NCBI RefSeq assembly: GCF_003790525.1
Contig: NZ_CP033635.1
Direction: 5' to 3' (one strand)
DNA length: 64,000 bases
Source: Escherichia coli
Lineage (GTDB): Bacteria > Pseudomonadota > Gammaproteobacteria > Enterobacterales > Enterobacteriaceae
Part shown: piece by piece, positions 1 to 64,000 of the stretch
How positions within the stretch are numbered: the stretch's first letter is position 1
How the letters are laid out: every line of letters starts with the position of its first letter
Program-made: the position numbers and the translations under genes
The notes under the pieces: model-generated
The model's database searches: none
Told to the model about the DNA's origin: nothing
Seen by the model: the letters and a program-made list of their open reading frames with translations, nothing else

Positions 1-280
<280 letters not shown>

Positions 281-281
281 A

Positions 282-1031
<750 letters not shown>

Positions 1032-1103
1032 TTATTCCCAAGAAATGATAGTGAGCGTAATATTCACGCGCTCAATTATCATATCTTATTCCTGGGGAAT
1101 GCT

Positions 1104-2144
1104 ATGACTGGTCAGTCTTCATCTCAGGCGGCAACGCCCATTCAGTGGTGGAAACCCGCGCTTTTCTTTCTCGTTGTCATTGCTGGTCTCTGGTATGTGA
1201 AATGGCAACCTTACTACGGCAAAGCGTTTACTGCTGCCGAAACCCACAGTATCGGTAAATCTATCCTTGCGCAGGCGGATGCTAATCCGTGGCAGGCGGC
1301 GTTGGATTACGCGATGATCTATTTCCTCGCGGTATGGAAAGCGGCGGTGCTGGGCGTACTGCTCGGGTCGTTGATTCAGGTGCTGATCCCGCGTGACTGG
1401 TTATTGCGTACGCTTGGGCAATCGCGCTTTCGCGGCACGCTGCTGGGAACGCTGTTTTCGCTGCCGGGCATGATGTGTACCTGCTGTGCGGCTCCGGTCG
1501 CGGCGGGAATGCGTCGCCAACAGGTGTCGATGGGCGGTGCGCTGGCATTCTGGATGGGGAATCCGTTGTTAAACCCGGCGACGCTGGTGTTTATGGGGTT
1601 CGTCCTCGGCTGGGGTTTTGCGGCGATTCGTCTGGTGGCGGGGCTGGTGATGGTGTTGCTGATTGCGACGCTGGTGCAAAAATGGGTGCGTGAAACACCG
1701 CAAACGCAGGCACCGGTCGAAATTGACATACCGGAAGCACAGGGAGGATTTTTTAGCCGCTGGGGCAGGGCGCTATGGACGCTTTTCTGGAGTACAATCC
1801 CGGTTTACATCCTTGCAGTACTGGTGTTGGGTGCCGCTCGCGTCTGGCTATTCCCCCATGCCGATGGTGCTGTCGATAACAGCCTGATGTGGGTGGTGGC
1901 GATGGCGGTGGCAGGATGCTTGTTTGTCATTCCCACGGCAGCAGAAATTCCGATTGTACAAACGATGATACTGGCAGGCATGGGAACCGCTCCGGCGCTG
2001 GCATTGTTGATGACGCTCCCGGCGGTGAGTTTGCCGTCACTGATTATGTTGCGTAAAGCGTTCCCGGCGAAAGCCTTATGGCTGACGGGGGCGATGGTGG
2101 CAGTGTCTGGTGTGATTGTCGGCGGGTTGGCGCTGTTGGCTTGA
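1104..2144 (+). CDS. yraQ: Predicted permease YraQ (346 aa, multi-pass membrane protein)
   Basis: ORF 346 aa, hydrophobic segments throughout, conserved position. Confidence 0.88.
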   Translation: MTGQSSSQAATPIQWWKPALFFLVVIAGLWYVKWQPYYGKAFTAAETHSIGKSILAQADANPWQAALDYAMIYFLAVWKAAVLGVLLGSLIQVLIPRDWLLRTLGQSRFRGTLLGTLFSLPGMMCTCCAAPVAAGMRRQQVSMGGALAFWMGNPLLNPATLVFMGFVLGWGFAAIRLVAGLVMVLLIATLVQKWVRETPQTQAPVEIDIPEAQGGFFSRWGRALWTLFWSTIPVYILAVLVLGAARVWLFPHADGAVDNSLMWVVAMAVAGCLFVIPTAAEIPIVQTMILAGMGTAPALALLMTLPAVSLPSLIMLRKAFPAKALWLTGAMVAVSGVIVGGLALLA

Positions 2145-2157
2145 TTTGAGGGAAAAC

Positions 2158-2250
2158 ATGTCGGATGCGGCGTAAACGCCTTATCCGACCTACGGTTTGC
2201 ATCGTTGTAGGCCTGATAAGACGCTGCAAGCGTCGCATCAGGCATTACAA
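2158..2250. repeat. REP/BIME palindromic element cluster downstream of yraQ and dolP
   Basis: gccggatgcggcgtaaacgccttatccgac... and ...taggcctgataagacgctgcaagcgtcgcatcaggc match the E. coli REP consensus in inverted orientation. Confidence 0.8.
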
Positions 2251-2256
2251 GGGCTG

Positions 2257-2832
2257 CTATTTAATAAACGTAAACGCCGTAGTTACACGCTTTACGCCGC
2301 TCACCCGGCTGGCAATATCTGCCGCCGCTTTCGCTTCACGTTCAGTCACCAGCCCCATCAGGAACACTTCACCGTTTTCGGTGGTCACTTTCACGTTGGA
2401 CGATTTCACCAGGTCGCTGGTTAACAGCTGCGAACGCACTTTGGTGGTGATCCACGTATCGTTAGACGCTTCGCCCAGACCAATCGGCTGGCCCTGACGA
2501 ATCTCGTTATACACTTCGTTGGCACCGTCTACGCCCATCGCAATTTGTTTAGCGCGAGCCGAAAGTTCAGCGTTTGGTGACTGCCCAACCAACAGCACTT
2601 TGCCCTGATACGCCGTGACATTAATACGGGTTTCTTTCTTAATCTGTTCGTCTTTCGACAATGCGCTGTTCACGCGCACTTCCAGGGTACCATCGTCCAC
2701 CTGGGTGCCGACACTGCGTGGGTCAGTTGCGGCTTTGGTACCTACAGCAGCGGTACCCACTACGGCAGCGGCAACACAACCTTGCAACAGCAGCGCGGAA
2801 AGAAGGACTGCGATTGGCGATAATGCCTTCAT
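2257..2832 (-). CDS. dolP: Outer-membrane lipoprotein DolP/YraP with two BON domains (191 aa)
   Basis: MKALSPIAVLLSALLLQGC lipobox signal peptide; length and context match YraP. Confidence 0.93.
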   Translation of the reverse strand: MKALSPIAVLLSALLLQGCVAAAVVGTAAVGTKAATDPRSVGTQVDDGTLEVRVNSALSKDEQIKKETRINVTAYQGKVLLVGQSPNAELSARAKQIAMGVDGANEVYNEIRQGQPIGLGEASNDTWITTKVRSQLLTSDLVKSSNVKVTTENGEVFLMGLVTEREAKAAADIASRVSGVKRVTTAFTFIK

Positions 2833-2841
2833 GTATTCTCC

Positions 2842-3432
2842 TTAAACATCCTGGTGAGGGAAAAGCGTGTTATCGATCAGATCGCACAGGCAATTTACCG
2901 TCAGCATATGCATTTCCTGAATGCGAGCACTACGATGCGAAGGAATGCGGATCTCCACATCCTGTGGCCCTAACAAACCTGCAAGTTCACCGCCGTCATA
3001 GCCGGTTAATGCCACAATGGTCATATCACGCGTAACGGCAGCTTCTACCGCTTTTACAATATCGCGGCTGTTGCCACGGGTGGAAATGGCTAACAATACA
3101 TCTCCCGCATGACCCAGCGCCCGCACCTGTTTTGCATACACTTCATCATGTAAGCGATCGTTGGCAATCGCCGTTAAGACAACATTATCAGTATTTAGTG
3201 CAATGGCAGGTAAGCTGGGCCGCTCCGTTTCGAAACGGTTGATCATGCTGGCAGCAAAATGCTGTGCATTGGCAGCGGAAGTTCCATTACCACAACAGAG
3301 GATTTTGTTGCCATTGAGCAGAGACTGAACCAGCGTCATAGCTGCACGCGAGATGGCATCCGGAAGCGCCTCTGCCGCCGCAATTTGAGTTTGAATGCTT
3401 TCAGTGAAGCAAGCTTTAATTCTTTCTTGCAC
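2842..3432 (-). CDS. diaA: DnaA initiator-associating protein DiaA (SIS-domain, 196 aa)
   Basis: [27 protein letters not shown]...; SIS fold; sits between yraN and dolP. Confidence 0.93.
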
Positions 3433-3451
3433 GCTAATCCTTAAACCTTAA

Positions 3452-3847
3452 TTATGAGTGGTCATTAAAGGCATCCTTAATCCACTCAACCTCATTCCCG
3501 GTGAAGGCTACCACATCGAACCGGCAATCCACAGTATCAAAACTCCCATTATGACGCGCGAGCCACAAGCGGGCAGTCTGTAATAATTTGTGTTGTTTGC
3601 TGCGGGTCACACTGGCTGCCGCGCCGCCATAAAGCGCAGAGCGGCGGTAACGCACCTCGACAAAAACGGTGGTCCTGCCTTCACGCATTATCAGATCGAT
3701 CTCGCCGCCACGCTCGTTCACGTTAGCGGCGATAAACCGCAGTCCTTTGCCTTCCAGCCAGCGACGCGCTTGTGCTTCCCACGCATCGCCGGTCTGTTTG
3801 GTGGTTAACTGGCGGGGACTACCTGACCTTGTTGGTACTGTAGCCAT
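3452..3847 (-). CDS. yraN: UPF0102 family protein YraN (131 aa)
   Basis: ORF 131 aa, conserved position; 5' end overlaps the lpoA 3' end. Confidence 0.88.
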
Positions 3848-5841
3848 GATAACTTCCTGTTAATCACGCAATCCGGGTTAGCCGTCAGACTTCCGGTATT
3901 ACCGTTGATTTCAAAACCCTGAACCTGGCGCATTTGTGAGAAATGATTTGCCAACGACCAGGCATCGACGCCCATCGCATACATGCGAGCCAGCGAATAA
4001 TCGTTGTTCACCGCGCTGAGCGCCTGCTGCATTAACGGCAGATTACCGCCTGCCAGCATCGGGATTTCGCTGTACTGCAAGCCTTCCATCTCCAGGCGGA
4101 AATCCGGGCCAGCGGTCCCTTGCGCACTGCGGGAGCTGGCGTACAGCGTTGCACCGCTCTGGCTACCGTTACGCATGGCGATCATTGGTTTGATAAAAGC
4201 GATTTCACCCGGCGTTGCCACAATGTACACCGCATCGACACGACCGCCATTATTGGTGAACTGGTCATCGGTTGGCGTGGTTTGCAGCGTTGGATTGTTG
4301 GTCGTCATGCCGGAGTCGGTTGTTTCTCTGGGAGTAATCGGGCTACCCGTTAAAGCAATACCAGAACCGCCGTTAACACCCGCGCGTAATTCGCTGGTGG
4401 AACCAAATTTTTGTTGCAGAACGGTGCCGCCACCCAGTTTCTGCCACTCTTGCGCAAACGCATTGGCTACGCGATCGCCCAATGAACTGCGTGGGATCAG
4501 CACCAGCGGCGCTTGTTTACCCTGGTCACGAATATGACGCGCTGCATCGCGCGCTTCGTCTTCCGGTGAAAGCGCGAAGTAACAAATATTGACGCGGTTT
4601 TCGATATTCTCCGGCTGGTTCAGTGCCAGCACGTTCAGCGGGGTGTTGCTCTTCAGCAACTCTTCAACGTTATTTTTCAGCAACGGACCGACCACAATAC
4701 TCGCACCATCCTGCTGAACCTGGCTTAAGATCTGGCTAAGTGGTTGTGATGAGGTATCGTAGATTTTTAGCTCTGCGGATGGATTTGCGGGTGCGCTTAC
4801 CGCTGCGGTGCTTGTCGCCGGGGCGCTTACAGGCACCGGCTGGGCCGCAGGCTGCTCACCGGTCAGATCGCTAACCGAGGCTTGTGCCGGGCTGGCAACG
4901 CCATCCACGGTTTGCGGCTGAGGTTGTTCTGCTACGTCTGCGGCAGGTGCGGCAGCTACCTGGGCCGCCACTGGCTGAGTGCCGATATTTTTCGCCGCTT
5001 CAAAGCCTTGCTGAATAGTGCGACCAAATACCGCTGCCTGGCCATTCAGTGGCAACAGCAGGGCGATTTTGTTGGTCGATGCGGGTTTAAACGCTTTTAC
5101 GTTAACCAACTGCGTTGGCAGCATTTTCGCGCCCGGGTTGTTCGGATAACGTTTCTGCCAGTCGGCGATCCCGGCTTTCATCATGTCGGGATCGTTACGG
5201 TTATCAAACCAGATGCGCTGCAGATCCAACCAGCCTTGCAGAATATTTTCGTCGGCATTGATCACGAGCGTATTCGCCTGTTCCTGAGTCATGGAGGAGA
5301 GCGCCTGCCAGGTGGCGTCAATATTCTGCTGCTTTTCTTTCGCGCCGAGCAGCGGTTCCTGAGCAATTAACGCGCGCAGTAAATCAATGGAAGGACGCCC
5401 CTGGCTGGCATCGATTTTTGCCTGCCAGTAACGCGCTTGCTGGTTTTGTTCTAAATCGGCAGGTGTGATTTTCGCCAGCAAGTTTTGCGCGCCAGCAAAA
5501 TCTTTCTGCGCCAGTTTAATCTCTGCCGCCAGCAGTGTTTTCTCGCGACGCTGAGAATCGTTCAGTTCTTGCGGTAGTTGGTTAAACAACTCCACCGCCT
5601 GTCCGGTTTTACCTTCTTTCACCAGTGCATGAATGGCGAGTAATTGCCAGTTGATCCTGGTATCATCAGAACTTTGCTGCATCTGTTGCAGGTAAAAGGC
5701 AGAATCAGCCTGCGCCGTGCCCTGCATATAAGCAGTGGACTGATCGGGAGTATGGGTGCCACAACCGGCGAAAATCAGGGCTGCCAGAACAACAGGCAGA
5801 CAACGCGCGGCTTTCAAACGAGAAAATGTTGAGGGTACCAT
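3805..5841 (-). CDS. lpoA: Penicillin-binding protein 1A activator LpoA (outer-membrane lipoprotein, 678 aa)
   Basis: ORF 3805-5871 trimmed to the start [28 protein letters not shown] (lipobox); TPR-like N-terminus, Pro/Ala-rich linker. Confidence 0.92.
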
Positions 5842-5905
5842 AATGTATCCAGTGATATTTTTTTTACGCAATGCTCAATATTAAATCGGCAATACGGACG
5901 ACACA

Positions 5906-6769
5906 ATGAAACAACACCAATCGGCGGATAATTCTCAGGGCCAGCTTTACATTGTACCGACGCCAATCGGCAATCTGGCGGATATCACCCAGCGTGCGTT
6001 GGAGGTATTACAGGCCGTTGATCTGATTGCCGCCGAGGATACGCGTCACACCGGTTTATTGCTGCAACATTTTGGGATTAATGCTCGGTTGTTTGCGCTG
6101 CACGACCATAACGAACAACAAAAAGCCGAAACGCTGCTGGCGAAGCTGCAAGAGGGGCAAAACATTGCGCTGGTTTCCGATGCCGGAACGCCGCTAATTA
6201 ACGATCCTGGCTACCATCTGGTGCGTACCTGCCGTGAAGCGGGGATTCGCGTGGTGCCGCTACCCGGGCCGTGTGCTGCTATCACTGCGTTAAGCGCCGC
6301 GGGTTTACCATCCGATCGTTTTTGTTATGAAGGCTTTTTACCTGCCAAATCAAAAGGCCGCCGTGATGCGCTAAAAGCCATTGAAGCGGAGCCGCGCACG
6401 CTGATTTTTTATGAATCTACCCACCGCCTGTTAGATAGCCTGGAAGATATCGTTGCGGTATTAGGCGAATCCCGCTACGTCGTTCTGGCGCGTGAGCTGA
6501 CCAAAACCTGGGAAACCATTCACGGCGCGCCCGTTGGCGAGCTGCTGGCGTGGGTCAAAGAAGATGAAAACCGTCGCAAAGGCGAAATGGTACTGATTGT
6601 CGAAGGCCATAAAGCACAGGAAGAAGACTTACCCGCCGATGCCCTGCGCACGCTGGCGCTGTTGCAGGCAGAACTGCCACTGAAAAAAGCGGCGGCGCTG
6701 GCAGCAGAAATTCACGGCGTGAAGAAAAATGCGCTGTATAAGTATGCACTGGAGCAGCAGGGAGAGTGA
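5906..6769 (+). CDS. rsmI: 16S rRNA (cytidine1402-2'-O)-methyltransferase RsmI (287 aa)
   Basis: [28 protein letters not shown]...; tetrapyrrole-methylase-like fold; divergent from lpoA. Confidence 0.93.
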
Positions 6770-6773
6770 TTAC

Positions 6774-6806
6774 AGGCGTTGCAGCAGGAATAGCGCTACA
6801 ACGCCT
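6774..6806. terminator. Hairpin between the convergent rsmI and agaI genes (probable bidirectional terminator)
   Basis: Inverted repeat aggcgttg...caacgcct in the 49-bp convergent intergenic gap. Confidence 0.5.
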
Positions 6807-6818
6807 TTACCAGGCGAG

Positions 6819-7586
6819 TTAACGACGACACATTTCATCAATCACGCATGTGAAATGGTTATGCAGCCATAAAAACGAAGCCGGGATAGCGGTAGAGACT
6901 TTAGCCGTGAGAAAACGTTCTGTCGCATCCTGCTTTCCTTCGCCAGTCACCAGTAGCAAAACTTCGCGGGTATTGAGAATATCCTTCAGGCCTAAGGTGA
7001 TCCCACGAGTCACGGGACGGCCCGCGGTTTTTAACATCTCATGTTGCTGTGTTCTGGCATCAAGTTGACTGATATGGCAGGCCGGTTGCAGGCTTTCTCC
7101 CGGTTCGTTCAGCCCAAGATGACCGTTTTTCCCCAATCCGAGAACGCATAAATCCAGACCGCCTTTGCGCGCAATCAGGTTCGTTACCCGTTCGCACTCT
7201 GTCTCATTTATCTCTTCAGAGCGAAAGCTGATGAGCTGGTCTTCACGCAGCCCCAGCGGCTGCACGATATGCTGTTGTAGGAAAGTTTCGCAGGTGCCAG
7301 GCATTGTTAATGGCAGATCCACCCATTCGTCGAGCTTCACGAAGGTGAGCTGGCTGACATCAACCTGCTGCTGGTGGATTTTTTCTACCAGATAATGATA
7401 CGTCAGTAATGGCGTGGCTCCGGTCGCCAGGCAAATCACGGCATCCGGTTTACTACGGATCACGGCCAATAAATATTCGCTGGCACGTTCACTTAACGCC
7501 GTATAGTTTTCAACTTGTTGAAGGGTTTGCACAGGATGAAATTCCTTAAGTAAAGAGGCACCGCCAGACGCAGTGCCTCGTTCCAT
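6819..7586 (-). CDS. agaI: Putative galactosamine-6-phosphate deaminase/isomerase AgaI (NagB family)
   Basis: ORF 255 aa, NagB-like; last gene of the agaS-kbaY-agaBCDI operon; exact start uncertain by a few codons. Confidence 0.88.
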   Translation of the reverse strand: MERGTASGGASLLKEFHPVQTLQQVENYTALSERASEYLLAVIRSKPDAVICLATGATPLLTYHYLVEKIHQQQVDVSQLTFVKLDEWVDLPLTMPGTCETFLQQHIVQPLGLREDQLISFRSEEINETECERVTNLIARKGGLDLCVLGLGKNGHLGLNEPGESLQPACHISQLDARTQQHEMLKTAGRPVTRGITLGLKDILNTREVLLLVTGEGKQDATERFLTAKVSTAIPASFLWLHNHFTCVIDEMCRR

Positions 7587-8378
7587 TTACAAAATGCCGA
7601 ATGCGGAACAAACAATAGAGAGCACAAAAGTCACGCCGATTAACAGCACCGGATGCGCTTTTTTCACCCGCAGGAAGTAATACATCAGCAGGGTGTAGGC
7701 CATCGGTAAAATGTTCGGGAAGACTTTATCGAAGAAATCCTGCTGCAGTGCGACGCTGTGGGTACTGTCGATGGCAAACGATGTCACCACGTTAATATGC
7801 ACATACGAAGCGATCAGCCCGCCGATTACCGTGATCCCGAGGATGGTTGCCGAACGAGCAATCATCTGCGAGTTCTTTCGCACTTTATCGATCGCCTTCA
7901 CGCCGACTGAATAACCGACGTGGGTCCAGCCGACGCGCAGGAAGAAGATAAGCAGGTAAACGGCGAAAAACAAAATCGGCCCCAACAGGTTTCCCTGGCT
8001 GGCAAATGATGAGCAAATTCCCGCCATAATCGGCAATAAGGTAAACCAGAAAATCGCATCGCCAATCCCGGCGATTGGGCCAAACAGTGCCACTTTGAGG
8101 CCTTTAATGGTGTCGCGGTTTTCTCCTTTTTCTTCCATCGAAATTAATAACCCCATCAGGAATCCGACCAGATTCGGGTGGGTATTAATAAATTCGAGGT
8201 TATCTTTCATCGCCGCGCTTAGGCCCGGTTTGTCGTCCTTATAAATCTTTTTCAGGATCGGCAACATCGCCCAGGTAAAACCGCCCGCCTGCATCCTTTC
8301 GTAGTTAAAGCTCGCTTGCAGCAGTGACGAACGAAAGCCCAGACGGGTGATATCTTTTTTACTGATTTCAGATCCCAT
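7587..8378 (-). CDS. agaD: PTS galactosamine-specific EIID component AgaD (263 aa)
   Basis: ORF 7587-8489 trimmed to MGSEISKKDITRLGFRSSLLQASFNYERMQA (mannose-family IID signature). Confidence 0.92.
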   Translation of the reverse strand: MGSEISKKDITRLGFRSSLLQASFNYERMQAGGFTWAMLPILKKIYKDDKPGLSAAMKDNLEFINTHPNLVGFLMGLLISMEEKGENRDTIKGLKVALFGPIAGIGDAIFWFTLLPIMAGICSSFASQGNLLGPILFFAVYLLIFFLRVGWTHVGYSVGVKAIDKVRKNSQMIARSATILGITVIGGLIASYVHINVVTSFAIDSTHSVALQQDFFDKVFPNILPMAYTLLMYYFLRVKKAHPVLLIGVTFVLSIVCSAFGIL

Positions 8379-9171
8379 TGCTGTAGTCCTCTTCTTCATT
8401 TTTACTGGCAACGGGCTGCGGTTGCGCTTGCTGCCGGGATTTCGCATTGAAAAACTCATACACCGCAAAGCCTGCGCCCAGCACGGCAACCGGCAACAGG
8501 TTGCTGACCTGGATGTAGCAAACGAACAGGAAACCGGCGATCAGGTAAGGGATATATTGCGCTTTGAACATCACGCGCAGCAGCAAGCCAAAACCAACGG
8601 CAGGCAGAATACCGCCAGCCACTTCAAAGCCGTGGGTCAGCCAGGCGGGCATCGCTTTCACCAGCGCCTGCATCGCCCCTTGTGCCAGGTAAGTACAGAG
8701 GAAAGCAATCACCGCATACGCTGAAGCGACGATGAGCATCGTTGTCCAGTTAAGTCGGGAAAATGCTGCCGTATCCGCCTCTTTTGCGCATTTATCGGCT
8801 TTGGTCATAAATAATGAGAAAGCGGAATAGAAGAACAGAATGACGTACTGCATTAACAAACTAAACGGCAGGCCAAGACCAATTGCCGTTTTGGCATCAA
8901 CGCCCGTAGACCATGCAATGACAGTGGTCATCAGACCCGCCATAATAGGGTTGGGCGGCTGAACACCACCTGCAGGGGTTAATCCGGCGAAAGCCAACTC
9001 TGTCAGGCCACCGGTAATTAAGCCAGTCTGAATATCACCGAGAATAGCACCTGTAAGGGTACAAACGATTATCGGGCGGAATAAAAATAAGGCTTCCAGC
9101 CAAAAATCAATCCCCAGAAAGAAAACTAACGCCGCCAGGGATAATCCCTGGAGTAGGGTTATTTCATGCAT
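8368..9171 (-). CDS. agaC: PTS galactosamine-specific EIIC component AgaC (267 aa)
   Basis: ORF 267 aa, mannose-family IIC; overlaps the agaD start by 11 bp. Confidence 0.92.
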   Translation of the reverse strand: MHEITLLQGLSLAALVFFLGIDFWLEALFLFRPIIVCTLTGAILGDIQTGLITGGLTELAFAGLTPAGGVQPPNPIMAGLMTTVIAWSTGVDAKTAIGLGLPFSLLMQYVILFFYSAFSLFMTKADKCAKEADTAAFSRLNWTTMLIVASAYAVIAFLCTYLAQGAMQALVKAMPAWLTHGFEVAGGILPAVGFGLLLRVMFKAQYIPYLIAGFLFVCYIQVSNLLPVAVLGAGFAVYEFFNAKSRQQAQPQPVASKNEEEDYSNGI

Positions 9172-9209
9172 TTTTATTACCTCAAACCAATATTAAGGCG
9201 ATTTTAGAT

Positions 9210-9686
9210 TTAGTCAGGGATTTGTTCTTTTTGATCGCCAGGGACGTCCTGAATGAAAACATTCACGCCACGTTGTTTAATAAAACGTAAGTCCGCGAGA
9301 TCCTGGTCATCGACATAAACTTTACTGCTGATTTGCTTTTTCCCTTCCGAGAAATGCATATTGCCGACGTTGACATCTTTCAGGTCAATACCACCTTCTA
9401 CCAATTTACGTACCGTTTGTGGCGTACGGCAAATCAGGAAGATCTTCTGATGCGGTGCAGCTTTGCCGATGACGTTAATGGTTTTTTCGATAGTAAAGAA
9501 ACGAATGCCAAAGCCGTAGGTTTCTGCGGTAATACCCATTAATTTCTGTTGAATATCATCGTTAGCGACAACATCATCCACGACTACCAACAGATTCGCA
9601 CCGATGGTGGATGTCCAGGTCACGCCAACCTGACCGTGAACCAGACGGTTATCAATACGGGTTAAGAGAATATTTGGACTGCTCAT
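9210..9686 (-). CDS. agaB: PTS galactosamine-specific EIIB component AgaB (158 aa)
   Basis: MSSPNILLTRIDNRLVHGQVGVTWT... (mannose-family IIB phosphohistidine motif). Confidence 0.92.
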   Translation of the reverse strand: MSSPNILLTRIDNRLVHGQVGVTWTSTIGANLLVVVDDVVANDDIQQKLMGITAETYGFGIRFFTIEKTINVIGKAAPHQKIFLICRTPQTVRKLVEGGIDLKDVNVGNMHFSEGKKQISSKVYVDDQDLADLRFIKQRGVNVFIQDVPGDQKEQIPD

Positions 9687-9852
9687 TGTGTAATCCTCAC
9701 CATAAAGTTGAATAATATAATTTTTTTAAATATATTATTGTTGCGATATTGTACTGATGTATTTATTAAGGTTTAGTCATCTCCTTTTCCATTAAGGCAC
9801 TCCCCGATATTAATCGGGAAGTACATTGGGATAAATCATAAAAAACTAATGA

Positions 9853-10725
<873 letters not shown>

Positions 10726-11880
10726 TTATGCCTGCCACGGATGAATGATTACGCCTTGCACCACGCGGTTAACGGTGCCACTGGCTGATGGGGTATCCGG
10801 CGTATTGCCCATGTGCAGCGACTGCATCAGTGCAAACGTCTGGGCGTACATCAGGAAGCAAAATGCCTGCTCAACGTCGATAAAGTGACGGGACGGCGGC
10901 AGGATGATATGTGGACCGGCGGTAATAACGTCGTTGCTTTCCGCGGCGATGGCGATTACGCGCAATGCCTGGTTGTCACGGCGGAGTTCTGCCAGCAGAT
11001 CAAGATCATACTGACGGGTGTAAGGGTGGCTGGAGACAAACACCACCACCAGCGTTTCGTTATCGACCAGCGATTTCGGGCCATGACGGAATCCGGTCGG
11101 GGAATCATAAAAGGCCGCCAGTTTACCCGCCGTCAGTTCCAGCACTTTCAGCGCCGACTCGCGTGCTGCGCCCTGTAAGCCACCGCTGCCGAGATAAACG
11201 ATCCGTTTCCACGGTGCGTAACCAAACACACCTTCGCTGAAATCGCCCAGTGAGGTCAGGATCGCCTGGCAACGATCCGCCACATCGCGGAAGCTCTGGC
11301 TGTTGATCGTCTCAGGTGCGAAAACCGCGAGGCAGCTGGCCATCATGGTGGTAATGCTGCTGGTCATCGCGAAGCCGCGATCGTGCGTTTCTGCGGGCAT
11401 CAGCAGGGCAAACGCGTTGTCGCTGTTGATCGCGTTTTGGTAAAGAGCGCCCGCTTCGTTGCAGGTGATCGGCAGGTGATAGCATTCTGGTACAAATTGA
11501 TTTGCCAGTTCCACGGCGGCGACGCTTTCCGGGCTGTTGCCGGATCGACCGAAGGAGATCAACAGCAGCGGATGAGCTGGATTCAGGTAGTCCATCGGAT
11601 TAGTGACCAGATCGGTGGTCGGTACGGCGCTGAAGTTTTTACCGGTATGGCTGGCGAGCCACGGCGCGATGATGTCACCGATAAATGCCGAGGTTCCGGC
11701 TCCGGTCAGGATTACCCGCAGATTCTCTTTGCGCAGTAACGGTTCAAGGAAGTTATTGAGCGCGGAACGTAGCGCGTCGATGTTGGTGAGTGAACGGATC
11801 CATGCGCGAGGCTGATGGCGGATCTCTTCTTCAGTCCATGTACCGGTTGCGGCAGCAGCAGGGGTGTAATTTTCTGGCAT
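10726..11880 (-). CDS. agaS: Putative galactosamine-6-phosphate deaminase/isomerase AgaS (double SIS domain, 384 aa)
   Basis: ORF 384 aa; SIS-domain features; first gene of the agaS operon. Confidence 0.92.
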   Translation of the reverse strand: MPENYTPAAAATGTWTEEEIRHQPRAWIRSLTNIDALRSALNNFLEPLLRKENLRVILTGAGTSAFIGDIIAPWLASHTGKNFSAVPTTDLVTNPMDYLNPAHPLLLISFGRSGNSPESVAAVELANQFVPECYHLPITCNEAGALYQNAINSDNAFALLMPAETHDRGFAMTSSITTMMASCLAVFAPETINSQSFRDVADRCQAILTSLGDFSEGVFGYAPWKRIVYLGSGGLQGAARESALKVLELTAGKLAAFYDSPTGFRHGPKSLVDNETLVVVFVSSHPYTRQYDLDLLAELRRDNQALRVIAIAAESNDVITAGPHIILPPSRHFIDVEQAFCFLMYAQTFALMQSLHMGNTPDTPSASGTVNRVVQGVIIHPWQA

Positions 11881-11899
11881 AACTCAATCCTTAGTCTGA

Positions 11900-12060
11900 T
11901 GAACTTGACGTCGGGCGTTGTCGCTTTCGCTTACCTTTCGTTTCATTTCACTTGGTGATGTCTTTCGTTGATTAAAATCTATAGAAAAGAAACTGAAAGT
12001 TCAATGGAGAAAAAAGAAATAAAACGAAATTTGTGATCATTGAAAGAAAAGACAAGGGAA
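11900..12060 (-). promoter_or_regulatory. agaS promoter region with AgaR operator-like repeats
   Basis: Repeated CTTTCGTTTCATTTCAC / GAAACTGAAAG / AAAACGAAAT motifs upstream of agaS on the minus strand, resembling AgaR (DeoR-type) operators. Confidence 0.6.
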
Positions 12061-12099
12061 GATTAAAGGATTGCGTGATAACGTCGCTATGTTCACCGA

Positions 12100-12160
12100 T
12101 TGCCGGATGCGGCGTACCGTAGGTCGAAGAAGACGCGTCAGCGTCGCATCCGACACCGCT
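12100..12160. repeat. REP palindromic element immediately downstream of agaA
   Basis: gccggatgcggcgta...gacgcgtcagcgtcgcatccgac inverted REP pair. Confidence 0.7.
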
Positions 12161-12230
12161 GCACAGATCAAAAAGAAAGAAAAAGAAAGGCCTTACGGGG
12201 GAAGTGAAGGCCCAATAAAGGAGCAAACCA

Positions 12231-13364
12231 TCAAAACGAAGCTAATTGACCCTGAATCCAGATTTGTTGCACATGCAGCCCGCTATCCAGCGCAACGACG
12301 CTGGCGCGTTTGCCCGGTTTAAGCGATCCCAGAACACCATCAACACCCAGCATACGCGCCGGATGCAGCGATGCCATATGGATGGCTTCCGCAGGCGTTA
12401 CGCCCGTCAACTCGACCATGTTGCGCACTGCCGCATCGACAGACAGCGTACTGCCCGCCAGCCCACCGGACGCGGTACGGACAACGCCATCGTGCATCTG
12501 CACTTCTTCACCACATAACGTATAGCGACCATCCGGCATCCCGGCTGCCTGCATCGCGTCGGTGATCAGCACGATTCTCTCTTTCGCACAGCAACAACAC
12601 AGCGACATCGCCGCCGGATGTACATGATGACCATCGGCTATCAGTTCCAGCCAGGCGCGCTTGTCCGTTAATCCCGCGCCAACCATCCCCGGTTCGCGGT
12701 GATGTAAACCTGTCATCCCGTTATAGCAATGCACCAGGCCGTCGGCACCAGCGTCAAACGCGGCACGGGTTTGTTGCCAGGTCGCCGCGCTATGCCCCAG
12801 CATCACCCGTACGTTTTGCTGTTTAAGATAGCGGATGGCCTGCAATGCCCCTTCTTTTTCTGGTGCCAGCGCTACTACGCGCAAGGTGTGCTGAGAAACG
12901 GCAATCAATTGATCCAGCTCGGCAATTTCCAGCTCGCGAAACAGCTCCGGCGGATGCGCGCCTTTATTCTGCGGCGTGAAGTACGGTCCTTCGAGATAAC
13001 TCCCCAGCACTTGCGCACCAGGTCCGCCACGCTGGCAGCGTAGAGCAATACGTTTCAGCGCCGCATGAATGGTATTAAGCGGCGCGGTTACGGTGGTCGG
13101 TAACCAACTGCCGACACCTTCGCGTGCCTTGTGCATTGCCAGCTTGTCGAGCGCATCCGGCGCATCATCCATTACATCAACGCCCGCACCACCGTGTACA
13201 TGGGTGTCGATGTAAGCGGGACAGAGCAGTTCCGCATCGCGTTCAGTCACGCCCACTGGAATCGGTTCGATTGCTGCGATTACACCGTCAGCAATACGCA
13301 ACTGATGGTCATCGAGCCATCCCTCTTCAGTCAGCAGCCTTCTGGCGCGCAGAACGTGTGTCAT
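12231..13364 (-). CDS. agaA: N-acetylgalactosamine-6-phosphate deacetylase AgaA, full length (377 aa)
   Basis: ORF 12231-13385 trimmed to MTHVLRARRLLTEEGWLDDHQL; NagA-like amidohydrolase; intact, unlike the truncated K-12 allele. Confidence 0.9.
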   Translation of the reverse strand: MTHVLRARRLLTEEGWLDDHQLRIADGVIAAIEPIPVGVTERDAELLCPAYIDTHVHGGAGVDVMDDAPDALDKLAMHKAREGVGSWLPTTVTAPLNTIHAALKRIALRCQRGGPGAQVLGSYLEGPYFTPQNKGAHPPELFRELEIAELDQLIAVSQHTLRVVALAPEKEGALQAIRYLKQQNVRVMLGHSAATWQQTRAAFDAGADGLVHCYNGMTGLHHREPGMVGAGLTDKRAWLELIADGHHVHPAAMSLCCCCAKERIVLITDAMQAAGMPDGRYTLCGEEVQMHDGVVRTASGGLAGSTLSVDAAVRNMVELTGVTPAEAIHMASLHPARMLGVDGVLGSLKPGKRASVVALDSGLHVQQIWIQGQLASF

Positions 13365-13795
13365 ATTCCTTCCTCGACCGGACATTCCTCATGGCAGCGA
13401 CCAAGTTCGTCCACCAGACTGGTTAGCCCACGGTGTCCACACTCCAGCGCCTGCACACGGAACTCTTCACCGCTTAACCCTTCGCGTTCCAGCACCATTT
13501 CCAGTAATAGTTGCAAATTTGTGCCGGTGATCACTTCACAGCCCGGTTTTTGCATCGCCAGCGTTGAAGCTACGCGAAACGGCGTGCCGCCCAGCAAATC
13601 CGTCAGAAAAACAATGCCGTCTTCACAATCCAGTTGGACGATGGCCTCTTCAAGCTGCGATGTAAGCAGCGCGGTGCTTGAGGTTTCCGGAAAATCGATG
13701 GCGATAAACTGCGATTGCTCACCGAGAATTTGCTTCATTGCTTTTTCCATGCCGCTGGCAAATCCGCCATGCCCTGTCAAAATAATACTTAACAT
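13361..13795 (-). CDS. agaF: PTS N-acetylgalactosamine-specific EIIA component AgaF (144 aa)
   Basis: MLSIILTGHGGFASGMEKAMKQILG (mannose-family IIA); 4-bp overlap with the agaA start. Confidence 0.9.
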   Translation of the reverse strand: MLSIILTGHGGFASGMEKAMKQILGEQSQFIAIDFPETSSTALLTSQLEEAIVQLDCEDGIVFLTDLLGGTPFRVASTLAMQKPGCEVITGTNLQLLLEMVLEREGLSGEEFRVQALECGHRGLTSLVDELGRCHEECPVEEGI

Positions 13796-13812
13796 CTAAT
13801 ACCTCATTGTAT

Positions 13813-14697
13813 TTAAAGGAAATGGCAGAATTTACCGACGATGCCGAGAACCACGGTAACCGCAATCAGGCGCAGCGGACTCCAGCCGCGGCGTACCAGC
13901 CAGAACATGGTCAGGGTGTAGACCAGCGGTAAGAAGGCTGGCATCAGTTTGTCGATAACATCAGCCTGTAACTTAACCACTGCGTCGCCCGCGGTGATTT
14001 CCAGCGTGGTGCTTAAACGAACATAGGTTGCCACCAGCGCGCCGATTACCGTCATCCCAACGATAGATGCCGCATGGCCGACTTTTTTGGTATTTGCTTT
14101 AATGAGTGGAATCGCCGCCACGCCCATGCGGTAAGCATAATGCGCCAGACCAAAACGCAGCCCCAGGTGCACCACGTTGAACAGCACAATAAAGACGACA
14201 GCGCCAAGAATAGAGCCTTGTAGCGCGAGGCTTGCACCTATCCCGCCACAAATCGGCAGTAGCGTTAGCCAGAACATCGCATCGCCAATCCCGCCGAGCG
14301 GCGCACCGACGGCAATTTTGGTGCTCTGAATACTGTTAACGTCCTGCTTAGAACGCTCCATCGCAAGGATAATGCCGATAACAAACGTCACCAGAAACGG
14401 ATGGGTATTGAAGAAACCCATATGCCCCTTCATGGCGCGCGCCAGGTCGCGTTTATTAGTGTGGATCTTTTTCAGAGCAGGCAGCAGACCGTACAACCAG
14501 CCAGAAGCCTGCATACGTTCGTAGTTAAAAGACGCTTGTAACAGCATGGAACGCCAGGCGACGCGGTTGATATCTTTTTTCGTCAGCTCTGCGCCAATGC
14601 TCTGATCTTCATACACGTTTTCATTGACACCTGTCAGCAGTGTTTCTTCGTTTTCACTGACGTTCGGCAGGGTAGTTTGATTAGATGCCATCTTCAA
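13813..14697 (-). CDS. agaE: PTS N-acetylgalactosamine-specific EIID component AgaE
   Basis: ORF 294 aa; ...RVAWRSMLLQASFNYERMQASG IID signature; paralogue of AgaD. Confidence 0.9.
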   Translation of the reverse strand: MKMASNQTTLPNVSENEETLLTGVNENVYEDQSIGAELTKKDINRVAWRSMLLQASFNYERMQASGWLYGLLPALKKIHTNKRDLARAMKGHMGFFNTHPFLVTFVIGIILAMERSKQDVNSIQSTKIAVGAPLGGIGDAMFWLTLLPICGGIGASLALQGSILGAVVFIVLFNVVHLGLRFGLAHYAYRMGVAAIPLIKANTKKVGHAASIVGMTVIGALVATYVRLSTTLEITAGDAVVKLQADVIDKLMPAFLPLVYTLTMFWLVRRGWSPLRLIAVTVVLGIVGKFCHFL

Positions 14698-15460
14698 ATT
14701 CCTCTTTCTGTGCCGCAGGTTGAGTCGGTTCAGGAGATTTACGCAGCAAGTCGATCAGCGCCATCGCCAGCGCGGCGGCAGCAATAGCCAGCACCGGTAA
14801 CTTGAGCCAGGCTGCGGCAACAAAGCCCAGGATGAAGTAGGGGATGTAGACGTTTTTCATCATGATTTTCAGCAGCACGGCAAAACCGATTGCTGGCATG
14901 ATGCCACCCGCGACGCCGAGGCCGTCGATTAATCGTTGCGGCAGGACATCAATGATGGTTTTGGCATGTTCTGCGCCGAAGTAGATAGGCAGGAAAGCGC
15001 AGAGAAAATAGAACGTGCCGAGTGCCAGCAATGCCAGATAGTTCACGCGTTCAATGCCGCGAGTATCGGCGTTCTCCGCCATCCGGTCGCAGCGGGACAT
15101 CACGCCGGACATCACCGAGAACAGGAAGGTAATCCCCATCTGTACTGCGACAGCGAAAGGTACGGCGACACCGACCGCGACATCCGGTTTCACGCCAGTA
15201 GTAATGGCAAACGCCGTGCCGACGATAGTACCGATAATCACGTTAGGCGGTTGTGCGCCTGCCAGCGGGGCCAGCCCCATCCACACCAGTTCCAGCGTAC
15301 CGCCGGTTAAAATACCGGTATGCAGATCGCCAAGTACCAGTCCGACCAACGGGCCGAGGACCACCGGGCGGTGCATATGGGTTAGGCCGTTAAACATATC
15401 CAGGCCAGCGATAAAGGCGATAATGCCCAACGCGAATGCCTGCAACAGACTGATTTCCAT
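14681..15460 (-). CDS. agaW: PTS N-acetylgalactosamine-specific EIIC component AgaW, full length (259 aa)
   Basis: ORF 259 aa, IIC paralogue of AgaC; intact here. Confidence 0.9.
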   Translation of the reverse strand: MEISLLQAFALGIIAFIAGLDMFNGLTHMHRPVVLGPLVGLVLGDLHTGILTGGTLELVWMGLAPLAGAQPPNVIIGTIVGTAFAITTGVKPDVAVGVAVPFAVAVQMGITFLFSVMSGVMSRCDRMAENADTRGIERVNYLALLALGTFYFLCAFLPIYFGAEHAKTIIDVLPQRLIDGLGVAGGIMPAIGFAVLLKIMMKNVYIPYFILGFVAAAWLKLPVLAIAAAALAMALIDLLRKSPEPTQPAAQKEEFEDGI

Positions 15461-15470
15461 GATGAATCCC

Positions 15471-15944
15471 TCAAAGTAATTTAAAGAGGTCCACTGCAGG
15501 CTCTGTTGGGACGCCCTGAACGAAGCATTCCACCCCAGCGGCTTTCAGGTCGTTAAATGCTGCGATATCACCCGCATCCACAGAAACCGTTTTGGCGATT
15601 TGTTGCTTGCCATTGGCGTAGTGCATATTGCCAACGTTAATGCGATTCACCGGAACGCCACCTTTCACCAGCGTCAGGAAATCGGCAGGTGTTTTACAAA
15701 CCAGCAGGATTTTCTGTCGATCGGCGGCGCGATGAATGTTGTCGATGACTTTTTGCAGCGTCCAGAAACGTACGGCGATCCCTTCTGCCAGTACCATTTC
15801 CATCAGGTTTTGTTGTACCGGATCTTCGGCAACCTCATCGTTGGCTACCAGCACCAGATTTGCCCCCGCAAATCCGACCCACTGAACGCCGACCTGACCG
15901 TGAATCAAACGCTCATCAATCCGGCTTAAAACAATATTTGGCAT
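15471..15944 (-). CDS. agaV: PTS N-acetylgalactosamine-specific EIIB component AgaV (157 aa)
   Basis: ORF 15471-15980 trimmed to MPNIVLSRIDERLIHGQVGVQW. Confidence 0.9.
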   Translation of the reverse strand: MPNIVLSRIDERLIHGQVGVQWVGFAGANLVLVANDEVAEDPVQQNLMEMVLAEGIAVRFWTLQKVIDNIHRAADRQKILLVCKTPADFLTLVKGGVPVNRINVGNMHYANGKQQIAKTVSVDAGDIAAFNDLKAAGVECFVQGVPTEPAVDLFKLL

Positions 15945-15966
15945 AGCGTGTTCCTCTTTGTTTTGC

Positions 15967-17247
15967 TTATTGGCCTTCACAGGCTGTGTGGTACTGCGCC
16001 AGGATGTCCTGAATATGGTTGATAATGAGTTCCCGTGGTGTTGGCTGCAGCTCGCCGGAGCGAACTTTCACGTATTGCAGCGGCAAATACTGGCTGATCA
16101 GCGGTAGCGGAATTGGTGAATCCGCCAGATTACGAACCAGATGAGCGAAAGCGTCATCAATCTGGCTGTCCGGCCAGTAATAGCGCACGCGATCCGAGTA
16201 GCTATAACCACGCGCCAGACGACGCGCGTTGCCGTCACCGTGGTAGTGGCTTTGCCAGTATTCCGGGCGGTCGAGCATCACGTTTTCCAGCACCTGACGC
16301 AGACCAGAACAGGCTTTTGCTGGTACCAGTTCTTCTTCAATCGCCGCCAGAGAGAACAGAGCTTCACGCAGAGCAAAGGTCAGCGCCGGGCCAACTTTCA
16401 GAATGGCAAAGTGGTCAATCACCAGCTGGCGCAGCGATTGCGGCGTTTGGTAATCAGTAGAGTGCGCTTCGAAAATCAGCGTTTCGTAGTTTTCGACCAT
16501 CTGGCTTAAGGCGGTCGCTTTGACGGGCTGATAATCAATAACGTTGGTGTGATCGAATTCGACGCCGGGTTGAACCACCAGGGCAATAATGCGTGGCCAG
16601 ATGGCACTCAGACCTTGCTTTTCAAAGGCGTGACGATGGGCTTCCAGCGTGGCGCGGGCGGCATCCGGCGTGGTGACCGCCAGCTCGCTTAAGGTTTCAT
16701 GCGCGCCGCCAGGTACCGGTACTTCGGTACCAATGACATACTCCAGATCGGCCGCGCCAAAATGTTCACGGCAGGTTTCTTCCGCCACTTTCGCCAGACG
16801 AGCGGCGCGTTCGGCCACGATGTCATCAGTTAAGGGAATCGGATCGTCCTGACAGGACATGCTGCAATCAAGGTGAATTTTTTTGAATCCTGCCGCCACG
16901 TAGCTTTTAATCAAATCATCGGCATTGGCCATTGCCTGAGCGGCAGGCAGGTTTTGCCAGCGGTTTGGCCCCAGATGGTCGCCACCCAGAATCAACGCAT
17001 CCTGTGGGAAATTCAACGAGTCGGCGAGCTGACAAACAAAGCCGCGAAAATCGGCGGGCGTCATTCCGGTATAACCGCCGAACTGGTCCACCTGATTGGA
17101 GGTTGCTTCAATCAGTAACGGCGTTTGGTTTGCACTGGCGTAGCGGATTGCAGCTTCCAGCACCAGCGGATGTGCGGAACAAACGGCATAAATCCCATTT
17201 GTTTTGCCCTCTTTGTGCTGTCTCACCATTTCTGTCAGATGTTTCAC
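15967..17247 (-). CDS. kbaZ: Tagatose-bisphosphate aldolase non-catalytic subunit KbaZ (426 aa)
   Basis: [37 protein letters not shown]... Confidence 0.92.
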
Positions 17248-17495
17248 TTTCCTCTCCAGTTCAGATTACTGCGATATTAATCTTTCGTTTTGTTTCAGTT
17301 GATACTGCGCCATGGTGAGATAAAAATAAAACGAAAGATAATGGTTTTCTGATCTGATTCACAAAAGAAACATAATGAAAGCCACTGAAACGAGAGTAGC
17401 TTGCGCCAATGGGTAAGGTGGGCTTGCATTTGCTTAATAGAAAGGCGTTAATAGGCAAAACGAAATGAAACGAAAGTTTTACGAAAGGACTTACT
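17248..17495. promoter_or_regulatory. Divergent kbaZ / agaR control region with multiple AgaR operator-like repeats
   Basis: ctttcgttttgtttcag, aaaacgaaagata, ctgaaacgagagt and aaaacgaaatgaaacgaaagttttacgaaagg repeats between the divergent kbaZ and agaR starts. Confidence 0.65.
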
Positions 17496-18305
17496 ATGAG
17501 TAATACCGACGCTTCAGGTGAGAAGCGAATGACAGGCACCAGCGAGCGACGAGAACAGATCATTCAGCGTCTGCGACAGCAAGGGAGTGTGCAGGTTAAC
17601 GATCTGTCGGCATTGTATGGCGTATCTACTGTGACGATCCGCAACGATCTGGCGTTTCTGGAAAAGCAGGGGATCGCTGTGCGTGCCTATGGTGGCGCGT
17701 TGATCTGCGATAGCACAACGCCGTCAGTCGAGCCATCAGTGGAAGATAAAAGCGCACTGAACACCGCGATGAAACGCAGCGTTGCGAAAGCTGCCGTTGA
17801 GTTGATTCAGCCTGGTCATCGGGTGATCCTCGACTCCGGGACCACCACTTTTGAGATTGCTCGTCTGATGCGCAAGCACACCGACGTAATTGCGATGACC
17901 AACGGTATGAACGTGGCTAATGCGTTGCTGGAAGCGGAAGGCGTTGAGCTGCTGATGACCGGGGGGCATTTGCGCCGTCAGTCGCAATCTTTTTACGGTG
18001 ATCAGGCTGAGCAATCGCTGCAAAATTACCACTTCGATATGCTGTTTCTTGGTGTAGATGCGATCGATCTGGAGCGCGGCGTCAGCACGCATAATGAAGA
18101 TGAAGCCCGTTTAAACCGTCGGATGTGCGAAGTTGCGGAACGGATCATCGTGGTCACCGATTCCAGTAAGTTCAACCGTTCCAGTTTACATAAGATCATT
18201 GATACTCAACGTATCGACATGATCATTGTTGATGAAGGCATTCCTGCGGATAGTCTGGAAGGACTGCGAAAGGCTGGGGTTGAAGTGATTCTGGTCGGGG
18301 AGTGA
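17496..18305 (+). CDS. agaR: DeoR-family transcriptional repressor AgaR of the aga regulon (269 aa)
   Basis: N-terminal HTH (..[26 protein letters not shown]..) and DeoR C-terminal sugar-phosphate-binding domain. Confidence 0.93.
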
Positions 18306-18311
18306 GAAAGG

Positions 18312-18347
18312 GTGCCCGCTGGTCAACACGAATGCGTTCGGCGGGCA
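18312..18347. terminator. Hairpin between the convergent agaR and yhaV genes (bidirectional terminator)
   Basis: tgcccgctggtcaacacgaatgcgttcggcgggca inverted repeat. Confidence 0.6.
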
Positions 18348-18359
18348 TTGTGAACACCA

Positions 18360-18824
18360 TCAATGGGTTTCTTCTGTCTCTCGGGTGAGGGTTTCCCAGT
18401 CGGCAGGAGGATGTCCTCTTTTTAACATTTTGCTGAATACGGTATAGGCATCTGTTTTTTTACCGTAGGTGCGCAGCGTGTTTTCATCGTTCATCCATCC
18501 CAGAATGATGACTTTCTCTTTTTCACTATAACGAAAGAAGAGACGATAACGACCAGCACCAAATTTTACCCGTGACCAGTCTTTATTTTTCCCAGAGCCT
18601 AACGACTTGCCATGACGGAATGCCGGTGATGATGGATTGACCGTGATATGCTCCTCAATCACTTTATGGACTACCGCCAATAACTTTGTGGCGGCTTTTC
18701 TCTGATAATTTTCAGGATCTTTTCCCTTTAATGTCTCGACTTCGGCAACTAAAGCGTCGTAGGTTTCCTGAAAACAGGGATGAGCATATAGCGCCCAACC
18801 ATTAACCCTTTGTGGAAAATCCAT
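18360..18824 (-). CDS. yhaV: Type II toxin YhaV (ribosome-dependent mRNA interferase, 154 aa)
   Basis: ORF 154 aa directly downstream of prlF with overlapping stop/start. Confidence 0.9.
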   Translation of the reverse strand: MDFPQRVNGWALYAHPCFQETYDALVAEVETLKGKDPENYQRKAATKLLAVVHKVIEEHITVNPSSPAFRHGKSLGSGKNKDWSRVKFGAGRYRLFFRYSEKEKVIILGWMNDENTLRTYGKKTDAYTVFSKMLKRGHPPADWETLTRETEETH

Positions 18825-19159
18825 TATTCGTCGTCGCCAATCTCATCGTCAATGTTGACGTCCATGCCAGCGACAAGTTTCTTTCCTTGTTGAGTGTCGA
18901 ATGGACGAGTTTTTTGCGGGTTGTTCTGGATATCTGCATCCAGAAAACGCAAAAATGCATTCATAGTATGATCCTCCTGTTCATCTCCCAGTCGGCACAT
19001 AAATACTTGCCCACCAGGCAGAATTTCGTAATGAATGCTGTCCAGGCCTGGCTTCAGTTTTAAGGCCTCACGCACTGGCGCGGGGATAGTTGTTTGTCCG
19101 CGTATCGTGACCTTTGATTCAGTGGTCAGTACAGCGTTAGAGCGAGCATTAGCGGGCAT
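18824..19159 (-). CDS. prlF: Antitoxin PrlF/SohA (AbrB/SpoVT-like swapped-hairpin fold, 111 aa)
   Basis: MPANARSNAVLTTESKVTIRGQTTIPAPVREALKLKPG...; acidic C-terminus IDDEIGDDE. Confidence 0.9.
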   Translation of the reverse strand: MPANARSNAVLTTESKVTIRGQTTIPAPVREALKLKPGLDSIHYEILPGGQVFMCRLGDEQEDHTMNAFLRFLDADIQNNPQKTRPFDTQQGKKLVAGMDVNIDDEIGDDE

Positions 19160-19307
19160 TATTTACTGTCCTTTTACAGCCTGTTTTCTGCTCAAATTAT
19201 AAGCTTGAACTAAGGTAATGCAAATGCATTATTAATGGATGTGTGGACTTTAAACAATAAAAACATGGCACTAAGGCCATGTTTTGCGAGGGACGTTCCA
19301 AAAGAAA

Positions 19308-20879
19308 TCAGGTCACCGGTGCTGGGTTAAACACCGCCAGCTGGTTATGCAGTCCCCATTGATCCGAGAAAGTTTTCTTCTTCCCGCTGGCGACGTCGAG
19401 AATAAAGTGGAACAACTTCCAGCCCACTTCTTCAATGGTTTCTTCGCCGGTAGCGATAGTGCCCGCGTTAATATCCATTAAATCAAACCAGCGGTTCGCC
19501 AGCTCGGTGCGGGTCGCCATTTTAATGACCGGTACCGCCATCAGGCCGTACGGCGTACCACGACCGGTCGTAAACACTTGCACAGTGATACCCGAAGCCA
19601 CCTGTTGCGTGCCACAGACAAAATCGCTGGCTGGCGTCGCGGCGTAAATTAATCCGCGTTTAGTCGGGCGTTGGCCGGGCGACAGCACTTCAACAATTGC
19701 ACTTTTACCCGATTTAGCAATGGAGCCGAGCGCTTTCTCCACCACATTTGCCAGACCGCCTTTCTTGTTGCCCGGCGAAGGGTTGGCGCTGCGGTCGGTT
19801 TTTCCCATATTGAGATAGTTATCGTACCACTCCATCTCCTCCAGCAGCCGTTTGCCGACCTCTTCGTTCACTGCGCGTGGTGTCAGCAGATGGATCGCGT
19901 CACGCACTTCCGTGACTTCTGAAAACATCACCGTTGCGCCGCAGCGCACCAGTAGATCAGACGCATACCCAACCGCCGGGTTTGCCGTTACGCCAGAAAA
20001 CGCATCGCTGCCACCGCACTGCATGCCGACAACCAGTTCTGAAGCCGGACAGGTTTCTCGCTGTCGTTGATTCAGTTTGTGCAAATGGCGTTCGGCGACC
20101 TGCAAAATATCCTCGACCATGGACTGAAAGCCGACATGCTTTTCATCCTGCAAACTGACAATGCTGGCGCTTTCTACTGGAATAGCTTGCACATCATCCG
20201 TTCCAGTCAGCAGGCGCTCAGGCTGCAACTTTTCACAACCCAGACCAATCACCATTACTTCGCCGCCAAAGTTAGGGTTCAGCGAAATATTGTGGATGGT
20301 ACGAATAGGCACAACTGCCGCCGGTGCGTTAATCGCCACGCCACAGCCGTACAAATGATTCAGCCCCACCACGCCATCGACGTTCGGGTATTTCGGTAGC
20401 AGATCGCGTTCAATGATTTTTACTACATAGTCCACCACGCCTGCTACACAGTGGACGCTGGTGGTGATGCCGAGCAGGTTTTTAGTGCCCACGCTGCCAT
20501 CGGCATTGCGATAGCCCTCAAAGGTGTATCCTTCCAGCGGCGGTAAGGGTTCCGGGACTTTGGTTGCCAGTGGCAGCGTGTGTAACGGCGGCGCTTCCGG
20601 TAGTACAACCATTGATTCGTCGATCCAGCTTCCGCGTGGGATTGCGCGCACGGCGTAACCAATCACTTCGCCATAACGAATAATTTCACCATTAGCTGGA
20701 ATGTCCAGCAATGCGACTTTATGCCCCTGGGGAATATGTTCAATTAATTCCAGCCCATCCGGAAAACGCGTTCCTGCTTTCAGGCCATTATCATTAACAA
20801 TAATTGCCACATTATCTGTGTCGTGAACTTTTATATAAAACGCAGTTGGCGTTTCTTGTCTGATTTCGATGTTGGCCAT
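19308..20879 (-). CDS. garD: Galactarate dehydratase GarD (523 aa)
   Basis: [39 protein letters not shown]... SAF-domain N-terminus; divergent from garPLRK. Confidence 0.93.
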
Positions 20880-21253
20880 TGTGCAATATTCTCCAGCCAG
20901 GGGTTATTAAAATGAGGACCTGGTCTCATTTAAAAATAAATGACTTCATTGGGTGAAATAAGAATGTCAGGAGTTTAAACGCAGAAATGTGATCAATGTC
21001 AATCATTTCAGGGATTGCAGTGCCGCCCGGCAAGGTAAAGCGCAAATCTGTGCTTTAGCGCGCAACCTTATGTGCATATGCTCAAAATAATATTTAAATA
21101 GTATTAATTAAATTAGCATTTGCACAATGATTATTATTCTCGCGCTGATTATACTAATTCCCGAGTTCATTGCCGTAACGGCATAAATAAAACTCATAAA
21201 TAACACCTTCCCCATAATAATAAAAATCAGCATAAGTACCCGAGGTAAATAAA
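20880..21253. promoter_or_regulatory. AT-rich divergent garD / garPLRK promoter region
   Basis: 374-bp AT-rich intergenic region between divergent operons; known CdaR-regulated locus. Confidence 0.5.
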
Positions 21254-22588
21254 ATGATTCTGGACACCGTTGACGTAAAAAAGAAAGGCGTGCATACCCG
21301 CTATTTAATATTACTGATTATTTTTATTGTTACCGCCGTTAACTACGCCGATCGTGCAACGCTGTCTATTGCTGGTACCGAAGTGGCAAAAGAGTTGCAG
21401 TTAAGTGCGGTTTCGATGGGTTACATCTTCTCCGCTTTTGGCTGGGCCTACCTGCTGATGCAAATTCCCGGCGGCTGGCTGCTTGATAAGTTTGGCTCGA
21501 AAAAAGTTTACACCTACAGCCTCTTTTTCTGGTCGCTGTTCACCTTCCTGCAAGGCTTTGTTGATATGTTCCCGCTGGCCTGGGCAGGGATCTCCATGTT
21601 CTTTATGCGCTTTATGCTGGGGTTCTCGGAAGCGCCATCATTCCCGGCGAACGCCCGTATTGTCGCCGCCTGGTTCCCAACGAAAGAACGTGGTACTGCC
21701 TCCGCCATCTTTAACTCGGCGCAATATTTCTCGCTGGCGCTCTTTTCGCCGCTGCTTGGCTGGCTGACTTTCGCCTGGGGCTGGGAGCACGTCTTCACCG
21801 TTATGGGGGTGATTGGTTTTGTGCTGACGGCGCTGTGGATCAAGTTGATTCATAACCCGACAGATCACCCACGTATGTCTGCGGAAGAGCTGAAGTTTAT
21901 CTCAGAAAATGGCGCGGTGGTCGATATGGACCACAAAAAGCCGGGCAGTGCGGCAGCAAGCGGTCCCAAACTGCATTACATCAAGCAATTGCTCTCTAAC
22001 CGCATGATGCTGGGCGTATTTTTCGGACAATATTTTATCAACACCATCACCTGGTTCTTCCTCACCTGGTTCCCAATTTATCTGGTGCAGGAAAAAGGCA
22101 TGTCGATTCTGAAAGTGGGTCTGGTCGCCTCGATTCCGGCACTGTGTGGCTTTGCGGGCGGCGTACTGGGAGGTGTCTTCTCGGATTATCTGATCAAACG
22201 CGGTTTGTCCCTGACCCTGGCACGTAAGCTACCGATTGTGCTGGGAATGTTGCTGGCTTCCACCATTATCTTATGTAACTACACCAACAACACCACGCTA
22301 GTGGTCATGCTGATGGCGCTGGCTTTCTTTGGCAAAGGATTTGGTGCGCTGGGCTGGCCGGTAATTTCTGACACCGCGCCGAAAGAGATTGTTGGTCTCT
22401 GCGGCGGCGTCTTTAACGTCTTTGGCAATGTTGCCTCCATTGTCACTCCACTGGTGATTGGCTACCTGGTAAGTGAATTGCACTCCTTCAATGCAGCACT
22501 GGTTTTCGTGGGATGTTCAGCGCTGATGGCGATGGTCTGCTACCTCTTCGTAGTTGGCGACATTAAACGTATGGAATTGCAGAAATAA
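21254..22588 (+). CDS. garP: Galactarate/glucarate/glycerate transporter GarP (MFS, 444 aa)
   Basis: ORF 444 aa, 12-TM MFS pattern. Confidence 0.93.
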   Translation: MILDTVDVKKKGVHTRYLILLIIFIVTAVNYADRATLSIAGTEVAKELQLSAVSMGYIFSAFGWAYLLMQIPGGWLLDKFGSKKVYTYSLFFWSLFTFLQGFVDMFPLAWAGISMFFMRFMLGFSEAPSFPANARIVAAWFPTKERGTASAIFNSAQYFSLALFSPLLGWLTFAWGWEHVFTVMGVIGFVLTALWIKLIHNPTDHPRMSAEELKFISENGAVVDMDHKKPGSAAASGPKLHYIKQLLSNRMMLGVFFGQYFINTITWFFLTWFPIYLVQEKGMSILKVGLVASIPALCGFAGGVLGGVFSDYLIKRGLSLTLARKLPIVLGMLLASTIILCNYTNNTTLVVMLMALAFFGKGFGALGWPVISDTAPKEIVGLCGGVFNVFGNVASIVTPLVIGYLVSELHSFNAALVFVGCSALMAMVCYLFVVGDIKRMELQK

Positions 22589-22603
22589 GCAAAGGTATAA
22601 GCG

Positions 22604-36048: not shown

Positions 36049-36119
36049 AGCCTCGTGAGCGGGACGGTCGCAAGGTCGTTCCGCTCCACTTCACTGAACG
36101 GCAATCCGAGGGTGTGGAT

Positions 36120-37484
36120 ATGATTAGTGCATTCGATATTTTCAAAATTGGGATTGGTCCCTCCAGTTCGCATACCGTGGGGCCAATGAATGCCGGAAAA
36201 AGTTTTATTGATCGGCTGGAAAGTAGCGGCTTATTAACCGCGACGAGCCATATTGTGGTCGATCTGTACGGGTCGTTGTCACTGACGGGCAAAGGCCATG
36301 CCACGGATGTCGCCATCATCATGGGACTGGCAGGAAACAGTCCGCAGGATGTTGTCATTGATGAGATCCCTGCATTTATAGAGTTAGTGACGCGCAGCGG
36401 GCGGCTGCCAGTGGCATCTGGTGCGCATATTGTTGATTTTCCTGTAGCAAAGAACATTATCTTCCATCCCGAAATGTTGCCTCGCCATGAGAACGGAATG
36501 CGGATCACTGCCTGGAAGGGACAGGAAGCGCTATTAAGCAAAACCTATTACTCTGTCGGCGGCGGGTTTATTGTCGAAGAAGAACACTTCGGCCTGTCGC
36601 ACGATGTCGAAACGTCCGTACCTTACGATTTCCACTCAGCAGGAGAACTGCTGAAAATGTGTGATTACAACGGCCTGTCTATTTCTGGCCTGATGATGCA
36701 CAACGAGCTGGCGCTGCGCAGTAAAGCGGAAATTGATGCCGGTTTTGCCCGTATCTGGCAAGTGATGCATGACGGTATTGAACGCGGGATGAACACTGAA
36801 GGCGTGCTGCCTGGTCCGCTCAATGTGCCGCGCCGTGCCGTAGCGCTGCGTCGTCAGTTGGTTTCCAGCGATAACATCTCTAACGATCCGATGAATGTCA
36901 TCGACTGGATCAACATGTACGCGCTGGCGGTTAGTGAAGAAAACGCAGCTGGCGGGCGCGTGGTAACGGCACCGACTAACGGTGCGTGCGGCATTATTCC
37001 GGCAGTGCTGGCTTATTACGATAAGTTCCGTCGTCCGGTAAATGAGCGGTCAATTGCCCGCTATTTTCTTGCAGCCGGGGCTATTGGCGCGCTGTATAAA
37101 ATGAACGCCTCCATCTCTGGCGCGGAAGTCGGCTGTCAGGGGGAGATTGGCGTGGCCTGTTCAATGGCGGCGGCAGGGTTAACTGAACTACTGGGCGGCA
37201 GTCCGGCGCAGGTATGCAATGCGGCGGAAATCGCGATGGAGCATAACCTTGGGCTGACCTGCGATCCGGTTGCCGGACAGGTACAAATCCCGTGCATTGA
37301 ACGTAATGCCATTAATGCCGTGAAAGCAGTAAACGCCGCGCGGATGGCGATGCGCCGCACCTCGGCACCGCGTGTTTCACTCGATAAAGTGATCGAGACG
37401 ATGTATGAAACCGGCAAAGATATGAACGATAAATACCGCGAAACATCACGCGGAGGACTGGCTATTAAAGTGGTCTGCGGCTGA
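36120..37484 (+). CDS. tdcG: L-serine dehydratase TdcG (Fe-S, 454 aa)
   Basis: [26 protein letters not shown] track begins two codons upstream at a GTG. Confidence 0.93.
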
Positions 37485-37507
37485 CATTGCTGTCAGCTTT
37501 CATCCTT

Positions 37508-37534
37508 GGGTGCACAAATGTGCACCTTTTTTTT
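37508..37534 (+). terminator. Rho-independent terminator downstream of tdcG
   Basis: gggtgcacaaatgtgcacc followed by a T8 run. Confidence 0.8.
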
Positions 37535-37758
37535 GTGATCTGCCGCAAATAGAGAATGAATATTCTCTTGCGATTAATTTAGTAGAAAATTCTTATCCAT
37601 CTCCGTTATTTCAAAGTCTTGATTGTGAAGATTTTCTCTGACCTCGCGCGTATCATTTCTTTATTCTAATAACTCGCCTGCAAAAACGTAGACCGCATAT
37701 CGCCTTGATGCGGCTCGGAAAAAAATAATAAGCCCTACAAAATATTGAGCGAGAAATT

Positions 37759-39090
37759 ATGGAAATTGCATCGAATAAAGGCGTCATTGCAGACGCTTCG
37801 ACCCCGGCGGGTCGTGCTGGAATGAGTGAGAGCGAGTGGCGAGAAGCGATCAAATTCGACAGTACTGACACCGGCTGGGTGATTATGAGTATCGGGATGG
37901 CGATTGGCGCGGGGATTGTTTTTCTCCCGGTGCAGGTCGGTTTGATGGGGTTGTGGGTATTTTTGCTCTCATCGGTGATTGGTTACCCGGCAATGTATCT
38001 GTTTCAGCGGTTGTTTATTAATACGTTGGCAGAATCACCAGAATGTAAAGATTACCCGAGCGTCATTAGCGGTTATTTAGGTAAAAACTGGGGCATCCTG
38101 TTAGGTGCACTCTATTTCGTAATGCTGGTGATTTGGATGTTCGTCTATTCCACCGCCATCACCAACGATAGTGCTTCCTACCTGCATACCTTCGGCGTGA
38201 CGGAAGGGTTGCTGTCAGACAGTCCCTTTTATGGTCTGGTACTGATTTGCATTCTGGTGGCGATCTCTTCACGCGGCGAGAAATTGTTATTCAAAATTTC
38301 GACCGGCATGGTGCTGACCAAGCTGCTGGTGGTCGCGGCGCTGGGCGTATCGATGGTGGGAATGTGGCATCTGTATAACGTCGGTTCGCTACCGCCGCTG
38401 GGGCTGCTGGTGAAAAACGCCATTATTACGCTGCCGTTTACCCTGACGTCGATTCTGTTTATCCAGACGTTAAGCCCGATGGTGATCTCTTATCGCTCGC
38501 GGGAAAAATCGATTGAAGTGGCGCGGCATAAAGCATTGCGGGCAATGAATATCGCGTTTGGCATTTTGTTTGTCACCGTCTTTTTCTACGCAGTGTCGTT
38601 CACGCTGGCGATGGGACATGACGAAGCGGTAAAAGCCTACGAGCAGAATATTTCCGCGCTGGCGATTGCGGCGCAGTTTATTAGCGGTGACGGCGCAGCG
38701 TGGGTGAAAGTGGTCAGCGTCATTCTCAATATCTTTGCAGTAATGACCGCGTTTTTTGGCGTCTATTTAGGCTTTCGCGAAGCAACGCAAGGGATCGTAA
38801 TGAACATCCTGCGTCGCAAGATGCCTGCCGAGAAGATTAACGAAAATCTCGTTCAGCGCGGCATCATGATTTTCGCCATTTTGCTGGCCTGGAGCGCCAT
38901 CGTACTGAACGCACCGGTGTTGAGCTTCACCTCTATCTGTAGCCCGATTTTCGGCATGGTAGGGTGCCTGATCCCGGCGTGGCTGGTTTACAAAGTACCG
39001 GCATTGCACAAATACAAAGGGATGTCTCTGTACCTGATTATCGTCACTGGTTTGTTGCTTTGTGTTTCTCCGTTCCTGGCATTTTCTTGA
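37759..39090 (+). CDS. cyuP: Cysteine/serine-family transporter CyuP (YhaO), HAAAP family (443 aa)
   Basis: ORF 443 aa, multi-TM, paralogue of TdcC; immediately precedes cyuA. Confidence 0.9.
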   Translation: MEIASNKGVIADASTPAGRAGMSESEWREAIKFDSTDTGWVIMSIGMAIGAGIVFLPVQVGLMGLWVFLLSSVIGYPAMYLFQRLFINTLAESPECKDYPSVISGYLGKNWGILLGALYFVMLVIWMFVYSTAITNDSASYLHTFGVTEGLLSDSPFYGLVLICILVAISSRGEKLLFKISTGMVLTKLLVVAALGVSMVGMWHLYNVGSLPPLGLLVKNAIITLPFTLTSILFIQTLSPMVISYRSREKSIEVARHKALRAMNIAFGILFVTVFFYAVSFTLAMGHDEAVKAYEQNISALAIAAQFISGDGAAWVKVVSVILNIFAVMTAFFGVYLGFREATQGIVMNILRRKMPAEKINENLVQRGIMIFAILLAWSAIVLNAPVLSFTSICSPIFGMVGCLIPAWLVYKVPALHKYKGMSLYLIIVTGLLLCVSPFLAFS

Positions 39091-39117
39091 TTTCCCTGAA
39101 ATTTTAAGGTTTTTAAT

Positions 39118-40428
39118 ATGTTTGATTCGACTTTAAATCCGTTATGGCAGCGTTACATCCTCGCCGTTCAGGAGGAAGTAAAACCGGCGCTGGGATGTAC
39201 TGAACCGATTTCACTGGCGCTGGCGGCGGCGGTTGCTGCGGCAGAACTGGAAGGTCCGGTTGAACGTGTAGAAGCCTGGGTTTCGCCAAATCTGATGAAG
39301 AACGGTCTGGGCGTCACCGTTCCCGGCACGGGAATGGTGGGGCTGCCGATTGCGGCGGCGCTGGGAGCGTTAGGTGGAAATGCTAACGCCGGGCTGGAAG
39401 TGCTGAAAGATGCAACTGCGCAGGCAATTGCCGATGCCAAAGCACTGCTGGCGGCGGGGAAAGTCTCAGTTAAGATCCAGGAACCTTGCGATGAAATCCT
39501 CTTCTCACGCGCCAAAGTCTGGAACGGTGAGAAGTGGGCGTGTGTCACCATTGTCGGCGGGCATACCAACATTGTGCATATTGAGACGCACAATGGTGTG
39601 GTGTTTACCCAGCAGGCGTGTGTGACAGAGGGCGAGCAAGAGTCGCCGCTGACGGTGCTTTCCAGGACGACGCTGGCTGAGATCCTGAAGTTCGTCAATG
39701 AAGTCCCGTTTGCGGCGATCCGCTTTATTCTCGATTCCGCGAAGTTAAATTGCGCGTTATCGCAGGAAGGCTTGAGCGGTAACTGGGGGCTGCATATTGG
39801 CGCGACGCTGGAAAAACAGTGCGCGCGCGGCTTGCTGGCGAAAGATCTCTCTTCATCCATTGTGATTCGTACCAGCGCGGCATCCGATGCGCGTATGGGC
39901 GGCGCTACGCTTCCGGCAATGAGTAACTCCGGCTCGGGTAACCAGGGGATCACTGCAACAATGCCTGTGGTGGTGGTAGCAGAACACTTCGGGGCCGATG
40001 ATGAACGGCTGGCGCGTGCGCTGATGCTTTCGCATTTGAGCGCGATTTACATCCATAACCAGTTACCGCGTTTGTCTGCGCTTTGTGCCGCAACGACCGC
40101 AGCAATGGGGGCCGCCGCCGGGATGGCATGGCTGGTGGATGGGCGTTATGAAACCATTTCGATGGCGATCAGCAGTATGATCGGCGATGTCAGCGGCATG
40201 ATTTGCGATGGTGCGTCGAACAGCTGCGCGATGAAGGTTTCGACCAGTGCTTCGGCTGCGTGGAAAGCGGTGTTAATGGCGCTGGATGATACCGCAGTGA
40301 CCGGCAATGAAGGGATTGTGGCGCATGATGTTGAGCAGTCGATTGCCAACCTGTGTGCGTTAGCAAGCCATTCGATGCAGCAAACGGATCGGCAGATTAT
40401 CGAGATTATGGCGAGCAAGGCCAGATAA
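39118..40428 (+). CDS. cyuA: L-cysteine desulfidase CyuA (YhaM, UPF0597 family, 436 aa)
   Basis: [38 protein letters not shown]... Confidence 0.92.
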
Positions 40429-40447
40429 TCGCCAGGTTTTGGGGAGC

Positions 40448-40552
40448 GTGCCGGATGCGATGCTGGCGCATCTTGTCCGGCCTACGGGGTGCGCAATTTG
40501 TTGATGTTGTTGTGTTTTGTAGGCCGGATAAGGCGTTTACGCCACATCCGGC
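40448..40552. repeat. REP/BIME element pair downstream of cyuA
   Basis: gccggatgcgatgctggcgcatcttgtccggcctac ... tgtaggccggataaggcgtttacgccacatccggc. Confidence 0.8.
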
Positions 40553-40560
40553 ACTTGTCT

Positions 40561-40728
40561 TTACGCGGTAGCTTCATCCTCGGCTAAACGCGTTTCAGCA
40601 TCCGCGACGATGGCTTCCAGCTCGCTCAACATCTCTTCATAGCCAAAATTTTTGGCGGTGCGAGAAGGTTCTTTCGCCACCACGGGCTTCACTGGCTGAC
40701 GCTTTTTGGCCGATTTTTTACTCATCAT
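40561..40728 (-). CDS. yhaL: Small protein YhaL (about 54-55 aa); below the length cutoff of the supplied ORF track
   Basis: Manual minus-strand translation: MMSKKSAKKRQPVKPVVAKEPSRTAKNFGYEEMLSELEAIVADAETRLAEDEATA; 19 bp downstream of yhaK. Confidence 0.7.
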   Translation of the reverse strand: MMSKKSAKKRQPVKPVVAKEPSRTAKNFGYEEMLSELEAIVADAETRLAEDEATA

Positions 40729-40747
40729 CATCTCCCTGTAAAAACAA

Positions 40748-41449
40748 CTAGACAGGCAAATCTATCAGCAAAGCGCGCAGTGGGGAATCGGCAACCAGCG
40801 TAATGTTAGCCTCGTCACGAATAAACGCCCCATCACCGCAGGTCAGCGCCGCTTTCTCTTCATGATGCGTAAGCGCATGAAATTTCCCGTGAATCGATTG
40901 CAAATACGCGCGTGGCCCATGCAACTGGAAATTCGCACTTTCGCCTTTGTCGAGCACGATATGGTGCAGCCACACTTGCTGGCGCAATTGCAGGCTTCCC
41001 ATCCCACCTTCTGGCGAGGCGATTAATTGCTGCTTGCTCATATTAAGCGCCAGTTTTTGAATCAGCGGATTCTCTCGTTGTGGGCAGGCATCCAGCCAAA
41101 GTTGCATTCGCGTTAACGATTTGTCTTTGCTGAGATTGTGTTCGCTATAGCTGACACCCGGCTGGGTAGAGAGCAGCAACACCTCACCGGCGCTGGCCTG
41201 AACATGATTGCCTTCGCTGTCGCGATACTCAGCTTCTCCATCCAGAATCACATTTAAAATATCGACTTTGGGATAGGTTCGCGGCTGAAAGGCGGCACCT
41301 GGGGCCAGCACTTCCTGGTTAAGCACGCGCAGGGAGGCATAGCCTAACAATTTCGGGTCGAAGTAGTGTCCAAAGGAAAAAGTATACCGGGCCTGCAACC
41401 ATCCGTAGTCTGCTTGTCCACACTGCCTGGCAGTTCGGGTAGTAATCAT
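40748..41449 (-). CDS. yhaK: Pirin-like bicupin protein YhaK (233 aa)
   Basis: ORF 233 aa; divergent from yhaJ. Confidence 0.9.
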   Translation of the reverse strand: MITTRTARQCGQADYGWLQARYTFSFGHYFDPKLLGYASLRVLNQEVLAPGAAFQPRTYPKVDILNVILDGEAEYRDSEGNHVQASAGEVLLLSTQPGVSYSEHNLSKDKSLTRMQLWLDACPQRENPLIQKLALNMSKQQLIASPEGGMGSLQLRQQVWLHHIVLDKGESANFQLHGPRAYLQSIHGKFHALTHHEEKAALTCGDGAFIRDEANITLVADSPLRALLIDLPV

Positions 41450-41553
41450 AATTCTTGACCTCTCTTTACTTCCTTTTATGGTAAGGGGCTGGACGCTACA
41501 TTGTTAGCCAGATATTCTGCCCGGTATGTTCAAATTTCCTGAATGAGAACGAA

Positions 41554-42450
41554 ATGGCCAAAGAAAGGGCATTAACGCTGGAAGCACTACGGGTTATGGA
41601 TGCGATCGATCGCCGGGGCAGTTTTGCGGCGGCGGCGGATGAGCTGGGACGCGTGCCTTCCGCACTTAGCTACACCATGCAAAAATTGGAAGAAGAGCTG
41701 GATGTGGTGCTGTTTGACCGCTCGGGCCATCGCACCAAATTCACCAATGTCGGGAGGATGTTGCTGGAGCGAGGGCGCGTTTTGCTGGAAGCCGCAGATA
41801 AACTGACTACCGATGCGGAAGCTCTCGCGCGCGGTTGGGAAACGCATCTCACCATTGTGACCGAAGCGCTGGTACCGACACCTGCCTTTTTCCCGTTAAT
41901 CGACAAACTGGCGGCAAAAGCCAATACCCAACTGGCAATTATCACCGAAGTGCTGGCGGGGGCGTGGGAACGGCTGGAGCAGGGGCGGGCGGATATTGTT
42001 ATCGCGCCGGATATGCATTTTCGCTCCTCGTCGGAGATCAACTCGCGCAAGCTCTATACGTTAATGAACGTCTACGTTGCCGCGCCTGATCACCCGATTC
42101 ATCAGGAGCCGGAACCGTTATCTGAAGTGACGCGCGTGAAATATCGTGGAATTGCGGTGGCGGATACCGCTCGTGAGCGCCCGGTATTGACCGTACAGCT
42201 ACTGGACAAACAGCCGCGTTTAACGGTGAGCACGATTGAAGATAAACGTCAGGCATTACTGGCGGGGCTTGGCGTGGCGACGATGCCGTATCCGATGGTC
42301 GAAAAAGATATTGCGGAAGGGCGGTTGCGTGTCGTCAGCCCGGAATCGACCAGCGAGATCGATATTATTATGGCCTGGCGTCGTGACAGTATGGGGGAGG
42401 CGAAATCCTGGTGTCTGCGGGAAATTCCCAAACTTTTTAGCGGAAAATAA
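41554..42450 (+). CDS. yhaJ: LysR-type transcriptional regulator YhaJ (298 aa)
   Basis: N-terminal HTH ...RGSFAAAADELGRVPSALSYTMQKLEEELDVVLFDR. Confidence 0.92.
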   Translation: MAKERALTLEALRVMDAIDRRGSFAAAADELGRVPSALSYTMQKLEEELDVVLFDRSGHRTKFTNVGRMLLERGRVLLEAADKLTTDAEALARGWETHLTIVTEALVPTPAFFPLIDKLAAKANTQLAIITEVLAGAWERLEQGRADIVIAPDMHFRSSSEINSRKLYTLMNVYVAAPDHPIHQEPEPLSEVTRVKYRGIAVADTARERPVLTVQLLDKQPRLTVSTIEDKRQALLAGLGVATMPYPMVEKDIAEGRLRVVSPESTSEIDIIMAWRRDSMGEAKSWCLREIPKLFSGK

Positions 42451-42468
42451 TATTTGTTATTTTTAATA

Positions 42469-42493
42469 AAAAGGGGCGAAATATCGCCCCAAT
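42469..42493. terminator. Hairpin with flanking A/T runs between the convergent yhaJ and yhaI genes
   Basis: aaaaaggggcgaaatatcgccccaatt. Confidence 0.7.
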
Positions 42494-42500
42494 TCTAAGA

Positions 42501-42857
42501 TTAATTTGAACCAAACTTCGGATCGTTTCCGTAACGATTGCTGCCAGAATTGCCTTCTAAACAGGCAAATACAAACAGAACTAACCAGCCAATGACCGGT
42601 ACCAGATAGAGAAGCGCCCACGCACCTGAACGGTCAGTATCGTGCAGACGACGAACGCACAGAGCAATGACCGGAATGATTGTTGCTGCCAGGTAAATGA
42701 GAGAAAGGAATGGAAACTCTAAACCTAAAATCAATTGAATGACATTGATAATAGCGCCGACGATGGCGTTAATCAGAGTAAACATCCAGTACTCTTTACG
42801 ACGTGCGCGACCAGAGAAACCAACATAATTTTTTAATACGGCTAAATACCACTGCAT
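42501..42857 (-). CDS. yhaI: DUF805-family inner-membrane protein YhaI (118 aa)
   Basis: MQWYLAVLKNYVGFSGRARRKEYWMF...; paralogue of the adjacent yhaH. Confidence 0.88.
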   Translation of the reverse strand: MQWYLAVLKNYVGFSGRARRKEYWMFTLINAIVGAIINVIQLILGLEFPFLSLIYLAATIIPVIALCVRRLHDTDRSGAWALLYLVPVIGWLVLFVFACLEGNSGSNRYGNDPKFGSN

Positions 42858-43052
42858 AAAAACATCCCTTTAATTAAAAGTGACGAAAGTCTATTCCGGG
42901 TATTGTGTAAATGCTATTCGTATCTTTCTTTTTCGGATGTTATAAAGGTTTTGATATTTAAGATAAATACATGGTTATTTTTTATAGGTAATTTATATAA
43001 CGATATTGAAATATTTTAAATAAACATTAGTAAATTATTCATTCATCAACAT

Positions 43053-43075
43053 GATGATAAAAGCCGGATGAGTCA
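43053..43075 (-). terminator. Hairpin downstream of yhaH
   Basis: gccggatgagtcagacatccggc inverted repeat just after the yhaH stop on the minus strand. Confidence 0.6.
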
Positions 43076-43098
43076 GACATCCGGCGAGGAGATTTGTT

Positions 43099-43464
43099 TT
43101 AAGGTTCCAGTTTTGGATCAGGTCCAAAGCGGTTTTCGCCTGGCGTACCCGCCTGGCAGTTAAAGACGATGATAATAAGCCAGCCGATAAACGGGATTAA
43201 GAACAGCAGTGCCCACCACGCCGAGCGGTCGGTGTCGTGCAGGCGGCGGAACTGAACTGCCCACCATGGTAAAAACACCAGAATACCGTAGATTGTCGTC
43301 AGGATGCCTTCGCCACCGGCACGTTGCCAGCCTAACATTTTATCCAGTAGCCCCAGCACGAACGTAAAGATGATGTTGACCAGAATAAACATCCAGTACT
43401 CTTTGCGCCGCGCACGACCCCGGAAACCGACATAATTTTTTAGTACTTTCAGATACCAGTCCAT
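43099..43464 (-). CDS. yhaH: DUF805-family inner-membrane protein YhaH (121 aa)
   Basis: ORF 43099-43485 trimmed to MDWYLKVLKNYVGFRGRARRKEYWMF. Confidence 0.88.
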   Translation of the reverse strand: MDWYLKVLKNYVGFRGRARRKEYWMFILVNIIFTFVLGLLDKMLGWQRAGGEGILTTIYGILVFLPWWAVQFRRLHDTDRSAWWALLFLIPFIGWLIIIVFNCQAGTPGENRFGPDPKLEP

Positions 43465-43589
43465 TTTTGCCTCAATTTTGCTCAATCACTTGTTTTTAAA
43501 GCAGCAAATTAAGAATAGACGTGAATGAAATGGCAGTAAATATTATCTCTATGAATTAATAAGGCGCTGTGAAGGATAGGGGCAAGCGC

Positions 43590-43700
43590 AAAATTGCCAG
43601 ATGCGCTACGCTTATCTGGCCTGCGCGGTCATTGCAACATATTGAATATAAATGTTTTGTAGGTTTGATAAGGCGTTTACGCCGCATCCGACATGAACAA
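43590..43700. repeat. BIME/RIP-like composite REP element (REP, AT-rich spacer, REP)
   Basis: ...gccagatgcgctacgcttatctggcctgcg...ttgaatataaatgttttgtaggtttgataaggcgtttacgccgcatccgaca. Confidence 0.75.
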
Positions 43701-43746
43701 CATGCACTTAGCTAATTATCAGAGGCACATCGTAAGGTGCCTTTTT

Positions 43747-44733
43747 TTAACCGAAGCGAACATCTCGTCCATGCGGTTCATCGAGATCCTGCCACGGACC
43801 AATTGAAATAATCCCCGTAGGGTTGATGGTCTTATGGCTGCGGAAGTAATGATTACGGATGTGATCGAAATTGACTGTTTCGGCAATTCCCGGCATCTGG
43901 TAGATATCGCGCAGGAAGCCATACAGATTCAGGTAATCGCTGATGCGGTGCTTATCACACTTGAAGTGGGTCACATACACTGGATCAAAACGCACCAGCG
44001 TGGTCCACAGGCGAATATCGGCTTCGGTTAGCTGGTTGCCGGTCAGGTAACGGTGCTGACCTAAAATCTGTTCCAGTCGCGCCAGCGATTCAAACACTTT
44101 CGCCACCGCCTCGTCGTAAGCTTGCTGGCTGGTGGCAAAACCGGCTTTATACACGCCGTTGTTAACAGTGTCATAAATCCAGCCGTTAAGTTCGTCAATT
44201 TTCGTTTGCAGGGCTGGTGGGTAGTAATCACCCGCTTTCGCGCCCAGCGCATCAAACGCGGTATTGAACATGCGTATGATTTCTGCTGATTCGTTGCTGA
44301 CGATGGTGTGGTTCTTTTTGTCCCACAGCACGGGAACAGTCACTCGTCCGCTGTAGTGTGGATCGGCGTGGAGATAAAGCTGATACAGAAATTCATGTTG
44401 ATAGAGCGTGTCGCCGGTTGCTCCCGGAAAACTGTCATCAAAGGTCCAGCCGTTTTCCAGCATCAGCGGGTTCACTACGGAAACGGAAATAAACGGTTCC
44501 AGTCCTTTGAGTTTACGCATGATCAGCGTGCGGTGCGCCCACGGGCAGGCGAGTGAAACATAGAGATGATAACGATCTTTCTCTGCGATAAAACCGCCTT
44601 TGCCAGTGGGGCCTGGCGCGCCATCGGCAGTGAGCCAGTTACGAAATGCGGAAGCTGAACGTTGAAATTTACCGCCGGTAGATTTGGTATCGTACCAGGT
44701 GTCATGCCAGACGCCGTCAATCAGTTGACCCAT
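43747..44733 (-). CDS. yqjG: Glutathionyl-hydroquinone reductase YqjG (Xi-class GST, 328 aa)
   Basis: ORF 43747-44916 trimmed to MGQLIDGVWHDTWYDTKSTGGKFQRSASAFRNW. Confidence 0.9.
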   Translation of the reverse strand: MGQLIDGVWHDTWYDTKSTGGKFQRSASAFRNWLTADGAPGPTGKGGFIAEKDRYHLYVSLACPWAHRTLIMRKLKGLEPFISVSVVNPLMLENGWTFDDSFPGATGDTLYQHEFLYQLYLHADPHYSGRVTVPVLWDKKNHTIVSNESAEIIRMFNTAFDALGAKAGDYYPPALQTKIDELNGWIYDTVNNGVYKAGFATSQQAYDEAVAKVFESLARLEQILGQHRYLTGNQLTEADIRLWTTLVRFDPVYVTHFKCDKHRISDYLNLYGFLRDIYQMPGIAETVNFDHIRNHYFRSHKTINPTGIISIGPWQDLDEPHGRDVRFG

Positions 44734-44794
44734 TTTTCTCTCCTCCAATAGCAAAAACGAGGAGCGTTTCTCCTCGTTTGAGACTGATGGCAAA

Positions 44795-44910
44795 CGCAAA
44801 ACTGCCTGATGCGCTATGCTTATCAGGCCTACGAGGTTTCTGCAATGTATTGAATTTGCATGTTTTTGTAGGCCGGATAAGGCGTTCACGCCGCATCCGG
44901 CATGAACAAC
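44795..44910. repeat. Second BIME/RIP-like composite REP element, paralogous to the one at 43590-43700
   Basis: ...gcctgatgcgctatgcttatcaggcctacg...ttgaatttgcatgtttttgtaggccggataaggcgttcacgccgcatccggca. Confidence 0.75.
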
Positions 44911-44980
44911 GCGCACTTTGTCAACAATCTGAAACGAGGAGTGTTCCTCCTCGTTTTTTATTGTTAAGTATAGCGCGTGC

Positions 44981-45373
44981 TTACCACTTTTTATTCAGCA
45001 GGCGGTCGATGCTATACGCGCCTGGACCGGTAATTGCCAGCAGCAGGAATCCGCCAGAAATCGTCAGGTTTTTCATGAACATCAGCGAGTTGACGCCTTC
45101 AGCAAAGTTGCTGTGAAATAAAAATGCCGTCAGCAGCGTAAAGCCCGCAGTAAACAGGGCTGTGGTACGTGTCAGGAAACCGAACAGGATTGCCAGACCA
45201 CCACCAAACTCAAGCAGAATCACCAGCGGCAGCATAAAGCCGGGGACGCCCATTGCTTCCATATATTGTTGGGTACCCGCGTAGCCAGTAATTTTTCCCC
45301 AGCCTGCGGTAATAAACAGAATCGGCATTAAAATACGCGCTACCAGTACACCAACATCTTCTAATTTTTTCAT
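44981..45373 (-). CDS. yqjF: DoxX-family inner-membrane protein YqjF (130 aa)
   Basis: ORF 44981-45463 trimmed to MKKLEDVGVLVARILMPILF. Confidence 0.88.
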   Translation of the reverse strand: MKKLEDVGVLVARILMPILFITAGWGKITGYAGTQQYMEAMGVPGFMLPLVILLEFGGGLAILFGFLTRTTALFTAGFTLLTAFLFHSNFAEGVNSLMFMKNLTISGGFLLLAITGPGAYSIDRLLNKKW

Positions 45374-45558
45374 CATACTCTCCACTGCGCCGCTCAGGCT
45401 GCTGATTGTTTTTTTGTGCAAGGGCGCGCTATTAGCGTCGTTGCTGTCGATGGAGAGAATCATAAACGTGGCGAAGCGTGATTGTTAGCAAGGAAAATTG
45501 TCAAAAATCTTCAAAAAATTTGAGGGATAAGGCCGGAATGGCTCCGGCCAGAGGGAAG

Positions 45559-45858
45559 TTAACCGCGAAGCTGTTGCTGCTTGAGGGTCGTTTTAACCAG
45601 ACGCCAGGCGCTCCATACGCCAAAACCGCGTCTGGCCCAGCGGACCAGCATATTAGGATGGCGAATCGTCCAGATCGCCATCACGCTACTGCCAACCAGC
45701 GCCCAGGAGCGCAGACTTAGCAGCATATTCCAGCGACGATCGTAAGCGCCTGTTGCCTCCAGCCATTCACGACGACTGGCAGAAAGATCCAGCCGTTGTT
45801 GCTGGATCTGGCTAAGCAGTTGCGCCTTACGTCGTTCACGTTCGACTTTACTGCTCAC
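45559..45858 (-). CDS. yqjK: Small membrane protein YqjK (99 aa), GTG start
   Basis: GTG start at 45858 preceded by GAGGAGGAG on the minus strand; MSSKVERERRKAQLLSQIQQQRL...; overlaps the yqjE stop. Confidence 0.78.
   Translation of the reverse strand: MSSKVERERRKAQLLSQIQQQRLDLSASRREWLEATGAYDRRWNMLLSLRSWALVGSSVMAIWTIRHPNMLVRWARRGFGVWSAWRLVKTTLKQQQLRG

Positions 45859-64000: not shown

Follow-up and report, generated by a model that had tools for sequence, protein, structure and literature searches.

The window analysed here is a 64,000-nucleotide stretch of Escherichia coli DNA, in which the genes lpoA, yraN, diaA and dolP follow one another in this order on the minus strand and rsmI diverges from them at position 5906. 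lpoA opens with an ATG at 5841 and closes with a TAA at 3807-3805, so that its 3' end lies within the 5' end of yraN. The features of the locus are collected in Table 1.

Table 1. Genes and sequence features at the lpoA-yraN junction (positions in the window)
Feature	Position	Strand	Description and evidence
lpoA CDS	3805..5841	-	678 aa, PBP1A activator lipoprotein; ORF/translation, RefSeq and Pfam LppC
yraN CDS	3452..3847	-	131 aa, UPF0102 / PD-(D/E)XK nuclease family; ORF, RefSeq, PF02021, PDB 3FOV homologue
lpoA-yraN dual-coding overlap	3805..3847	-	43 nt; LpoA residues 665-678 and stop, YraN residues 1-14
yraN start ATG	3845..3847	-	A of LpoA Ser TCA and TG of Trp TGG
yraN Shine-Dalgarno AGGAAG	3853..3858	-	LpoA codons Arg-AGG and Lys-AAG; spacer to ATG 5 nt
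yraN-frame TAA	3860..3862	-	Five codons 5' of the ATG (-15), closes the frame; first start after it at 3847 (ORF listing)
TTAA junction	3805..3808	-	yraN codon 14 (TTA) and lpoA stop (TAA); YraN start position in most other lineages
diaA	2842..3432	-	Next gene after yraN; 19-nt spacer; GTG start
dolP	2257..2832	-	Final gene of the cluster; 9-nt spacer

Around the junction, the LpoA frame reads GTG ATT AAC AGG AAG TTA TCA TGG CTA CAG TAC CAA CAA GGT CAG GTA GTC CCC GCC AGT TAA and the YraN frame reads ATG GCT ACA GTA CCA ACA AGG TCA GGT AGT CCC CGC CAG TTA ACC. More specifically, the yraN frame is displaced by one base in the 5' direction (-1) from that of lpoA, as happens at an ATGA overlap.

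The original prediction, made from the letters of the sequence, was that the two genes overlap by 43 bp on the same strand and that this exceeds the usual 1-4 nt. Both parts are borne out. The overlap occupies exactly the positions predicted, the RefSeq/PGAP annotation gives the same arrangement in two strains (lpoA 1260..3296 and yraN 3254..3649 in L001; 754 versus 796 in L002), and the pair 'b3147 lpoA / b3148 yraN' is tabulated at a distance of -43 (Huber et al., 2023, Table S2, PMC10666635). Among the 33 co-directional pairs of a 50-kb local sample it is the longest overlap, the second longest being -11. The overlap is already part of the standard annotation and of the literature, and it is ordinary for a tightly packed operon. 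A 701-nt query spanning it matches E. coli strain AR_0013 with 100% identity and occurs in 5424 of the 5426 complete genomes.

Two further observations concern the flanks of the cluster. At the 5' side, the program-made lpoA reading frame runs 10 codons further, to a TTG at 5871 (window 5842-5871); the RefSeq start is the ATG at 5841, which yields a lipoprotein signal peptide. At the 3' side, a cluster of REP-type palindromic repeats, such as gtcggatgcggcgtaaacgccttatccgacctac and gtaggcctgataagacgctgcaagcgtcgcatcaggca, lies in the yraQ-dolP interval (2150-2288) and gives three sub-threshold matches to the Rfam family naRNA4 (RF02564), which score 32-38 bits where the gathering threshold is 59.5.

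Conservation of the two proteins across the overlap

LpoA matches the Pfam family LppC (PF04348; E = 3.3e-135, 452 bits), with profile positions 250-563 of 563 aligned to residues 350-672 of 678. Its tail aligns up to residue 677 of 678 with RDMTWYQYQDGAIVPV, the C-terminal end of H. influenzae LpoA in the crystal structures 3CKM and 5KCN, and this tail, SWL(K/Q)YQQGQ(V/I)VPAS, is nearly invariant across the Enterobacterales sampled. Judged from these alignments, LpoA is not the extended partner.

YraN matches UPF0102 (PF02021; E = 3.6e-25, 88.6 bits against a cut-off of 23.6) over residues 24-114. In a 37-sequence alignment E49, D51, E64 and R68 are invariant and R66 is nearly so. The predicted structural model has a mean pLDDT of 83, with residues 1-10 below 50 and the first helix beginning at residue 16. 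Taken together, the conservation of both products indicates that both frames code for real conserved proteins, as in a genuine co-directional overlapping pair.

The 14 YraN residues encoded by the overlap fall outside the Pfam domain and vary among sequences, as in VEPVSPGPDRAGQL. Owing to the one-base offset between the two frames, the third positions of LpoA codons are the first positions of YraN codons, and the variation of the YraN N-terminus is exactly what the synonymous sites of LpoA permit. At +14..+34 the variation of these sites is that of the background (about 1.0 bit), so that no separate constraint is detectable on YraN residues 5-12; just after the ATG, variation is reduced over the first few codons (0.18-0.69 bits). 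The overlap-encoded residues would then be a disordered, weakly constrained passenger whose sequence is set by the codons of LpoA.

One strain carries a damaged yraN downstream of an unchanged junction. In E. coli MB06101, a seawater isolate (NZ_CM129890.1, L084:554-868), an in-frame 81-bp deletion removes residues 49-75, including the conserved GEIDLI...EVR nuclease motif, and leaves the 43-nt junction with lpoA intact. As read from the sequence, yraN is probably non-functional in this isolate.

Selection on the yraN start and Shine-Dalgarno sequence within lpoA codons

For comparison, 80 loci containing YraN relatives were collected, and in each the end of lpoA and the possible starts of yraN were located. 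Both genes are present in 36 unique Enterobacterales sequences, which come from Enterobacteriaceae, Erwinia and Acerihabitans (Pectobacteriaceae) and include the genera Escherichia, Citrobacter, Enterobacter, Kluyvera, Klebsiella, Raoultella, Lelliottia, Atlantibacter, Siccibacter, Erwinia and Acerihabitans.

The overlap is exactly 43 nt long in all 36 loci. The yraN start occupies one fixed position and exchanges among the canonical start codons (ATG in 32 sequences, GTG in three and TTG in one). In LpoA, the base that opens this codon falls in the third, fourfold-degenerate position of a Ser, Thr or Val codon, a site at which any base would leave LpoA unchanged, and in these 36 sequences it is never C.

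A similar pattern is found at the ribosome-binding site. The arginine codon that supplies the core of the Shine-Dalgarno (SD) sequence is AGG in 36 of 36 sequences, compared with 8 of 913 (0.9%) of the other lpoA arginine codons. Over the eight codons before the ATG, the synonymous-codon entropy is 0.46 bits, versus 1.09 bits over 66 conserved upstream codons; a value this low occurs in only about 3e-5 of random draws, and the lowest contiguous eight-codon window upstream has an entropy of 0.81. Shared ancestry is not the cause of the low value, since both sets of codons come from one set of sequences with a single tree. The predicted duplex between the yraN SD and the anti-SD has an energy of -4.9 kcal/mol, against -4.3 for lacZ by the same calculation. 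On this comparative evidence, the SD and start of yraN, which fall in the codons of the conserved LpoA residues Arg-Lys-Leu-Ser-Trp, are under selection at sites that are synonymous for LpoA, and a selected SD suggests that yraN initiates independently.

The junction in other lineages and a probable origin of the overlap

Adjacency of lpoA and yraN is kept outside the 43-nt clade, with junctions that differ. Five loci (L052, L057, L059, L060 and L078) have an ATGA or GTGA overlap of 4 nt and two (L070 and L081) a TAATG overlap of 1 nt; overlaps of 14-23 nt are found in several lineages (14 nt in Nitrosomonas), short gaps occur in others such as Legionella, several of them with an SD-like purine-rich motif 5' of the start, and Morganella has a spacer of 78-79 nt. 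In published data, the LpoA@YraN pair of COGs has a median distance of -4 (q1 -26, q3 +7, n = 262; Huber et al., 2023, PMC10666635).

When the starts of homologues are projected back onto E. coli YraN, the median falls at residue 13, with 12 of 24 loci at residues 13-15 and Morganella at residue 14 exactly; the E. coli N-terminus is about 13 residues longer than in most homologues. The Enterobacterales start would thus sit 13 codons upstream of the position where most other bacteria begin YraN. At that position, a single transition would turn the TTAA formed by yraN codon 14 and the lpoA stop into TTGA, which is a canonical 4-nt overlap, and 43 = 4 + 39 preserves the frame offset of such an overlap.

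We infer that the 43-nt overlap is probably a canonical 4-nt overlap whose start has moved 13 codons upstream. More specifically, the ancestral start at the stop/start junction may have been lost and an in-frame ATG upstream recruited in its place. Such an ATG was provided by the conserved Trp TGG together with the A that ends the codon before it, and the neighbouring Arg-Lys codons could give an SD. Counting against the '4 + 39' origin, the nearest sampled outgroup, Morganella, has a 78-nt spacer and not a 4-nt overlap.

The spacers of Morganella psychrotolerans (L037:2908-2985 and L038:2907-2985) contain a GC-rich hairpin, gggggtgac-agga-ggtcaccccc, followed by a T-rich run; the element is terminator-like in appearance, and the arrangement is the opposite of the Enterobacteriaceae overlap. 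Long overlaps with a different frame offset are found in two metagenome-assembled genomes, a Tolumonas (L040, 47 nt) and a Moraxellaceae (L051, 62 nt), in both around locus positions 2983-3044. The C-terminal LpoA tails of both are Pro/Ala-rich and of low complexity, and their sequence suggests independent 3' extension of lpoA by stop-codon loss, not migration of the yraN start.

Translation of yraN and the question of coupling

The explanation that we favour, and consider likely overall, combines a shifted start, a selected SD, independent initiation and a disordered passenger N-terminus. YraN would most likely be made by ordinary 30S initiation at an internal site on the lpoA-yraN-diaA-dolP message. 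Ribosomes translating lpoA must nevertheless cross this site, and the two translations would be kinetically linked, by unfolding of the RNA and by transient occlusion of the site.

Classical termination-reinitiation would not be the main route to YraN, and we regard it as unlikely at this junction because reinitiation is reported to collapse within about 20-40 nt in native E. coli pairs: a separation of 38 nt, measured for downstream spacers, removes 80-100% of it (Huber et al., 2023, PMC10666635). Efficient reinitiation has been found at stop-start distances of about -8 to +10 nt (Huber et al., 2023), and lpoA-yraN, at -43 nt, lies outside this range.

Translational coupling in a broader sense, which the original prediction had raised, is plausible. 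The RNA around the yraN start is more structured than at most of the 49 annotated starts nearby, with a mean unpaired probability of 0.34 against a median of 0.51 (rank 5 of 49) and a local dG of -13.6 against a median of -7.5 kcal/mol. In this small sample, and with the initiation region lying in GC-richer coding sequence, the modelled pairing is compatible with a contribution from RNA unfolding.

A wider look at the same 49 starts, in the 50 kb of locus L083, gives an observation of its own. In this small sample, the most paired initiation regions look enriched for overlapped downstream genes, namely deaD (-8), yhaV (-1), yraN (-43) and truB (-1). Such an enrichment fits the idea that such genes need upstream translation to open their ribosome-binding sites.

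A conserved RNA structure element at the junction was considered and rejected. The fold of the 141-nt junction is not exceptional (z = -0.75), the sequence is too invariant for covariation to lend any support, and a small hairpin that presents the SD in its loop is broken in Klebsiella and Raoultella. The junction matches no Rfam family, and a consensus scan near 3800-3900 finds neither a σ70-like promoter nor an intrinsic terminator, the totals being no higher than in shuffled sequences.

The main rival to independent initiation, which we think has a modest chance of being right, is that the overlap was selected as a coupling device: a ribosome finishing lpoA would either scan back some 40 nt and reinitiate, or pause at the lpoA stop and thereby open the yraN site, and in either case the output of YraN would follow LpoA translation. 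Precedent exists in the coat-lysis pairs of phages fr and MS2, in which such mechanisms couple translation at distances of -38 and -50 nt. Judged from footprint sizes, a ribosome at the lpoA stop would stand immediately 3' of the yraN site and leave it uncovered, and the start region is relatively structured, as it is in the local overlapped genes deaD, truB and yhaV. The exact length of the overlap is also kept across at least three families, but this is already accounted for by a conserved LpoA tail and a fixed start codon. Furthermore, the loss of reinitiation at 38 nt in native pairs tells against back-scanning, the conserved SD argues for free recruitment of 30S subunits, and the unexceptional fold, with no covariation and a hairpin that is broken in two genera, gives no support to a conserved inhibitory hairpin.

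The functions of the two proteins bear on the same question. LpoA is an outer-membrane (periplasmic) lipoprotein that activates PBP1A, and YraN of Legionella, Acinetobacter and Vibrio is reported to be an ssDNA endonuclease that acts with the ComM helicase on transformation D-loops (bioRxiv 10.1101/2024.02.06.579203). The pair has been scored 'CMPLX not', that is, not a complex (Huber et al., 2023, PMC10666635). Since the proteins occupy different compartments and are scored as a non-complex, matching their amounts is not a plausible purpose of the overlap, and this too weighs against a coupling device.

A related proposal concerns the shift of the start itself. The 13-codon displacement in Enterobacterales could be a selected regulatory design, with the ribosome-binding site buried in the structured, translated end of lpoA, and not the product of neutral start-codon turnover. 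We consider this improbable. If true, it would mean that YraN synthesis depends on, or is throttled by, ribosome traffic on lpoA, and that a DNA-processing enzyme is tied to envelope growth.

Support for the annotated yraN start

In a competing account, the yraN start is mis-annotated, the true start lies downstream of the lpoA stop, and the overlap is a '5'-end extension' artefact. Most long co-directional overlaps in databases belong to this type (Palleja et al., 2008), and E. coli YraN has just the appearance expected of one, in that its N-terminus exceeds that of most homologues by about 13 residues that are unconserved and predicted to be disordered.

The codons available in the yraN frame nevertheless make this account very improbable. 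From the TAA at -15 to codon 43, the E. coli frame contains no ATG, GTG or TTG other than the annotated ATG, and in all 36 Enterobacterales sequences the stretch from codon 2 to the beginning of the domain is free of in-frame canonical starts (ATG, GTG or TTG). The next canonical E. coli start is the GTG at codon 43, which is inside the nuclease domain (Pfam 24-114) and beyond the helix (H16-33) and strand (E37-45) with which the predicted fold begins; initiation there would delete both elements. The case that was named in advance as refuting the overlap, a start at a downstream codon outside lpoA, is thus left without any canonical codon before this GTG. Selection on the annotated start and SD at LpoA-synonymous sites also speaks against mis-annotation, as does the length of the overlap, which at 43 bp is below the 60-bp threshold of Palleja et al. 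(2008), whose downstream alternative start is likewise missing here.

The check suggested with the original prediction, conservation of the yraN start codon, favours the annotated start through its fixed position in the 36 Enterobacterales sequences. Taken together, the fixed position, the exchange among ATG, GTG and TTG, the selected SD and the absence of an alternative start give strong, conservation-based support to the start as annotated.

A start further upstream, which would lengthen the overlap to 67 nt, was also considered and rejected. In E. coli and most other sequences the frame is closed by the TAA, and a TTG or GTG at -24 is in frame in four loci only. In these four (L015, L026, L029 and L039), the LpoA Ile codon at locus position 2977 is ATC and not ATT, which abolishes the in-frame TAA. 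No suitably spaced SD precedes the possible -24 start in any of them.

Lastly, a programmed -1 frameshift within the overlap, making an LpoA-YraN fusion, is hardly credible: a -1 shift would indeed lead from the lpoA frame into that of yraN, with 40 nt of overlap in which to occur, but the lpoA frame contains no X XXY YYZ slippery heptamer from -24 to +40, no significant downstream structure or Rfam match is found, the conserved SD and start codon imply separate initiation, and a secreted lipoprotein fused to a cytoplasmic nuclease makes no topological sense.

Discussion

The analysis indicates that one of the longer co-directional overlaps of E. coli is genuine and not a start-codon error, a result of little import beyond annotation quality. 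To the tabulated overlap it adds support for the start codon, evidence of an SD that a rare lpoA codon maintains, and a probable origin; these additions are tidy but unsurprising. The junction is a clean example of a ribosome-binding site kept in the codons of another gene, with a rare AGG arginine codon that is invariant, as we read it, in order to serve as an SD.

The arrangement also has a practical consequence. Removing the 3' end of lpoA, tagging the LpoA C-terminus or optimising the lpoA codons would eliminate the yraN start and SD, so lpoA knockouts may be polar on yraN, for which a role in processing recombination intermediates is now proposed.

Comparison with known systems

One close likeness is to the canonical overlaps of 4 nt (ATGA) and 1 nt (TAATG), coupled by termination-reinitiation, that Huber et al. 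(2019, 2023) describe. The lpoA-yraN overlap shares their frame offset, with 43 being 4 + 39, and the family as a whole follows them, both in the median of -4 over the 262 LpoA-to-YraN pairs and in the seven sampled loci with ATGA, GTGA or TAATG. Unlike in these overlaps, the E. coli yraN start lies 39 nt further upstream and has a selected SD of its own.

The coat-lysis junctions of phages fr (-38 nt) and MS2 (-50 nt) resemble lpoA-yraN in length and in having a downstream start well before the upstream stop, and in these phages coupling by back-scanning or by RNA unfolding has been demonstrated. Their lysis start is silent without coat translation, however, whereas at lpoA-yraN no conserved inhibitory structure was found and the SD is conserved.

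The 5'-extension mis-annotations catalogued by Palleja et al. (2008) share with yraN a 5' end that is longer than in most orthologues. yraN differs from them in having no downstream alternative start, an overlap below 60 bp, and a conserved start and SD.

As to origin, the locus fits the loss of a start followed by capture of an upstream one, termed '5' elongation of gene 2' by Fonseca et al. (2014): the length of lpoA is kept, yraN has gained an unconserved N-terminal extension, and the old start is now the TTA within TTAA. In the model of those authors 3' elongation of gene 1 is the commoner route to an overlap, and it seems to be the one taken in Tolumonas and the Moraxellaceae genome, but not in E. 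coli.

Follow-up and report, generated by a model that had tools for sequence, protein, structure and literature searches.

Why do rsmI and agaI face each other across a short spacer in the stretch of Escherichia coli DNA analyzed here (hereafter the window, 64,000 nucleotides in all), when in K-12 the cryptic chaperone-usher operon yraHIJK, of the gamma-1 type, occupies exactly this position? The empty site may be ancestral, or it may be what a clean deletion of the operon has left behind. We addressed this issue by comparing the junction with K-12, with complete E. coli genomes, with other Escherichia species, and with related genera.

The rsmI–agaI Junction and Its Exact Ends

A sequence-only reading of the window had proposed that rsmI and agaI are directly convergent, with 49 bp containing a hairpin between their stops; the coordinates of the open reading frames and the predicted fold both confirm this arrangement, which comprises the following features:

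5906–6769, + strand: rsmI (16S rRNA C1402 2'-O-methyltransferase), 287-aa ORF, stop codon TGA at 6767–6769, C-terminus ...EQQGE
6763–6861: haplotype-specific block, running from the final 7 nt of rsmI across the spacer through the final 43 nt of agaI
6770–6818: spacer between the convergent rsmI and agaI stops, exactly 49 bp as counted from the sequence, the uninterrupted counterpart of the K-12 yraHIJK site
6774–6806, − strand (the better-pairing sense, that of the aga transcript): G+C-rich hairpin with a 13-bp stem and a 7-nt loop
6819–7586, − strand: agaI (galactosamine-6-phosphate isomerase/deaminase), 255-aa ORF, C-terminus ...LHNHFTCVIDEMCRR

The two gene products match NCBIfam families PRK14994 (16S rRNA C1402 2'-O-methyltransferase; 629 bits, cut-off 502) and PRK09762 (galactosamine-6-phosphate isomerase; 472 bits, cut-off 271), respectively. 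Window RsmI is identical to K-12 RsmI at 286/286 positions and carries one additional C-terminal glutamate (287 vs. 286 aa, the K-12 protein ending in ...EQQG). AgaI, encoded by the terminal gene of the agaS-kbaY-agaBCDI operon, whose stop codon reads TTA on the + strand at 6819–6821, is 97% identical to K-12 AgaI over 250 aa, and the tails of the two proteins differ. The lpoA ORF at 3805–5871 (− strand), taken in its 688-aa TTG-extended form, is 98.8% identical to K-12 LpoA; it had no match in the NCBIfam search at E ≤ 0.001, which probably reflects a gap in the library and not a peculiarity of the gene itself. In the window, the aga/gam cluster is complete, with agaA/nagA, agaF, agaE, and agaW at about 12231–15460, as mapped from strain SC516. 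The annotation of this identical strain shows agaV, W, E, F, and A intact, whereas in K-12 agaW and agaA are pseudogenes and agaE and agaF are missing.

Alignment of the window with K-12 locates the limits of the junction precisely. On the rsmI side, homology breaks off at the stop codon, where the window reads ...CAGCAGGG AGAGTGA (RsmI ...QQGE) and K-12 reads ...CAGCAGGG GTAA (...QQG); on the agaI side, it picks up again within the gene, some 43 nt before its 3' end. The megablast matches of yra-bearing genomes end at window position 6762 and restart at 6862. The AgaI tails are still recognizably related as protein (LHNHFTCVIDEMCRR in the window vs. LHSNFICLINT in K-12), and the hairpins found 3' of rsmI in the window and in K-12 have stem sequence in common (GCGTTGC...GCAACG), which indicates that the flanks are homologous and very diverged, rather than unrelated.

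The yraHIJK Block of K-12 and the Search for Its Remnants

The RefSeq annotation of K-12 MG1655 (NC_000913.3) gives the gene order agaI-yraH-yraI-yraJ-yraK-rsmI. The position that the sequence-only reading had given for yraHIJK was thus correct, and the adjacency of rsmI and agaI in K-12 that it had named as the observation that might overturn it was not seen. The K-12-specific material between the two genes amounts to about 5.45 kb, and Fimbrial (PF00419), PapD_N/C (PapD-like chaperone; PF00345/PF02753), Usher/PapC_N/C (Usher; PF00577), and again Fimbrial domains were confirmed in the Yra proteins. The block has a G+C content of 45.3%, compared with 50.6–53.4% in its flanks, and the value falls to 27.2% in the region preceding yraH; this lower G+C is the sole supporting sign of a foreign origin. 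A boundary search (locus L001:6900-12600) revealed neither direct nor inverted repeats at its ends, and the block lacks any mobility gene, the four fimbrial genes being the only ones annotated there. It thus does not have the make-up of a mobile genomic island, that is, flanking direct repeats, an integrase or transposase, or a tRNA target. Between K-12 and E. whittamii, dS is higher in the yra genes (0.67–0.88) than in the flanking genes (0.32–0.55).

The window holds no yra gene, fragment, or scar. When the K-12 YraH, YraI, YraJ, and YraK proteins were searched against the whole window with tblastn, there was no match at E ≤ 1e-10 and only noise at E ≤ 10, which, together with the 49-bp gap itself, upholds the absence of the operon as first claimed. 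Residual fragments of yraH or yraK, which it had been proposed to look for, are lacking at the junction: comparison of 6763–6861 with the K-12 island (blastn-short, word size 7; Smith-Waterman, 200 shuffles) gave chance-level words only, with the exception of the homologous rsmI-proximal hairpin. An operon of the yraHIJK type, defined by Usher, PapD-like chaperone, and Fimbrial genes at the agaI–rsmI site, is therefore not found in the window.

The Hairpin in the Spacer

On the − strand, the hairpin folds with 13 pairs and −23.3 kcal/mol (z = −3.9, none of 200 shuffles being as good); for the + strand, the values are −17 kcal/mol and z = −1.9. All 13 pairs can form on the − strand in five of the seven related Escherichia variants; the + strand retains fewer, as several substitutions that yield G·U in one sense yield C·A in the opposite sense. 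At pair 6778/6802, strain E69 shows a compensatory change from G-C to A-T. The spacers of Citrobacter farmeri and Lelliottia amnigena contain one strong hairpin each, unrelated in sequence to that of the window.

The possibility that this structure is a canonical Rho-independent terminator was considered and rejected: the stem is G+C-rich, but no U-tract follows it on either side (TTTACCAGG on the + strand, TGTAATCAC on the − strand). A scan of 6400–7200 detected no terminator-like or promoter sites, and no Rfam family matched the spacer at E ≤ 1. A REP/BIME element or another dispersed repeat is ruled out by copy number, since the 99-bp junction block has exactly one match per genome in 1,204 genomes. 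Because each outgroup spacer also contains one strong hairpin, a conserved role as stem-loop or barrier can be envisaged from this small sample; we would give about even odds to a conserved function in which the hairpin is the 3' stem-loop of the aga operon mRNA and separates the two converging transcripts as a barrier.

The Junction in Other Enterobacteria and Escherichia Species

Species were surveyed by an AgaI search in one genome per species followed by inspection of the neighborhoods, and AgaI homologs of other genera were then looked up on their contigs. The arrangements found at the site were the following:

E. albertii: agaI and rsmI directly joined, 49-bp spacer as in the window
Escherichia sp. 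E1V33: agaI and rsmI directly joined, 49-bp spacer as in the window
Strain E69 (labeled E. coli): agaI and rsmI directly joined, 49-bp spacer as in the window
E. whittamii: yraHIJK at the agaI–rsmI site, 83–90% aa identity to K-12
Escherichia sp. MOD1-EC7003 (L007:10742-16170): far more divergent four-gene chaperone-usher operon at the agaI–rsmI site, 53–65% aa identity to YraHIJK, G+C 42.5%
Trabulsiella odontotermitis: agaI directly facing rsmI, aligned gene ends 138 bp apart, with REP-like repeats between them that are unrelated to the spacer sequence of the window
Citrobacter farmeri: agaD-agaI> <rsmI-lpoA-yraN-diaA-dolP, 52-bp spacer
Lelliottia amnigena: arrangement as in Citrobacter farmeri (agaI convergent with rsmI), 39-bp spacer

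The direct convergence of agaI and rsmI in Citrobacter, Lelliottia, and Trabulsiella indicates that their adjacency predates the genus Escherichia. Within the genus, both states occur, the site being empty in E. albertii, E1V33, and E69 and occupied in E. whittamii and MOD1-EC7003. Moreover, the 49-bp spacer of the window aligns without gaps with those of E. albertii, E1V33, E69, ST131, DCE7, and RMDEC465, so that the junction is not only adjacent in outgroup genera but also orthologous across species, with no fragment of an inserted element. On this comparative sequence evidence, the junction in the window is the ancestral empty site and K-12 represents the derived, occupied state. The choice between ancestral site and clean deletion, which the sequence-only reading had left to alignment, thus falls on the former through outgroup adjacency and the orthology of the spacer.

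The operon of MOD1-EC7003 looks like a whole fimbrial operon replaced allelically at one locus. The rsmI genes of the two yra-bearing species, E. whittamii and MOD1-EC7003, are themselves unusually diverged, with dS values of 0.55–0.80 to all other Escherichia and only 84–87% identity over their last 600 nt, which is about as much as for Trabulsiella; this hints that in both the rsmI flank travelled along with the fimbrial block. In Salmonella enterica (CP040601.1, L016:6470-7720), a lone agaI homolog (72% identity) stands beside a 58-aa C-terminal fragment of RsmI, flanked by a galactitol/tagatose operon and by Rhs/T6SS genes, and looks like a moved or decayed relic of the agaI–rsmI junction.

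Distribution in E. coli

Counts were made over 5,426 complete E. coli genomes; the strains sampled individually cover only some of its phylogroups. A contiguous rsmI–agaI junction was found in 1,835 of the 5,426 genomes and yra-island sequence in 3,523, of which 3,264 have at least 80% of the island. In several genomes, O157:H7 included, the island contains IS1 or IS1203 insertions. K-12, BL21, O111:H8, O121, and O157:H7 are yra carriers, and the empty haplotype is present in O25b:H4-ST131, in a Nissle 1917 derivative, and in SMS-3-5, IAI39, and CE10. Over its first 25 kb, the window is about 100% identical to SMS-3-5 and 99.2–99.3% identical to IAI39 and CE10, all three of them phylogroup F strains; together, the sampled empty strains (SMS-3-5, IAI39, CE10, ST131, Nissle) fall into phylogroups B2 and F.

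A third state is shared by 31 complete genomes of the O145 type, in which genes for an MBL-fold hydrolase and a LysR regulator, an agaB fragment, and MalY/PatB-like and MalX-like PTS genes replace agaBCDI. In E. coli O145 RM12275-C1 (L010:8501-13768), this cassette starts one base past the rsmI stop, has a G+C content of 46.0%, and follows an rsmI ending in ...QQGE. At least four states therefore occur directly downstream of the rsmI stop, namely the empty junction, the K-12-type yra operon, the yra-like operon of MOD1-EC7003, and the O145 cassette, and the proposed turnover of fimbrial gene content at a fixed site holds well. In E. coli EC25 (L009:5058-6136), only an IS1 stands between a truncated gene for an aromatic amino acid transporter and the final 136 bp of the yra island beside agaI, which implies that an IS1-mediated deletion took everything from the transporter gene through rsmI and yraHIJK.

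The yra genes have been listed among the genes specific to phylogroups A/B1 in comparison with B2 UPEC isolates (PMC4128348), and the distribution of the junction and of yra in the sampled strains agrees with that report and with PMC3559732. The variable presence of yra and the adjacency of agaI and rsmI in non-K-12 strains are, for their part, already published (PMC3559732, PMC4128348, PMC8553829).

Divergence and Age of the Two Junction Haplotypes

Over 600 nt of gene body, rsmI and agaI are 97–98% identical between the window and K-12 and group by species. The final 30 nt of agaI behave differently: here the window shares 87% identity with E. albertii and only 57% with K-12, and for K-12 the values are 80% with E. 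whittamii and 77% with MOD1-EC7003. The transition is sharp: window and K-12 agaI differ at 14 positions in the first 50 bp counted from codon 250 and at 0–3 positions per 50 bp over the next kilobase. Block 6763–6861 as a whole is conserved among empty-site Escherichia (87–97% identity between the window and E. albertii, E1V33, and E69) and strongly diverged from the yra-bearing haplotype. These approximately 100 bp group by haplotype and not by species, which argues that both states are old. We infer, from a clustering of only about 100 bp and few taxa, two old haplotypes common to several species, in which the junction block would stay with its own state of the site, occupied or empty, as recombination homogenized its neighbors within each species.

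The rsmI stop of the yra haplotype (GGG TAA) lies where it does in Trabulsiella and Citrobacter; in the empty Escherichia haplotype (GGG GAG TGA), it is preceded by an extra Glu codon that looks derived. Because it is the yra haplotype that matches the outgroups here, the history within the genus may exceed one insertion, for example by re-acquisition of the empty allele through recombination. One might go further and see in the agaI/rsmI site an ancient trans-species presence/absence polymorphism under selection, in which the empty, K-12-type yra, and 53–65% divergent yra-like states are each locked to a flank of about 100 bp that cannot be recombined and that includes alternative AgaI and RsmI C-termini. 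We consider this proposal rather doubtful and put it forward tentatively; were it true, the locus would be a long-lived allele series rather than the product of a simple history of gains and losses.

Origin of the Empty Junction

The account that we favor, with a probability of about 0.88, is that the junction in the window was never interrupted, that yra was inserted in some lineages, and that both states are old and each tied to its own haplotype. In the ancestral enterobacterial layout, rsmI and the aga/gam operon, with agaI as its last gene, would converge on a short spacer with a single G+C-rich hairpin. Acting mainly in the sense of the aga transcript, this hairpin may stabilize or end the aga mRNA and limit read-through into rsmI antisense. 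The lower-G+C yraHIJK operon (about 5.45 kb, with its own upstream region of 27% G+C) would have been inserted with the rsmI-proximal hairpin on one side and the agaI stop on the other, and the last few codons of both rsmI and agaI would have been rewritten by this event. The lineages concerned would be those of K-12, BL21, the sampled O111, O121, and O157 strains, and E. whittamii, with a divergent allele in MOD1-EC7003, whereas the SMS-3-5-like lineage of the window would have remained untouched. That the empty and yra states coexist in E. coli is explained by the approximately 100 bp around the junction, which are too diverged to recombine. The presence of yra-type operons in E. whittamii and MOD1-EC7003 counts against this account to the extent that several orders of gain and loss within the genus may be compatible with it.

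The same operons, which sit in deep Escherichia branches, would also fit a secondary clean deletion, in which a yraHIJK-bearing ancestor lost the operon precisely and the ends of rsmI and agaI were fused. Such a deletion would agree with the position of the rsmI stop, identical in the yra haplotype and in Trabulsiella and Citrobacter and one codon further in the empty Escherichia haplotype, and genuine deletions do happen at this locus, as the IS1-associated loss in EC25 illustrates. However, that known recent case left behind 136 bp of the island together with an IS1, in contrast to the junction in the window, where yra remnants are absent. A deletion, moreover, cannot create about 100 bp of haplotype-specific sequence (6763–6861) that is 87–97% common to E. 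albertii, E1V33, and E69, and direct adjacency is also seen in three other genera. We therefore regard a clean deletion as quite improbable, and a recent one at this junction is largely refuted. An even slighter chance is left to allelic replacement, by which a lineage that was once yra-positive would have regained the empty junction through homologous recombination from a yra-less E. coli phylogroup or from another Escherichia species. The flanking gene bodies are homogenized in E. coli (97–98% identity between the window and K-12), which reveals frequent recombination here, and both junction haplotypes cross species boundaries. Against this, no mosaic signal for a foreign donor was seen, and the junction in the window is 87–90% identical to that of E. 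albertii, as predicted by vertical descent, flanking-gene dS being 0.29–0.46. Retention is also the simplest reading of the fact that the sampled B2 and F strains are all empty.

The locus provides one clean and fully resolved case in which fimbrial gene content turns over at a constant chromosomal position, whose exact boundaries are the stop codons of two conserved genes. The empty junction itself is ordinary and already known; the mildly unusual part is the sharp haplotype-linked divergence and the apparent age of the polymorphism. The few bases beside an insertion or deletion can keep a far older history than the recombination-homogenized genes that surround them. Beyond this, the significance is small and largely a matter of bookkeeping, K-12 being shown as the derived state at the locus.

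Comparison with Known Systems

Among known systems, one close counterpart is the yraHIJK locus of K-12 itself, from which the window differs by the vacancy of the site and by its AgaI and RsmI ends. A class 5 fimbrial cluster had been noted between exuR and exuT as an addition relative to K-12, and it is indeed present in the window, exuT and exuR being only 129 bp apart in K-12:

48507–49283: exuR
49573–54685: class 5/alpha fimbrial cluster of four genes (chaperone, CS1-type major subunit, TcfC-like usher, and CfaE/CblD tip adhesin), G+C 45.6%
54761–56059: exuT

Its content was read from the annotated strain SC516, which is 99.99% collinear with the window. PMC3032704 lists an eafABCD cluster of the alpha (class 5) group in E. 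coli W and in Crooks. It is of the same type and map order as the exuR–exuT cluster, which lies about 43 kb from the rsmI–agaI junction, and the two are probably the same cluster, to judge from the order in the published table and from annotation rather than from an alignment to strain W.

Many chaperone-usher operons are described as clade-specific at fixed positions by Wurpel et al. (2013, PMC3559732), for example Yqi/Yqi-like and Auf/Ycb. The agaI–rsmI site resembles these loci by its lineage-dependent presence or absence of an operon at one syntenic position and by the divergent allele (53–65% aa identity) of MOD1-EC7003. It differs from them in that the alternative is not only a rival fimbrial operon but a truly empty ancestral junction or the non-fimbrial O145 cassette.

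Finally, the agaI/rsmI spacer is known as an intergenic site between convergent ORFs that is suited to insertion in E. coli Nissle, and it has been used as such in SYNB1618, SYNB1934, and SYNB8802 (PMC8553829, PMC9894410). The neutral insertion site of these engineered Nissle therapeutics is thus the ancestral enterobacterial junction, carried by about one-third of complete E. coli genomes. The site in Nissle 1917 is like the window in its convergent genes, spacer, and hairpin haplotype, although Nissle belongs to a lineage different from the SMS-3-5-like one of the window. In the SYNB1934 record (L014:1-340), the right half of the hairpin (the 3' stem arm) and the end of agaI are native and 98.5% identical to the window; the end of the cassette, with its FRT scar and repeated linkers, splits the hairpin there, whereas in the window the hairpin is intact.

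Follow-up and report, generated by a model that had tools for sequence, protein, structure and literature searches.

A conserved, covarying stem-loop without a U tract lies at the variable gene junction behind kbaY in the aga operon

The kbaY-agaB junction and its spacer

In the 64-kb stretch of Escherichia coli DNA analyzed here (the window), kbaY and agaB are adjacent genes on the minus strand, and the names that an earlier, sequence-only reading had given them were right (Table 1). That reading had also described the spacer between the two genes as unusually long and AT-rich, and the gene spacing of the operon bears this out: the spacer has 166 nt at 28% GC, compared with a 12-nt gap for agaS-kbaY, a 38-nt gap for agaB-agaC, an 11-nt overlap for agaC-agaD and a gap of 0 nt for agaD-agaI, all four taken from the identical RefSeq record. 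The other long gap of the cluster, 349 nt between agaA (nagA) and agaS (11881-12230, minus strand), carries the AgaR-controlled agaS promoter (PMC3668189). The strain of the window has a complete aga cluster with agaW, agaE, agaF and agaA intact, unlike K-12.

A 351-nt query across the kbaY-agaB junction was 100% identical to E. coli strain 2016C-3878 and was matched in 5311 of 5426 complete E. coli genomes. At a coverage of at least 80% of the query, the spacer was present in 5246 of the 5426, and the junction was single-copy, with a median of 1 place per genome. The K-12 MG1655 spacer (NC_000913.3 3284004-3284169) differed from that of the window at 2 positions, both substitutions, and the MG1655 record annotates neither an RNA nor a repeat there.

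Table 1 Features of the kbaY-agaB junction in the window and of related loci; positions are those of the window unless a locus is named.
Feature	Position	Strand	Basis or remark
kbaY CDS (tagatose-bisphosphate aldolase subunit), upstream cistron	9853-10713	-	Open reading frame list; 100% match to RefSeq-annotated kbaY
agaB CDS (galactosamine PTS IIB), opens the downstream agaBCDI module	9210-9686	-	
kbaY-agaB spacer	9687-9852	-	166 nt, 47 G+C (28% GC)
U6 run between kbaY stop and hairpin	9840-9845	-	Sequence and alignments; U-rich tract here in Citrobacter too
RNA stem-loop GUACUUCCCGAU-UAAU-AUCGGGGAGUGC	9797-9824	-	12 bp including two G.U; U tract absent 3'
Mini-ORF AUG GAA AAG GAG AUG ACU AAA CCU UAA (MEKEMTKP)	9766-9792	-	Eight codons; begins 4 nt past hairpin
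Shine-Dalgarno-like AAAGGAG	9781-9787	-	~10 nt past hairpin; alignments
AU-rich, G-poor, unstructured stretch	9703-9780	-	3 G in 78 nt, C/G 3.67; candidate RNase E or Rho entry
agaB Shine-Dalgarno region GGUGAGGA	9694-9701	-	Invariant in Escherichia and Citrobacter (alignments)
TATATT, -10-like hexamer of candidate antisense sigma-70 promoter	9731-9736	+	Promoter scan
TTGAAT, -35-like hexamer of candidate antisense promoter	9708-9713	+	Exactly 17 nt from -10
kbaY-proximal half, window haplotype	9771-9852	-	
kbaY-proximal half, other haplotype	L082 99-180		
Gene for ~630-aa protein after kbaY, examples	L052 3972-5867; L010 3967-5853; L055 4044-5939		L052 is Buttiauxella noackiae
Two unrelated hairpin types after kbaY	L014, L017, L018, L020, L024, L035, L049, L064 (~50-90 nt after kbaY); L006, L037-L046		

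A stable hairpin in the proximal half of the spacer

The sequence-only reading had placed a hairpin, cccgatattaatcggg, in the spacer. A hairpin is indeed there, and the quoted sequence shows only the upper part of the stem-loop, as seen on the plus strand; the real stem is longer, with 12 bp. The best 36-nt local fold in the spacer had an energy of -19.2 kcal/mol, compared with -7.0 ± 2.1 kcal/mol for dinucleotide shuffles, of which 0 of 400 were as stable. Over the entire spacer, the fold z-score was -2.57. When RNAalifold was applied to whole Escherichia and Citrobacter spacers, the helix recovered was that of this hairpin alone, with no further conserved structure in the spacer; a 9-bp helix made of AU pairs only, predicted in the E. 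coli spacer, was absent from Citrobacter and was discarded.

A covariance model (R1) built from an alignment of 25 homologous hairpins (A1) matched the E. coli hairpin from 9793 to 9828, and this was its sole match in the window. Membership in a curated Rfam family was ruled out, as the Rfam scan of the region returned three chance-level matches only (E 1.6-5.5), with bit scores far under gathering. Because the hairpin is single-copy, it is not a REP element: a REP/BIME repeat was ruled out by the median of one place per genome, the one covariance-model match in 64 kb and the lack of an annotated repeat in K-12. No description of a kbaY-agaB hairpin was found in the literature searched.

Homologous hairpins covary and favor the mRNA strand

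A scan for KbaY with one genome per species yielded 80 loci. Hairpins homologous to that of E. coli, with the common core GYUAYCYG...CRGRUARC, were present 9-37 nt 3' of the kbaY stop in 25 sequences from 7 genera, namely Escherichia, Citrobacter, Raoultella, Klebsiella (K. michiganensis), Buttiauxella, Yersinia and Ewingella. In alignment A1 of these 25 hairpins, standard pairs made up 88.9% of cells, both sides had changed in 11 of 13 pairs, and the covariation score was reached by 0 of 500 shuffles, statistics that may be inflated by the relatedness of the sequences. Sliding the 3' partner by 1-3 columns lowered the pairing to 34-42%.

The two strands can be told apart by two kinds of cell, as G.U pairs form on the mRNA strand only and A.C cells would pair on the opposite strand only. 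Over the 11 core pairs of the 25 hairpins, G.U outnumbered A.C by 36 to 10 (counts that are phylogenetically non-independent), and the sense fold was more stable than the antisense fold in 22 of the 25. Both results argue for selection on the mRNA strand and not on a DNA palindrome, and point to an RNA structure on the mRNA.

Beyond its training set, model R1 had one match, the hairpin GUACUGCCCG-GGAA-CGGGUAGUAC of Klebsiella sp. BIGb0407, which closes the unit just 3' of the stop of a 647-aa gene. Not every locus has the hairpin after kbaY. It was missing from ~16 loci in which a gene for a ~630-aa protein follows only 14-25 nt after kbaY, and 9 loci with agaB after kbaY had no member of this hairpin family.

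The gene after kbaY varies

Across the 80 loci, agaS and kbaY were a constant pair and the gene after kbaY varied. It was agaB in Escherichia, some Citrobacter, Trabulsiella, Kosakonia, Phytobacter, Pluralibacter and Lelliottia, a gene for a signal-peptide protein of ~630 aa in 33 of the 80 loci, and a PTS EIICB gene in further loci; a few loci (e.g., L030 and L048) had no co-oriented ORF within 600 nt past kbaY. Among the agaB-bearing loci alone, the spacer ranged from 38 to 335 nt. This variable gene content marks the junction as a seam where different modules were attached.

The hairpin-bearing loci are spread over two of these arrangements, with agaB next in Escherichia and Citrobacter and the gene for the ~630-aa secreted, GH36-like protein next in Raoultella, Klebsiella, Buttiauxella, Yersinia and Ewingella. 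Given the differing downstream gene and the placement in BIGb0407, the hairpin marks a 3' boundary and is not tied to the service of one particular downstream gene. Where kbaY was truly the last gene, other hairpins were found behind it, including a canonical U-tailed one in L048.

The ~630-aa protein had no sequence match in Pfam, NCBIfam or the PDB. Its AlphaFold model, of moderate confidence (pLDDT 61.7, pTM 0.60), was nearest to the Flavonifractor plautii GH36 alpha-galactosaminidase (8x1b, 9awt), with E ~1e-16 and TM ~0.5, and next nearest to GH36 alpha-galactosidases and alpha-N-acetylgalactosaminidases. A GH36-like fold would fit a module for GalN/GalNAc supply, and on the strength of the model the protein probably represents an uncharacterized family of periplasmic, GalN/GalNAc-releasing glycosidases tied to the aga pathway.

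At loci with a PTS EIICB gene after kbaY, two other, unrelated types of U-less hairpin were seen at the junction, GAAGGCGCG...CGCGCCUUC and AAGGUCAUGA...UCAUGACCUU. They occurred in Enterobacter, Kluyvera, Salmonella enterica subsp. arizonae/diarizonae and one Escherichia sp. A predicted stem-loop after kbaY is therefore a feature that recurs in non-homologous forms.

The two halves of the spacer differ in conservation

Within Escherichia, the proximal 81 nt of the spacer, from the kbaY stop through the hairpin to AAAGGAG, were highly variable, and the distal 85 nt were about as conserved as the coding flanks. Four distal blocks were common to Escherichia and Citrobacter: CTKAATAAAT, AATAATRTAT, ATTCAA and the agaB Shine-Dalgarno region. 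The proximal ~81-82 nt exist in E. coli as two haplotypes, which differ at 14 of 81 nt and by 1 nt in each flank. The haplotype of the window was found in 4707 complete genomes and the other, which is E. whittamii-like, in 567. The hairpin is kept in both, including a flip from U.G to G.U. Their sequences suggest an old polymorphism or an import by recombination.

In Citrobacter amalonaticus S646 (L032 ~4060-4200), the ATTCAA block is separated from the agaB ribosome-binding site by an insertion of ~150 nt, which bears terminal inverted repeats, GCCTGCCCACCAGGC ... GCCTGATGGGCCAGAC, and lengthens the spacer to 335 nt. From its sequence, the insertion looks like a miniature inverted-repeat element.

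Candidate signals for termination, cleavage and initiation

The tail after the E. coli stem is CUUAAUGG, and the terminator scan made no call there. A U-rich tail followed the hairpin in 0 of 26 homologous copies. As no copy has a U tract, the hairpin is not a classical intrinsic terminator; for the Rho-independent class, the stable stem is present and the U run (about 5 of 8) is missing in all 26 copies.

The AU-rich stretch behind the hairpin (Table 1) contains only 14% C in E. coli, and RNAalifold predicted no conserved structure within it. The density of RNWUU motifs was 4.8 per 100 nt over the whole spacer vs 1.9 in kbaY, a 2.6-fold difference. C exceeded G on the 3' side of the hairpin in only 14 of 26 homologous loci, and a Rho-loading signature kept across genera was rejected on this count. 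In E. coli, the steady-state 3' ends of transcripts without intrinsic terminators lie just past stable, U-less stem-loops; these guard the ends against RNase II and PNPase, and the sites where Rho loads are immediately 3' of them (PMC6061677). No kbaY or agaB entry was found among the 3' ends and start sites searched in published supplements; K-12 grown in standard culture represses the operon.

A promoter scan of 1.8 kb gave one match of at least 9/12, TTGAAT-17-TATATT, which scores 9/12 and is on the plus strand, antisense to the operon, with a predicted start near 9743(+). The TATATT hexamer falls within the conserved sense-strand block AATAATATAT (9730-9739), at the same position in E. coli and 6 Citrobacter loci, and TTGAAT corresponds to the conserved sense-strand block ATTCAA. 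Both hexamers, at the exact 17-nt spacing, were present in E. coli, E. whittamii and the 6 Citrobacter loci; the hexamers were ~90-100% conserved and the 17 nt between them diverged. No antisense start site or RNA near 9743(+) was found in the literature searched, including the text of the Cappable-seq supplement searched. The AgaR motif consists of CTTTC-type repeats. On inspection by eye, the spacer showed no such repeats, and an AgaR operator there was set aside.

A proposed exonuclease barrier between two modules

Published expression data bear on the junction indirectly. RNA-seq of E. coli EDL933 in rectal contents gave log2 fold-changes of 4.57 for agaY (kbaY), 3.01 for agaB and 2.11 for agaC, and in small-intestine and rumen contents agaY was induced and agaB not called (PMC6199705). 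These figures are fold-changes and not absolute levels, and because induction still falls into agaC, they do not locate the step at the hairpin. In E. coli C, a deletion of agaS was polar on agaBCD and not on kbaY, and growth on galactosamine was restored only by agaSYBCD in trans, for which the authors blamed polarity (PMC3668189). This polarity implies that agaBCD depend on upstream transcription. According to the same study, agaS and kbaY are used in the catabolism of both GalNAc and GalN, and agaBCD in the uptake of GalN only (PMC3668189). Silencing of the AT-rich spacer by H-NS was considered and set aside; the paper on the SlyA regulon reports agaS-kbaY-agaBCDI as SlyA-induced 2.5-fold and leaves its further annotation columns blank for the operon (PMC5797941). 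The published polarity and RNA-seq are in line with attenuation and count against a strong internal promoter.

For the role of the spacer, the sequence-only reading had offered transcript processing or partial termination on the one hand and an internal promoter on the other. The first option is partly supported, by a covarying sense-strand hairpin without a U tract, by the drop in induction and by the agaS polarity, and this support, indirect as it is, is better than that for the internal promoter, which is weakly disfavored.

We propose that two modules of one operon, distinct in evolution and in function, meet at the spacer, with the catabolic core agaS-kbaY upstream and agaBCDI as an accessory galactosamine-supply unit downstream. 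The stem-loop, ~28 nt past the kbaY stop, would block 3'-to-5' exonucleases on the mRNA, and any transcript cut or terminated within the next 110 nt would be trimmed back to it. These ends could arise by RNase E cleavage or by Rho-dependent termination, either of which the 110-nt stretch would suit because it is untranslated, AU-rich and G-poor. The outcome would be a stable agaS-kbaY message, with agaBCDI expressed from the agaS promoter only by the fraction of intact read-through. The net effect would be natural polarity, with the enzymes expressed above the membrane transporter. We assign a probability of about 0.5 to such a 3'-exonuclease barrier at the module boundary, followed by an AU-rich stretch of cutting or termination; within it, we infer the function as a barrier, the way in which the 3' end forms and the quantitative effect on expression.

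The candidate antisense sigma-70 promoter could limit agaBCDI by a different route. Firing from near 9743(+) towards the hairpin and the kbaY 3' end, it would cut read-through by transcriptional interference or by antisense RNA-directed cleavage of the junction. It is the sole match of at least 9/12 in 1.8 kb, its hexamers and their 17-nt spacing are kept across genera around diverged sequence, and the ~150-nt insertion of C. amalonaticus S646 lies just outside the two blocks and leaves both intact. We nevertheless regard it as a tentative possibility, for AT-rich DNA abounds in matches of 8-9/12 on either strand, and promoter-like sites were fewer in the scan (1) than in shuffles (2.9). The constant spacing is not special, since the distal half as a whole is near indel-free, and both E. 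albertii and E. coli E69 have a weakened -35 hexamer. It may instead be the agaB 5' leader, or a weak sense promoter, that the blocks serve, and the literature searched gave no antisense start site or RNA. An antisense promoter is compatible with the exonuclease barrier, and the two are not exclusive. They could even be combined, although this is a doubtful construction: a protective hairpin on the sense strand would fix the agaS-kbaY 3' end, an antisense promoter would fire into the hairpin, and collision or antisense-guided cleavage would determine the share of transcription that gets through to the galactosamine transporter genes, with the same hairpin reused in other genera at the boundary of the GH36-like, galactosaminidase-type module. 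The conserved distal half could also hold an internal sense promoter in its AT-rich part near agaB, which would make agaBCDI partly independent of the agaS promoter and the hairpin the mere end of the upstream unit. Such a promoter would account for the better conservation of the distal 85 nt within Escherichia and for the blocks common to Citrobacter; the conserved AATAAT/TAATAT could be a -10, and in Citrobacter TTNATN, 16 nt upstream, gives a score of 8-9/12; the lower fold-induction of agaB than of kbaY could then mean a constitutive baseline. It is unlikely all the same, as the minus strand has no match of at least 9/12 with hexamers 16-18 nt apart (the best is 8/12, and TACATC at the E. 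coli -35 position scores 2/6), inspection of the spacer reveals no CTTTC repeats of the AgaR type, and complementation of the agaS deletion suggests that agaBCD depend on upstream transcription (PMC3668189).

Two further explanations concern the hairpin itself. With a stem of -19 kcal/mol right after a stop codon and expression falling across the kbaY-agaB junction, a weak intrinsic terminator that halts part of the transcripts at the hairpin might be considered, but the tail CUUAAUGG, the absence of a U-rich tail from all 26 copies, the silent terminator scan and the use of canonical U-tailed terminators where kbaY ends the unit, as in L048, make it very improbable. The junction could alternatively be a non-functional scar from the joining of agaBCDI behind agaS-kbaY, with the hairpin there by descent or as a protein-bound palindrome. 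The kbaY junction is, after all, a hotspot of gene-content change, with a spacer of 38-335 nt among agaB-bearing loci, a hairpin missing from many lineages and a highly variable proximal half that differs at 14 of 81 nt between the two E. coli haplotypes. A scar would, however, hardly keep 11 of 13 pairs through two-sided changes when the flanking non-coding sequence is unalignable across genera, the G.U excess and the better sense folds are unexpected for neutral DNA or a protein-bound palindrome, and the stem is kept in both haplotypes, including the U.G to G.U flip. We consider a scar quite unlikely.

If the exonuclease barrier holds, one promoter would give much enzyme for GalNAc and GalN and less of the membrane transporter that serves GalN only, and the puzzling published finding that the agaS deletion is polar on agaBCD and spares kbaY would be accounted for. 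The hairpin would be a natural example of a structured RNA at the seam of accessory modules joined to a conserved catabolic core, and the covarying alignment is a ready candidate for a small cis-regulatory RNA family. The general view of operons would be unchanged, as intercistronic stabilizing hairpins and natural polarity are already well known. The hairpin is probably a case of ordinary operon fine-tuning, which shields the end of the upstream enzyme message and makes the transporter genes less tightly coupled to it.

Comparison with known systems

The closest functional analogs of the hairpin would be the malE-malF stabilizer and the stem-loops that protect Rho-dependent transcripts. With the latter (PMC6061677) it shares a stable, U-less stem-loop after a coding sequence, followed by an unstructured, G-poor stretch where Rho could load, and the proposed protection against PNPase and RNase II. 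It differs from that class in that it is internal to an operon and a further co-transcribed gene follows it, and in its low downstream C, with an excess of C over G that is not conserved across genera.

In work by Newbury et al. from 1987, the intercistronic REP stem-loops of malE-malF reportedly stabilize the upstream message, an effect said to be experimentally proven. The likeness lies in an intercistronic hairpin between the gene for a highly expressed soluble protein and membrane transporter genes, and in the proposed rise of the upstream:downstream expression ratio through a block to 3' exonucleases. The malE-malF REP belongs to a genome-wide repeat family, whereas the kbaY-agaB hairpin is single-copy and unique in 64 kb, and its effect is deduced.

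The group of H. M. Lim is said to have explained the natural polarity of the gal operon by 3' ends formed at cistron junctions. Like gal, aga is a sugar operon, and the lower downstream cistrons and the transcripts with ends at cistron junctions, cut back to hairpins, would have their counterparts in what is proposed for aga. We know of no small-RNA input to aga such as that of Spot 42 to gal. Intrinsic terminators or attenuators also lie between cistrons, e.g., in rpsU-dnaG and rplL-rpoB. They resemble the arrangement proposed for aga in that a hairpin inside an operon lowers distal expression, but the U tract that defines them is missing in all copies of the kbaY-agaB hairpin.

Small elements past the hairpin

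The mini-ORF that begins behind the hairpin (Table 1) has a GGGGAG in the hairpin 3' arm, 7 nt upstream of its AUG. MEKEMTKP was judged not to be a gene, as it is present in most Escherichia only, varies non-synonymously, is frameshifted in E. albertii and is absent in Citrobacter. At the place of AAAGGAG, a purine-rich, GGA-containing motif is found in Escherichia and Citrobacter, and in Raoultella and Buttiauxella the AAGGA Shine-Dalgarno sequence of the glycosidase-like gene lies at a similar distance past the hairpin. AAAGGAG may be what is left of the translation start of a gene formerly located behind the hairpin.

Follow-up and report, generated by a model that had tools for sequence, protein, structure and literature searches.

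The 350 bp that separate agaA from agaS in this E. coli strain are best read as the boundary between the two catabolic operons of the aga cluster, made up of a transcription terminator, a REP element and a sigma-70 promoter, Ps, that is repressed by AgaR. The probability of this reading is put at about 90%. In the proposed mechanism, transcription from Pz through kbaZ-agaVWEFA would end at a hairpin and T-tract just past agaA, and a REP pair (a BIME remnant) would have been inserted behind that terminator in the Escherichia lineage. Ps (TTGAAC-17-TAGATT) would drive agaS-kbaY-agaBCDI. AgaR, encoded 5.6 kb away in the window (the whole 64-kb stretch of DNA that was analysed), would bind operators built of TTTCR repeats that bracket and overlap Ps. 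Bound AgaR would enclose the core promoter, with RNA polymerase blocked, excluded or trapped, and an inducer derived from GalNAc or GalN would release the repressor.

The agaS promoter and its control by AgaR are already known, both having been characterised experimentally in K-12 twenty years ago. The passages of PMC3668189 that deal with this work, citing Ray and Larson (2004, Mol Microbiol 51:813), name three promoters in the aga cluster, PR, PZ and PS, and describe binding of AgaR upstream of agaS and induction of Ps by GalNAc. For single-copy fusions in K-12, the same passages give an induction by GalNAc of 5-fold for Pz-lacZ and 20-fold for Ps-lacZ. The physiological inducer of AgaR is still unclear (PMC4694137). 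The initial annotation of this DNA had arrived at the textbook reading, and this reading is supported here as correct. What the present analysis adds is a precise map for a strain with a complete cluster, a covariation-supported terminator between the two operons, an operator and promoter layout that is fixed across Enterobacterales, and the recognition of the REP element as a lineage-specific insertion with two alleles. These additions are of use for regulon databases and for GalNAc-inducible expression systems; the understanding of the aga system is unchanged, and they change little beyond annotation.

Gene organization of the aga locus

The RefSeq annotation and the list of open reading frames agree that positions 11881-12230 are exactly the 350-bp agaA-agaS intergenic gap, with both genes on the minus strand, and the gene names and boundaries proposed earlier hold. 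The agaA gene (12231-13364, minus strand) ends with its stop codon at 12231-12233, which is also the end of the kbaZ-agaVWEFA transcription unit. That unit begins with kbaZ (15967-17247, minus strand), followed by agaV, agaW, agaE and agaF. On the other side of the gap agaS (10726-11880, minus strand) starts with the ATG at 11878-11880 and is followed by kbaY, agaB, agaC, agaD and agaI. The repressor gene, annotated AgaR, lies at 17496-18305 on the plus strand. The whole aga/gam cluster is therefore contained in the window, and it is complete in this strain. The K-12 cluster differs in that agaW and agaA are pseudogenes, with a 2.3-kb deletion, whereas agaW, agaE, agaF and agaA are all full length here. 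AgaR is intact and carries the Pfam domains HTH_DeoR (1.9e-21) and DeoRC (3.3e-55); by Pfam, AgaS is a SIS-domain protein and AgaA an amidohydrolase.

The gene at 12231-13364 is named nagA (N-acetylglucosamine-6-phosphate deacetylase) in the RefSeq annotation made by PGAP, and it is called agaA here by its position in the cluster. The nagA label could mislead automated pathway calls.

The 350 bases are 100% identical to those of E. coli SMS-3-5 (NC_010498.1, 3513767-3514116), and 5410 of 5426 complete E. coli genomes contain similar sequence. An Rfam scan of 10500-13500 with E-values up to 1 returned no RNA family. An 84-aa open reading frame at 11972-12226 on the minus strand was considered as a gene and rejected; it spans the REP element, the terminator and a variable spacer, and none of these is kept as coding sequence from one allele or genus to another.

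AgaR operator motifs in the agaA-agaS gap

The motif statistics point to specific binding sites. In 11881-12230 there are seven copies of CTTTC/GAAAG, compared with 1.9 +/- 1.3 in dinucleotide shuffles, and only 3 of 1000 shuffles reach seven. The longer pattern TTTYRTTTY occurs four times (0.34 expected; none of 1000 shuffles reaches four) and TTTCRTTT three times (0.24 expected). When all 350-bp segments of the 64 kb were compared, equal or greater motif richness was found only in the agaR-kbaZ intergenic region.

A 24-nt AgaR operator consensus, WRMMTTTCRTTTYRTTTYNYTTKK, is said to come from the 2004 work of Ray and Larson, and its validity for this analysis rests on where its matches fall. 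With up to three mismatches allowed, six matches occur in the 64 kb against 0.08 expected, and the two aga control regions account for all of them, with three in agaA-agaS and three in agaR-kbaZ. Those in the agaA-agaS gap have no mismatch at 11932-11955 (plus strand), one at 12010-12033 (minus strand) and three at 12169-12192 (minus strand). A PWM trained only on four agaR-kbaZ sites, and so independent of the agaS sites, was used to scan both strands of the window. The best matches outside the training set were the same three sites, with scores of 21.5, 19.1 and 18.8, and the next, weaker matches were also in the agaA-agaS gap, at 12041-12064 (14.9) and 11978-12001 (14.3). Outside the aga regions no match in the window scored above 12.9. 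In the direction of agaS, the sites at 12010-12033, 11978-12001, 12041-12064 and 12169-12192 are forward and the one at 11932-11955 is inverted. The string cgctttcgcttacctttcgtttcatttcac quoted in the initial annotation lies at 11922-11951 on the plus strand, antisense to agaS. The statement that the region holds several direct and inverted copies of an AgaR-type motif is thus borne out by the consensus search and by the shuffles. Its assignment to AgaR agrees with the fit to the AgaR consensus, the recurrence in the agaR-kbaZ control region and the intact agaR gene in the window.

The order and strand of these elements had been described less exactly. The region was read along the plus strand as an operator array followed by a REP element, but the genes are on the minus strand and the REP element precedes the operators.

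It could be argued that the CTTTC and TTTCG copies are a by-product of T-rich, low-complexity sequence to which nothing specific is bound. The region is 43% G+C and has long T runs, and TTTCG alone is not above shuffles in 11881-12230 (4 versus 2.9). However, the longer motifs are far above dinucleotide shuffles, the 24-nt pattern is found again only beside agaR and kbaZ, and in about 25 genera the sites stay unchanged at set positions while their flanks are free to vary. A by-product of base composition is hence extremely improbable.

A second alternative is that the sites are operators for a regulator other than AgaR, either a DeoR-family paralogue or a global factor. Operators in the DeoR family can resemble one another, and the predicted TagR operators, CTTTCAAAATGAAAGTAAA, have a CTTTC core (PMC12226905). 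The motif is, however, common to agaR's own promoter region and is conserved alongside the aga genes, and in the passages of PMC3668189 on Ps the binding there is assigned to AgaR. A different regulator is considered very unlikely, and the sites are treated below as AgaR operators.

The agaS promoter and its operators

The only sigma-70-like hexamer pair in the gap with at least 8 of 12 matches lies between the operators. It consists of a predicted -35 hexamer, TTGAAC (11999-12004, minus strand), and a predicted -10 hexamer, TAGATT (11976-11981, minus strand), identified by a motif pair scan and by conservation. The pair matches the consensus at 8 of 12 positions, and the region yielded no promoter in a simple scan run at the default threshold. 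The 17-nt spacer reads CTTTCAGTTTCTTTTC and contains a further CTTTC site. From this pair the transcription start of Ps is predicted to be near 11969. The agaS gene has a Shine-Dalgarno sequence, TAAGGA, at 11888-11893 (minus strand), which is invariant in an alignment of 17 genera.

The upstream operator, CAAATTTCGTTTTATTTCTTTTTT (12010-12033), is forward and would lie at about -41 to -64 from the predicted start. A weaker AgaR-like site, AACTTTCAGTTTCTTTTCTATAGA (11978-12001), covers the promoter spacer and the -10 hexamer; its CTTTC and TTTC columns are invariant. The downstream operator, TACCTTTCGTTTCATTTCACTTGG (11932-11955), is inverted; at about +15 to +38, it would be part of the 5' UTR. 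The weak site at 12041-12064 is not conserved across genera. Neither are two extra copies of CTTTCG at 11924 and 11962 (within 11921-11970, plus strand), which are specific to Escherichia.

The abstract of the 2004 paper by Ray and Larson reportedly places the AgaR sites "upstream from the start sites". This may conflict with an inverted operator downstream of +1. If all the AgaR sites at Ps lie upstream of the start, the true start would be further downstream than about 11969.

Multi-operator repression is a familiar arrangement in the DeoR/GlpR family, in which DeoR is an octamer and GlpR and UlaR are tetramers (in part in PMC10991401). Ps shares with these systems an oligomeric repressor and several spaced operators around the promoter, which implies cooperative binding. 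The operators themselves are different in form: those of GlpR are palindromes, whereas the AgaR sites are runs of TTTCR pentamers. AgaR is described as a tetramer in a passage of PMC10991401 citing Ray and Larson (2004). Given this and the fixed spacing of 77-79 bp, the two strong sites are most likely bound cooperatively. Cooperative binding, looping and promoter occlusion by AgaR at Ps are what we infer from this arrangement.

Conservation across Enterobacterales

A scan of species-representative genomes with AgaS as the query gave 80 loci in about 25 genera of Enterobacterales. In all 80 loci agaS follows agaA, or agaF where agaA is absent, with a gap of 240-505 bp that is mostly 245-350 bp. 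Among 75 loci outside Escherichia, 71 have a forward AgaR-type site whose centre is near -142 from the agaS ATG and 74 have an inverted one near -65; in 70 the two are 77-79 bp apart from centre to centre. TTGnnC-17-TAnATT is present in 70 of these 75 loci, and the weaker site over the spacer scores at least 12 in 42. In shuffled gaps a PWM score of 14 was reached in 2.5% and a score of 20 in none.

In the 17-genus alignment, invariant columns are found only in the forward operator (12028-12012), from the -35 to the -10 hexamer (12004-11976), in the inverted operator (11952-11935), in the ribosome binding site and in the ATG. As a phylogenetic footprint, these columns support the operators and the predicted promoter independently. 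The invariant hexamers argue for the assignment of TTGAAC-17-TAGATT as the putative Ps, and the internal promoter proposed in the initial annotation is in keeping with a hexamer pair and operators that hold fixed positions in about 25 genera.

Could agaS be expressed mainly by read-through from Pz, with no functional internal promoter and with the AgaR sites acting only as elongation roadblocks? The hexamers are weak, the default scan passed over them, and the inverted site could be a roadblock. Several observations are at odds with this view. The region is preceded by a conserved terminator with covariation, and the -35 and -10 positions do not vary from genus to genus. K-12 keeps the region unchanged despite the agaW-agaA deletion upstream of it, and the relevant passages of PMC3668189 report Ps-lacZ fusions that are active and inducible. 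Read-through as the main source of agaS mRNA is judged to have very little chance of being right, and an AgaR-controlled Ps remains the preferred reading.

Many Enterobacterales lack agaA and have agaF directly upstream of agaS with the operator and promoter layout kept (loci L011, L025, L034, L039-L041, L050, L055, L057, L060, L070, L075, L078-L081 and L083-L086). Two loci, L013 and L033, lack intervening PTS genes and have kbaZ immediately before agaA.

The probable terminator downstream of agaA

The element directly behind the agaA stop codon, which was absent from the initial annotation, is a hairpin followed by a T-tract (12213-12170). The hairpin, GGGCCUU.CA...UG.AAGGCCU (12188-12213, minus strand), has a folding energy of -10.2 kcal/mol. 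It is G+C-rich and is followed by an 18-nt T-rich tract (12170-12187), and with its position downstream of the stop codon it has the shape of an intrinsic terminator. Each of the 5 consensus stem pairs shows compensatory changes among 40 sequences from other genera, such as C-G to U-A in 10 of the 40 and U-A to G-C in 13 of the 40, and the loop varies freely. This covariation supports a function at the RNA level, that is, the termination of the kbaZ-agaA transcript, as the probable role of 12213-12170. A built-in terminator scan did not report the hairpin at 12188-12213; its loop may be outside the hairpin criteria of the scan. The only terminator-like match that the scan did return, 12156-12135, was rejected as the stem of the REP element with a poor tail, GTCTTCTTCG.

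The T-tract behind the hairpin, CTTTCTTTTTCTTTCTTTTT, is also the AgaR-like site at 12169-12192. No other T-rich sequence of the window scores as an AgaR-type site by PWM. A CTTTCTTTTYCTTTC-like tract, with its C residues included, is present in 62 of the 75 loci outside Escherichia. Since the C residues at 5-nt intervals are kept in most Enterobacterales, the T-tract may serve two roles. It is conceivable, though rather doubtful, that CTTTCTTTTYCTTTC acts both as the U-tract of the terminator in RNA and, in DNA, as a distal AgaR operator that loops to the operators at Ps. If this were true, the REP/BIME insertion in Escherichia would have shifted the T-tract site from about 102 to about 159 bp off the main operator, and the two common E. 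coli REP alleles could adjust how strongly Ps is repressed or how stable read-through mRNA is. Preservation of helical phasing across the insertion was considered and is unsupported; the change in spacing from 102 to 159 bp is 57 bp, or about 5.4 turns.

The REP element and its alleles in E. coli

A complete REP element, GTCGGATGCGACGCTGACGCGTCTTCTTCGACCTAC, which we assign to type Z2 by comparison with the REP consensus, is found at 12119-12154 on the minus strand by its head pattern and palindrome. It reads GTCGGATGCGACGC...CGACCTAC, an imperfect palindrome in extragenic DNA that has the conserved head and a GTAG/CTAC end. The initial annotation was right that there is a REP palindrome in the gap. 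It was placed right after the agaA stop codon, however, and it begins about 76 nt past the stop with the terminator in between. It abuts an inverted Y-type REP that is truncated to its head, GCCGGATGCGGCGT (12099-12118, plus strand), and beyond this is a 29-nt segment, GGTGAACATAGCGACGTTATCACGCAATC (12069-12097, minus strand). The gap thus has two REP heads, at 12102-12115 (plus strand) and 12141-12154 (minus strand).

The element shares with the REP and BIME sequences of E. coli (Z2 and Y) the imperfect palindrome, the GTAG/CTAC end, the GCCKGATGCGRCGY head and the presence of other copies in the window, and it differs from them in that the second REP is cut to its head and in that the element is between a terminator and a promoter and not directly after a stop codon. 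Eight REP heads occur in the 64-kb window against 0.32 expected, and in most E. coli genomes the REP portion of the gap has a match at a second location. The further heads in the window are at 2160-2243, 40450-40552, 43679-43692 and 44888-44901, and two of these locations have inverted, BIME-like pairs.

Seven E. coli alleles with 88-100% identity to the query were aligned. They hardly differ in the terminator or between about 12065 and the agaS ATG, and the variation is concentrated in the REP part. The two common alleles are the SMS-3-5 type, in roughly 2900 records, and the K-12 type, in roughly 2500, both counts being rough figures from identity bands. The K-12-type allele has a full-length inverted Y-type REP, which gives a Z2/Y pair, and is without the 29-nt segment. 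The SMS-3-5-type allele, to which the present sequence belongs, has the 29-nt segment and is without the linker and tail of the Y-type REP, so that its Y-type copy is a head of only 14-17 nt. The Ps region of K-12 is accordingly the same in locus, repressor and downstream operon (agaS-kbaY-agaBCDI) and nearly identical from about 12065 to the ATG, but it has the other REP allele in place of the truncated Y-type REP and 29-nt segment found here. The divergent Escherichia E69 (locus L011) has both pieces, with the inverted Z2/Y pair complete. Because E69 carries both, the two common alleles look like independent deletions from a longer ancestor, and this is what the comparison of alleles suggests.

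Outside Escherichia the REP element is absent; other genera have an AT-rich spacer in its place, and Enterobacter has almost nothing. The REP pair probably has no effect, or at most a protective one on read-through mRNA. In the feature rows of NC_000913.3 (K-12 MG1655) there is no repeat_region in the agaA-agaS gap (locus L002, 4627-4976) despite the full Z2/Y pair.

CRP and the agaR-kbaZ control region

Directly upstream of the forward operator, at 12032-12038 on the minus strand, is a GATCACA block (TGTGATC on the plus strand) that hardly varies among the 17 aligned genera. The block contains a GATC (Dam) site and does not belong to the AgaR consensus found at the other sites. It may be half of a CRP site; its centre would be at about -70.5 relative to the predicted start, a class I distance. 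A full CRP site at Ps was rejected. The best match to TGTGA-N6-TCACA, at 12032-12047, has three mismatches and is not above chance, with 198 such matches found and 228 expected, and only the TGTGA half is conserved.

The divergent Pz/PR region between agaR and kbaZ (17248-17495) uses the same 24-nt motif as the agaS region, and in both several forward sites are followed by one inverted site near the first gene. The two regions differ in that Pz/PR has a good CRP site and neither a REP element nor a terminator, while the agaS region has only the conserved TGTGA half-site. The CRP site of the agaR-kbaZ region, TCTGATCTGATTCACA (17348-17363), has one mismatch and is beside an AgaR-type site. Pz needs cAMP-CRP, and a CRP site predicted at this position fits that requirement. 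The CRP site next to an AgaR-type site at 17348-17363 parallels the layout of the GATCACA block and operator at agaS.

Follow-up and report, generated by a model that had tools for sequence, protein, structure and literature searches.

An apparently wild-type, undeleted agaW-agaE-agaF-agaA segment in a phylogroup-F-like Escherichia coli

Introduction

GalNAc and GalN are mucin-derived sugars, and the pathway for their use therefore bears on gut colonisation. Which state of the aga/gam cluster does the present locus carry, the intact one or one of the broken forms, and can its bearer be expected to grow on both sugars? An intact aga/gam operon in E. coli is already known biology (Brinkkötter et al. 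2000; Hu, Patel & Mukherjee 2013, PMC3668189). We compared the window, by which we mean the whole 64-kb stretch of DNA analysed here, with the E. coli C regulon described in those papers, using the sequence of ATCC 8739, as well as with K-12 and O157:H7. For the part that each gene plays in the pathway, and for the phenotypes of E. coli C, K-12, and O157:H7, we relied on Hu et al. 2013 (PMC3668189).

Results and Discussion

The agaW-agaE-agaF-agaA segment

Re-translation showed that the segment at 12231-15460 is read on the minus strand and is bounded exactly by the agaW start codon and the agaA stop codon. Four genes lie in it: agaW (14681-15460, minus, 259 aa), the IIC component of the PTS GalNAc transporter; agaE (13813-14691, minus, 292 aa), its IID component; agaF (13361-13795, minus, 144 aa), the PTS IIA common to the GalNAc and GalN systems; and agaA (12231-13364, minus, 377 aa), a GalNAc-6-P deacetylase of the NagA family. 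The strand of these genes had gone unmentioned in the first-pass annotation. All four begin with ATG, end in a stop codon, and have a length that is a multiple of three, with a GAGG/AGGA-type ribosome-binding site 5′ of the start. We found no internal stop in any of the four and no frameshift, either of which would have told against the first-pass claim that they are full-length. That claim is further borne out by full-length NCBIfam matches: AgaW to the AgaW equivalog NF040757 (410.8 bits against a cut-off of 300), AgaE to NF040760 (617.6 against 500, profile positions 1-292 of 292), AgaF to NF040761 (217.5 against 130, positions 1-144 of 144), and AgaA to TIGR00221 nagA (287.1 against 225.65). 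The overlaps reported earlier for agaW/agaE and agaF/agaA are likewise real, the former being 11 bp (14681-14691) and the latter a 4-bp ATGA overlap (13361-13364); agaE and agaF are separated by a 17-bp gap. Four neighbouring frames of 144-377 codons on the same strand cannot have arisen by chance. An antisense ORF at 13131-13799 (plus, 222 aa) has no Pfam match and is unannotated in the reference genomes, and we regard it as spurious.

The remaining cluster and its control regions

The segment sits within a cluster (6819-18305) in which all 13 aga/gam ORFs are intact and have ribosome-binding sites upstream. All 13 genes occur in the canonical order, agaR / kbaZ-agaV-agaW-agaE-agaF-agaA / agaS-kbaY-agaB-agaC-agaD-agaI, and the order and coordinates agree with those that RefSeq gives for the same locus, identical or nearly so in sequence, in SC516, SMS-3-5, and IAI39. 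Such close identity to annotated genomes leaves no ambiguity about what the locus is. Ten of the 13 proteins match NCBIfam equivalog or subfamily models full-length above the curated cut-offs that served as our thresholds, and agaB, agaC, and agaD were assigned by Pfam instead. Upstream of agaW are agaV, the PTS GalNAc IIB (15471-15944, minus, 157 aa; NF008508, 319.9 bits against 180), which is identical to its ATCC 8739 counterpart, and kbaZ (agaZ), the non-catalytic tagatose-bisphosphate aldolase subunit (15967-17247, minus, 426 aa, GTG start; NF012002, 896 against 707 bits). The DeoR-family regulon repressor gene agaR (17496-18305, plus, 269 aa; NF007316, 576.9 bits; NF040755 AgaR, 465.9 against 260) lies divergently. 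On the other side of agaA are agaS, a GalN-6-P deaminase/isomerase by its published function (PMC3668189; 10726-11880, minus, 384 aa; TIGR02815, 630.7 against 529.2 bits), kbaY (agaY), the catalytic subunit of the class II tagatose-1,6-bisphosphate aldolase (9853-10713, minus, 286 aa; NF009375, 666.4 against 542), and the PTS GalN components agaB (IIB; 9210-9686, minus, 158 aa, identical to ATCC 8739; PF03830, 165.6 bits), agaC (IIC; 8368-9171, minus, 267 aa; PF03609, 232.5 bits), and agaD (IID; 7587-8378, minus, 263 aa; PF03613, 309.9 bits). The last gene, agaI (6819-7586, minus, 255 aa; NF007291, 472 against 271 bits), encodes a NagB-like putative GalN-6-P isomerase.

In gene content and order the locus is of the E. 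coli C type: ATCC 8739 has the same 13 genes with the same order, orientation, and spacings and is collinear with the window without gaps from agaD to agaR. The two differ by about 3% nucleotide divergence, mostly synonymous, as well as in the end of AgaI and in the yraHIJK genes that ATCC 8739 carries.

The control regions are conserved with ATCC 8739 and K-12. The divergent kbaZ/agaR region (17248-17495) holds CTTTC repeats of the AgaR-operator type and differs from K-12 at 4 positions in 248 bp, whereas the agaA-agaS spacer (11881-12230), which aligns with both strains, contains a REP-like palindrome and, after it, the agaS promoter region, again with CTTTC repeats. We counted six CTTTC/GAAAG pentamers in the former (24 per kb) and seven in the latter (20 per kb) vs 3.1 per kb window-wide, a 6-8 fold enrichment. 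AgaR binding to the K-12 control sequences has been demonstrated (Ray & Larson, cited in PMC3668189). A consensus scan of 6600-18400 for sigma-70 promoters and intrinsic terminators gave 6 promoter-like sites vs 10.3 expected from shuffles, with none at the expected Pz or Ps positions on the minus strand; since the scan did no better than chance, the case for promoter function comes from conservation with K-12 only. Rfam at its gathering threshold gave no match in or near the cluster. An 84-aa ORF within the agaA-agaS spacer (11972-12226, minus) is also judged spurious, having no Pfam match and no annotation in the reference genomes.

Known inactivating lesions are absent

The lesions known to inactivate this cluster in other strains are all absent from the window. 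Aligned to it, the K-12-derived L002 lacks 2305 bp corresponding to approximately 12786-15090, which are present here in full. Together with the whole of agaE and agaF, the deletion takes 410 nt from the 3′ end of agaW and 579 nt from the 5′ end of agaA, and its junction falls at a GGTCGC microhomology whose two copies are found in the window at 12780-12785 and 15085-15090. K-12 thus keeps agaW′ and ′agaA fragments, annotated as partial pseudogenes for a IIC subunit and a deacetylase, without agaE or agaF, whereas its agaR, kbaZ, agaV, agaS, kbaY, agaB, agaC, agaD, and agaI are orthologous to those of the window with 1-13 amino acid differences. Hu et al. 2013 (PMC3668189) report this same deletion, of 2.3 kb, and describe K-12 as Aga− Gam−, in accord with the first-pass description of the K-12 locus. 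The K-12-type agaW′-′agaA fusion junction (GTTGCCAGGTCGCAGCGAGACATCAC) is not found in the window, where its two flanks lie 2305 bp apart.

The lesions of O157:H7 (EDL933/Sakai type) were sought by direct codon comparison with strain 7636. This strain shares an intact agaVWEFA and has AgaW and AgaE proteins 100% identical to ours; however, its agaC codon 8 and agaI codon 72 are TAG (Gam−), and both are CAG in the window. A single AgaF Gly91Ser missense abolishes GalNAc use in spinach-outbreak O157:H7 isolates (PMC3668189). By the same direct comparison this substitution is absent, codon 91 being GGC.

Pathway and predicted growth

With these genes intact, the strain is predicted to grow on both GalNAc and GalN (Aga+ Gam+). 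AgaV, AgaW, and AgaE together with AgaF would make up a PTS of the mannose family, importing GalNAc as GalNAc-6-P, and AgaB, AgaC, and AgaD with the same AgaF would take up GalN as GalN-6-P. GalNAc-6-P would be deacetylated by AgaA (or NagA), and AgaS would carry out the deamination and isomerisation of GalN-6-P to tagatose-6-P. Phosphorylation of tagatose-6-P would fall to a housekeeping phosphofructokinase whose gene lies beyond the window, and KbaY/KbaZ would cleave the resulting tagatose-1,6-bisphosphate. The promoters 5′ of kbaZ, agaS, and agaR are expected to be repressed by AgaR. In the published genetics the GalN-6-P deaminase is AgaS and not AgaI, and both agaA and agaI are dispensable, the former because nagA substitutes (Hu et al. 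2013, PMC3668189).

The first-pass annotation had listed both PTS sets, the deacetylase, the deaminase/isomerases, and the aldolase, and all of these stand, as AgaVWE, AgaBCD, AgaF, AgaA, AgaS, AgaI, KbaY/KbaZ, and AgaR are intact. It had also called the pathway complete; this holds for the 13 cluster genes but is overstated for the pathway, because the aga/gam cluster has no dedicated tagatose-6-phosphate kinase gene. By the annotation of the collinear SMS-3-5 region, pfkA and pfkB lie outside the 64-kb window. The genes ptsH/ptsI and nagA likewise lie outside it. The kinase step is not mentioned in Hu et al. 2013 (PMC3668189); in other papers it is assigned to the Pfk enzymes or, in the older literature, to AgaZ.

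Residue conservation and selection

Intact genes could nonetheless encode a silent or impaired pathway (Aga− and/or Gam−), through a lineage-specific missense or a defect elsewhere. The published case in which one missense was enough to stop GalNAc use (PMC3668189) lends this reading some weight, and several residues set the lineage apart from ATCC 8739, K-12, and O157:H7, namely AgaF V53, AgaA A71, L108, Y179, and D292, AgaC F18, AgaD K168, KbaY D111, and AgaR M12; AgaF V53, AgaC F18, AgaD K168, and AgaR M12 are examples of candidate causes. However, the changes are small in number and most of them are conservative. Twelve cluster proteins differ from ATCC 8739 at 0-9 residues, AgaI being the exception. 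AgaW is identical in ATCC 8739 and O157:H7 strain 7636, AgaE has one difference (V224I) from ATCC 8739, AgaF has one (V53A) from both strains, AgaA has six substitutions relative to ATCC 8739, and AgaR has one (M12V) relative to K-12 and ATCC 8739. Pooled over 12 genes, dN/dS is 0.045, which indicates continuing purifying selection. Additionally, the same protein alleles occur in many phylogroup-F genomes, as the WP accessions shared by SC516, SMS-3-5, and IAI39 attest.

The key catalytic residues are also kept. When AgaF is aligned with solved homologues, His9 falls on the phospho-His10 of IIA-Man and Gly91 on a conserved Gly. AgaA residues 3-374 align to the NagA structures 7nut and 2vhl, retaining the H55-x-H57 motif; its motifs idtHvHgg, lgHs, vHcyN, and liTDa preserve the metal-binding HxH and the downstream His/Asp ligands. 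AgaV has a RIDERLIHGQ motif with His15, whose role we take from what is known of the family. The IIA, IIB, IIC, and IID components of the AgaV/W/E/F mannose-family enzyme II are all present, each with an equivalog match. These proteins share folds and families with ManXYZ and NagA (EIIA-Man, PTSIIB_sorb, EII-Sor, EIID-AGA, and the NagA amidohydrolases), including the conserved phosphorylation His and metal-binding motif, but ManXYZ and NagA are paralogues with other sugar specificity, and the window proteins score best on Aga-specific equivalog models. Altogether, we hold an impaired pathway to be improbable and prefer the reading that the segment is very probably the wild-type, undeleted agaW-agaE-agaF-agaA of a 13-gene aga/gam regulon, lying on the minus strand of a phylogroup-F-like strain that is nearly identical to SMS-3-5.

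The apparent intactness might instead be an artefact of start placement, with a lost true start or a frameshift masked by a fortuitous ORF, given that a mechanical ORF list yields greater lengths (384 aa for agaA, 294 aa for agaE) than the RefSeq-annotated starts of same-sequence strains that we used, but this can be given next to no credence, being already refuted by the full-length alignment to models such as those for AgaE and AgaF and by the gap-free, end-to-end alignment of the RefSeq-start proteins of all four genes with their ATCC 8739 and O157:H7 orthologues, the alignment by which the first-pass annotation had proposed that its reading be checked.

The synonymous divergence of agaE and agaF is raised (dS of 0.15-0.18 vs 0.05-0.10 in most neighbouring genes). 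We considered a foreign import of these two genes and rejected it: SNPs relative to IAI39 fall in patches, the usual E. coli recombination mosaic, and the proteins are virtually unchanged.

Strain background and frequency of the intact state

The window is 99.99-100% identical to the phylogroup-F strain SMS-3-5 over all 64 kb vs approximately 97% to K-12 across the cluster and in both flanks, and so does not come from a K-12 derivative, in agreement with what had been concluded from the aga genes. The window also has no yraHIJK, and between exuR and exuT it carries a CS1-type fimbrial operon that is missing from a K-12 genome. A K-12 derivative that regained an intact aga locus through repair or replacement, transduction from a different strain being one route, is a bare possibility in that the flanking order garD, prlF-yhaV, agaR is as in K-12, but it is vanishingly unlikely and already refuted by flanks that are not 100% identical to K-12, by the identity with SMS-3-5, and by the fimbrial gene content. 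The result is thus a natural, phylogroup-F-like, non-K-12 E. coli with a predicted Aga+ Gam+ phenotype.

Among 5426 complete E. coli genomes, 4929 (approximately 91%) have the intact segment and 371 have the K-12-type junction. Most E. coli therefore have the intact state, which is the default of the species and does not set this strain apart; the broken locus of laboratory K-12 is the exception. The locus has little import beyond annotation and poses no new question.

The AgaI C-terminus

AgaI is 255 aa here vs 251 aa in ATCC 8739, and its C-terminal ~13 residues are unlike those of K-12 and ATCC 8739; relative to ATCC 8739 there are 12 differing aligned positions, the replaced C-terminal end included. 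The ends differ because homology stops at approximately 6862, where ATCC 8739 has the yraHIJK fimbrial operon. In the window, the end of agaI lies 49 bp from rsmI. It is possible, though we put it forward only tentatively as the less likely course of events, that the window retains an ancestral rsmI-agaI arrangement and that in K-12, C, and O157 the final ~14 codons of agaI were the insertion site of an AT-rich yraHIJK island, which replaced the C-terminus. If true, the insertion might go some way towards accounting for the lack of any role for AgaI in the C and O157:H7 strains that were studied.

The agaW-agaE-agaF-agaA segment is intact

The segment at 12231-15460 on the minus strand runs exactly from the agaA stop codon to the agaW start codon upon re-translation. 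It encodes AgaW (14681-15460, 259 aa), AgaE (13813-14691, 292 aa), AgaF (13361-13795, 144 aa), and AgaA (12231-13364, 377 aa), all on the minus strand. Re-translation found no internal stops in the four genes, which confirms that they are full-length, as the first-pass annotation had stated. The junctions that it described were also recovered: an 11-bp overlap between agaW and agaE and a 4-bp one (ATGA) between agaF and agaA. Each gene has an ATG start preceded by a GAGG/AGGA-type ribosome-binding site. The agaA and agaE starts were taken from the RefSeq annotation of strains with the same sequence; in a mechanical ORF list, both genes run on to in-frame starts farther upstream.

Judged against the curated NCBIfam cut-offs, all four proteins match over the full profile length: AgaW with 410.8 bits (cut-off 300), AgaE with 617.6 (cut-off 500), AgaF with 217.5 (cut-off 130), and AgaA with 287.1 (TIGR00221, cut-off 225.65). 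In AgaF, His9 lines up with His10, the phosphorylated residue of IIA-Man, and Gly91 with a conserved glycine. AgaA residues 3-374 can be aligned to solved NagA structures, keeping the HxH motif as well as the His and Asp motifs downstream of it. By megablast, the segment matches 5,316 of 5,426 complete E. coli genomes, and the annotation beneath these matches is agaW, agaE, agaF, and a nagA-family deacetylase (agaA).

The other nine genes of the cluster are likewise intact and identified: agaR (17496-18305) on the plus strand, and kbaZ (15967-17247), agaV (15471-15944), agaS (10726-11880), kbaY (9853-10713), agaB (9210-9686), agaC (8368-9171), agaD (7587-8378), and agaI (6819-7586) on the minus strand. 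Both PTS sets and the deacetylase, AgaS, AgaI, and aldolase genes are thus present, as had been claimed. Directly downstream of agaR lies the prlF-yhaV type II toxin-antitoxin pair (18360-19159, minus strand), an ordinary arrangement also found in K-12.

Known inactivating lesions are absent

A 2.3-kb deletion renders K-12 Aga- Gam- (Hu et al. 2013, PMC3668189). Aligning the window to a K-12-derived genome (L002), we found 2305 bp missing in K-12, equivalent to ~12786-15090 and matching the published deletion, whereas the window keeps the whole segment. The IIC and deacetylase genes of L002 are annotated as partial pseudogenes, and its deletion junction (L002:7436-7675) lies at a 6-bp GGTCGC microhomology, found in the window at 12780-12785 and 15085-15090. 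In O157:H7, amber codons have been described in agaC (codon 8) and agaI (codon 72), and spinach-outbreak isolates carry AgaF Gly91Ser (PMC3668189). By direct comparison, both amber codons are TAG in O157:H7 strain 7636 but CAG in the window, and AgaF codon 91 is GGC.

The intact segment has been in the literature since 2000. It is present at coverage of at least 80% in 4,929 of the 5,426 complete genomes, and the K-12-type junction in 371; the window therefore represents the majority state of the species. Since at least one chicken isolate (TUM12357, 5.03 Mb) is among the junction carriers, the deletion is not restricted to laboratory K-12 derivatives.

Pathway and regulation

Following the published pathway (PMC3668189), GalNAc would be imported as GalNAc-6-P by AgaVWE with AgaF, and GalN as GalN-6-P by AgaBCD with the same AgaF. 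AgaA would deacetylate GalNAc-6-P, although agaA is dispensable because NagA can substitute. AgaS, not AgaI, would deaminate and isomerize GalN-6-P to tagatose-6-P, KbaY/KbaZ would cleave tagatose-1,6-bisphosphate, and AgaR would repress three promoters. We found no dedicated gene for the kinase step within the cluster; the literature assigns this step to Pfk enzymes or, historically, AgaZ, and neither pfkA nor pfkB is in the window. The first-pass description of a complete pathway therefore holds only if housekeeping genes are assumed. The genes are intact, the residues are conserved, the known lesions are lacking, and an Aga+ Gam+ phenotype is predicted.

Across the 248 positions of the kbaZ/agaR control region, 4 differ from K-12. 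Upstream of agaS, the sequence is likewise conserved except for a REP-like palindrome in the agaA-agaS spacer (~12100-12160, downstream of agaA), which is arranged as in ATCC 8739 and unlike K-12, with indels of ~29 bp on either side in the alignment. The kbaZ/agaR and agaA-agaS spacers contain 20-24 CTTTC/GAAAG pentamers per kb versus 3.1 per kb window-wide, an enrichment consistent with predicted AgaR operators. A simple sigma-70 consensus scan of 6600-18400 scored 6 promoter-like sites where shuffled sequence predicted 10.3, and so added no information on the promoters.

Conservation and origin of the cluster

Comparison with reference aga loci, suggested in the first pass, showed 0-9 amino-acid differences per protein from ATCC 8739, used to represent the E. 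coli C-type regulon; AgaI alone falls outside this range, owing to a replaced C-terminal end. O157:H7 AgaW and AgaE are identical to those of the window. Nucleotide differences from ATCC 8739 are mostly synonymous (17 synonymous and 0 non-synonymous in agaW, 30 and 1 in agaE), with a pooled dN/dS of 0.045 over 12 genes. Relative to ATCC 8739, the dS of agaE and agaF is 0.15-0.18, above most neighbouring genes. SNPs relative to IAI39 are patchy, concentrated at 10900-11400, 13400-13900, 14400-15400, and 17400-17900 (up to 20 per 500 bp), with nearly identical stretches in between. Together, these patches and the raised dS look like the usual mosaic left by homologous recombination.

Many isolates grouping with SMS-3-5 match the 12.4-kb cluster at 100% identity; IAI39 and CE10 match it at 99.1% and K-12 at ~97%. 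The whole window is collinear with SMS-3-5, with 4 mismatches in 36.4 kb and 0 in the other 28 kb, bearing out the view that it is not from a K-12 derivative.

The agaI 3′ end and other features

Homology to K-12, ATCC 8739, and O157:H7 breaks off at ~6862 within the agaI 3′ end, yielding a 255-aa AgaI whose last ~13 residues differ. The yraHIJK fimbrial operon, which separates agaI from rsmI in those three genomes, is absent from the window, and rsmI (ending at 6769) lies 49 bp from agaI. This direct junction is common to 1,821 of the 5,426 genomes.

A CS1-type fimbrial operon (~49573-54685, plus strand) lies between exuR (48507-49283) and exuT (54761-56059), both on the minus strand. Its four genes encode a chaperone, a major subunit, a TcfC-like usher, and a CfaE/CblD-family tip adhesin, as annotated in the identical SMS-3-5 sequence. 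This site holds an operon in 1,904 of the 5,426 genomes; the window allele is ~85% identical to most (1683 genomes in the 80-90% band) and at least 99% identical in 85. Rfam searches also placed rnpB at 25569-25945 (plus strand) and gave a borderline match to the ES036 (CssrF) sRNA between yqjF and yqjG (44825-44865, minus strand; 38.4 bits versus a gathering score of 37.6).

Follow-up and report, generated by a model that had tools for sequence, protein, structure and literature searches.

The control region governed by the repressor AgaR in the N-acetylgalactosamine cluster of Escherichia coli is already known, having been characterised two decades ago and reused since. AgaR regulates its own gene and, by binding directly, represses agaZ and agaS as well (PMC4694137); it binds in tandem to several repeats located in the intergenic gaps of the aga cluster (PMC5018945). 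Deletion of agaR in E. coli C increases the expression of agaA ~50-fold and that of agaS ~175-fold, while agaR itself goes up ~2-fold on GalNAc, with Aga-6-P as the likely inducer (PMC3668189). The expression of the Aga PTS, assayed through agaV and agaB, is likewise raised in an agaR loss-of-function mutant (PMC9628945). The repressor has also been taken out of its natural context, as the AgaR site CTTTCGTTTCATTTTCGTTT confers AgaR-dependent repression on a synthetic promoter in vivo (PMC8667592). The sequence that we have studied here is almost certainly the divergent kbaZ/agaR promoter region of this aga/gam regulon, and the repeats that it contains are, with the same high confidence, AgaR operators.

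The 64-kb stretch of DNA analysed (the window) is E. coli chromosome, and its positions 16800–18400 are 100% identical to strain SMS-3-5 and many other isolates; of 5426 complete E. coli genomes, 5317 contain this segment. According to both the open reading frames and the genes that RefSeq annotates in the identical sequence of SMS-3-5, positions 17248–17495 are exactly the 248-bp divergent intergenic region between kbaZ and agaR. On the minus strand, kbaZ (15967–17247, GTG start at 17247) is identified by its reading frame, the SMS-3-5 annotation and a Pfam GatZ_KbaZ-like match (E=5e-202); it is the first gene of the kbaZ-agaVWEFA operon. On the plus strand, the same three kinds of evidence identify agaR (17496–18305, ATG start) as coding for a DeoR-family repressor with HTH_DeoR (E=2e-21) and DeoRC (E=3e-55) domains, the gene for the cognate regulator lying at the locus itself. 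Downstream of the 3' end of kbaZ, the SMS-3-5 annotation places a complete agaVWEF-agaA followed by agaS-kbaY-agaBCD. The strain carries the intact 13-gene aga/gam cluster of the E. coli C type, as opposed to the 2.3-kb deletion form of K-12; this difference between E. coli C and K-12 has been described (PMC3668189). Within 12231–15980, agaV, agaW, agaE, agaF and agaA are all intact, agaA being annotated as nagA in SMS-3-5. A yhaV-prlF type II toxin-antitoxin pair lies directly 3' of agaR (18360–19159) and is convergent with it. A 100-amino-acid minus-strand reading frame that extends across the whole gap (17261–17563) was judged spurious because it covers the operator region as well as the start of agaR, and because the RefSeq record of the identical SMS-3-5 sequence leaves it unannotated. 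When used as a query against E. coli genomes, the 248-bp gap (17248–17495) matched 5828 places in 5321 records, with up to four places per genome and three places on plasmids, which implies that some genomes have extra full or partial copies of the control region.

With respect to K-12 MG1655, for which AgaR binding to this region has been reported, the gap is identical at 244 of 248 positions, the four differences (17310, 17382, 17406 and 17414) all falling outside the exact repeat copies. Given this near-identity, the results published for K-12 can be transferred to the present strain. Together with the identity of the flanking genes and the published deletion and binding data, it supports the autoregulation of agaR and the repression of the kbaZ operon by AgaR that the original prediction had proposed from the repeats.

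Those repeats are far too numerous to be fortuitous. The exact motif AAACGAAAG/CTTTCGTTT occurs three times in the gap, at 17282–17290 (minus strand), 17329–17337 (plus) and 17468–17476 (plus), and its sole further exact copy in the 64-kb window is located at 11935, in the agaA-agaS gap that holds the agaS promoter. Allowing one mismatch raises the number of copies in the gap to five, by the addition of AAACGAGAG at 17388 and AAACGAAAT at 17458. The original prediction of at least four motif copies is correct if such degenerate copies are counted but overstates the number of exact ones. Its tandem aaaacgaaatgaaacgaaagttttacgaaagg is present verbatim at 17457–17488, directly upstream of agaR, and ends 7 nt before the ATG. 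The gap has 37% GC compared with 50% for the window; we used 5000 dinucleotide-preserving shuffles of the gap itself as the null model. For the three exact copies, these shuffles gave a mean of 0.009 and a maximum of 1; for the five counted when at most one mismatch was tolerated, they gave a mean of 0.21 and a maximum of 3, so that a chance origin of the repeats is excluded. The operator unit appears as a run of TTTC(R) pentamers (TTTCRTTTYRTTTY...), and within sites the GAAA/TTTC elements follow each other at 5- or 10-bp steps.

The 24-nt AgaR consensus that Ray and Larson reportedly defined in 2004, WRMMTTTCRTTTYRTTTYNYTTKK, was scanned over the 64-kb window with up to three mismatches. It yielded six matches against 0.08 expected, divided equally between the kbaZ/agaR gap and that of the agaS promoter. 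The three matches of the latter gap (11932–11955, 12010–12033 and 12169–12192) constitute a sister AgaR operator cluster spanning 11932–12192, with an inverted pair (11936–11949 and 12016–12029) laid out as on the kbaZ side. This agaA-agaS gap (11881–12230) also contains a weak CRP-like sequence, TGTGATCATTGAAAGA, at 12032–12047. In addition, a GC-rich, REP-like imperfect palindrome (TGCCGGATGCGGCG ... CGTCGCATCCGACA) occupies 12101–12155, between the agaS-proximal and the agaS-distal AgaR-like sites.

In the kbaZ/agaR gap, the operator-like site nearest kbaZ, AATCTTTCGTTTTGTTTCAGTTGA (17279–17302, plus strand), shows three mismatches to the 24-nt consensus, contains an exact CTTTCGTTT and is conserved in the 80 sequences compared below. 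Within an inverted pair it makes up the left arm, and it overlaps the putative kbaZ -10 element and transcription start. The right arm is provided by AAATAAAACGAAAGATAATG (17324–17343, plus strand), a highly conserved site that includes an exact AAACGAAAG, with four mismatches to the 24-mer by hand count, participates in both inverted and direct repeats and lies over the putative kbaZ -35 element; the two arms, about 17280–17295 and 17324–17339, are 94% complementary. A third site, TGGCTTTCATTATGTTTCTTTTGT (17361–17384, minus strand), abuts a CRP-like site and has two mismatches to the consensus, compared with one in K-12 by hand count, owing to the C/T difference at position 17382 on its edge; it is identical over 19 nt in 57 of 80 sequences. 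The strongest operator of the gap, AAACTTTCGTTTCATTTCGTTTTG (17456–17479, minus strand), matches the 24-nt consensus without any mismatch, is conserved and lies over the putative agaR transcription start. Its core is the AgaR binding sequence listed in PMC8667592 (Table S3), apart from a one-base slip: with this slip allowed, CTTTCGTTTCATTTTCGTTT is the reverse complement of 17457–17476, which makes the site used in that study the 20-bp site beside the agaR start.

Two of the copies counted by the original prediction fare less well. The element tacgaaagga (17480–17489, plus strand) includes the agaR Shine-Dalgarno sequence (AAGGA) together with a CGAAAG of low conservation among genera: AAAGGA is kept in more than 90% of the sequences and the CG columns (17482–17483) in only 20–30%. 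To judge from these letters and their conservation, the ribosome-binding site of agaR accounts for most of the third tandem element, tacgaaagg. The AAACGAGAG copy at 17388–17396 is situated in a variable spacer and, like tacgaaagg, is poorly conserved across the other genera sampled.

We infer the promoter hexamers, the start sites and the step that each operator would block from the arrangement of conserved blocks around the operators. For kbaZ, the sequence, its conservation and its distance from the CRP-like site point to a -10 element within 17299–17308 on the minus strand, either TATCAA or CAGTAT, and to a putative start near 17292–17295. The CRP-like site, TCTGATCTGATTCACA (17348–17363), has a single mismatch to TGTGA-N6-TCACA. 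Its TCACA half hardly varies from genus to genus, four columns (T, both C and the final A) being the same in 80/80 sequences and the first A being present in 66/80; its left half is weak in most genera (TCCGA). The centre of this site would lie ~61 bp upstream of the putative kbaZ start (near 17294), and a location near -61 (-61.5) is the classical class I position for CRP. According to Ray and Larson in 2004, kbaZ transcription is said to depend on cAMP-CRP. The combination of CRP and DeoR-type repressor sites in the divergent gap of the aga cluster has also been remarked upon (PMC12226905).

For agaR, conserved blocks delineate a plausible core promoter at 17424–17452 on the plus strand, with TTGCAT (17424–17429) as -35, a 17-nt spacer that encloses a conserved GAAAGG (17440–17445), and GTTAAT (17447–17452) as -10, from which transcription may start near 17459–17460. 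A sigma-70 consensus scan of the gap called neither this promoter nor that of kbaZ; it missed the putative agaR promoter because the second position of its -10 is not A. Its only calls were two plus-strand candidates, at 17299–17327 and 17315–17342. We did not adopt them since the conserved TTGCAT/GTTAAT pair beside a perfect operator fits an agaR promoter better; they could represent an upstream agaR promoter. As for published transcription start data, the supplements of Kim 2012 make no mention of agaR, agaZ or kbaZ.

A comparison across genera provides further, independent evidence. Scanning one genome per species, we retrieved 80 loci with AgaR orthologues (81–98% identity), spread over ~25 Enterobacterales genera that range from Escherichia to Yersinia, Serratia, Ewingella and Mixta. 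In all of them (80/80), kbaZ is located divergently upstream of agaR, and the gap measures 249–251 bp in 69/80. The alignment of the 80 distinct gap sequences reveals conserved blocks at 17279–17309, 17311–17381, 17421–17431, 17437–17476 and the AAAGGA at 17484–17489. Across 79 orthologous loci, the repeat blocks, the CRP-like site and the promoter-like hexamers are all conserved. The motif TTTCRTTTY is ~184-fold more frequent in 79 orthologous gaps (16 per kb) than in their flanks (0.087 per kb over 425 kb), and matches to the 24-mer number 206 in the gaps and one in the flanks. From one block to the next the offsets hardly change (46, 20, 15, 15 and 20 bp), the 46-bp offset of the sites 17279–17302 and 17324–17343 recurring in 64 of 80 sequences. 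Between the two operator clusters, the spacer (17382–17420) is not conserved in sequence, but its length varies by just 1–2 bp among the ~25 genera, with an anchor-to-anchor distance of 59–62 bp in 66/80 sequences.

As already characterised, AgaR binds the repeated TTTCGTTT-type sites and thereby represses the N-acetylgalactosamine operon as well as agaR itself. On the kbaZ side, the cluster of three sites (17279–17302, 17324–17343 and 17361–17384) would bracket the kbaZ core promoter and the CRP site, covering roughly -8 to +16, -30 to -49 and -67 to -90 with respect to the putative start. Bound AgaR would cover the start and -10 as well as the -35 and lie on either side of the activator site, so that RNA polymerase and probably also activation through CRP would be blocked. 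On the agaR side, the cluster formed by GAAAGG (17440–17445) and the perfect site (17456–17479) would lie over the agaR -10 and start, with negative autoregulation as the expected outcome. Growth on N-acetylgalactosamine or galactosamine relieves the repression, the likely inducer being GalNAc-6-phosphate. The original idea of overlapping sites needs refinement, as the conserved sites fall into two clusters, each around one putative core promoter with ~40 bp of non-conserved DNA between the two, and not into a common overlapping set for both promoters.

This separation admits a more speculative possibility. The spacer length keeps the GAAA elements of the two clusters ~6, 8, 9 and 10 helical turns apart, and the maintenance of that length while the sequence drifts may reflect helical phasing or a cooperative bridging by AgaR. 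A single AgaR oligomer might then bridge both promoters by looping or wrapping, and autoregulation and operon repression would be mechanically coupled. We consider this rather unlikely, and we know of no demonstration of AgaR bridging.

A less specific origin of the repeats deserves attention given the composition of the region. They might be a by-product of AT-rich promoter DNA (UP-element-like sequences, A-tracts or sites for H-NS, Fis or IHF) and not specific operators, as the gap has 37% GC in a window at 50% and the motif itself is A/T-rich. However, the dinucleotide shuffles, which retain this composition, never attained the observed counts; the motif recurs only in the agaS promoter gap; its individual bases have been preserved in ~25 genera while the neighbouring spacer drifts; and published work documents AgaR binding, with specific footprints on these sites reported earlier in K-12, as well as derepression upon deletion of agaR. 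We regard this explanation as highly improbable. A specific operator could nonetheless mainly serve another DeoR-family repressor recognising a CTTTC/GAAAG core, such as GatR or a TagR-like protein, with AgaR in a secondary role. E. coli has several DeoR paralogues and the operators predicted for TagR in E. coli Nissle (CTTTCAAAATGAAAGTAAA) do share this core (PMC12226905), but agaR is adjacent and divergent to kbaZ in 80/80 loci, its deletion alone fully derepresses the operons (PMC3668189), and the site is functional with AgaR titration when placed in a synthetic circuit (PMC8667592). A leading role for another repressor appears very improbable as well.

The conserved blocks could also be thought to act in RNA, as a structured leader or a small RNA, and not as DNA operators. 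A weak terminator-like hairpin does exist on the minus strand (17402–17379), but it falls largely in the non-conserved spacer, and the conserved blocks are mostly upstream of the putative transcription starts; furthermore, an Rfam search of the region stayed far below threshold (best scores of 22.6 bits for a cut-off of 111 and 20.6 for a cut-off of 55). An RNA function is thus extremely improbable, and we interpret the repeats as AgaR operators.

As AgaR operators, they confirm that the strain has an intact, K-12-like AgaR control region before a complete cluster for GalNAc/GalN utilisation, which has little significance beyond annotation. The cross-genus footprint nevertheless offers a compact map of the repeat copies that are under selection and those that are not, and the constrained spacing of the gap could guide the design of AgaR-based expression switches or tests of cooperative binding.

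Several well-described control regions resemble this one to different degrees. Those of GlpR and DeoR have a similar general architecture to the AgaR gap, with oligomeric repressors that act through several repeated operators distributed across the promoter region alongside CRP. Their operator sequences are unrelated to those of AgaR. Looping between distant operators is documented for DeoR, and we are not aware of its having been shown for AgaR. The TagR region of E. coli Nissle 1917 is likewise a divergent gap between a regulator and its operon, controlled by a DeoR-family repressor through operators with a CTTTC...GAAAG core; as here, one of the operators covers the transcription start, and a CRP site lies upstream (PMC12226905). 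The resemblance of the tagatose cluster to the aga cluster was remarked by the authors of that study (PMC12226905). It differs in the regulator, the inducer (D-tagatose) and the operator sequence, and in having two predicted operators compared with five or six in the gap studied here. The reconstruction of AgaR regulons in Proteobacteria (Leyn et al. 2012, J Biol Chem 287:28047; RegPrecise), as summarised in PMC5018945, places tandem DeoR-type AgaR sites in the agaZ, agaR and agaS gaps, and our footprint of 80 sequences agrees with it to the extent of that summary. The detail on the conservation of spacing and gap length comes from the present analysis and stands beside that reconstruction as summarised there. 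The closest system of all is that of the K-12 AgaR operators at the agaR, agaZ/kbaZ and agaS promoters, reportedly described by Ray and Larson in 2004 (Mol Microbiol 51:813), which belong to the same locus and the same genes, with four substitutions in 248 bp and no apparent functional difference; what distinguishes the present strain is that these operators precede an intact 13-gene cluster, the one in K-12 carrying a deletion.

Follow-up and report, generated by a model that had tools for sequence, protein, structure and literature searches.

The closest described system is the prlF(sohA)-yhaV pair of E. coli K-12 (b3129-b3130), reportedly characterized by Schmidt et al. in 2007 (J Mol Biol 372:894). 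K-12 YhaV is reported to be a toxic, ribosome-dependent mRNA endonuclease that is neutralized by PrlF (PMC7781912, PMC8546651, PMC11980606, citing Schmidt 2007 and Choi 2017). Cleavage shows a subcodon bias, a 5' preference and a downstream G, as it does with RelE and HigB (PMC8546651, PMC11980606), which likewise cut ribosome-bound mRNA with a reported downstream-G preference (PMC8546651). The ribosome dependence of YhaV is disputed (PMC8546651, Table 1), and earlier in vitro work claimed ribosome-independent cleavage (PMC5408214). Replacement of two conserved arginines abolishes the activity (reviews, PMC5408214). Both genes are carried on a single transcript (PMC12107188, PMC5535158), and the operon is repressed by PrlF with YhaV (PMC12107188). 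A PrlF2-YhaV4 complex binds the prlF promoter palindrome, cooperatively as a dimer of hexamers (PMC7781912, citing Schmidt 2007). Toxicity, neutralization, ribosome dependence, DNA binding, autorepression and the link to the Lon protease are taken here from this literature on K-12; gene identities, predicted folds, operon anatomy and the family-wide conservation of the operator come from the present analysis.

A prlF-yhaV pair lies on the minus strand of the window, the whole 64,000-nucleotide stretch of E. coli DNA that was analysed.

18824..19159, minus strand: prlF (sohA), 111 aa, antitoxin and autorepressor (ORF table, Pfam and NCBIfam)
18360..18824, minus strand: yhaV, 154 aa, toxin, predicted RelE/ParE-superfamily endoribonuclease (ORF table and Pfam)

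The initial annotation had placed ORFs of 111 and 154 aa at 18360-19159, between the aga and gar loci, and did not give the strand. The lengths agree exactly with the ORF table, and the pair is flanked by agaR (17496-18305, plus strand) on one side and garD (19308-20879, minus strand) on the other. Failure of similarity searches to support the PrlF and YhaV names had been put forward as the result that would overturn them, and both names held in such searches. PrlF matched Pfam PF15937 (E = 2.2e-40, 137.3 bits, cutoff 32) and, over its full length (1-111), the NCBIfam equivalog NF007429 (165.8 bits, cutoff 125). YhaV matched Pfam PF11663 (E = 7.8e-54, 181.9 bits, cutoff 35) across profile positions 1-137 of 138, and the NCBIfam search returned no YhaV model. 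RefSeq uses the names prlF and yhaV on identical DNA. A 1.2-kb query covering the locus matched the E. coli SC516 chromosome at 100% identity, and the SC516 annotation names the two genes prlF and yhaV; the whole window differs from SC516 by 4 mismatches in its first 39.4 kb and by none in the remainder. Because the family matches far exceed the curated cutoffs and an annotated E. coli chromosome carries identical DNA, the locus is almost certainly the chromosomal prlF-yhaV type II toxin-antitoxin operon of E. coli, intact in this strain. The two genes are adjacent and co-oriented, with the antitoxin first and a 1-nt overlap, which is the arrangement of an operon. The recognition of prlF-yhaV was correct, and the system is an already known one in its usual chromosomal place; at least 80% of the 1.2-kb locus was found in 5117 of 5426 complete E. 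coli genomes.

The pair had also been called the only recognizable toxin-antitoxin pair in the window. This holds as far as the annotation of the near-identical SC516 can tell, with no second pair in the PGAP annotation of the matching sequence. The higBA genes, which lie a few genes further on in the K-12 map, just past the window end, fall outside because the window stops inside ygjQ. An Rfam scan of the window returned RNase P RNA, one marginal sRNA match and nothing else.

Over 1.2 kb, the window and K-12 are 98.6% identical. The two loci share the position between agaR and garD, the TAATG junction between the genes, the promoter and the 16-bp operator. They also share YhaV, which equals the K-12 protein (WP_000347273.1) residue for residue, with 2 synonymous differences in the gene. 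The garD-prlF spacer carries 5 substitutions relative to K-12, all outside the operator and promoter. The prlF gene has 4 non-synonymous changes and 1 synonymous change; the 4 altered residues of 111 (H8N, Q39L, N88D and I89T) are all at variable positions of the family alignment, and the invariant columns are untouched. More rapid evolution of the antitoxin was considered from the contrast between prlF (4 non-synonymous and 1 synonymous) and yhaV (0 and 2) and was rejected because the counts are too few (Fisher's exact test, p ~0.14, hand calculation).

The differences in PrlF raise the alternative that the locus is a decayed remnant in which both genes are present and toxin-antitoxin function is gone in this strain. 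Decay does occur elsewhere: in an O145 strain yhaV is interrupted by a stop at codon 41 and prlF is intact, expansion of a heptamer repeat frameshifts prlF in 13 genomes, and strain 20AR0300 has lost the whole locus through an IS1-associated deletion. In the window, however, both ORFs are full length, YhaV is the same protein that is toxic in K-12, the PrlF changes spare every invariant family column, and the promoter, operator and Shine-Dalgarno sequence are intact. Decay of the operon in this strain is highly improbable. The 20AR0300 genome lacks agaR-yhaV-prlF and the entire aga region, and its loss of the locus is a secondary deletion because an IS1 is flanked there by a fimbrial usher gene and garD, both truncated. 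Foreign origin was also examined by base composition and was not retained: module GC is 46% against a window mean of 50%, yet 16.5% of 800-bp windows are as low. GC3 is 0.41 in yhaV and ~0.57 in the neighbouring genes, which hints only mildly at foreign origin.

The control region of the intact operon occupies the 148-nt spacer between garD and prlF, where four elements follow one another in the direction of prlF transcription.

19260..19285, minus strand: garD intrinsic terminator hairpin, with a T-run after its 10-bp stem; bounds the prlF control region on the upstream side
19216..19231, no strand assigned: predicted operator, TAATGCA-TT-TGCATTA, a single-copy 16-bp inverted repeat with 7-nt arms and a 2-nt spacer, overlapping the -35 element
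19196..19224, minus strand: candidate sigma-70-type promoter, with -35 TTTGCA at 19224-19219, a 17-nt spacer and -10 TATAAT at 19201-19196
19169..19173, minus strand: Shine-Dalgarno-like AAGGA, read from the sequence, 9 nt upstream of the prlF ATG

The promoter candidate matches the consensus at 10 of 12 positions, and its -35 hexamer TTTGCA sits within the inverted repeat. The same promoter sequence is found in K-12. The inverted repeat and the promoter are invariant among this strain, K-12 and O145, and the bases on either side vary.

Several short palindromes of sequence AATGCATT upstream of prlF had been proposed as autoregulatory operators. The plural was wrong: a single copy is present upstream of prlF (19223-19230), and a second copy lies within the prlF coding sequence (18954-18961). 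The window contains 4 copies against 3.0 expected, a count reached in 35 of 100 shuffles, so AATGCATT occurs at chance frequency. The octamer proved to be an off-centre part of the 16-bp inverted repeat, whose 14-nt core, AATGCA-NN-TGCATT, occurs exactly once in the 64 kb. The proposal of an autoregulatory operator was right in substance, in that the larger palindrome is kept across the family and binding of the complex is reported (PMC7781912).

Homologous loci provided the means to judge this element. YhaV homologues of 43-55% identity were found in 328 plasmid records, 175 of them conjugative, and one further homologue was found in a Vibrio prophage-like record. A PrlF-family gene lies immediately upstream of the yhaV homologue in 6 of 7 loci examined; in the Vibrio phage record, an unrelated 64-aa ORF takes the place of prlF, and this locus aside, the antitoxin-first adjacent order is retained throughout the homologous loci examined. 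Of the 6 prlF-bearing loci, 5 carry the exact core motif upstream of prlF. The Phaeobacter and Bradyrhizobium plasmids have one copy, between a TTGACA and the -10 region; the Pantoea, E. cloacae pECL_B and E. fergusonii plasmid loci have two tandem copies; and the Acetobacter locus has a different palindrome upstream of prlF. A reverse test was made by scanning 100,044 species, each represented by one genome, for two tandem operator copies, a pattern of 24 specified bases for which we estimate ~0.004 chance matches. The scan returned 15 sites, and 13 of these are followed directly by correctly oriented prlF and yhaV homologues. At a 14th site, in Buttiauxella, the locus ends just after a PrlF-like MATQFLNS start. 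The sole exception is an AT-rich Oligoflexia MAG. Across 37 sites, the base to the left of the searched core is a pyrimidine and the base to the right is a purine in every case (37/37), and these outer Y and R positions were outside the search pattern. The resulting consensus, YAATGCA-WW-TGCATTR, has the same 16-bp symmetry as the E. coli element.

These data bear on the alternative that the upstream palindrome is no operator, and is instead a chance AT-rich palindrome or a piece of the garD terminator region. In its favor, AATGCATT is no commoner than chance in the window, the AT-rich intergenic DNA holds several 6-bp palindromes, and the garD terminator is only ~30 nt away. The 14-nt core is nonetheless found just once in the 64-kb window, and it recurs upstream of prlF homologues that have no flanking genes or DNA in common with E. 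coli. In addition, 14 of the 15 double copies in ~100,000 genomes adjoin prlF-yhaV, the unselected flanks extend the symmetry at every site, and binding to the promoter palindrome is reported (PMC7781912). A chance or terminator-derived palindrome is thus extremely unlikely. Because the motif recurs upstream of prlF homologues, and on the strength of the reverse test and the flank symmetry, sequence comparison identifies the inverted repeat as a family-wide cis element, in agreement with the report that PrlF-YhaV binds the promoter palindrome.

The number of operators sets E. coli apart from its relatives. Plasmid-borne and other enterobacterial PrlF/YhaV-family pairs, such as those of E. cloacae pECL_B, an E. 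fergusonii IncI plasmid, Pantoea, Rahnella, Proteus and Providencia, resemble the window in being antitoxin-first, in belonging to the same Pfam families and in carrying the operator motif, and they differ from it at the protein level (39-55% identity). They have two tandem operators 17-18 bp apart where the window has one, and one subgroup has a ~180-nt leader between the operators and prlF. A second, degenerate operator was sought in E. coli; none was found near prlF at up to 2 mismatches, and none was seen by eye 17-18 bp from the operator. This strain also has TAATGC half-sites around the start codon, which were dropped as candidates because they are not conserved in K-12. The E. coli sequence offers no obvious explanation for the reported cooperative binding of two hexamers, since the E. 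coli operator is single and most enterobacterial homologues have two.

Translation of yhaV probably depends on that of prlF. The two genes meet in a TAATG, which reads GAC GAC GAA TAA TG G ATT on the coding strand.

18822..18826, minus strand: prlF-yhaV junction TAATG, the stop TAA and the start ATG with one common base (18824)

The initial annotation had reported a 4-base overlap; the TAA at 18826-18824 and the ATG at 18824-18822 share 1 base. No clear Shine-Dalgarno sequence is present in the 20 nt before the yhaV ATG (GAGATTGGCGACGACGAATA). This arrangement plausibly reflects termination-reinitiation coupling, with which both the TAATG overlap and the missing Shine-Dalgarno sequence fit. 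RNA folding around the junction gave no significant structure hiding the yhaV start (z -0.8), so the case for coupling is carried by just these two features. A prlF frameshift is polar on yhaV (PMC12107188), which agrees with coupling; the frameshifted K-12 prlF product would terminate 23 nt upstream of the yhaV ATG, without the conserved acidic tail. Predicted translation rates favor PrlF over YhaV (PMC5535158). The TAATG overlap is not family-wide, and junctions in homologous loci run from a 4-nt overlap to a 22-nt gap; in the plasmid and enterobacterial pairs, the genes are 2-22 nt apart or overlap by 4 nt, compared with the 1-nt overlap of the window. An internal promoter-like site ahead of yhaV (18852-18823) was taken as a chance consensus match.

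Downstream of yhaV, the search for an intrinsic terminator gave a weak hairpin only, with the T-run missing, and that candidate was rejected.

18313..18347, no strand assigned: GC-rich hairpin TGCCCGC...GCGGGCA, conserved in K-12, within the 54 nt that separate the convergent genes yhaV and agaR

This hairpin (-20 kcal/mol, z -1.6, without a T-run) could possibly act as a bidirectional terminator, a role to which these values lend weak support.

By its predicted fold, the toxin belongs to a structural class that sequence searches did not reveal. A YhaV sequence search of the PDB found no relatives, and all that the YhaV family profile returned was a set of spurious summed matches to designed PPR repeats, which were discarded. 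An alignment of 98 diverse homologues, taken from 980 representatives at E <= 0.001, was used for an AlphaFold2 model of YhaV, which had a pLDDT of 96 and a pTM of 0.91. In a Foldseek search of the PDB with this model, the meaningful ranks 1-47 were RelE/ParE-type toxins (PfiT, HigB2, RelE, YoeB and ParE), except for two weak Cami1 chains at ranks 39 and 43. The best matches were PfiT (9w3a), HigB2 (5ja8), M. tuberculosis RelE (9g12 and 3g5o) and E. coli RelE (4fxh and 4fxe); the top matches reached probabilities of up to 1.00 and target TM-scores of 0.55-0.79 at no more than 17% sequence identity. On its predicted structure, YhaV is a member of the RelE/ParE (BECR-fold) superfamily. The predicted fold is shared with the toxins of RelBE, HigBA and YefM-YoeB, and there is no detectable sequence similarity between YhaV and the solved RelE-type chains. 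YhaV is ~60 residues longer than RelE, and the model places an N-terminal beta-hairpin and long helices in the protein. Residues conserved in at least 90% of the 98 homologues are P64, G72, W83, R85, K87, R94, L95, F96, I106, W110, N112 and R118. Conservation marks R85, K87, R94 and R118 as candidate active-site residues. The copy of the PDB that was searched holds no solved structure of PrlF, YhaV or a PrlF-YhaV-operator complex. A published review figure shows PDB entry 2KHE as YhaV, and this entry is Thermus RelE.

The antitoxin is of a different type from the usual partners of such toxins. PrlF is AbrB/MazE-like, and in the RelE-fold systems RelB is of the RHH type, HigA of the HTH type and YefM of the Phd/YefM type; prlF-yhaV has been described as a mix-and-match toxin-antitoxin pair (PMC5408214). 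The predicted layout of PrlF is an N-terminal AbrB/SpoVT-like DNA-binding domain (~residues 13-56) and an acidic C-terminal tail. A PrlF sequence search of the PDB found no relatives. A profile built from 9 homologues matched the AbrB-family regulators 5itj, 2l66 and 5itm (E = 1.6e-4 to 1.9e-4) and SpoVT 2w1t (E = 5e-3), and these matches span residues 13-56, aligning with the N-terminal domains of AbrB and SpoVT. The MazE and AbrB models were sub-threshold, with the single PrlF sequence just under the cutoffs of TIGR01439 (26.2, cutoff 28.3) and PF04014 (17.4, cutoff 24.7). The AlphaFold2 model of the PrlF monomer was of low confidence (pLDDT 72, pTM 0.38), with a beta-alpha-beta-beta order compatible with a swapped-hairpin fold, a fold that is formed only by the dimer, and Foldseek with this poor model gave no match at E <= 0.001. 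Both results would be expected of a domain that folds as an intertwined dimer. PrlF differs from MazE in that its partner toxin is RelE-like and not MazF-like, and its C-terminal region is family-specific.

Together, the features of the locus suggest the following scheme. A single promoter, with -35 TTTGCA and -10 TATAAT, would give a bicistronic prlF-yhaV mRNA. The prlF cistron would be read from what appears to be a good ribosome-binding site, and yhaV, seemingly without one, would start on the last base of the prlF stop codon. Translation of yhaV would then probably need ribosomes that finish prlF, which may leave the antitoxin in excess. YhaV, as a predicted RelE/ParE-fold endoribonuclease, would cut mRNA on the ribosome, and PrlF, with its AbrB/SpoVT-like N-terminus and C-terminal part, would neutralize it. 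The PrlF-YhaV complex, bound to the 16-bp inverted repeat over the -35 box, would repress its own operon.

A different emphasis assigns PrlF the main role as a regulator of proteolysis and envelope stress through Lon activation, with YhaV as co-repressor, rather than addiction or growth arrest by the pair. With alleles of the prlF1 type, Lon is hyperactivated, degP and LamB-LacZ jamming phenotypes are suppressed, ompF expression falls and beta-lactam resistance results (PMC12107188, PMC7686311, PMC5408214), and regulation of prlF by CpxR is reported (PMC9600279). The prlF frameshift allele of laboratory strains is present in natural isolates. Also in its favor, no PADLOC anti-phage defense-system family matched PrlF or YhaV at E <= 0.01. 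Set against this, how PrlF is linked to Lon mechanistically is not understood (PMC12107188), the toxicity of YhaV has been demonstrated, and the frequency of family members on conjugative plasmids (175 of the 328 plasmid records) fits a stabilization role for the family. We regard a primary role in proteolysis and envelope stress as possible, if somewhat unlikely. It concerns the role of the operon, not its identity, and is compatible with the toxin-antitoxin scheme given above.

One segment of prlF distinguishes the window allele from that of K-12.

18888..18901, minus strand: heptamer site TTCGACA CTCAACA, prlF nt 259-272; the K-12 hotspot of two TTCAACA copies is broken here

In K-12, prlF nt 259-272 are two perfect tandem TTCAACA copies. 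A recurrent K-12 mutation is the duplication of TTCAACA (7 bp) at prlF nt 272 (PMC7686311, PMC12107188), and the same duplication also arises in the evolution of gallium resistance. The hotspot is disrupted in the window by two substitutions, those of the N88D and I89T codons, and the O145 strain has TTCGACA TTCAACA. Alleles were counted in 5155 genomes that have this prlF segment. The K-12 46-mer was matched at 99% identity or more in 3829 of them (about three quarters), and the window 46-mer in 208 (about 4%). The TTCAACA tract is a natural variable-number repeat, and it is missing from the window allele. PGAP flags a frameshift at all three expanded prlF loci that were inspected (with three, four and seven copies). 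In the searchable literature, change in the tract is known from laboratory evolution only.

Longer tracts were seen in natural isolates. Three TTCAACA copies are present in 11 genomes, from dog, pig, yak, chicken, human and street-pavement isolates (one was checked); four copies are found in strain JNU and seven in strain KSC64.

Slippage could make the tract a switch, possibly a reversible one, that truncates PrlF, derepresses prlF-yhaV, raises Lon activity and alters envelope and antibiotic phenotypes, in which case the window allele would be 'locked' and unable to switch by this route. We consider this doubtful, and the idea of a selected switch is speculative.

Two consequences follow for work on this family. 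The recurrent K-12 prlF mutation needs the heptamer repeat, which varies in natural isolates and is absent here; what K-12 evolution has shown for prlF may therefore not carry over to strains with the window-type allele. The comparison also defines the PrlF operator, as YAATGCA-NN-TGCATTR. Its conservation extends from Enterobacterales to Alphaproteobacteria, with one copy in E. coli and two in most of its enterobacterial relatives, and this sequence can be used for binding and structural work on the PrlF-YhaV complex.

K-12-type prlF contains a perfect tandem repeat of two TTCAACA heptamers, and the 7-bp prlF duplication that recurs in the laboratory maps to this tract (PMC7686311, PMC12107188). 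The site was compared in loci L003, L028, L029 and L030 from other genomes.

18888-18901 (prlF nt 259-272): heptamer tract site

Natural genomes also carry three copies of the heptamer (11 genomes), four (strain JNU) or seven (strain KSC64). The prlF allele in the window, found in ~4% of genomes, reads TTCGACA CTCAACA at this site and has lost the heptamer repeat.

Two further regions were noted. The first is inside prlF, near its 3' end, and runs up to the yhaV start codon; the second is the leader between the double operator and prlF in one plasmid/enterobacterial subgroup (loci L007, L008 and L013).

18823-18852, minus strand: promoter-like TTGACG-18-AATAAT
L007 912-1121, L008 906-1119 and L013 5026-5240: double operator-to-prlF leader

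The promoter-like site could be the source of a leaderless yhaV transcript, but a chance match is the more likely explanation. In the subgroup, the double operator is located ~180 nt upstream of prlF and is directly followed by TATAAT. The leaders have conserved blocks in common, for example CAGCGG.TT.GCAAACCGATAGCTC, and this conservation suggests a possible 5' UTR that is structured or regulatory.

An alignment of YhaV homologues reveals a conserved C-terminal helix motif, kyGsktDAYavFkkMLergnPPd (residues ~118-140). Its summed matches to designed pentatricopeptide-repeat proteins are spurious; no single stretch was significant. A search of PDB chains by sequence for YhaV relatives returned no match. 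PDB 2KHE is captioned 'YhaV monomer' in a review (PMC7781912, Fig. 2E), but the PDB description of this entry is Thermus thermophilus RelE.

Three other features of the window were recorded.

12231-15460: complete aga cluster with agaW, agaE, agaF and the nagA/agaA deacetylase gene all intact
44825-44865, minus strand: marginal Rfam ES036 (CssrF) sRNA hit, 38.4 bits, just over the gathering cutoff of 37.6
49573-54685: four-gene CS1-type chaperone-usher fimbrial operon between exuT and exuR

The fimbrial genes encode a CfaE/CblD-family tip adhesin, a TcfC-like usher, a CS1 major subunit and a chaperone. The operon looks like a strain-variable insertion because exuT and exuR are neighbors without intervening genes in K-12. 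The K-12 aga cluster has a deletion in the corresponding stretch.

In E. coli 20AR0300, agaR, yhaV, prlF and the entire aga cluster are absent, and an IS1 element there is flanked by two truncated genes, garD and a yraJ-like usher gene (L004 7330-10548). This arrangement identifies the missing region as an IS1-associated deletion. E. coli O145 RM10425-C1 has a yhaV pseudogene, interrupted by a stop at codon 41 (L005 461-925), and both prlF and the operator are intact. This locus is a toxin-dead, antitoxin-alive state arising in nature.

Follow-up and report, generated by a model that had tools for sequence, protein, structure and literature searches.

YhaL, an annotated 54-residue protein of Escherichia coli encoded next to yhaK: a conserved gene, a near-invariant acidic helix and a putative accessory role in the YhaJ-controlled module

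E. coli has a general class of small accessory proteins whose genes lie immediately 3' of that for the enzyme or regulator they modulate. Regulation at the yhaJ-yhaK locus involves the LysR-type protein YhaJ, which binds and activates the yhaK promoter. This promoter is responsive to hydroquinone and to metabolites of DNT, and deletion of yhaK results in an induction of yqjF that is 66-fold higher (PMC5031710, PMC7315121). The neighbouring gene yhaL is an uncharacterised member of the y-ome that has been described as "followed by repeat sites" (PMC11551758). Another point of reference is XseB, the small subunit of exonuclease VII, which is ubiquitous in bacteria and forms a helical hairpin that grips a helix of XseA in a three-helix bundle by means of a loose hydrophobic pattern (PMC10835039).

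The stretch of DNA that was analysed, referred to here as the window, comprises 64,000 nucleotides from E. coli. An initial annotation of the window called attention to a 55-codon minus-strand ORF, named it yhaL, and described it as missed by the six-frame ORF track. The features of the locus are as follows.

40561..40725, minus strand: yhaL coding sequence, 54 codons followed by a TAA stop codon at 40563-40561; the RefSeq product is "protein YhaL", 54 aa.
40732..40736, minus strand: Shine-Dalgarno sequence GGGAG, 6 nt upstream of the third yhaL ATG.
40748..41449, minus strand: yhaK, encoding a pirin-family bicupin of 233 aa with Pirin and Pirin_C_2 domains; first gene of the yhaK-yhaL unit.
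41450..41553, no strand assigned: intergenic region between yhaK and yhaJ (PMC7315121, PMC5031710).
41554..42450, plus strand: yhaJ, encoding the LysR-type activator of yhaK, with HTH_1 and LysR_substrate domains (PMC5031710).
40419..40566, no strand assigned: two REP-type palindromic elements (BIME), inverted repeats that fill the convergent yhaL-cyuA intergenic region.

Three tandem in-frame ATG codons, at 40731, 40728 and 40725 on the minus strand, could serve as the yhaL start, and reading from the first of these gives an ORF (40561..40731) of 56 aa. The 55-residue peptide first reported is exact if translation begins at 40728, and its position 19 bp downstream of yhaK is likewise accurate, as the yhaK stop codon occupies 40750-40748 and leaves a gap of 19 nt to that ATG. 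The conserved and annotated start is, however, the third ATG at 40725, which gives 54 codons; no other yhaL start is shared by the relatives. Two ATG codons are present here in other Escherichia clades and one in Salmonella, while the start codon is GTG in Klebsiella and Raoultella and TTG in the Citrobacter freundii group. The full ATG-ATG-ATG run (40723-40731) occurs in E. coli, one Escherichia sp. and E. albertii. RefSeq yhaL is 54 aa in K-12 (WP_001345966.1) as well as in strain SC516, which is 100% identical to the window here and has the same allele (WP_022646154.1).

The flagged ORF is the known and already annotated gene yhaL, and nothing is new at the gene level. Of 5426 complete E. 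coli genomes searched by megablast with positions 40400-41500, 5405 gave matches that cover at least 80% of the query. The genes annotated there are yhaK, of the pirin family, yhaL ("protein YhaL") and cyuA. The median of six matched places per genome in this search is due to the REP-type palindromes in the query. YhaL of the window is 94-96% identical over its full length to E. coli clusters named "protein YhaL". Compared with YhaL of K-12, whose gene also sits between yhaK and cyuA, 52 of 54 residues are identical (S5L and S21A differ), which is no difference of substance. As far as databases are concerned yhaL is not a missed gene: RefSeq annotates it, and it falls below the length filter of the supplied ORF track. 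The 60-aa cutoff suspected for that track agrees with the default of the ORF lister, and the expectation that the cutoff hides other small proteins was borne out by at least one more annotated coding sequence below 60 aa in the window. This second sequence, at 48184-48267 on the minus strand just upstream of yqjA, has a GTG start and encodes 27 aa; it is a "hypothetical protein" in strain SC516 (WP_212734158.1) and is intact in the window (VLMYQTRKTYQNSNNIAVVHHLKPAWR). The practical lesson is that an ORF filter set at 60 aa conceals annotated small genes. YhaL itself is an uncharacterised y-ome protein whose gene appears in every E. coli annotation, and the novelty of the family-level observations reported here is modest.

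Elsewhere in the window, at about 49573-54685 as placed by mapping to positions 2009069-2014181 of NZ_CP025048.1, exuT and exuR of the matching strain flank a CS1-type fimbrial cluster of four genes. These encode a CfaE/CblD tip adhesin, a TcfC-like usher, a major subunit and a chaperone. In K-12 exuT and exuR are adjacent, so the cluster looks like a strain-variable insertion.

An ORF of this size is unremarkable by itself. The window holds 286 six-frame ORFs of at least 54 aa, 100 of them in the range of 54-70 aa, so ORF length alone is uninformative and the case for a gene depends on comparative evidence. A phyletic scan of one genome per species in GTDB r220 found YhaL relatives in about 90 species, all from genera of Enterobacteriaceae, which include Escherichia, Salmonella, Citrobacter, Klebsiella, Raoultella, Kosakonia, Kluyvera and Buttiauxella, as well as Cedecea, Trabulsiella, Pluralibacter, Franconibacter, Atlantibacter, Phytobacter and others. 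The reading frame is intact at all 81 loci, which represent more than 20 genera of Enterobacteriaceae, and frame disruption in related genomes, the outcome that the initial annotation had set against a real gene, was seen nowhere across these genera. Conservation is nevertheless incomplete, in that yhaL is cleanly absent from Yokenella, Scandinavium and Pseudescherichia. Where orthologues differ in the length of the N-terminal half, they do so by multiples of three. An ATG, GTG or TTG codon stands ahead of the S-K-K N-terminus at the 81 loci; among the 78 loci from which the yhaK-yhaL pair was cleanly extracted, the start codon is ATG in 45, GTG in 23 and TTG in 10, and most have a GGAG-type motif 6-12 nt upstream of the start.

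Diversity by codon position and pN/pS were computed over the 23-codon core of yhaL. Nucleotide diversity at codon positions 1, 2 and 3 is 0.14, 0.13 and 0.52, respectively, and pN/pS is 0.21 in frame (pS 0.68, which is near saturation; pN 0.145); of the five other frames, four give values of 1.5-2.3. The YhaL peptide is under purifying selection, and the identification of yhaL as a genuine small protein gene is upheld by this selection together with the RefSeq annotation.

Alternatively, the ORF could have arisen by chance, or could be translated only for an effect in cis, for example to stabilise the mRNA or to interfere with transcription of the convergent gene cyuA. Points in keeping with this are the abundance of chance ORFs of similar size, the inclusion of yhaL-cyuA in a published list of convergent overlapping transcript pairs, and the three genera that have a hairpin terminator in place of yhaL; protein-level evidence for YhaL was also not retrieved from the literature, and a search on the locus tag b3107 yielded nothing relevant. 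These points are outweighed by conservation of the amino-acid sequence, with at least 10 near-invariant residues across more than 20 genera while synonymous sites approach saturation, by conservation of the start-codon class and the Shine-Dalgarno sequence, and by retention of yhaL where the downstream neighbour differs from cyuA. Because the peptide is under purifying selection, a spurious or purely cis-acting ORF is effectively excluded and has a negligible probability. We infer that YhaL is translated.

In the genomic context, each of the 80 related loci has yhaL immediately after yhaK on its 3' side and yhaJ divergent, which is also the layout in the window, while the gene downstream of yhaL varies between genera (cyuA-cyuP in the window). 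YhaK is 233 aa at all 78 loci with a cleanly extracted pair, with identities mostly of 79-96%. For YhaJ, identity across the genera of Enterobacteriaceae is 90-100% at nearly all loci, compared with about 80% for its target YhaK. The gap between the yhaK stop codon and yhaL is 0-35 nt, with a median of 24 nt in 78 species, and therefore leaves no room for a terminator plus a promoter; a scan of the junction for such elements found no terminators and no convincing internal promoter. Co-expression of yhaL with the pirin-like YhaK, as originally proposed, is thus probable from the short gap, the synteny and an operon table that places the two genes together.

Transcriptomic data have shown that yhaL is up-regulated specifically in long-term stationary phase. 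The corresponding gene list does not contain yhaK, which hints at separate control of yhaL or at a differentially stable 3' fragment protected by REP elements. An Rfam scan of the yhaL locus returned REP-derived, sub-threshold matches only and no sRNA or riboswitch. The matches, to the REP-derived family naRNA4, are at 40419-40482 and 40522-40566, and the second of these reaches the yhaL stop codon. REP palindromes could stabilise a 3' mRNA fragment that contains yhaL. In three Salmonella libraries Tn5 insertions are depleted in yhaL, although the gene is only 165 bp long.

An exhaustive profile search of 1.84 billion representative proteins gave 76 YhaL-family matches at E<=1e-3, essentially all of them proteins of 45-70 aa of the same kind. 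YhaL and 18 orthologues matched no family above threshold in Pfam, NCBIfam, PADLOC or PHROGs; weak matches to RecQ-1-like_HTH and to a GyrA fusion were dismissed as chance. The protein of the window falls into two halves.

40648..40725, minus strand: YhaL codons 1-26, disordered Lys/Arg-rich N-terminal half beginning with MSKK, net charge +8.
40564..40647, minus strand: YhaL codons 27-54, near-invariant acidic amphipathic helix FGYEEMLSELEAIVADAETRLAEDEATA, net charge -8.

Based on AlphaFold2 and the family alignment, residues 1-28 are predicted to be disordered (pLDDT 60-78), and AlphaFold2 predicts a single uninterrupted helix from residue 29 to residue 53 (pLDDT ~95), at which the protein ends. 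The acidic helical C-terminus described by the initial annotation accordingly corresponds to a confidently predicted helix. The N-terminal region varies between genera in sequence and in length (22-41 aa). The C-terminal core follows the consensus [FL]-G-[YF]-[ED]-[ED]-M-L-x-E-L-E-A-I-V-x-[DE]-A-x-x-R-L-A-E-E-E in family alignments and is present in the window protein (FGYEEMLSELEAIVADAETRL) as the pattern FGYEEMLSELEAIVxDAExRLAEEE, with a net charge of -8. Residues M32, L33, E35, L36, E37, A38, I39, V40, A43 and R46 are invariant or nearly so. Near-invariance extends to all faces of the helix, and since both the hydrophobic stripe and the exposed residues E35, E37 and R46 are invariant, the helix appears to be wholly constrained by an interface. 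Judged from this conservation pattern, the acidic C-terminal helix is probably the functional element of YhaL and the Lys-rich tail secondary, and it is plausible that the helix binds another protein. The helix is closer to YhaJ than to YhaK in its degree of conservation.

Two further observations concern the sequences of the family. The last residue of YhaL, which follows an acidic run, is Ala in 65 of 78 species, and the protein ends in Ala-Ala in 39 of 78 (window positions 40564-40569); such an ending resembles the C-terminal, ssrA-like degrons of ClpXP and is a tentative lead. Three database "variants" of YhaL (P0064, P0083 and P0102, from the sources lgn and ena) show systematic changes of Ala to Val, Pro to Phe or Leu, and Thr to Ile, for example MSKKLVKKCQFVVKFVV...ELEVIVVDVEVWLVEEEVVV. 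Such changes are the mark of C-to-T conversion throughout a genome, and the sequences probably stem from assemblies of bisulfite-treated or deaminated reads and do not represent real alleles.

From the Lys-rich N-terminus and the acidic helical C-terminus, the initial annotation had proposed a factor that binds nucleic acids or protein, and the nucleic-acid option hinges on the N-terminus. YhaL could contact DNA or RNA through this tail and use the helix, which is amphipathic and could self-associate, for oligomerisation. The N-terminal half carries a net charge of +8, and despite the turnover of its sequence the net charge of the first 12 residues is +3 or more in 69 of 78 species and +1 or lower in the other 9, and 47 of 78 proteins begin with MSKK. 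Within the protein, conservation is lowest in this basic tail, though, which is neutral or acidic in about 10 of the 78 species (for example Kosakonia, and Franconibacter at locus L060) in which the helix is perfect. The acidic character of the helix is in comparison universal, at -4 to -10 in the 78 species, and the whole protein of the window is net neutral (residues 1-26 carry +8, residues 27-54 carry -8). No nucleic-acid-binding family was matched by YhaL or the 18 orthologues in the family libraries. A-rich codons immediately after the start favour translation initiation in E. coli, which could explain the MSKK start without a role in binding. The fast evolution of the tail and its loss of basic charge in some species speak against the original reading, and the idea is weakened further because the helix appears to be the functional element and the tail secondary. 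Binding of nucleic acids by YhaL is unlikely.

The helix has a local likeness to XseB, for which the sequence used was exactly that of PDB 8TXR chain i. YhaL residues 27-42 align with residues 9-24 of XseB, which belong to helix 1, and hydrophobic positions are matched at Y29/F11, L33/L15, L36/L18, I39/I21 and V40/V22 (YhaL/XseB). The helix-1 motif F-E-x-x-L-x-E-L-E-x-I-V of XseB is found in YhaL. BLASTP of YhaL against XseB gave no matches, and the likeness emerges only from Smith-Waterman alignment with shuffles and from profile methods. The Smith-Waterman score is 43, a value reached by 13-15 of 5000 shuffles. Alignment of the YhaL family to enterobacterial XseB with hhalign gave a probability of 65% and a score of 25.8, compared with a null of mean 9.2, standard deviation 2 and maximum 17.6 in 400 column shuffles, and with 9.6-9.8 for reversed profiles. 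Sub-threshold matches to NCBIfam models of XseB were obtained for 13 of 18 YhaL orthologues (best E 2.5e-4) and for none of 10 reversed or shuffled controls. The helix of YhaL and helix 1 of XseB thus share a motif that is statistically non-random, and the likeness, local as it is, suggests by analogy that the YhaL helix packs in a helical bundle.

Membership of YhaL in the XseB (Exonuc_VII_S) family was considered and rejected. The best NCBIfam score is 14.3 bits, below family cut-offs of 71-92, and Pfam PF02609 (Exonuc_VII_S) gave no match to YhaL at E<=10. YhaL has one helix and lacks the Gly turn, in contrast to the two-helix hairpin of XseB with its S-G-x-L-x-L-E-E turn; its gene neighbourhood is different, and it has no particular affinity to the model of enterobacterial XseB. 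An origin of yhaL by recent duplication of enterobacterial xseB was dropped as well, as there is no sign of one: NF002137, the model of E. coli XseB itself, is not among the YhaL matches.

It is nonetheless conceivable that YhaL is an XseB-derived single-helix mimic that binds the XseA stalk or XseB and tunes exonuclease VII, and hence DNA-protein crosslink repair, while the quinone-stress regulon of YhaJ is active. Besides the alignment statistics, this would fit the correspondence between the hydrophobic core of XseB helix 1 and invariant positions of YhaL, the name "exonuclease VII small subunit" given to one YhaL orthologue by the JGI pipeline, and the fact that XseB needs just a loose hydrophobic helix pattern (PMC10835039). 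A yhaL nonsense allele also arose in an ofloxacin-evolved line. Weighing against it, the match spans only 13-16 columns, scores far below the family cut-offs and does not include the E. coli XseB model; YhaL has neither the second helix nor the turn; and yhaL is not linked to xseA or xseB in the genome. Many unrelated mutations were present in the evolved lines, and a link of yhaL to fluoroquinolones was discarded since the yhaL deletion is not among the strains with altered ofloxacin survival. Tuning of exonuclease VII by YhaL is accordingly improbable. Slightly less probable still is the specific form in which YhaL, as a single-helix relic or mimic of the small subunit, was recruited into the YhaJ regulon of quinone and nitroaromatic stress and, once induced, would insert into, or compete for, XseB sites on the XseA stalk. 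If it were true, quinone stress would be coupled to repair of DNA-protein crosslinks and YhaL would be a previously unrecognised regulator of exonuclease VII. The likeness to XseB is not taken here as evidence that YhaL acts on this enzyme.

A partner encoded at the same locus is the preferred reading, and the tightness of the linkage between yhaL and yhaK bears on it. The linkage was also followed in the converse direction, starting from YhaK homologues instead of YhaL. A yhaL gene follows yhaK in Cronobacter and in Klebsiella aerogenes. In Yokenella, Scandinavium and Pseudescherichia, an intact yhaJ-yhaK pair is followed directly by a hairpin and a convergent cyuA, and no ELEAIV-like motif occurs in the 3.7 kb of these loci. 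One metagenomic lineage has yhaJ (84% identical) beside a yhaL-like ORF of 47 aa with its own Shine-Dalgarno sequence, without yhaK.

Positions 2203-2252 of L091, L092 and L093 (Yokenella, Scandinavium, Pseudescherichia): hairpin terminator in place of yhaL.
Positions 2847-3144 of L086: 47-aa yhaL-like ORF of the lineage that lacks yhaK.

The helix of this yhaL-like protein is degraded and truncated (LGIEEILNEVEAIVAHSVAKVA). This decay in a lineage without yhaK would fit a dependence on YhaK, although it is a single case, and the contigs L086 and L087 are identical, which makes their comparison uninformative on selection in the variant without yhaK. Since three genera keep yhaJ-yhaK without yhaL, YhaK has no need of YhaL, and since one lineage has a yhaL-like ORF without yhaK, YhaJ or a protein encoded elsewhere could be the partner. 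That either gene has been lost naturally without the other indicates that YhaL is an accessory protein and not an obligate subunit of YhaK. YhaL is thus tied to the YhaJ/YhaK quinone-stress module yet is genetically separable from YhaK.

The best explanation of these observations, and one that can be held with good confidence, is that yhaL is a real and presumably translated gene of a YhaJ-controlled yhaKL unit and would encode an accessory helix that packs against a partner. The gene is conserved and syntenic, and its product is helical by prediction. YhaL would be a translated cytoplasmic protein of 54 aa restricted to Enterobacteriaceae, encoded by the promoter-distal gene of the yhaK-yhaL transcription unit, which the divergent regulator YhaJ would turn on in response to quinol and nitroaromatic metabolites. 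Its working part would be the C-terminal acidic amphipathic helix of about 25 residues, preceded by an N-terminal half that is probably a disordered and usually basic tail. A hydrophobic stripe formed by Y29, L33, L36, I39/V40, A43 and L47 would most likely pack on partner helices in a small bundle, in a manner likened to helix 1 of XseB in exonuclease VII. The most likely role of YhaL, we infer, is that of an accessory partner-binding helix of the YhaJ-controlled quinone/nitro-stress module, and it would act there as a dispensable modulator rather than an obligate subunit. Genomic linkage makes this module the likeliest place for the putative partner. Docking of the helix on YhaK or YhaJ themselves is a tentative suggestion, somewhat short of an even chance; no interaction data for YhaL were found in the searchable literature. 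For experimenters, the near-invariant acidic helix of ~25 residues, and not the Lys-rich tail, offers the handle as the probable functional unit.

Compared with the closest described proteins, YhaL and XseB (PF02609; PDB 8TXR, 1VP7) are both small, acidic and helical, and in both a short linker comes after an N-terminal M-x-K-K. The ~80 aa of XseB form a hairpin of two helices, which has a conserved Gly turn and is extended at the C-terminus, whereas YhaL ends after one helix; XseB is ubiquitous in bacteria while YhaL is confined to Enterobacteriaceae, and the gene neighbourhoods differ. YhaL is more like the small accessory proteins of E. coli in that it is ~50 aa long, has its own Shine-Dalgarno sequence, would be co-transcribed with a larger gene, and combines one conserved helix with a narrow taxonomic range. 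The partner of YhaL is putative. YhaL also differs from most characterised small proteins of E. coli in that it has no predicted membrane segment and its helix is acidic.

Follow-up and report, generated by a model that had tools for sequence, protein, structure and literature searches.

The 185-bp spacer between yqjK and yqjF is very probably a classical LysR-type activated promoter through which YhaJ controls yqjF. We hold this reading with confidence because the exact published YhaJ box is present and the regulator gene is intact; function in this particular strain is assumed, the published evidence having been gathered on the nearly identical sequences of K-12, EHEC and UPEC. What a comparison across species appears to add is a fixed geometry. 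The layout of the promoter is maintained upstream of yqjF in 79 species, the same offsets are maintained upstream of yhaK in 68, and both regularities are new here, as inferences from sequence. We also put forward, as a tentative proposal that may well prove wrong, that YhaJ-activated promoters share a rigid, indel-free operator whose spacing assigns the recognition and activation sites, and that a lineage-specific G-to-A substitution at 45498 would alter the occupancy of the activation site by YhaJ and hence the inducibility of yqjF.

Much of the underlying biology was already in print. Gel shifts demonstrated binding of YhaJ to promoter fragments of yqjF, yhaK, ybiJ, yhhW, ygiD and yceP, single changes of consensus bases in the yqjF box cut DNT induction by about 98%, and hydroquinone induction was lower in a yhaJ deletion for five of these promoters (PMC5031710). 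ChIP-seq placed YhaJ at yqjF and yhaK in EHEC and UPEC (PMC6765310), and its occupancy was similar across strains (PMC7315121), the evidence of these two studies being ChIP-seq and ChIP-PCR. A first-pass annotation of this DNA had stated that YhaJ activates yqjF and yhaK, and the published gel shifts, box mutagenesis, yhaJ deletion and ChIP-seq all bear this out. Its remark that the yqjF promoter is used in explosive-sensing bioreporters is equally well founded, since the promoter and its evolved variant C55 form the sensing element of DNT/TNT bioreporters (PMC8882911, PMC7888469, PMC12781885). The same annotation had named nitroaromatic or quinone-like compounds as the inducers. The quinone-like part stands, but DNT itself does not: the direct inducer is reported to be 2,4,5-trihydroxytoluene, a breakdown product of DNT, or hydroquinone-like compounds (PMC7888469, PMC4625088). 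Nor is the regulon confined to about 5 kb, as had been pictured, since ybiJ, yhhW, ygiD and yceP/bssS are located elsewhere on the chromosome (PMC5031710). Taken as a whole, the annotation is partly supported, in that its core reading was right but already published and its inclusion of yqjG, taken up below, is unsupported.

The promoter lies in the window, by which we mean the whole 64-kb stretch of Escherichia coli DNA that was analyzed. Positions 44900-46100 match the E. coli SMS-3-5 chromosome at 100% identity, and 5422 of 5426 complete E. coli genomes have a counterpart of this segment at 95-100% identity. Gene coordinates were carried over from the RefSeq annotation of SMS-3-5 (NC_010498.1) and are collected in Table 1. 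By this transfer, the region that had been singled out as the yqjF promoter coincides exactly with the 185-bp spacer 5' of yqjF and is intact, and the position given for yhaJ, 3 kb from yqjF, is likewise correct. The YhaJ protein matches the solved YhaJ domains 8h58 and 9irz at E values of 8e-131 and 1e-52, respectively.

Table 1. Coordinates of genes and promoter features in the window (all positions relative to the transcription start are predictions)
Feature	Position	Strand	Description
yhaL	40561-40725	-	annotation transfer
yhaK	40748-41449	-	pirin (Pfam)
yhaK promoter, same layout	41478..41542	-	box TCAGGAAATTTGA(ACA) at 41542..41527, GCAG, GCTAACAAT, TACCAT
yhaJ	41554..42450	+	LysR-type regulator, 298 aa, intact; Pfam HTH_1 and LysR_substrate
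yhaI	42501-42857	-	DUF805 gene
yhaH	43099-43464	-	DUF805 gene
yqjG	43747-44733	-	GST-like (Pfam)
yqjF	44981..45373	-	DoxX family membrane protein, 130 aa (Pfam)
yqjK-yqjF intergenic spacer	45374..45558	-	185 bp; yqjF regulatory region and 5' untranslated region; annotation transfer
ribosome-binding region TGGAGAG	45378..45384	-	ahead of the yqjF ATG (45373); GGAG invariant in the 80-sequence alignment
conserved block CTCTCCATCGACAGCAA	45441..45457	-	spans the predicted start; at least 90% column conservation across 80 sequences
predicted transcription start	45451	-	A of CCATCGA, 7 bases downstream of the predicted -10
predicted -10 hexamer TATGAT	45459..45464	-	consensus scan
predicted -35 hexamer CTAACA	45483..45488	-	consensus scan; within the near-invariant 21-nt block 45481-45501
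second, degenerate box-like site ACAATTTTCCTTG	45489..45501	-	positions 23-35; putative activation site (ABS), centre about -44
G-to-A substitution	45498	-	ACAG to ACAA; lineage-specific, inside the second site
published YhaJ box TCAAATTTTTTGAAGA	45508..45523	-	exact, single match in 64 kb
core dyad TCA-N7-TGA	45511-45523	-	likely recognition site (RBS)
hairpin GGCCGGA-gccat-TCCGGCC	45531..45549	-	follows the yqjK stop codon; upstream limit of the regulatory region
yqjK	45559-45858	-	gene upstream of yqjF

The neighborhood is found across the Enterobacteriaceae and in Winslowiella, and the order yqjK-yqjF-yqjG-(0 to 2 DUF805 genes)-yhaJ/yhaK is kept in most of 80 loci; the Salmonella arizonae locus is without yqjG, yhaJ and yhaK within 5 kb. 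The YqjF protein is 90-100% identical in all 80 loci, an unusual degree of conservation in a small membrane protein. A mechanical list of open reading frames adds 30 in-frame codons to yqjF and starts it from an ATG at 45463 (44981-45463, minus strand). That ATG overlaps the predicted -10 hexamer, the RefSeq start of yqjF is at 45373, and conservation upstream of 45373 is not codon-like. Farther along the window, fimbrial genes (a chaperone, a CS1-type major subunit and a TcfC-like usher) occupy approximately 49570-52600 beside exuR; at the K-12 counterpart of this junction exuT is directly beside exuR, which suggests a strain-specific fimbrial operon.

How firmly can the YhaJ site be placed? 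The 16-mer quoted from Palevsky 2016 as the YhaJ box of the yqjF promoter (PMC11739112) occurs at 45523..45508 on the minus strand with 0 mismatches, and only about 0.08 matches would be expected even with 2 mismatches allowed. The expectation that the 185-bp region should carry the YhaJ site is therefore borne out, the exact published box having been found once and unchanged. The generic LysR pattern T-N11-A, which had been suggested as a check, has no discriminating power: the 185 bp contain 12 occurrences where chance predicts 11.4, and 41450-41553 contains 8 against a chance level of 7.7. It was dropped as a test for a YhaJ site because of this chance frequency in both spacers. The bare dyad TCA-N7-TGA is not enriched over the whole window either (13 seen, 16.5 expected), and its occurrence at 41446-41458, overlapping the yhaK start codon, is probably due to chance. 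The signal sits in the specific published boxes, not in the generic LysR motif. Conservation focuses on the same few bases. The dyad arms TCA and TGA are present in 79/79 species around a variable center, a single TCA-N7-TGA lies at -150 to -165 from the ATG in 79/79 loci with enough upstream DNA, and 10 E. coli variants that were sampled all have the same 13-nt dyad core. Conservation is lost 5' of the box in the 80-sequence alignment.

A 2025 study left the recognition and activation sites of the yqjF promoter unassigned (PMC11739112), and the species comparison was undertaken for this reason. One genome per species was scanned, giving 80 loci that encode YqjF at 90-100% identity; layout counts refer to the 79 enterobacterial species with enough upstream DNA, with position 1 taken as the first T of the box. 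Between the box (1-13) and the -10 there are no indels upstream of yqjF in the 79 species. Within this fixed frame, ACAG occupies 23-26 in 75 species, CTAACA occupies 36-41 in 78, TAnnnT occupies 60-65 in all 79 with the inner bases variable, and CATCGA is found at position 72 in 76. The pattern TAnnnT with variable inner bases is the classic signature of a -10 element. The combination CTAACA-18-TATGAT (45488..45459) is the only sigma-70-like match in the region, and the near-invariant 21-nt block at 45481-45501 contains a box-like half-site at 23-26.

Our search of the literature on YhaJ and the yqjF promoter found no measured yqjF transcription start, and all positions relative to +1 are therefore predictions. 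With the start predicted at 45451 (about 3250484 in K-12 NC_000913.3), the dyad center falls at about -66, so that the layout would put the box near -66 and the likely activation site near -44. A box at -66 with a degenerate site at -44 abutting a weak -35 is, if these predicted positions are right, the standard layout of a LysR-type activated promoter.

Further evidence for a common layout comes from the other YhaJ targets. The yhaK-yhaJ spacer carries the 16-mer TCAGGAAATTTGAACA at 41542..41527, which differs from the yqjF 16-mer at six positions, and the published work likewise reports six changes for converting the yqjF box into the yhaK one (Palevsky 2016, PMC5031710). The yhaK promoter keeps the yqjF offsets in 68/68 species, with GCAG at 23-26 and TA[CA]CAT at 60-65, and GCTAACAAT occupies 35-43 in 67 of them. 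In K-12, the ybiJ, yhhW and ygiD promoters have TCA at 23-25 and a -10-like hexamer at 60-66, so that the half-site at 23-26 recurs in yhaK, ybiJ, yhhW and ygiD. The CATCGA core of the conserved start block (45446-45451) is spaced alike from the YhaJ box in K-12 ybiJ and yhhW (71-72); the yhaK promoter has no such block at its predicted start. The DNA upstream of bssS/yceP contains no [TG]CA-N7-TGA within 287 bp and could not be fitted to the common layout. A composite pattern matches only the yqjF and yhaK promoters in the window, a circular result given that the pattern was built from these two; independent support for the layout comes from the remaining species and regulon promoters. The start block also contains a dyad, TCG-N7-CGA, which was considered as a YhaJ site and rejected, its 3' arm not being conserved across genera.

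These elements can be assembled into a plausible sequence of events. Published work shows that YhaJ, encoded 3 kb away, binds the dyad TCAAATTTTTTGA and is required when hydroquinone or DNT breakdown products induce the promoter. The dyad would be the high-affinity recognition site, centered about 66 bases before a start near 45451. The weaker box-like site at about -44 would abut a poor -35, CTAACA, and an 18-bp spacer would separate this hexamer from a good -10, TATGAT. If YhaJ acts as other LysR-type regulators do, its tetramer may bridge the two sites, and inducer binding may then shift or bend the DNA such that RNA polymerase can use the weak -35. About 78 nt of leader would precede the yqjF ATG in the transcript.

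Other readings of the same DNA place the promoter differently or dispense with it. Perhaps the core promoter consists of TTGACA (45504-45499) as a perfect -35 with a -10 about 18 bp downstream, in which case YhaJ would bind right beside the -35, centered near -50, and the transcript would begin near 45468. The hexamer TTGACA matches the consensus perfectly and could be an alternative -35, and in K-12 the sequence CATCAT, a 4/6 match to TATAAT, is found at an 18-bp spacing from it. The gains of the evolved promoter have in addition been credited to changes in the '-35 element' (PMC4625088), and C55 turns TTGACA into TTGTCA; yet moving a perfect -35 off consensus would be expected to reduce output, and for C55 an increase is reported. 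The would-be -10 reads CACGCT in the window, several other E. coli variants that were sampled also depart from CATCAT, and no part of the region is less conserved across 80 species than the stretch in which it lies. TTGACA itself varies, to TCTACA in Klebsiella and TTAACA in Enterobacter, whereas the TAnnnT at 60-65 is never lost among the 79 species. TTGACA-18-CATCAT was rejected as a promoter on these conservation grounds, and we regard the arrangement as improbable. Even harder to credit, with hardly any likelihood in our estimation, is a yqjF that has no promoter of its own and depends on read-through from yqjC-D-E-K, the box being incidental. The yqjC-D-E-K genes and yqjF do share a strand, and the hairpin after yqjK lacks a clean T-run and is not called as a terminator, but the idea is already contradicted by published plasmid fusions, in which short promoter fragments, about 260 bp long and stopping just short of the yqjF ribosome-binding site, suffice for inducible reporter expression (PMC8961053, PMC7888469). 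Box mutations, moreover, abolish induction (PMC5031710), and the promoter elements are conserved in 79 species.

If the YhaJ-dependent promoter with its putative activation site near -44 is the correct reading, does the version in the window behave like that of K-12? The spacer has 8 substitutions relative to K-12 (177/185 bases identical), none of them in the box or the predicted -10; the box, predicted -35, predicted -10 and ribosome-binding site are the same in both. The substitution at 45498 falls on a base that is G in 75/79 species representatives, the half-site reading ACAA in 1/79, and 93 of 5422 E. coli genomes have the exact 60-mer of the window. The laboratory-evolved C55 promoter carries this G-to-A change as well. 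The C55 sequence was taken from the unmodified control row 'WT' of Supplementary Table S1 of PMC12781885, on the understanding that the chassis of that paper is the C55 plasmid, and it differs from the K-12 promoter at positions 13, 17, 23, 26, 46, 57, 67 and 80. The changes at 23 and 26 convert ACAG to TCAA, and the second site becomes TCAATTTTC / GTCAATTTTC, the same as the natural yhhW site; the window has one of these two changes, the one at 45498. The C55 changes and the remark about the '-35 element' would both fit the idea that a better second site raises activation. C55 also carries a change of TGA to TGG in the recognition site, yet it works well, and therefore a simple dyad model is incomplete. 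That the lineage promoter differs from K-12 in basal level or inducibility, through the 45498 change and the other 7 substitutions, is a possibility to which we give rather less than even chances. The prevalence of G at this position, the fixation of the same change in C55 and the shift of the half-site towards the TCAA of ybiJ and yhhW all point that way, but C55 has several mutations besides the 45498 change, Salmonella arizonae naturally has GCAA at the half-site, and box, -35 and -10 are unchanged from K-12. Here a near-invariant position varies in nature in the same way as under laboratory selection, and the variant is cheap to test.

The flanks of the predicted promoter revealed little by way of RNA structure. 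RNAalifold, applied to the leader of about 78 nt from 22 genera, predicted no pairs for a consensus structure; small GC hairpins seen by eye in the leader were not alignable and are not claimed. Rfam families gave no match within 45374-45558, and elsewhere in the window only repeat-element-derived families matched. Weak matches to naRNA4, a REP-derived family, at 40419-40594 (cyuA-yhaL spacer) and 43662-43698 (yqjG-yhaH spacer) are most likely ordinary REP elements. The hairpin that follows yqjK is a possible terminator of that gene and is conserved only in E. coli and E. albertii. It does fold, with a z-score of -1.39 that is not significant, and a terminator scan gives no call; on these two grounds the terminator reading was set aside.

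What of yqjG, which had been counted as part of the YhaJ regulon? Its inclusion is not supported. The DNA upstream of yqjG (44734-44980) contains no TCA-N7-TGA, and the gene is not mentioned in PMC5031710 or in the main text of PMC6765310. Hairpins and an insertion also separate it from yqjF. The yqjF-yqjG spacer, 69 bp in K-12 with a strong hairpin plus T-run between the two genes, is 247 bp in the window as a result of a 178-bp repeat-element insertion (insert at approximately 44780-44930), and two terminator-like hairpin copies, AAACGAGGAG...CTCCTCGTTT, flank the repeat element, such that the K-12 hairpin is duplicated. The inserted element consists of two REP palindromes around an AT-rich center, has at least 39 related copies per genome, and looks like a BIME-1/RIB-type unit; this form of insertion at yqjF-yqjG is found in 88 of 5426 complete E. 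coli genomes. YqjG is a glutathionyl-hydroquinone reductase. A functional link, suggested by conserved synteny and by the enzyme function, is plausible but unproven.

The yqjF promoter owes its importance to two roles: it does the sensing in bioreporters built to find landmines, and it is a model target of a conserved regulator with effects on virulence as well. Both roles are already established, and an intact promoter in one more E. coli genome adds nothing to them. A comparative map of the probable positions of YhaJ and RNA polymerase, on the other hand, could guide rational promoter engineering and footprinting.

The K-12 yqjF promoter, studied directly (PMC5031710) and in its C55 derivatives, is the same locus as that in the window, with the 8 substitutions and the repeat-element insertion between yqjF and yqjG as the differences. 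The yhaK-yhaJ divergent region, which holds the site for YhaJ autoregulation and yhaK activation (PMC7315121), is similar to the yqjF promoter in its regulator, in the dyad at 1-13, in nCAG at 23-26, in GCTAACAAT at 35-43 and in TAnnnT at 60-65. The two differ in setting: the yhaK site adjoins the regulator gene, from which yhaK is transcribed divergently, whereas yqjF is 3 kb away, separated from yhaJ by three genes (yhaI, yhaH and yqjG) and not divergent from an adjacent regulator gene. A divergent target beside the regulator gene is the textbook LysR arrangement, typical but not obligatory.

LysR-type promoters of the BenM/CatM and CbnR type have a recognition site near -65 and two overlapping activation sites near -45 and -35. 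With the predicted start, the yqjF promoter would resemble them: its T-N11-A dyad would lie about 65 bases before the start, the putative second site, degenerate in sequence, would follow two helical turns farther downstream, and the conserved block would overlap a weak -35. Unlike the ATAC/GTAT half-sites of the BenM/CatM and CbnR promoters, those of yqjF are TCA/TGA.
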